From positions 1 to 16,164 of the forward strand of contig JBJCIZ010001376.1 of NCBI GenBank assembly GCA_051294375.1: 16,164 bases of DNA. Reading direction: 5' to 3'. The translations under genes and the position numbers were made by a program. Below are positions 1-16,164 of the stretch, piece by piece. Numbering within the stretch: the first letter of the stretch is position 1; each line of letters opens with the position of its first letter. The notes below the pieces were generated by a model, which did not search any database, was not told the DNA's origin, and saw only the letters and a list, made by a program, of their open reading frames with translations. The stretch is from Paraspadella gotoi. Its lineage: Eukaryota > Animalia > Chaetognatha.

Positions 1-620
1 GTAATACCGACGCCAGGTCATTCTGAGCTCGACGCAGACACCCATTCGCCGTCTCGCAATGATATCGAGTGCCATTTCTGTCACAAGGTCAGAACTGATG
101 TGAGAAGTGGATTAAATTTCAAGGTATATTTTATCACTGTGCTGCTCTAAAAAAGTTCAAAACGATTCGAAAATTTCTTTACTAGCGTCGCTTACACTTA
201 TTTGCATTTTAAAGGACTTCAACAAGTAAAGCAAAAAATGTTAGAAAGATGTTTAAAAGTAATTAGGTAATCGACAACTATTTGTCCCTCTCTCTTTGTC
301 TCTCTTTGCACAACTACAAAAACTCGACACGTAAGGCGCAATGTTATAATCCCGCGGGTTCATTGTGGCCGCTTCGAGAAGACACTCTTCGAAGATCTTG
401 AAGCGGTCCGTCATAGACGTAGGATAGAGTCCAATCAAGAATCTTAAAATGAAAGAATGAGGGACCGTCAGAGCTTATCCGACGGTAGCTCATTCTGCCC
501 TTGGACGAATGAAGGAGGAAGTCCGACGACCCAACCCAAGGGAACAGAAAACTTTCCAGAACCTCGGAGCAATTTTTCACTTGAGAAAGAGGCATATTCA
601 AACGAAGAATTCTCACACAA
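1..620 (+). pseudogene. Possible degenerate exons of an unidentified gene
   Basis: 1-123 is open (…IECHFCHKVR…) and ends at AAG|GTATAT. 337-623 reads ~95 codons with one internal stop after a pyrimidine tract. No recognisable family. Confidence 0.2.
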
Positions 621-2732
621 ATAAATAATTATTAAATATTACATTGTAATTTAACAACAATATAAAACTTAATTTTAAATTTAAATTACACATATATCAT
701 AAATTAAATTAAATTTAAATTTTATAAACTAAATAAAAAATAAATAAAATAAATAAATTTTAAAAATAAAAAATAAATAAAACATAGTTTAAGCCAAAAG
801 AATTCGTATTTAGGAAGTTTAATCCGCGACAATGAATACCCGCGAATACGTTCTCATAAAGAAGCAATCCTTATCACCTATAACTAAGTAAATAACAAAA
901 TTAAATATTTCTTAGTCAACCGTGAATTCGATATCTTTTCGCTAGCTCACATGTGCTTTTCCGAGCTGTGAGAATTCGAGGCTACGAATTGACCTCCGGC
1001 TAAGCCGACGATGGTTAAGGTTTGATATCAAGCCAAGACTACGCATCAACCCAGATCGCTTGGCAACTGCAGCTCCTCCAACCATGGAAATGATTACGAT
1101 CTTAAAGCAATGATCGACAGGCAATATTTCTTGCATAAATTAACCATATTAAGGAAATTTAGATTTAGCATTTAACAAATTATTTCTTTCAACAGATGCA
1201 ATCCACTCAAAACACAATACAAACACAAAAATTATCATAGATCTTAATTGAAGCCGAAAAAACGCCTTTTTTACGTTTAGCTGACTTGACAATTCTCTTA
1301 ATCGAAGTCCACGCTAACAGACAGAGCATTTTATAAATTTTTATTAATGTTTTGAAGTTTTTAGATAACAGTTTCCTAAAATTACCAGCCCAAAAACATA
1401 CTTATCTCCGGCAAATCGGTACAAGAAGATTCCCCAGAATAGTACTCCCCAGTTCCGGGATTAATTCCGGTTCAACGTCGCTGCGACAGCTTAAGGAATT
1501 ATGACGGAGCGATACCAGTAAAGAACCGACGAAAACTGTACCAAAATGAAGGTACAAAAATCGAGGGGTTGAACATGAGATCATTTTTATCAGCATTCCC
1601 GAAGTCGCTGAGAGGTTCGAAAGGGTTTAAAGAGAATAAAAATATCTTAGTTTTAGAATTAGTTTTAGTCGAGAAAAAAATCGGGGAGAAAGAAAAAAGA
1701 AGAATTTTGAAGATTTACTCTGACAGTACTTTATATGCGTTGTTTGACTATATTTAATTACATATATAATTAAAAATGGAATCAAATTATAAAGCAAACG
1801 AGAATATACCCAGTTATACAAAACGGAAAATATTTTTTTAAACAAATTATTCAAATAAGCAAAATAATCTTTTGTACTTAATTCATCTCTCATTTCTTAC
1901 CTATGATTTAAATGAAACCATATTCTTACTCGATTTCTATTTTTGCCATAATTTTGTTTTCAAATGGTATTAAAAAAATGTTTTCCCCCCCTTTTCCAAC
2001 CGCGTTTTTTCTCCTTTTGTTATACTTTTAACGGGATAATTAAGCTTCCAGAGCGAAAAGTTTTTTAAAGAATTAAACCTAGTGGTTTTGGTATTCTGTA
2101 CTTTTTTAAGTGATCTTCTACATTCAATTTAAATAGTACAAGAAGCAGTTTCGTTAAAGTCTTTTTTTCCAGGTTCTAAAGGGAAGGAAACATGAGTGAA
2201 TTGGAAACTAAAACTAGTGTCGACTTCACCGTAAATCAATTGTCCGCGTTTGAATGTCTTAATATTATTATAATATTTATTTATCAATTAATTTGTTAGG
2301 ACCGCCGGTCCGTCCTACTCCTCAAACGCCCCCGAGAATATTCCGAAGAAATATTGAGGAAACTCCTCCACCCCGGCGAGACTGTTCGTTAGTCCAGAGA
2401 TTTCTTTCATAAGGCATTATTTGGTTGGCTTGGCAGACGAGTTAAATGGTCTTCCTTTTTATTCATTGAAAGGTTTAAAAGGGTCCTTAATAAAAATATC
2501 AAAGATATAGATATTCAACAGTACAATAAGAATAAATTATTAAATTATTATTTAACACACCAAAAGATTAAAAATCAGTTTAAACTTCAAAAACCATGAA
2601 TAAACTAAGCAGAATGACCGAATGATCCAATTGATACAATCCTTTTGACGAAGTAAATGTTCGAATTCAGATATCACGATTTCGCGAGTCTTTTGGGACT
2701 CTAATAGATTGAGATATTTATTATATTCCAGG

Positions 2733-3036
2733 TATGGTGGACTCAAAATTCCACAACCGTTCATCAGCGGCCATTGGTTGCCGAGGCGTCATTCGCCTCC
2801 AACCAAGGTCGGCGGTCTAGCCGTTGGTTAACTATCAGTTAAGAGGAGTAAACACGAATGAAATGAGCTACTTCCATCGACATTTTCGCAAAAGTCTTTG
2901 ATGTATCACAAAGCGCCTGTTAAGAAAGTTTAACCCGCCTGTAAACACAGGGTTGTTACAGCCTTTGATCCGAAGTTCAGGACTGCTATATATTGAACGT
3001 TCTGTCACTAAACATAATAATAATCACTGCTCTTCA
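2733..3036 (+). repeat. 5' LTR (degenerate, ~60-bp extra segment near 2860-2925)
   Basis: Aligns by eye to 3228-3477. Confidence 0.7.
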
Positions 3037-3227
3037 TTGTATGAGCCCGACTTCAAAAACCTCGCAACAAAAACACTTTTCAGGAAAATGCCCTCAACCT
3101 TTGCCGATCGCATTTTTCACGCCAACAACAACATGCCTCACTTTGTTGACAAACTTTCATCCCACAACAACAACCAATTCAATGAAAGAATCACTCGTAA
3201 CTGATATCTACCCTAGGGAGGAGGAGA

Positions 3228-3477
3228 TGTTGTGGTTGGACTAAAATCCAACAACGTCATAATATAGCGGCCATTGGATGCTGGAGGGCAAGTCGATTCG
3301 CCTCCCACCAAAGAATACCGAGGTTCTTAGCCGCGCGTGATCGACCTGGCAAGTTAAGATGGGAACGCTCAACTTAACCCGCCTGTAAACACGAGCTTTA
3401 CAGCCATGATCCGAAGCGAGACTGCTTATATTCAACGGTTCCTGTCACCTAAACATAATAATAATCATGTCTATTCA
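3228..3477 (+). repeat. 3' LTR (TG...CA)
   Basis: Starts TGTTGT right after the PPT and ends TATTCA right before the TSD. Confidence 0.72.
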
Positions 3478-5685
3478 CAGGTCAAATTTTTCTTGGTACA
3501 TTTTGCCTGACTTTACGGGTCGACAATGTCGAAAAGACTTGATCGTTGTCAGTAGTCGTCACTGTATTTCGCCTTAAAACTATTTGAGACTATGGGCAAA
3601 TCGGACGAATATATAGTGAAAAATTGTTAATATATATTAAATCGCATATTTATGATTATTGTAATGATATGAGAAAAAAAACTTGCACCATAATTTTCTG
3701 TATTTACTATAATAATTAAAGACAATCCATAAAACAAAAAAGAGATTTCGCTGTTTATCTAGAATTTATTTACCAATAAAGACACTTATCATCATGAAGT
3801 AGCTTTATAAACGAAGGGGAGTCAATGGTTGACGAATTTTTCACGAATTTTACATTTTACATTTGTTGGTTTTTTGTGTCTGTAGTACCACAATTCAATT
3901 ATTATACTACGAAGAATCTTTTCGAAGTTTTTCTCGCATATAAAATTTAAGATTCTTCCTTTGTTAATAATTACTCTAATTATCGACATTGAAGAGATCT
4001 CGAAATTCAGTTTCCTCCGCATATTTACCGTCGGCGAGGGACAGTTGACGTCAACCACCCGCAGGAATCCAGTTCTTTTCCGATCTGTCCCTTCTGTCGG
4101 CGATTAATGTCACTGCGTCAGAGGCGAGCGTCAGCGCTCTTGAATAGCGAAATCGACCTAATTCATAAATTACCGTTTTTGTTAAGACGGTAGTTTTTTT
4201 TACGCGCTAAAAAATGAATAAACTTTAAAGTAAAAGAAGCAAAAAACAATTATATTATTTAGTTTTGACAACTAAATTTTAATGACAGTTTTTTAGACAA
4301 GACAATGTTATCGACTTCTGCATTTATAAGTGATCAATATCATCGCAATTAAAAGTATTCGTTGTACAACAAATAAAAAATTGTTTTATCTACATAATGC
4401 AACCAAAACAACAGAAAATCGAAAGAGTCTAACGAACCGTTGCAAAAGTTGAACTGGCGAAACCAATTACAATGCCAAAAATTTTTCGCATATTTCTATT
4501 ATAATGTGAAGCTCAAACTTGAAGCAATGAATAATTATTAATACGACACGCGTTTGGGTTCAACCAAACCTCCTTTTTATTTACATAACCCGTCACTTAT
4601 TACAAAAAACGAAAAAATTGAGTTTAAAAAAGCAATACCAAATGGCAACTCGAGTTTGGTGAAAAATCTCTCTGATCAAATTTCTATACTCTTGATTTGT
4701 CAGTTAAACATTATGCCAAAAAATAAATATAAATATTTATAATTATATAACCAAATGATAGCTGAGACCCAAGATCTTACTTTTCTGATCTTATTGAAAT
4801 TTCGATTAAGACAATATGATAAGGTTTTAGATCAATTCCAGTTTGAAAACTAAAATGACTTTTTTTTTTTTACACTTTCAAGATTTGACTTTCTTTTTTT
4901 ACTGTTGTTCCTTATGTAATGCGGTAAACATTAATGGAGACATTTTGATGTCTAGGTCATGTTATTGCAATCGTGTGTATATTGAAAATTGTTCGGACTA
5001 CAACTTCTATACTTAGACACAGTTTTATTTATTAAAAACAATAGGAAAAAATACATTTCGAAAAAAAGATTTTGCAGTTTTGAGAATTCTTAGATCTGGA
5101 TAATAGGGTACAAATTTTGCATTTTCAAAAAATCAGCTTTTGATATTGATTTTCTACAATCTGTTTTTTTCTTTTTGATACTTGTAATTTAGAGCGAAAA
5201 TAAATTCTCAATAGCATATGGTCATTATCGATTTTTCTCTCGATTTTGTAATTGTTGTAAATACTTTAGGATAGAATTTAAGTATATCATATCTGTATAA
5301 GCAGACAAAATTAGGGAGAGTAAAGTAGGAAAAAAGTCCAGGAGATAGAAAAGTTTGAGGAAAAATTATAAAAGGGAAAGGGAGAAGAGGAGAGGAGCAC
5401 TAGGAGTGAAAGTGAAGGTTTGAATCAAAATCTTAGCAGTTATATCTTGAAAACCATCATATTAATGAATATTAATGAATATTAATTTAAAATTTGCATT
5501 TTGAAATTTTGAAATTTTTTTCATTTTAACATCAATCTAAGAGATAGTGTGTGTGTGTGAGAGTGAGAGTGTAAGAACGATATAGAGACGGTAAATTAAT
5601 GTATGCATGTATTTATGAAATTATGTATGTTTTATGCGTGGAAGGAGGATCTTTAATCAATAATGAGCAAAATAGATATGAAGGA

Positions 5686-5708
5686 AGAGAGAGAGAGAGA
5701 GAGAGAGA
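5686..5708. repeat. (GA)n microsatellite upstream of the start codon; (GT)n/(GA) tract also at ~5547-5572
   Basis: Direct reading. Confidence 0.9.
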
Positions 5709-5802
5709 TAAAGAATAAGTTCGGGATTTATTAAAAACTTAACGGAAATTTTAATATAAAAACGATTTATCATCGTTGCATAGAAACAAATTTGACTTTA
5801 TC

Positions 5803-6635
5803 ATGCCATTTAAAAGGAAAACTCAGAAACAAAAATATGTGAAACATGGTTCATATATTAAAAATGCAGATGAAAAACAAAGATCCTTAAAAAAAAGATG
5901 CAACAATGTCTACAGAGGAGGAGACAAAACGGAAGAAGATGCATCGTCCTCGTCAGAATCCTCTGCTCCTCTCCAAGCTGGAGAAGAACGTCGAGGCAGA
6001 CCATCACTTGTAGGTATCCCTCTAACTTCAGCAGAGCAAAATGAGCGAAAGCGTAAAATCTATCAAAGCAAAAAGGAGGCGAAAAGGAAAAGTGATCTAC
6101 GGCGTGAGGCTGCTTTCAAACGTTGGCGTCCAGAACTGTTCTCTGATGAGATTTCTGTAGCCGTGGAGGAAAAAGGGGGAGGCGATGCTGCAGCAGGCAA
6201 GCAGGGAAGTTCTGCGGAAATGGACGAGAGAACGGAGCCATGTCTAGATTTTGAAGATGGTGCTGATTCTGTTGAAAAAGACGTCATTTCTGTTGAAACT
6301 GGTGCTGATGGAGATTCTATGGCAATACCTTTTGGGAAGAGTCAAAGCAGTCAATCACGAGCACGGAGTTATTTCAACTCATTTTTTGTTCACCGAGATG
6401 ATTTACAGCAAGTAGATCTTCTTCGCCAATTTAGTCTTGATTTTCTCAAAAGCGGATTAAAGTTGTATGGTATTGAGGCCGTTAGAAAGAATTCCTGCTC
6501 ATCTTTATCTCATCGGCAACTTCGTTACGCTACTAGTGCGGTAATGAAAAAAATGAAAGTCAATCCCAATCTGAAAAGTTGTATTCCAACATTATTGGTT
6601 GAACGCTTCGATCTGTTGGAAAAAAAACTCGGAAG
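5803..6635 (+). CDS. Exon 1: basic/acidic N-terminus with AT-hook-like RRGRP and a basic, NLS-like helix (LTSAEQNERKRK)
   Basis: First ATG of the 287-aa ORF is at 5803; donor AAG|GTAAAT at 6636, phase 2. Confidence 0.8.
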
Positions 6636-9600
6636 GTAAATTTAAAGGGAATCAAATTCATTCATTCAATACACTCGTCTCTTTTGATTTAAAAAAAAAT
6701 TGGCCCATAAAATGAGAGATTCATTACATTTCTCTCTATTTTTATACTTCTAGGACTTTTCTTCAGTCTGCCGGACTAAGAAGAACACATGTGCAGTCGG
6801 CAAAGCGAGTCGATGAAGTTTTTGAGGAAGTTCTCTCGACGCTCCTAAGAGCCCAAGAAGAATCGTCTCGCAGTTTTGTTGTCAAGGTTGCACTTGGCTT
6901 GTGTAAAGGACTTGAACTAAAAGGATCAAGAGGAGATATTTCAATTATTGCTCAAAAAGTTGGGATTTCAAGGGGTTTTGCAAAAAAGATTATTTTTGCT
7001 TATGTCGAGGGGACTGAAAACGTCTTATACGAGAGGAAAAGATGCACCGCTTTTGAGAACACAACATGGGCCGAGAAGTTTAAAGAATTTGTTTTTAAGC
7101 CTGAGAATGCTCGCGCCGTTCCAGGTGGTAATAATTTTTTAAATTGGATATCATTACTTAGGGTTGTTGTCATTGTGATTATATAAAAGTCATTTTTGTA
7201 TTTGTCTTCTTTTTTTCTTTCTTCCTCTCTTTCTTCATTTTTTCTTTTTAATTCTCTTTCTTTCTTTCTTTCTTTCTTTTTCTTTCTCTTTCTTTTTCTT
7301 TCTTTTTTCTTACTTTTTCTTTCTCTTACTTTTTCTTTTTTTCTTTTTCCTTCTTTCTTTCTTTTTTTTACTTTTTCTTTTTCTTTTTTTCTTTCTTTTT
7401 TTTTCTTTCATTTTCTTTCTTTCTTTTTTTATTTTTTTCTATATTTTTTTTCTTTATTTTTTTTTCTTTTTTTTTTTCTCTTTCTTTTTCTCTCTGTTAT
7501 TCAATTTATTTTGACCTGAATATCCAGAGAAAAATATTTTATTAGCCGGATCTGCTTACAGAGGATTACGGCTCTATAATCCAATTTGTCGGTCAAGTCA
7601 CTTAAATCATGTCAGAACATCTAATTATGATAAACTATGAAAATGTCCGTCCGTCCAACCATCCGTCTGTACGTCCCTCCTTAGCTTTGAACGCCAAGTG
7701 GAATAGAGTTTAAATGAAAAAAACCCAGGTCACATTCTTTTTCAATTTTTAATTTTCAATCTCTTTCTCTCTCTTGGTTAAAATGATTGATTGAATGATA
7801 AGTTTGATTGATTGAATGATTGATTAATAGATTTGTTTCTTGATTTAATAAGGAATCTGTTATGATTTCCTATGTTTCTCTCTCTCTCTCTCTCTCATCC
7901 GATTACAATCTCAATCCATTTTCGATCCCAATTAATTTTATGGTAAAAACTACAGAAATCCGAGAAAGAAACTTATATAATAACAACAACAACAACAACA
8001 ACGGAATGATAATTAGGTAGCGTTCGGACCCTTTCGCTCTCGCTCTCTCTCTGTTTCTCTCGCCCTCAATACAGCTTTTCCCTTCACCGATCGCTTCGAC
8101 CTTTAAAATTATATCATCGCATCAATGAATATCATCACTTCTAATAATTAATTAATTAATTAGATCAGGCATTGTTTGCTCATACTTATTGATACTGTTT
8201 TGACTTTTCAAGGCTATGAAACAATTTCGGTTTCGCGCGGGAATCGATTGCCAAAATTTCTGACTCTCGACTCAAAAAAGAACATCGTAAAAAAATTTAT
8301 AGAAGAAACCAAATGTCCGTTTTCATTGCGGCTTCTATTGAGAGAATATCCTCGCAACATTGTTACTCCAACTCGTCGTGATATTGACCGGAATGCATGT
8401 CCAATTCACGCTAATTTTCGGTATAAACCAGTTAAATATTATTTTTTAAAAATCCGATTGATTACGTAACCAAACAAGTAACAATCTTATTACAGTAGAA
8501 AGTGGGCGGCGGGTCAACGTTGCGGTCTCATTGTTGACGATCAAGTTTCGTGCCGAATGATTGTCGCAAAATACATGTGCGACACTATTGATCCCTTTAC
8601 CCCTGCCACATGGAATGAGTCCTGTTCGACAGGAAACTGCAAACAATGTCCGGAAGTAATCTTTCCTATCCCTTTCGAATCTGAGGGTACATCAGTTTCC
8701 ATATCACTATGGACACAGAAAGAAATCAATGGGAGAAAAAAGTATGGACTTTGGCACGTTGTAAAAAAGATAGAAGAACTGGCTGCAGAACTAAAAAAGG
8801 ATATCGCAGATATGAAGCGCCACATATACACTGCAGCGGTCAGTTGGCAAAAACTTAATAACGATATAAGTCAACTTCGTCCTGGCTTAGACTTATTATG
8901 TTTCGAAGACTATCAACGTAATTTTGAAATAATCCACCGAGAGATGCCGACGTCGATGGGATATTCAGCAAATGCAATGACTCTCGCAATGTTTCCTGTT
9001 GGTTTAAAGTTTCGACGCTCATCTGAAAGTTCGAACGATTTAACACCTATAGAAAGTGGAGCAATTGTTTTTTTAACAACAGATCTTCACCACGATTGTT
9101 CCCAAGTCGAAGAGTTTGAGCGAAGGTAAAAAATATCATTAAATAAATCAATAAATAAATTAAGAATTGTGTCATGCACGTGTTTTGAGGAATCTCCCAA
9201 CAGCTGGCGCTCAGGGCTTTGGACCTGCAGTCCCCAGGTCACTGGCGTGTTTATACTAGCACCATCACACTTAACCAGCGTGACTGTGATGTGATTGAAC
9301 TTGGAACACAGTTGTTAAGCTAGTACTTAGCTTTCAAAAGCTAAAGAGACTAGCTCATTTGAATCAAACTTTACGTGTGGAGAATTTAACATATGCCACA
9401 ATGTTTTAGCGCCGCACTGCAGGACAAATTACCGCCTGTTATTTGCTAGTTTTCAGAAGTTCGGATCTGACTGTGTAGTCCGCCACTACAGGTTGGGGCG
9501 CGAACCTCAGACCGCTTGGTGAGAAGAGAGAATTCTCGGCGGTCTCAGGCAGGTGGCGATAGTTCCTTTGTTGCCACAATATAATGTTACTCAATATTTT

Positions 9601-10876
9601 TAACCCTGCCGCATTCAGACTAATGAAAATTTTTGAGGAGGAATGCTTTAGACCCACCTCATTCATTCGCTGGACTGATCAGTGCGCAGCACAATTCCGG
9701 TCTCAATATACAACACAAAACTTATTCCAAATCCGTGAAAAAGTTTCGCCGCACCTAGAGAACGTTATATTCAATTATTTCGAAAGCCATGAAGGAAAGA
9801 ATTTTTCCGATACAATTGGTGGTTTGGCCAAGCAGTCCTACGAACGAAGCATAAATCGCGGCTCAACCTTTAATGATGGCCTTGGAAATGAAGATGAAAC
9901 GGCCGATCAAGGACTTATAATCGCAGAGCAAGTAAAAGCGCGTATTCTCTCTGGACTTTCCTTTAATGGTGGACAACTTGGGGATTTTTCATTCTTCCGG
10001 TAAACAATACCTAAAAAAGAAAGTTTATTTATAAAAATACAATTTCATTTTCTTTATTAAGGATCGAGATTGTACCACCGTTTGAACGCGCGCCAAATCC
10101 CAAGGGTATTCAGATAAAAGGAATTTCTAAAATTCATTGTATCCGACTTCATGGTAAAAGTATCTTGCCAAAAAAATTCCCGTGCTTTAATTGCACTGTT
10201 TCAAAAATCTGTAGCGGATGTGAAACCGCCGATATCGCCTATTCTAAAGATGTGGATGAAGTTGCCGATAACTGTGCTGACCTTTCTCTCCCACCTACTT
10301 TTGAAGAAGATGATGGAGATAACACAGATAATGATAGCGATGGAGAAAATGACATTGGACTAGTTGAAGATGAAAAACAATTCGAGGAACAAGATGAGGA
10401 TATGGAAGTTGGCTCAATCTTGTGGGCACCCTTTAGGTTCAAACCAATAATGATATTTTTTTTTGCTTCTTATACTTTTTTTTATCCTTTGATTCTCTTT
10501 TTTCTTTATTTTTGTATCATCTTTTTTTTTCCTTTATATTTCAATTTTAATCATTTTTTTATTATTTTTTTTTATAATTTTTTGTATAATAATATTTGTT
10601 AAGAATAATTTATTAATATGCAGTGGTCGTCGTTACTTTCCTGCCAAAGTTGTTTCGCTCTTTGAGATCCCGGCTCGTCATCGACCTTATTTTACAAGGG
10701 TTTCGGATGACCGTATTCTTGTCAGTTGGATTACAGAAAATACTTTCTCAGCCGTTCGAAAATGTTGCTGTTTTCCTTTGGGAGTCACCGACCGCGACAA
10801 TATTTTTGCAGCAAAATCTCTGGAGATGAAAATTCGATACAGAGAGGCTCTAAAACTTTTAAGCAATTTGGATTGA
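5803..10876 (+). CDS. Spliced gene, join(5803..6635,6754..7124,8213..8420,8496..9125,9619..9999,10062..10436,10624..10876), ~1016 aa: Sola2-like DDD transposase with C-terminal PWWP-like domain
   Basis: Six GT-AG introns join the ORF-track fragments with phase preserved at every junction (3051 nt including TGA at 10874-10876). Motifs follow the Sola2-type order: CPIHANF, C-x4-C-x2-C (SCSTGNCKQC), FEDYQRNF (D1, 8908), TTDLHHD, WTDQCAAQFRS (D2, 9677), YFESHEGKNFSDTIGGLAK (D3, 9809), IKGISKIHCI, CFNC..CSGC, then VGSILWAPFSGRRYFPAKVV (PWWP-like). Confidence 0.85.
6754..7124 (+). CDS. Exon 2: includes an HTH-like segment (DISIIAQKVGISRGFAKKI)
   Basis: Pyrimidine tract plus TAG acceptor at 6751-6753 keeps frame into the 6791 ORF; donor CAG|GTGGTA at 7125 (alternative GTAATA at 7128, same phase 1). 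Confidence 0.8.
7200..7497 (+). repeat. ~300-nt polypyrimidine (T/C) low-complexity tract in intron 2
   Basis: Almost entirely T and C (TTTC/TTCT iterations). Confidence 0.95.
7542..7734 (+). mobile_element. Helentron/HINE-like non-autonomous element, internally deleted copy in intron 2
   Basis: TTAGCCGGATCTGCTT end, CATGTCAGAAC block and GTCCGTCCGTCC (7645-7656) match the reverse complement of 15970-16150. The tail matches the ~160-bp repeat unit. Confidence 0.7.
7877..8002. repeat. (CT)n (~7877-7896) and (AAC)n (~7982-8002) microsatellites
   Basis: Direct reading. Confidence 0.9.
8213..8420 (+). CDS. Exon 3 (GYETISVSRG...NACPIHANFR)
   Basis: TTTTCAAG| acceptor, phase 1 matching exon 2; donor CG|GTATAA at 8421. 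Confidence 0.8.
8496..9125 (+). CDS. Exon 4: Cys cluster and first catalytic Asp (FEDYQRNF)
   Basis: TACAG| acceptor (NAGNAG, CAG-TAG), in frame with ORF 8557-9129; donor AG|GTAAAA at 9126. Confidence 0.85.
9168..9578. other. GC-richer, highly self-complementary insert in intron 4 (candidate solo LTR, SINE/MITE or structured ncRNA)
   Basis: Sharp composition change relative to the AT-rich intron ends; termini TGTGTCA...TGCCACA form an imperfect inverted repeat; multiple helices listed in findings. Confidence 0.5.
9619..9999 (+). CDS. Exon 5: second and third catalytic Asp (WTDQCAAQF; SHEGKNFSDTIGG)
   Basis: TTCAG| acceptor in frame with ORF 9584-10003; donor CG|GTAAAC at 10000. Confidence 0.88.
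10062..10436 (+). CDS. Exon 6: IKGISKIHCI motif, CxxC-x5-CxxC, acidic linker, start of PWWP-like domain
   Basis: Pyrimidine tract plus AAG acceptor at 10059-10061; open frame continuous with ORF 10165; donor AG|GTTCAA at 10437. Confidence 0.82.
10624..10876 (+). CDS. Exon 7: PWWP-like domain body (SGRRYFPAKVV...ILVSWITENTFSAV...RYREALKLL*)
   Basis: TGCAG| acceptor at 10621-10623. The phase-2 frame (absent from the ORF track) stays open for about 83 codons to TGA and completes a W-A-x(5)-YFPAKV motif across the junction. Confidence 0.8.
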
Positions 10877-11179
10877 TTGCTACCCATGAAATCTAGGCAA
10901 AAATGCTGTACAAGTATTAGTACTTCTTTCACATATAATCGGTTTAAAAAAAAAAAATCATTTATTCAAAAGAAAAGAAAAAGTTTTAGTTTTAGCGGCC
11001 AAAACAATTCCGATCGCTACGATATTGTCTAATTAAGCGTGGGTGTAATCAATTTAATTCAGCTTATTCAAAAAGATAAAAATATAAAAATTTCTTAATA
11101 TGTGATATATATCGGATCATTAACAAATTGCTACCAATATTCAACAACAGTGGCAGCAAATTACAAATATATACAAATA

Positions 11180-11249
11180 ATTTTTTTAACTTGCTAACCA
11201 AAATTTTTTTTTTAACTCATATAATACACTTTCTTATTTTTTCAATTTG

Positions 11250-11283
<34 letters not shown>

Positions 11284-11884
11284 TTGCAATCTTTTTTTCA
11301 TACTGGCATTATTTTTTTTTACTTAATCGAATAATTAATTAATCAATCAATTAAAACATTCTATGATAAACTATAAATATTAAAAAATTCAAAGTCAACT
11401 TGATTTTGTTTTTTTTTTTATCCAAAGTAAACCCATTTCCACTGCTTCATTCCATCTAAACTTTATATCTGCTAGTCACCCCACACTTTCCTTACATACC
11501 ACAAAATTTTTATTTCAATTATGATTAATCCAGAGTAACTTATGGCGTTAAAATTGTTTTAAAAAAAGATTTTAGTTAAATGTGACTTATGGTTTTTACA
11601 TATTAACTCTTTCTCAACTCGCAGAAATTTCCATTAAAATTTATATCCAACTCAACCACGCACTATCCTACCTACAACACAAAAATTTTTCAAAATAGTA
11701 ATTTGAGTTTTTGTATGGGGGTTGATGGACATCGGTTTTTTTTTTAATAATTTATCATTAATTCGATTTTCTTGACATGATTCAACTGAATGATCCGACC
11801 AAGTTTAAGGGGTTTGGACAGAGACGACAACAAAGTGATTAAGAGAGTCGGAATCTGCTGAAAAGCAGATCTGACTAAAAAAAA
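11180..11884 (-). mobile_element. Helentron/HINE-like element (long copy)
   Basis: Terminal hairpin AGTCGGAATCTGC-TGAAAA-GCAGATCTGACT plus A-run (11846-11884), two ~170-bp internal repeat units (~11420 and ~11595), and a degenerate TTGCA minisatellite. Colinear with 15110-16150. Left boundary approximate. Confidence 0.7.
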
Positions 11885-12224
11885 ACCAAACTATGGGTAA
11901 AACTATTGCTTAATATTTGTTATGCCCTGTTAGGCATCGACTACTGCTGCCTGATTCATTTCAACTGGGGCGGTCGGGAGCGTGTTATCTGTCGTTTTAC
12001 AGTGAATGGCATATATATCGTAAGATTATTTTTTCCATATCCTCGTTATATTTCAATTATTTTTCAGCCTGCCCCGATGTTTAACTTAAAATAGCAAACT
12101 TTTGAACCAAAAAAAGGTGTACAGTACTTTTCTGCATAGCCATAACTAAAAAAAGATGAAAAAAAAACTTTATTTTCGAAATAAAACAATGCAATCACCA
12201 AGAATAGTAAAAAACTAAATTTAA

Positions 12225-12390
12225 TTTTTTAGTCAGATCTGCTTATCAGCAGAATTTCGACTGTTATATTCATTTTGTTCATTCATCCGGTCCCCCTCCC
12301 AAAAAATCTTGTCGGTAATCATAACGAAGGAAGATCGAATTATTGACAAAAAAAATTATCTGTGGTCTGCTCTCCAACTGTCGTCCATTT
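12225..12390 (+). mobile_element. Helentron/HINE-like element, terminal fragment
   Basis: TTTTTTAGTCAGATCTGCTTATCAGCAGAATTTCGACT is the inverted counterpart of 11846-11880. Similarity decays by about 12390. Confidence 0.68.
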
Positions 12391-14496
12391 CCCCTTAATG
12401 AAAAACATTTTGGCGCGCCATTTGTTTTGGTTTGGTACAATCTTTTATATCGTGGAGGATCACAAATTAAAAAAAATTATATGATTTATTCATCTGAATA
12501 CCTACATTAGCTTAATTAGTAAGCAGAGTCCAACATTGTTGCTTAAACTATTTAATCATTTTCACTTGAATAGCAATTGTTTTGCTGTAACAATTGTTTG
12601 AGCTTATAAAAAAATGAAGAAAGCTAGTGAAAAAAACTTTAATTGTATATTCTGAAACATTCTGATTTTTTTTAATTGAACAAGTTTCAAGTAATACTTT
12701 CACTAAAAATGTGATTTACTTTTGCCTAATGTGTATTCGGAAGGCCAAATTTAGGATTCGCCACAAATTGATTTTAATACACATTTTTAGGAAATAAAAA
12801 CAATTTAATAGTGTTAGATTGATTTTCATATCAATGTCAATGTTTATTTTTTAATGAGTTGGACTTACGTACATGTATTCACTCTCCGAACGGTGTGAAC
12901 AGAAGCGCAAAAACTAATATTTATCGTTTTCATTTTCTCTTGCAAAGCCCTGAAAGAAATAATTGTTCTAAAAGATTAAAAATTTGAAGATATTTTTTTA
13001 GAAAAAAATTTTTATTCAATAACAAAAATCAAGTTATGTTAAATATTGATTCTCACCATCGACAACAATGATCTACAGCAGCTATCATACCTCAAATACT
13101 CTATAGTCTAAAACCATTGGTTTCAATGGTGAATGCACCCATCCCAGATTGCGTTACTTTCATCCACAGTCGCAAACGACTCCCTCTGCATTGGAAAGTG
13201 AAGATCCATCCTAAGGGTAACTGCCCGTGACAGGAGGACCGTCCCTAAAAGCCAACATAATGCCCCATCTCAATGCGGCAAACAACAGGCAAACCCGGCG
13301 CACGGTGAATCAAGACCTCAGAGAAAAATCCCTGGATGTAACCATGTCATATTAAACAATATTTATTAAAATCCCAATCCTATTGGTCTCAGACGGTCAA
13401 AACGAAAACAAATGTAAAAAAATTATTATCCTTGTTCTTTTTGCGTAATTAACCTATCTTTTCCTATTTTGAGATGAACCGACCAAGTTTAATCCCTATC
13501 CATCCTATCACTAACATAAGGAAAAATTTTGTCGTTATTTATATATTCGATTAAAGATTATTATCATTTCTCTTATTAAAATAAGCTATAAATTGTTTAG
13601 ATTCACATCAAATTAATTTAAAAGCAAGCAATTTTATAAAAAAATTGCCTTAAAAATTTGTTTTCCTAAATTTAACCCATTTGGACTTTTTTGTCTTTGA
13701 GCAGGGTCGTTTAGGGATGTTTATTCAGACCAGATATATTTATTATATTTAAACAACTAGGATTAGTTTTGAGAGTCTTGTATCAATTTCCATTTTCTTC
13801 CGATTTTGTTTTTACATAAGAGAAATGATTTTTTCCGATTGAGCATTCTTCAAAAGAGAAAAATTCAATATGATAATAAGACACGATGCAAAGTTAACGG
13901 AAACGTATGCCGGCGGAGAGTCTATGCCAGAAATTAAAAAATAATTCTAGGTGACTATTAAATCTTTGCTTTGAATAAGTTTGTCTGAAACATCATGTTT
14001 TTTAGAAAGTACGAAAAATATTAATGCCGAAAGATCTTTTTGGCCGATTATGGAAGACTATGACTAAATACGGGATAAGAGACAAAAAAAAAATAAAATA
14101 CCATTTTTTTCAATTTAATTTTTTGTTTAATACGAGAGAGAAAAAATTACGGTGCGGACTTCTCATGCTGTAATTTGTCCGGCCTACCATTCAAATTAAG
14201 TAGGCGAAAATTTTTTTTAAATAGTATGCTTAATTCTTTAAAAATAATAAAAAATATAATAGTTTATTTTTTAAAAAATTGATACTCTTAAAACCAAAAA
14301 TTTATTATCTACTAGTGTTCATAATTTCAGTAGTTTGACTCCAGTCTATTTACCAGCTGTATAAAAGAAACCATTTAGAAATATTTAATTTTAATTTTAA
14401 TATTTTTCCTCAATCAGTCAATAGAAATGTTTTTCTTATCCCTGAGAAGTAAATTTATTTTGTTAATTCTAAATAACATGACAGAAAAATTTATTA

Positions 14497-14741
14497 CATT
14501 TATGTGTGAATGAAAGGAAATAAAGGTTTGGGGCAAAACGCAATGAACATACGTTTAATTAATATTAAAAAATCAATTCACCGTGAAAAACAACCAAATA
14601 AGAATCATTTGCATCCAATCCAAATTGTTTTAAAAAATTTTTAGAGCCCTCTGTATCATTTATGTATGAATGAAGGAAATAAAGGCTTGGGGACAAAATG
14701 AAATAGTTAATTAATATTAAATATCAATTCATTGTAAAAAC
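14497..14741. repeat. Tandem duplication of an ~85-95-bp block with 160-bp period
   Basis: CATTTATGT(G/A)TGAATGAA(A)GGAAATAAAGG(T/C)TTGGGG starts at 14497 and at 14657. Confidence 0.85.
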
Positions 14742-14781
14742 AGAGTTGATTGCAGCAAATACATTTGTCGATCGCCTACCG

Positions 14782-15052
14782 ATAATTAATTAATTAATTA
14801 ATTTAATAAGTTATTTAATTTAATTAATATAATTAATTATTAATTAATTATTAATTAATTATTAATTATAATTATATTATTATAATTATTTAATAAAATT
14901 TATTAATAAATAAATTATTATTAATTTATTAGATTAATTAATTTTTAATTTGAACTAATTAATTAATAATATTAATTGATAATAAAATAGATTATTATTA
15001 ATTTATTAATTAATATAATTTTAATTACATTAATTAATTATATTTTATTTTA
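14782..15052. repeat. Nearly pure A/T tract rich in TTAA/TAAT iterations
   Basis: About 270 nt with only a handful of G/C. Confidence 0.92.
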
Positions 15053-15109
15053 TGTCTCGTTTCTCTCTCTCTCTCTTTCTCTCTCTCTCCTCTCTCTTTT
15101 TTTTTATGC

Positions 15110-16150
15110 AATTGCGCACGTTGCTTTTAAGATTTTTTTTAACTATGCATCATTTTCTCAACTTGCATCAGTTTTTTCATTTTGCATCATTTTTTCAAAT
15201 TATGCATCATTTTGTTCAATTGGTGCCATCATTTTTTTTCAATTGGGCGATCATTTTTATTTACACTTGCAATCATTTGCTATTCAACTGTGCATCATTT
15301 TTCAATTGCATCATTTTTTTCAACTGCTAATTCTTTTTAATATGCATCTATTTGTTCACATTAATAATTAATTAATATACATTAATTAATTAATTAATTG
15401 AATTTTAAAACATTTATTCAGTAAATCTTAAATAATAAAGATTCAAGCTAACTGTGACTGTTTTTTTCCATATTAACTTCATTTCCACTGGCACAATTCC
15501 GTCAAAACTTTATATCTAGCTGATTAATGAATTATTAATTAAATTAATTGGACCTAATTGATTAATTAACTGATTTAATTATTTGATTTATTAATACATC
15601 CTTGCATATACATTTAATATAAAAGGAAAAAGAAGCATAATCAATTAGTGAAACAGGCTTTTGTTTTTTTCCATTTAAACTCATTTCCACTCCAAACGAT
15701 TCCATCGAAACTTGATTTCCGGTTCATCACACGCACTTTCCTACCACATATAAAATTCCAGGGCCAATCGCCCCATCCATCTAATGAGCAATTGAGTTTC
15801 AAATAGTGAATTATAATCTTTTTTGTTTTTTTCCATTTAAACCAATTTCACTCGCCCGATTCCCTCGAAACTTCATATACATCTCAAATCATACACTTCC
15901 TACCCGCCACACAAAATTCATTCCAATCCATACCATGCAATCACGAGTAATTGGTGTTTTTGCTGAGGTGGGACGGACGGACGGTAATGGACGGACGGAC
16001 ATCAATTTTTTTGCATAATTTATCATTAATTACGATGGTTCTGACATGATATAAGGTTAGTGCCCGACAATTTGTAGGGGCTGGACCGCGACGGACGCGA
16101 CAAATGAATTATAGAGTCGGGATCTGCTGATAAAGCAGATCCGACTAAAA
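15110..16150 (-). mobile_element. Helentron/HINE-like element (longest copy)
   Basis: Hairpin AGTCGGGATCTGC-TGATAAA-GCAGATCCGACT-AAAA (16115-16150), (GGAC)n at 15971-16000, three internal repeat units (~15455, ~15660, ~15822) and a TGCATC minisatellite. The architecture matches DINE-1/HINE/pearl-type elements. Left boundary approximate. Confidence 0.72.
15140..15358. repeat. ~19-22-bp minisatellite, consensus AA(C/T)TGCATCATTTTTTC, about 11 degenerate units
   Basis: Recurrent TGCATCATTTT cores; a more degenerate version is at 11185-11325. Confidence 0.8.
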
Positions 16151-16164
16151 CCAATTAAGAATTG

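What the first reader, a model, noticed from the sequence alone, without database searches (positions are those of the whole stretch)
5803..10876. Intact 7-exon Sola2-like transposase with no visible TIRs: candidate domesticated, catalytically competent recombinase
Seen: ~1016 codons without a stop or frameshift and all three putative catalytic Asp (8908, 9677, 9809) retained. Introns 2 and 4 have accumulated insertions and microsatellites, and neighbouring elements are heavily decayed. I found no inverted-repeat pair between 3500-5800 and 10900-16164 that could be element ends. Known: Sola elements have TIRs and 4-bp TSDs, and domesticated transposases (RAG1, PiggyMac, PGBD5) lose their ends but can keep the triad. 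Inference: purifying selection on an immobile host gene, possibly for programmed DNA cleavage or chromatin regulation. Intron-containing active transposases also exist, so this is not proven.
Basis: partly seen in the sequence, partly recalled or inferred. Interest (0 to 1): 0.75.

Follow-up and report, generated by a model that had tools for sequence, protein, structure and literature searches.

The report
Transposase with built-in chromatin reader

Summary
The gene is real: seven exons, 1016 codons, GT-AG introns, Asp609/701/745. Contigs of one run show introns 1, 2 and 6 spliced out. It belongs to a family: 126 unnamed relatives, several full-length and intronless, and 10 of 13 long ones carry PWWP. 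A relative's model folds as an integrase-type DDD core plus PWWP. Motif order matches published Sola2 alignments (by eye only). For domestication: the catalytic core lies at about one-locus depth with no copy at 85% or more; diverged relics of both gene ends and repeat insertions in introns suggest long residence with an open frame. Against: no synteny or dN/dS could be had; Sola2 TIRs can be 12 bp, so their absence is untested; relics of both ends fit a transposon family; the samples are identical and may be one strain. Best reading: host-kept, chromatin-tethered transposase (0.5); rival: last autonomous copy (0.35). Nothing supports programmed cleavage. No transposase-PWWP fusion turned up in four paper searches. 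The scan had not noted this sequence before; it noted a different, catalytically truncated Sola2-derived gene in another genome.

The parts
5803..6635 (+). Exon 1 (aa 1-278): basic, low-complexity N-terminus with the family GRP motif (aa 64-69), then the start of a helical region
   Evidence: intron 1 joint in X6
6754..7124 (+). Exon 2 (aa 278-402): helical region, likely DNA binding (inferred)
   Evidence: donor 7125 shown by the X6 loose end reading into exon 3; family HMM E 2.7e-20
7125..8212 (+). Intron 2 (1088 nt): T/C array at about 7195-7495, inverted fragment of a very high-copy hairpin-ended repeat at about 7540-7725, microsatellites
8213..8420 (+). Exon 3 (aa 402-471): ends in the conserved C-P-x-H motif (C464, H467)
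8496..9125 (+). Exon 4 (aa 471-681): C514/C519/C522 cluster, H580, first catalytic Asp609 (8908), D667-x-x-H670-D671
9126..9618 (+). Intron 4 (493 nt) with a high-copy repeat at about 9173-9460 that differs from most of its family at 7 or more listed places
   Evidence: spliced form not seen
9619..9999 (+). Exon 5 (aa 681-808): Asp701 (9677), H738-E-G-K, Asp745 (9809)
10062..10436 (+). Exon 6 (aa 808-933): four-cysteine cluster C849/852/858/861, acidic linker, first strand of the PWWP domain
10624..10876 (+). Exon 7 (aa 933-1016): rest of the PWWP domain (F938, W968, E971) and stop codon
   Evidence: Pfam PWWP E 0.015, below the cut-off, for this exon alone; family HMM E 4.8e-11; intron 6 spliced in X6/X7
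14600..14770 (-). Decayed inverted copy of about 90 nt from the end of exon 7, split by an inserted repeat
   Evidence: blastn 86% over 43 nt, E 3e-7; extended alignment

Best explanation
This is an intact, spliced and transcribed gene for a Sola2-type DDD transposase fused to a C-terminal PWWP domain, and this copy is likely a stationary, host-kept (domesticated) member of a transposon-derived family, whose protein would bind DNA through its front half and would be tethered to chromatin, likely H3K36-methylated nucleosomes, through the PWWP domain. Shown: gene structure, splicing of three introns, triad, PWWP at family level, low copy number of the core. Inferred: the fusion arose in a mobile ancestor, where it would have targeted insertion in the way LEDGF does for HIV integrase but within one chain; one intron-bearing copy then stopped moving and stayed under purifying selection. 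Its most likely present job is as a chromatin-tethered binder of transposon-derived sites. Whether it still cuts DNA is untested.
For: Open 1016-codon frame and spliced contigs. 51 of 55 columns conserved in at least 85% of the covering relatives (28 aligned) are kept, the triad included. A profile built from relatives alone scores the protein at 642 bits over positions 1-957 of 959. The model of relative P0150 (pLDDT 83) puts the three Asp at strand end, strand end and helix start of an RNase H core. It matches integrase cores (Z 10.7, rmsd 2.8, 148 aligned) and PWWP domains (BRPF2, Z 12.8, rmsd 2.4, 96 aligned). In run X1 one contig each covers 8011-9145 (depth 138; it also spans 7609-7866) and 9423-10296 (depth 124), like other low-copy contigs (46-183, many 90-126), and no second copy at 85% or more was laid on the core; X5 agrees at depth 14. 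Relics of the gene's ends are 7-15% diverged, and the 5' one has lost its ATG. In simulation an unselected frame survives 2.5% divergence in 0.03 or less of trials and 5% in 0 of 500. No long TIR pair.
Against: No syntenic orthologue or dN/dS could be obtained: no genome is held, and all samples are letter-identical in the listed exon and intron contigs, so they may be one strain. Depth is a rough guide, exon depth is 1.3-1.5 times the commonest low-copy depth, and a filter drops records, so two loci are not excluded. Relics of both ends without the middle are what deletion derivatives of a transposon look like. Selection for mobility also keeps a frame and a triad intact. The end branch (0.38) is not shorter than the median (0.36) in a quick tree. 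Identical cover was seen only from about 5433 to 10878, and the mRNA contig leaves the window 2 nt after the stop. One position of the methyl-lysine cage is Arg935, so H3K36me binding is doubtful for this copy.
Confidence: 0.5

Rival explanations
1. The gene is the last (or one of two) autonomous copy of a low-copy, intron-bearing Sola2-PWWP transposon with short or distant TIRs, kept intact by recent transposition rather than by the host.
For: Diverged copies of the 5' end (5751-5877) and of the PWWP-coding 3' end (10296-10518; about three-fold depth over 10151-10873) exist without the core. An inverted relic lies 4 kb downstream. Several signals stop near 10878. Published Sola2 elements can be 12-13 kb long with 12-13 bp TIRs and 7-12 copies. 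19 of 110 relatives stop matching at the intron 4 position, which suggests introns are old in the family. Full-length intronless relatives mostly sit on 3.5-4.7 kb contigs (weak, biased by ORF length).
Against: No near-identical second copy in depth. The nearest relics are 7-15% away, so no recent burst is visible. Introns 2 and 4 carry diverged foreign repeats. No TIR+TSD pair above chance (1 found, 1.5 expected).
Confidence: 0.35
2. A recently stranded, unselected copy that is transcribed but has simply not yet decayed.
For: At 0.5-1% divergence an unselected frame survives in 0.03-0.46 of trials. The closest listed family members of the intron 4 repeat differ by only a few letters.
Against: Relics are 7-15% diverged and no source copy is visible; 51 of 55 conserved columns are kept; splicing is accurate.
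Confidence: 0.07
3. A domesticated, active recombinase used for programmed DNA cleavage or rearrangement.
For: The triad and surrounding motifs are intact, the gene is expressed, and a chromatin reader sits next to the nuclease, as the PHD finger of RAG2 does for RAG1 (recalled).
Against: No target, no rearranged product and no stage or germ-line data. Keeping the triad over 5-10% divergence is expected from general protein constraint.
Confidence: 0.08

Closest known systems
Sola2 DNA transposons (alignment in PMC3627910 Additional file 10, read whole; Bao et al. 2009 not held, recalled)
   Same: Same order of motifs by eye: PG..VS region, C..H.N, C-C-CP cluster, QW, H, first Asp, SD.L.HD, second Asp, HGK..third Asp, G...H.
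   Different: Own signatures (D-Y-Q-x-N instead of D-F-S/A-E-N-Y; E-x-H/N-E-G-K-N-x-S-D instead of A-T-S-H-G-K-x-x-D). A C-terminal four-cysteine cluster, acidic linker and PWWP follow; the published alignment leaves C-termini out, so PWWP in named Sola2 members is unchecked. No TIR or TSD found; six introns.
Reader-transposon fusions (Grau-Bove et al., bioRxiv 10.1101/2021.11.30.470311, passages read)
   Same: A chromatin-reader domain is fused to a transposon enzyme.
   Different: The passages name mainly PHD and Chromo fusions found through Pfam transposon domains. Sola cores lack a Pfam domain (PMC5751038, passages), so this family would be missed. Supplementary Table 6 could not be read and may list PWWP cases.
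LEDGF/p75 with HIV-1 integrase (search listings only; otherwise recalled)
   Same: A PWWP domain tethers a DDE-type integrase to chromatin.
   Different: There two proteins, host and virus; here one polypeptide of a DNA-transposon family.
Domesticated transposases RAG1, PiggyMac, PGBD5, THAP9, SETMAR (recalled, or listings only)
   Same: Single-copy, expressed, catalytic residues kept in some.
   Different: Other superfamilies; their orthology and activity are shown, and neither is shown here.
PWWP domains of DNMT3B, BRPF1/2 and NSD3
   Same: Family profile hits DNMT3B PWWP (E 2.8e-11). The W263 and D266 cage positions (PMC7615734, passages) align to W968 and E971.
   Different: The first cage aromatic (DNMT3B F236, number recalled) is Arg935 here and is deleted in most relatives; a nearby Phe/Tyr (F932) might replace it.

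Membership tests
Sola2 transposons | DDD triad in an RNase H core | tested here: met
   D609/D701/D745 conserved in 26/27, 23/26 and 24/25 covering relatives; fold shown on relative P0150, not on the window's own protein
Sola2 transposons | Sola2 motif series and grouping with named Sola2 transposases | tested here: inconclusive
   Motif order matches by eye; no profile score or tree with named Sola1/2/3 proteins was possible
Sola2 transposons | Terminal inverted repeats | tested here: inconclusive
   No long pair in the window; 12-13 bp TIRs or ends outside the window cannot be excluded; none in relative L001, whose contig has short flanks
Sola2 transposons | 4-bp AT-rich target site duplication | tested here: inconclusive
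   1 candidate against 1.5 +/- 1.2 in 30 shuffles
Sola2 transposons | Dispersed near-identical copies | tested here: not met
   Core covered by one contig at low-copy depth in X1 and X5; only end fragments at 85-93%; contig depth is rough and filtered
Domesticated transposase | Single locus, intact frame, expressed | tested here: met
   X6 and X7 look like one data set, so this is one RNA observation; two loci not excluded
Domesticated transposase | Orthologues at a syntenic locus in other species | not testable with these tools
   No genome held; closest relatives (45-61% identity) are short fragments without context
Domesticated transposase | dN/dS well below 1 | tested here: inconclusive
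   No polymorphism in listed contigs; of 6 listed differences to the 3' relics, 3 are silent and 3 conservative; indirect survival argument only
PWWP chromatin readers | PWWP fold | tested here: met
   Pfam cut-off passed in 6 of 15 relatives scanned, precomputed in 10 of 13; Z 12.8 on P0150; window exon 7 alone is below the cut-off because intron 6 splits the domain
PWWP chromatin readers | Complete aromatic cage for methyl-lysine | tested here: inconclusive
   F938, W968 and E971 align to cage positions; Arg935 stands at the third aromatic (F236/W239 numbering recalled)
PWWP chromatin readers | Binding to H3K36me2/3 nucleosomes | not testable with these tools
   needs a binding assay

The most novel reading that the evidence does not exclude
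A host-kept, catalytically active Sola-type recombinase that finds its targets through its own PWWP domain and makes programmed DNA cuts or rearrangements, descended from an undescribed family of self-targeting PWWP transposons.
Probability: 0.08. Interest if true: 0.9.

Novelty: new variant of a known kind. Interest (0 to 1): 0.55.

Why it matters
The firm part is a family of Sola2-type DNA transposases with a built-in PWWP domain, not found in the searches made here (listings only). If the domain reads H3K36 methylation, these would be cut-and-paste elements that choose chromatin by themselves, a one-chain version of LEDGF-guided integration. That bears on how transposons pick targets and is directly testable, since intact intronless members exist. 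If this copy is domesticated with its triad intact, it would add Sola to the superfamilies that gave hosts a possibly active enzyme.

Tried and rejected
Whole-genome copy count: no genome held. Word-seeded protein searches with exon 4 and exon 5 found nothing. The ESM Atlas gave no answer. No run was on record as RNA; splicing in X6/X7 is what shows RNA. No relatives in viral contigs or in prokaryotic genomes (single-protein patterns, so weak). Only one metagenome locus, L001, with flanks too short to show ends. A single-sequence model of exon 7 was unusable (pLDDT 51). Foldseek gave no match at E <= 0.001 for the whole model. No Rfam match. A Helitron-like 3' end after the stop codon was rejected (hairpin z -0.3). 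'Relatives are mostly broken copies' was not accepted as evidence: 65 of 126 stop matching inside exon 4, but stop, frameshift, other intron and contig end cannot be told apart, and two other bins peak as high as the intron 4 bin (15 and 20 against 19). Gaps in cover upstream of 5433 and downstream of 10878 are not used as proof, since X1 also has holes in exons 1-2. The tree is the quick one, on 66 rows with at least 130 residues in the core. Bao 2009 and Yuan and Wessler 2011 were not held.

Full report
Observation. Six all-GT-AG exon combinations give an open frame from 5803 to 10876. Contigs of run X6 pick the 1016-aa model: intron 1 is cut at 6636-6753 and exon 2 runs from 7124 into exon 3; intron 6 is skipped in X6 and X7, and a contig starts at 8495. 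X6 and X7 have nearly the same contigs and count as one observation. They also hold unspliced intron sequence, and intron 4 was not seen spliced. Asp609, Asp701 and Asp745 lie at 8908, 9677 and 9809.

What the protein is. Pfam names no transposase domain and gives only a weak PWWP hit on exon 7 (E 0.015). A full HMMER scan with exon 4 found 126 relatives among 1.84 billion representatives. None of the 30 clusters looked up has an informative name. Several relatives are full-length and intronless, and align with the window's protein end to end at 24-33%. PWWP passes Pfam's cut-off in 6 of 15 relatives scanned and is precomputed for 10 of 13 long ones. A profile of 23 relatives covers the whole window protein at 642 bits and hits DNMT3B, DNMT3A and NSD3 PWWP domains in the PDB. 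The AlphaFold model of relative P0150 (pLDDT 83) matches PWWP domains at Z 12.8 and integrase or IstA cores at Z 10-10.7; Foldseek alone reached no E <= 0.001. The window's own full protein was not folded. Its motif order follows the published Sola2 alignment (PMC3627910 Additional file 10, read whole), compared by eye, with family-specific changes around the first and third Asp. The window keeps 51 of 55 strongly conserved columns, and the four changes are K>S, S>T, S>G and N>T. So the PWWP fusion is a family trait and was not gained at this locus.

Is it stationary? In X1 the catalytic core is covered by single contigs at depth 138 and 124, while repeats reach thousands to 120,000 and other low-copy contigs lie at 46-183; X5 agrees. 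No second copy at 85% or more was laid on the core. The tool warns that depth is no copy number and that a filter drops records, so this means about one locus, possibly two. Copies of the ends do exist: one 85% alike over 5751-5877 whose ATG is lost, two 90-93% alike over 10296-10518, and an inverted relic at about 14600-14770. An unselected frame survived 2.5% divergence in at most 0.03 of trials and 5% in 0 of 500, so selection has likely acted since those relics split off. Selection through transposition should leave near-identical copies, and none is seen; this tips the balance towards host selection. Against it: end-only relics are typical of transposon derivatives; Sola2 TIRs can be 12-13 bp on 12-13 kb elements (PMC3627910 passages and table rows), and a scan for short TIR plus TSD gave chance level. 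Identical cover was seen only between about 5433 and 10878, and the mRNA contig leaves the window 2 nt after the stop with 41-45 unlaid letters. That may mark an element end, an allele, or only the limits of RNA and filter. The five other runs laid show no differences in the listed contigs over exons or introns, so they give no selection test and may be one strain. Introns do not argue for domestication either: 19 of 110 relatives stop matching at the intron 4 site, though other bins peak similarly.

Mechanism. Most likely the ancestral element used its front half to bind its ends, the DDD core to cut and paste, and the PWWP domain to hold on to nucleosomes (inference from the fold and from LEDGF-guided integration, recalled). 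This copy likely stopped moving and is kept as a chromatin-tethered DNA-binding protein. The cage is partly intact: W968 and E971 align with DNMT3B W263 and D266, named as cage residues in PMC7615734 (passages), and F938 is aromatic, but Arg935 stands at the remaining position. H3K36me binding is therefore a prediction. Cutting activity is untested, and nothing here points to programmed rearrangement.

For one arrow worm, PMC12460157 (passages) reports that all DNMT3 copies lost their PWWP domain and that DNA methylation moved to transposons; its main text does not mention Sola. Another note (e1-7497380) describes a Sola2-derived host gene without its catalytic half in another genome; not checked.

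Literature. Four searches pairing PWWP with transposase, Sola or Repbase terms and two on domesticated Sola showed, in their listings, no paper on such a family; only the first 30 of 173 and 25 of 33 hits were listed. Grau-Bove et al. (passages) describe reader-transposon fusions, mostly PHD and Chromo; their supplement is closed and may hold PWWP cases. PMC5751038 (passages) states that Sola cores have no Pfam domain. bioRxiv 10.1101/2021.09.26.461848 (passages) added nothing on PWWP. Bao 2009 and Repbase entries could not be read.

Verdict. A real and expressed gene; a new variant of a known kind (Sola2-type transposase with PWWP). Domesticated 0.5, last autonomous copy 0.35, undecayed relic 0.07, programmed recombinase 0.08. 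Interest 0.55.

Noticed in passing
window 7540-7725 (-), 11330-11890 (+), 12221-12290 (-), 15380-16160 (+): Very high-copy repeat family with internal GTCC-type repeats and a strong terminal hairpin before an A-run (z -4 to -7 in three of four copies); it resembles DINE-1/Helentron-associated elements (recalled, not tested).
   Followed up: partly
window 10874-10923: The spliced contigs of X6/X7 leave the window sequence 2 nt after the stop, X5 has no cover beyond 10873, X1 depth falls from 359 to 94, and the inverted relic stops matching at about the same place. Unexplained.
   Followed up: partly
window 10151-10873: The PWWP-coding end of the gene lies at about three times the depth of the core in X1, with two listed copies 90-93% alike, one of which includes intron 6 sequence.
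   Followed up: partly
window 5433-5476: Short, very high-copy repeat about 330 nt upstream of the ATG, at the point where identical cover begins.
   Followed up: no
window 2735-3036 and 3233-3477: Decayed direct duplication, 78-84% alike.
   Followed up: no
window 14497-14592 and 14657-14742; 14783-15045; 15132-15337: A short repeat in two copies (one splits the exon 7 relic), an AT-only array, and a tandem array of about 20-nt units.
   Followed up: no
L001 59-205: MITE-like inverted repeat (61-nt arms, 84%) upstream of the intronless relative.
   Followed up: no
P0014 and P0021: Both come from contigs of 2220 nt in the same source and cover successive parts of the protein (354-585, 598-681), perhaps one broken copy that lacks introns 2-3 but stops at the intron 4 site.
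   Followed up: no

Follow-up and report, generated by a model that had tools for sequence, protein, structure and literature searches.

Steering of insertion by a chromatin reader encoded in cis is established for chromodomain retrotransposons, and steering by a PWWP domain is known in trans, namely from LEDGF with HIV integrase. Chromoviruses and MAGGY, whose chromodomain directs the element to H3K9me regions (bioRxiv 10.1101/2021.11.30.470311), as well as Gypsy-10_Ec32, carry a Royal-family reader C-terminal to a DDE/D enzyme, as does the locus described here; however, these are retrotransposons with a chromo or Tudor domain, whereas our locus encodes a cut-and-paste-type transposase with a PWWP domain. 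Gypsy integrases with chromo and Tudor domains were described in PMC12477816, the Tudor case being called there the first transposable element reported with such a domain, and the available text of that article contains no mention of PWWP; the available text of PMC5751038 likewise does not mention it. As in the pair of HIV-1 integrase and LEDGF/p75 (PSIP1), a PWWP domain stands beside an RNase H-type integrating enzyme, and for PSIP1 binding to H3K36me3 nucleosomes was found to proceed via histone tail and DNA together (PMC3663649). In contrast, LEDGF belongs to the host, works in trans, and has a canonical cage, while the PWWP domain of our locus lies in cis and shows Arg at the equivalent of Y18. 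A broad screen by Grau-Bove et al. revealed 823 gene models of transposable elements fused to chromatin domains, mostly PHD and Chromo and with DNA transposons included, and required a Pfam transposable element domain (bioRxiv 10.1101/2021.11.30.470311). In the accessible main text of that study no PWWP fusion is named, though its supplementary table could list some. Since the transposase core of our family matches no Pfam model (searched with the window protein and its relatives), such domain-based screens probably miss it. In the openly accessible full-text literature, no transposase or transposon encoding a PWWP domain was found, and in chaetognaths the DNMT3 copies are described as having lost their PWWP domain (PMC12460157).

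Within the window, i.e., the whole stretch of 16,164 nt of Paraspadella gotoi DNA that was analysed, we identified a gene of seven exons on the plus strand (5803-10876), whose joined exons result in an uninterrupted frame of 1017 aa in the spliced translation, with the PWWP module at its 3' end (Table 1). All six introns are bounded by GT..AG, and the GC content was 39-43% in the exons and 15% in intron 6. Short introns and repeats are in keeping with a eukaryotic genome. The donor of intron 6 reads GTTCAA and thus departs from the GTA.. pattern of the other five, so that this splice needed a test. Two other acceptors near intron 6 led to stops after a few codons and were discarded. Relatives P0152 and P0160 align weakly to exon 1 at 5977-6150, and one contig of run X6 covers exon 3 (8211-8420).

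Table 1. Features of the transposase gene and of a related fragment in the window (amino acids, aa, numbered on the spliced product)
Feature	Position	Strand	Remarks
Exon 1	5803..6635	+	aa 1-278; basic low-complexity N-terminus with GRP motif, helical region after it
Exon 2	6754..7127	+	aa 278-403; donor 7128 used, 7125 equally in frame
Exon 3	8213..8420	+	aa 403-472; C465-x2-H468 motif, corresponding to the Sola2 CxCxxH region
Exon 4	8496..9125	+	aa 472-682; first catalytic Asp D610 at 8908-8910
Intron 4	9126..9618	+	very high-copy repeat inside, ~9186-9520
Exon 5	9619..9999	+	aa 682-809; catalytic D702 (9677-9679) and D746 (9809-9811)
Exon 6	10062..10436	+	aa 809-934; CxxC-x5-CxxC at 10183-10221, acidic linker ~10303-10401
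Exon 6, first PWWP strand	10402-10436	+	includes W930, F933
Intron 6	10437..10623	+	187 nt, GT (10437)..AG (10622-10623); interrupts the PWWP domain
Exon 7	10624..10876	+	aa 934-1017; remaining PWWP, C-terminal helices, stop
Exon 7, residues		+	R936 10628-10630; R-Y-F-P 10631-10642; W969 10727-10729; E972
Fragment of exon 7 end	14560..14657	-	inverted, diverged; 86% over 43 nt (14616-14657); also the family's alternative 3' continuation

In order to judge the splicing, six runs (X1, X5, X6, X7, X8, and X9) were compared with the window as contigs. X6 and X7 appear RNA-like, their run type being guessed on the sole ground that GT-AG introns are skipped, and, based on near-identical contigs and depths, they are probably one data set. 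In both, a contig of about 760 nt consists of 9913-9998, 10061-10434, and 10622-10878 with no differing letter, so that exons 5, 6, and 7 are joined on one contig that skips intron 5 (10000-10061) as well as intron 6, the latter over exactly 187 nt (GT..AG) and with 255 nt on the shorter flank of the joint. Intron 3 (8421-8495) is skipped in X6. The intron 6 joint was present in these two of the six runs and absent from the contigs of X1, X5, X8, and X9. The splice is also supported without RNA, since intronless relatives are collinear across the junction: their alignment stops at 10428-10437 and resumes at 10622-10628 with consecutive residue numbers (707/708 in P0009 and 915/916 in P0160). 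Thus, the joining of 10436 to 10624 that the first-pass annotation had proposed was borne out by the open frame, the contig, and the relatives.

The intronless relatives also join 9126 to 9617, as expected for intron 4 of the model, but splicing of this intron was not found in the X6 contigs, in which both splice sites are crossed unbroken (8495-9215 and 9423-9942). Retention of intron 4 would end the frame at the donor, at residue 682, ahead of D702, D746, and the PWWP domain. As rare forms drop out of contigs, we take this as a caution and not as a disproof, though a full-length message of the window copy is doubtful, since no spliced form of intron 4 was detected in the single RNA-like data set. 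Summed over contigs, the depth of the repeat in this intron (9186-9520) exceeds that of the exons by a factor of hundreds, and the repeat may hamper intron 4 splicing; a weak match to the Twister-P5 ribozyme was also detected in the intron (9212-9269, minus strand, E 0.024, below the cut-off). When P0001, P0002, and P0006 were aligned to window 8491-10146, the ends of their open reading frames coincided with some of the sites of introns 3, 4, or 5. Judged by these alignments, the closest relatives appear to have some of the window introns and not others, while distant ones are intronless, which would mean that introns were gained or lost as the clade diversified.

In regard to the identity of the C-terminal domain, the Pfam PWWP profile matched exon 7 alone at E 0.015 and 16.3 bits (profile positions 12-86 of 93), below the cut-off of 25.6 bits, with exon 7 lacking the first 11 profile positions, which would come from exon 6. 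The R-Y-F-P motif falls on positions 12-15 of this profile and aligned with S-W-W-P of DNMT3B. Using a family HMM built from 18 relatives, with the window protein left out, the spliced C-terminus reached 68.9 bits (positions 1-91), compared to 57.3 bits for exon 7 alone (15-91), 2.9 bits for a read-through of intron 6, and 5.2 bits for the best of 1000 shuffles. A search of the family profile against the PDB resulted in 19 sequences at E up to 1, every one from a PWWP-bearing protein, with the DNMT3B PWWP domain (3flg, E 3.2e-6) as the top match; a phmmer search of the PDB with exon 7 found no PWWP domain.

An AlphaFold2 model of the relative P0009, calculated from 22 alignment rows, revealed a mean pLDDT of 80.7 and displayed a five-strand barrel (strands 701-757) followed by C-terminal helices (762-785), both with pLDDT of about 80-91; these features belong to the relative and not to the window protein itself. 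Residues 693-788 of this model superimposed on the BRPF1 PWWP domain 2x35 with Z 11.6 (rmsd 2.3, 96 aligned) and on that of MSH6 with Z 10.4; none of the Foldseek matches of the same model reached E 0.001, although most rows were PWWP chains. Modelled from its sequence alone, exon 7 folded poorly (pLDDT 50.8), and fold searches with that model were uninformative and returned no PWWP structure, which is no evidence against the fold, since strand 1 is missing from exon 7. In the P0009 model the domain is preceded by an acidic linker of about 35 residues that is predicted to be disordered (659-694, pLDDT below 50). The PWWP part of the window protein is basic (net charge +6, pI 9.7), and in four of 19 relatives the net charge was zero or negative. 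The first-pass annotation was thereby supported in its PWWP module in cis with the DDD core, the CxxC-x5-CxxC motif and the D/E-rich spacer that it described are present, and a PWWP fold, which it had suggested checking, was predicted for P0009.

With respect to known PWWP proteins, DNMT3B and NSD3 provided the best sequence matches in the PDB and BRPF1 and MSH6 the best structural ones, and the strand-3 Trp of DNMT3B and a nearby acidic residue aligned with the family. The family differs from DNMT3A/B, NSD3, BRPF1, and MSH6 in the loop before the motif, which in most relatives lacks one residue, in Arg at the first cage place, and in an aromatic residue after W-A-K. The nearest PWWP match says nothing of the origin of the domain.

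Relatives were searched for with exon 4, which holds no part of the PWWP domain, against 1.84 billion representatives, resulting in 126 relatives. Scanning of 46 relatives chosen for their length revealed six above the Pfam PWWP cut-off (E 6e-10 to 2e-6), each with the domain at the C-terminus of one open reading frame with the core and each aligning to the gene model as far as residue 1010-1015; at E up to 0.01, 17 of 22 relatives matched Pfam PWWP. A second search with the family alignment as the query, which contained the PWWP domain itself, resulted in 12 out of 30 proteins with PF00855. Among 53 rows whose core match reached model residue 799, 17 end early and 36 are long enough for the domain, of which 35 matched the family PWWP profile in whole or at its start, a count that includes redundant cluster members and refers to a profile built from 18 of these rows. 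Eight of the 35, forming a single cluster, matched the first 40 profile positions only, and the 36th row ends within the motif. Core identity across the PWWP-keeping family was 30-45%, and the order of core, four-Cys motif, acidic linker, and PWWP domain is conserved. The family includes intact intronless proteins of about 1000 aa, which lend themselves to direct tests.

A tree placed PWWP-bearing rows on every main branch and the window protein beside two truncated relatives; as this was a quick, midpoint-rooted tree with long branches and without Repbase Sola2 sequences, no order of events is drawn from it. Twenty clusters were looked up and originated from ENA, Logan, and JGI/IMG, with 'hypothetical protein' as the sole name. 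Word-based protein searches with exons 4 and 7 resulted in no hits, scans for related loci found none in viral contigs or prokaryote genomes, and a scan of metagenomes gave no locus with exon 7 and two with the family alignment. Of these, L001 is intact and intronless, while in L002, also a relative, the frame is shifted and an insertion is nested, as a transposon copy would show. The insertion (L002 1892-2876) has terminal inverted repeats of 29 nt and internal palindromes, and the C-terminus of L002, in which the family profile detected nothing, resembles a PWWP or Tudor barrel in diverged form. Since relatives share the same core and PWWP order, we regard the arrangement as a family design related to Sola2 and not as a one-off fusion, and consider the transposase-PWWP architecture itself secure. 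The first-pass annotation had described a PWWP-bearing Sola2-like fusion and had suggested looking for others: the fusion is real and its counterparts were found, but the description understated the case, given a conserved and mostly intronless family architecture.

The catalytic residues D610, D702, and D746, assigned based on the published Sola2 alignment, are intact in the window protein, with Asp found in 19/19, 18/19, and 19/19 relatives, respectively, and the four cysteines of CxxC-x5-CxxC (C850, C853, C859, and C862) were unchanged in all 19. The window protein is collinear with P0009, and residues 397-593 of the P0009 model resembled RSV integrase (Z 10.3), IstA (9.8), and Mos1 (9.4), indicating an RNase H-type fold. 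Compared by eye with Sola2 (PMC3627910, Additional file 10), the motifs SRxxPG, CxxH, CxxC, the first Asp, SDDxxHD, SDGCAxQ, and GKxxxD occur in equal order, and hhalign of the family alignment against P0116, a protein with canonical Sola2 motifs, gave 99.5% with E 1.1e-22 over 312 columns. In contrast, the family shows EDYQxN and EGKxxSD where canonical Sola2 has DFxENY and HGKxxxD, and it ends in the four-Cys motif, the acidic linker, and the PWWP domain, while the tails of Sola2 (19-547 aa) are unshown in the published alignment. Terminal repeats of Sola2 can be only 12-21 bp long and its target site duplication is 4 bp and AT-rich (PMC3627910). As the motifs deviate and terminal repeats and a target duplication were not found, the family was filed as no more than Sola2-related.

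Human PWWP cages consist of three aromatic residues, such as Y1096, Y1099, and F1147 of BRPF1 (PMC3119473), and the cage of PSIP1 is described with M15, Y18, W21, and F44, nucleosomal DNA driving the binding (PMC3663649). Assigned by motif spacing and alignment to DNMT3B, the first canonical cage place of the window protein is taken by R936, and F939 and W969 represent the second and third. Of the aromatic cage that had been proposed for checking, the second and third places are thus aromatic and the first is not, so that the three-aromatic cage of canonical H3K36me2/3 readers is incomplete. This applies to the whole family: in 18 of 18 non-redundant relatives the first place is non-aromatic (R in 16, K in one, and T in one). 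Conversely, the residue before Pro is Y or F in 17 of the 18, a column biased by the selection pattern, strand 3 carries W or F in all 18, and D or E follows three residues on in 17 (E972 in the window). Of the 18 relatives, 15 have Y, H, or F at the place of F933, which lies three residues before R936. By motif spacing, F933 probably corresponds to M15 of PSIP1, and it may rebuild the pocket, which from these alignments would be conserved yet rebuilt across the family. The family-wide exchange of Arg for an aromatic residue would represent a variant of the PWWP pocket. In PSIP1, the exchange Y18A strongly reduced H3K36me3 specificity and affected binding less, according to the available text of PMC3663649. 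Because Arg replaces the first cage aromatic, reading of H3K36me is uncertain, and H3K36me2/3 as a ligand is a default guess by analogy.

Based on these features, we slightly favor a reading in which the gene product is a Sola2-related DDD cut-and-paste transposase whose C-terminal PWWP domain docks on nucleosomes at target capture and biases insertion. In this mechanism, the basic PWWP surface would bind nucleosomal DNA, the rebuilt pocket of F933, F939, and W969 with E972 would hold a methylated lysine, and the conserved Arg would alter or loosen mark specificity relative to canonical PWWP domains; the domain on its disordered linker would tether the transposase to the nucleosome, so that insertion sites would be biased. 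DNA transposases keeping a PWWP domain would add a natural route of chromatin-guided insertion. More tentatively, and with less than even confidence, the family could be an unannotated and widespread transposon clade that reads a histone methyl mark through the rebuilt pocket and aims its insertions. If true, this mark-reading clade would show, in a DNA transposon and within one natural polypeptide, what the LEDGF-integrase tether achieves with two proteins.

In a rival reading, which we consider less likely, the PWWP domain would be a mark-blind module for DNA binding or assembly that holds target DNA or transposon ends, in the manner of the SH3-like C-terminal domain found in retroviral integrases. 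The first cage place fits such a role, being non-aromatic throughout the family and basic in 17 of 18 relatives, as do reports that PWWP domains bind DNA unaided (PMC3663649; PMC11910589) and that two human PWWP domains are without a cage (PMC3119473). On the other hand, the three other pocket positions are still aromatic and the acidic neighbor is retained, and a linker that is long, acidic, and disordered would be more in keeping with a tether than with a rigidly built-in piece of a transpososome.

For the window copy alone, and not for the family, domestication or immobility with a role of the PWWP domain in host chromatin was weighed as well and is likewise considered less likely. All seven exons remained open despite repeats in introns 2 and 4, a search of X1 at 80-85% identity gave the core exons in one copy, long contigs of the six runs equalled the coding sequence with no other letters, and terminal repeats were not found around the gene. 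However, the catalytic triad is intact, the architecture equals that of the intronless relatives, so that nothing host-derived was added, and the PWWP part was copied around the genome. The last point is drawn from decayed copies and an inverted remnant: in X1, two more contigs, which are copies of the linker and of the start of the PWWP domain, cover 10296-10518 and differ at 18/172 and 14/210 letters (10% and 7%), one of them having a stop at W930 and an altered donor, and the fragment on the minus strand at 14.6 kb (Table 1) is likely a non-autonomous remnant, its continuation resembling a loose end at 10878 in X1. Five of the six exon changes shared by the two X1 copies lie at third codon positions, possibly a small sign of constraint prior to decay. 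As regards terminal inverted repeats, no convincing pair was detected around the window gene or in L001 and L002, which are possibly cut short; the repeat-pair search of the window gave low-complexity pairs, one pair of 15 bp taken as chance, and a pair at 11854-12253 that does not enclose the gene. Given that the searches for terminal repeats came up empty, family mobility is deduced solely from the decayed copies. The window copy has an intact frame but may have lost the ability to move; it could be either an autonomous copy residing here or a gene that was domesticated.

Self-protection of the element, by a PWWP domain that returns it to its own transcribed copies or competes with host readers against silencing, seems improbable: evasion of host suppression was proposed by Grau-Bove et al. 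for fusions of transposable elements with readers (available text of bioRxiv 10.1101/2021.11.30.470311), but direct evidence was not found, and the place beside an intact catalytic core suits targeting equally. That the resemblance arose by chance or that the splice model is wrong, to which the atypical donor and the poor fold of exon 7 alone without a PWWP structure match might point, is hardly credible and was refuted by the spliced contig, the collinear intronless relatives, the family HMM score far above the best shuffle, and the fold of P0009.

Downstream of the gene, past 10878 and thus two bases beyond the stop codon, a contig of X6, one of X8, and five of X1 diverge from the window, and 10908-11115 had no cover in X5, X6, and X8. 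The divergence at 10878-10879 may stem from a different allele, from a further copy, or from the assembly; the alternative continuation has no close match in the window, so that a simple insertion past 10878 found no support. The inverted fragment of the last transposase codons is enclosed, at 14497-14742, by a pair of direct copies that have diverged (81% over 96 nt), and this region is likely a rearranged non-autonomous remnant. A dispersed repeat family was observed in both orientations at 7582-7685, 11738-11882, 12221-12279, and 15962-16158, with 11854-11882 and 12225-12253 forming a MITE-like inverted pair of 29 nt (97%), and a second one at 11332-11680 and 15383-15919 revealed several diverged copies with very high contig depth near 11585-11660. 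Upstream, a direct repeat of about 97 nt with 83% identity was detected at 2930-3026 and 3374-3467 in a GC-richer stretch, and window 1-640 harbored short stretches that are richer in GC and resemble exons (about 1-86 and 270-620), which may be the end of a neighboring gene.
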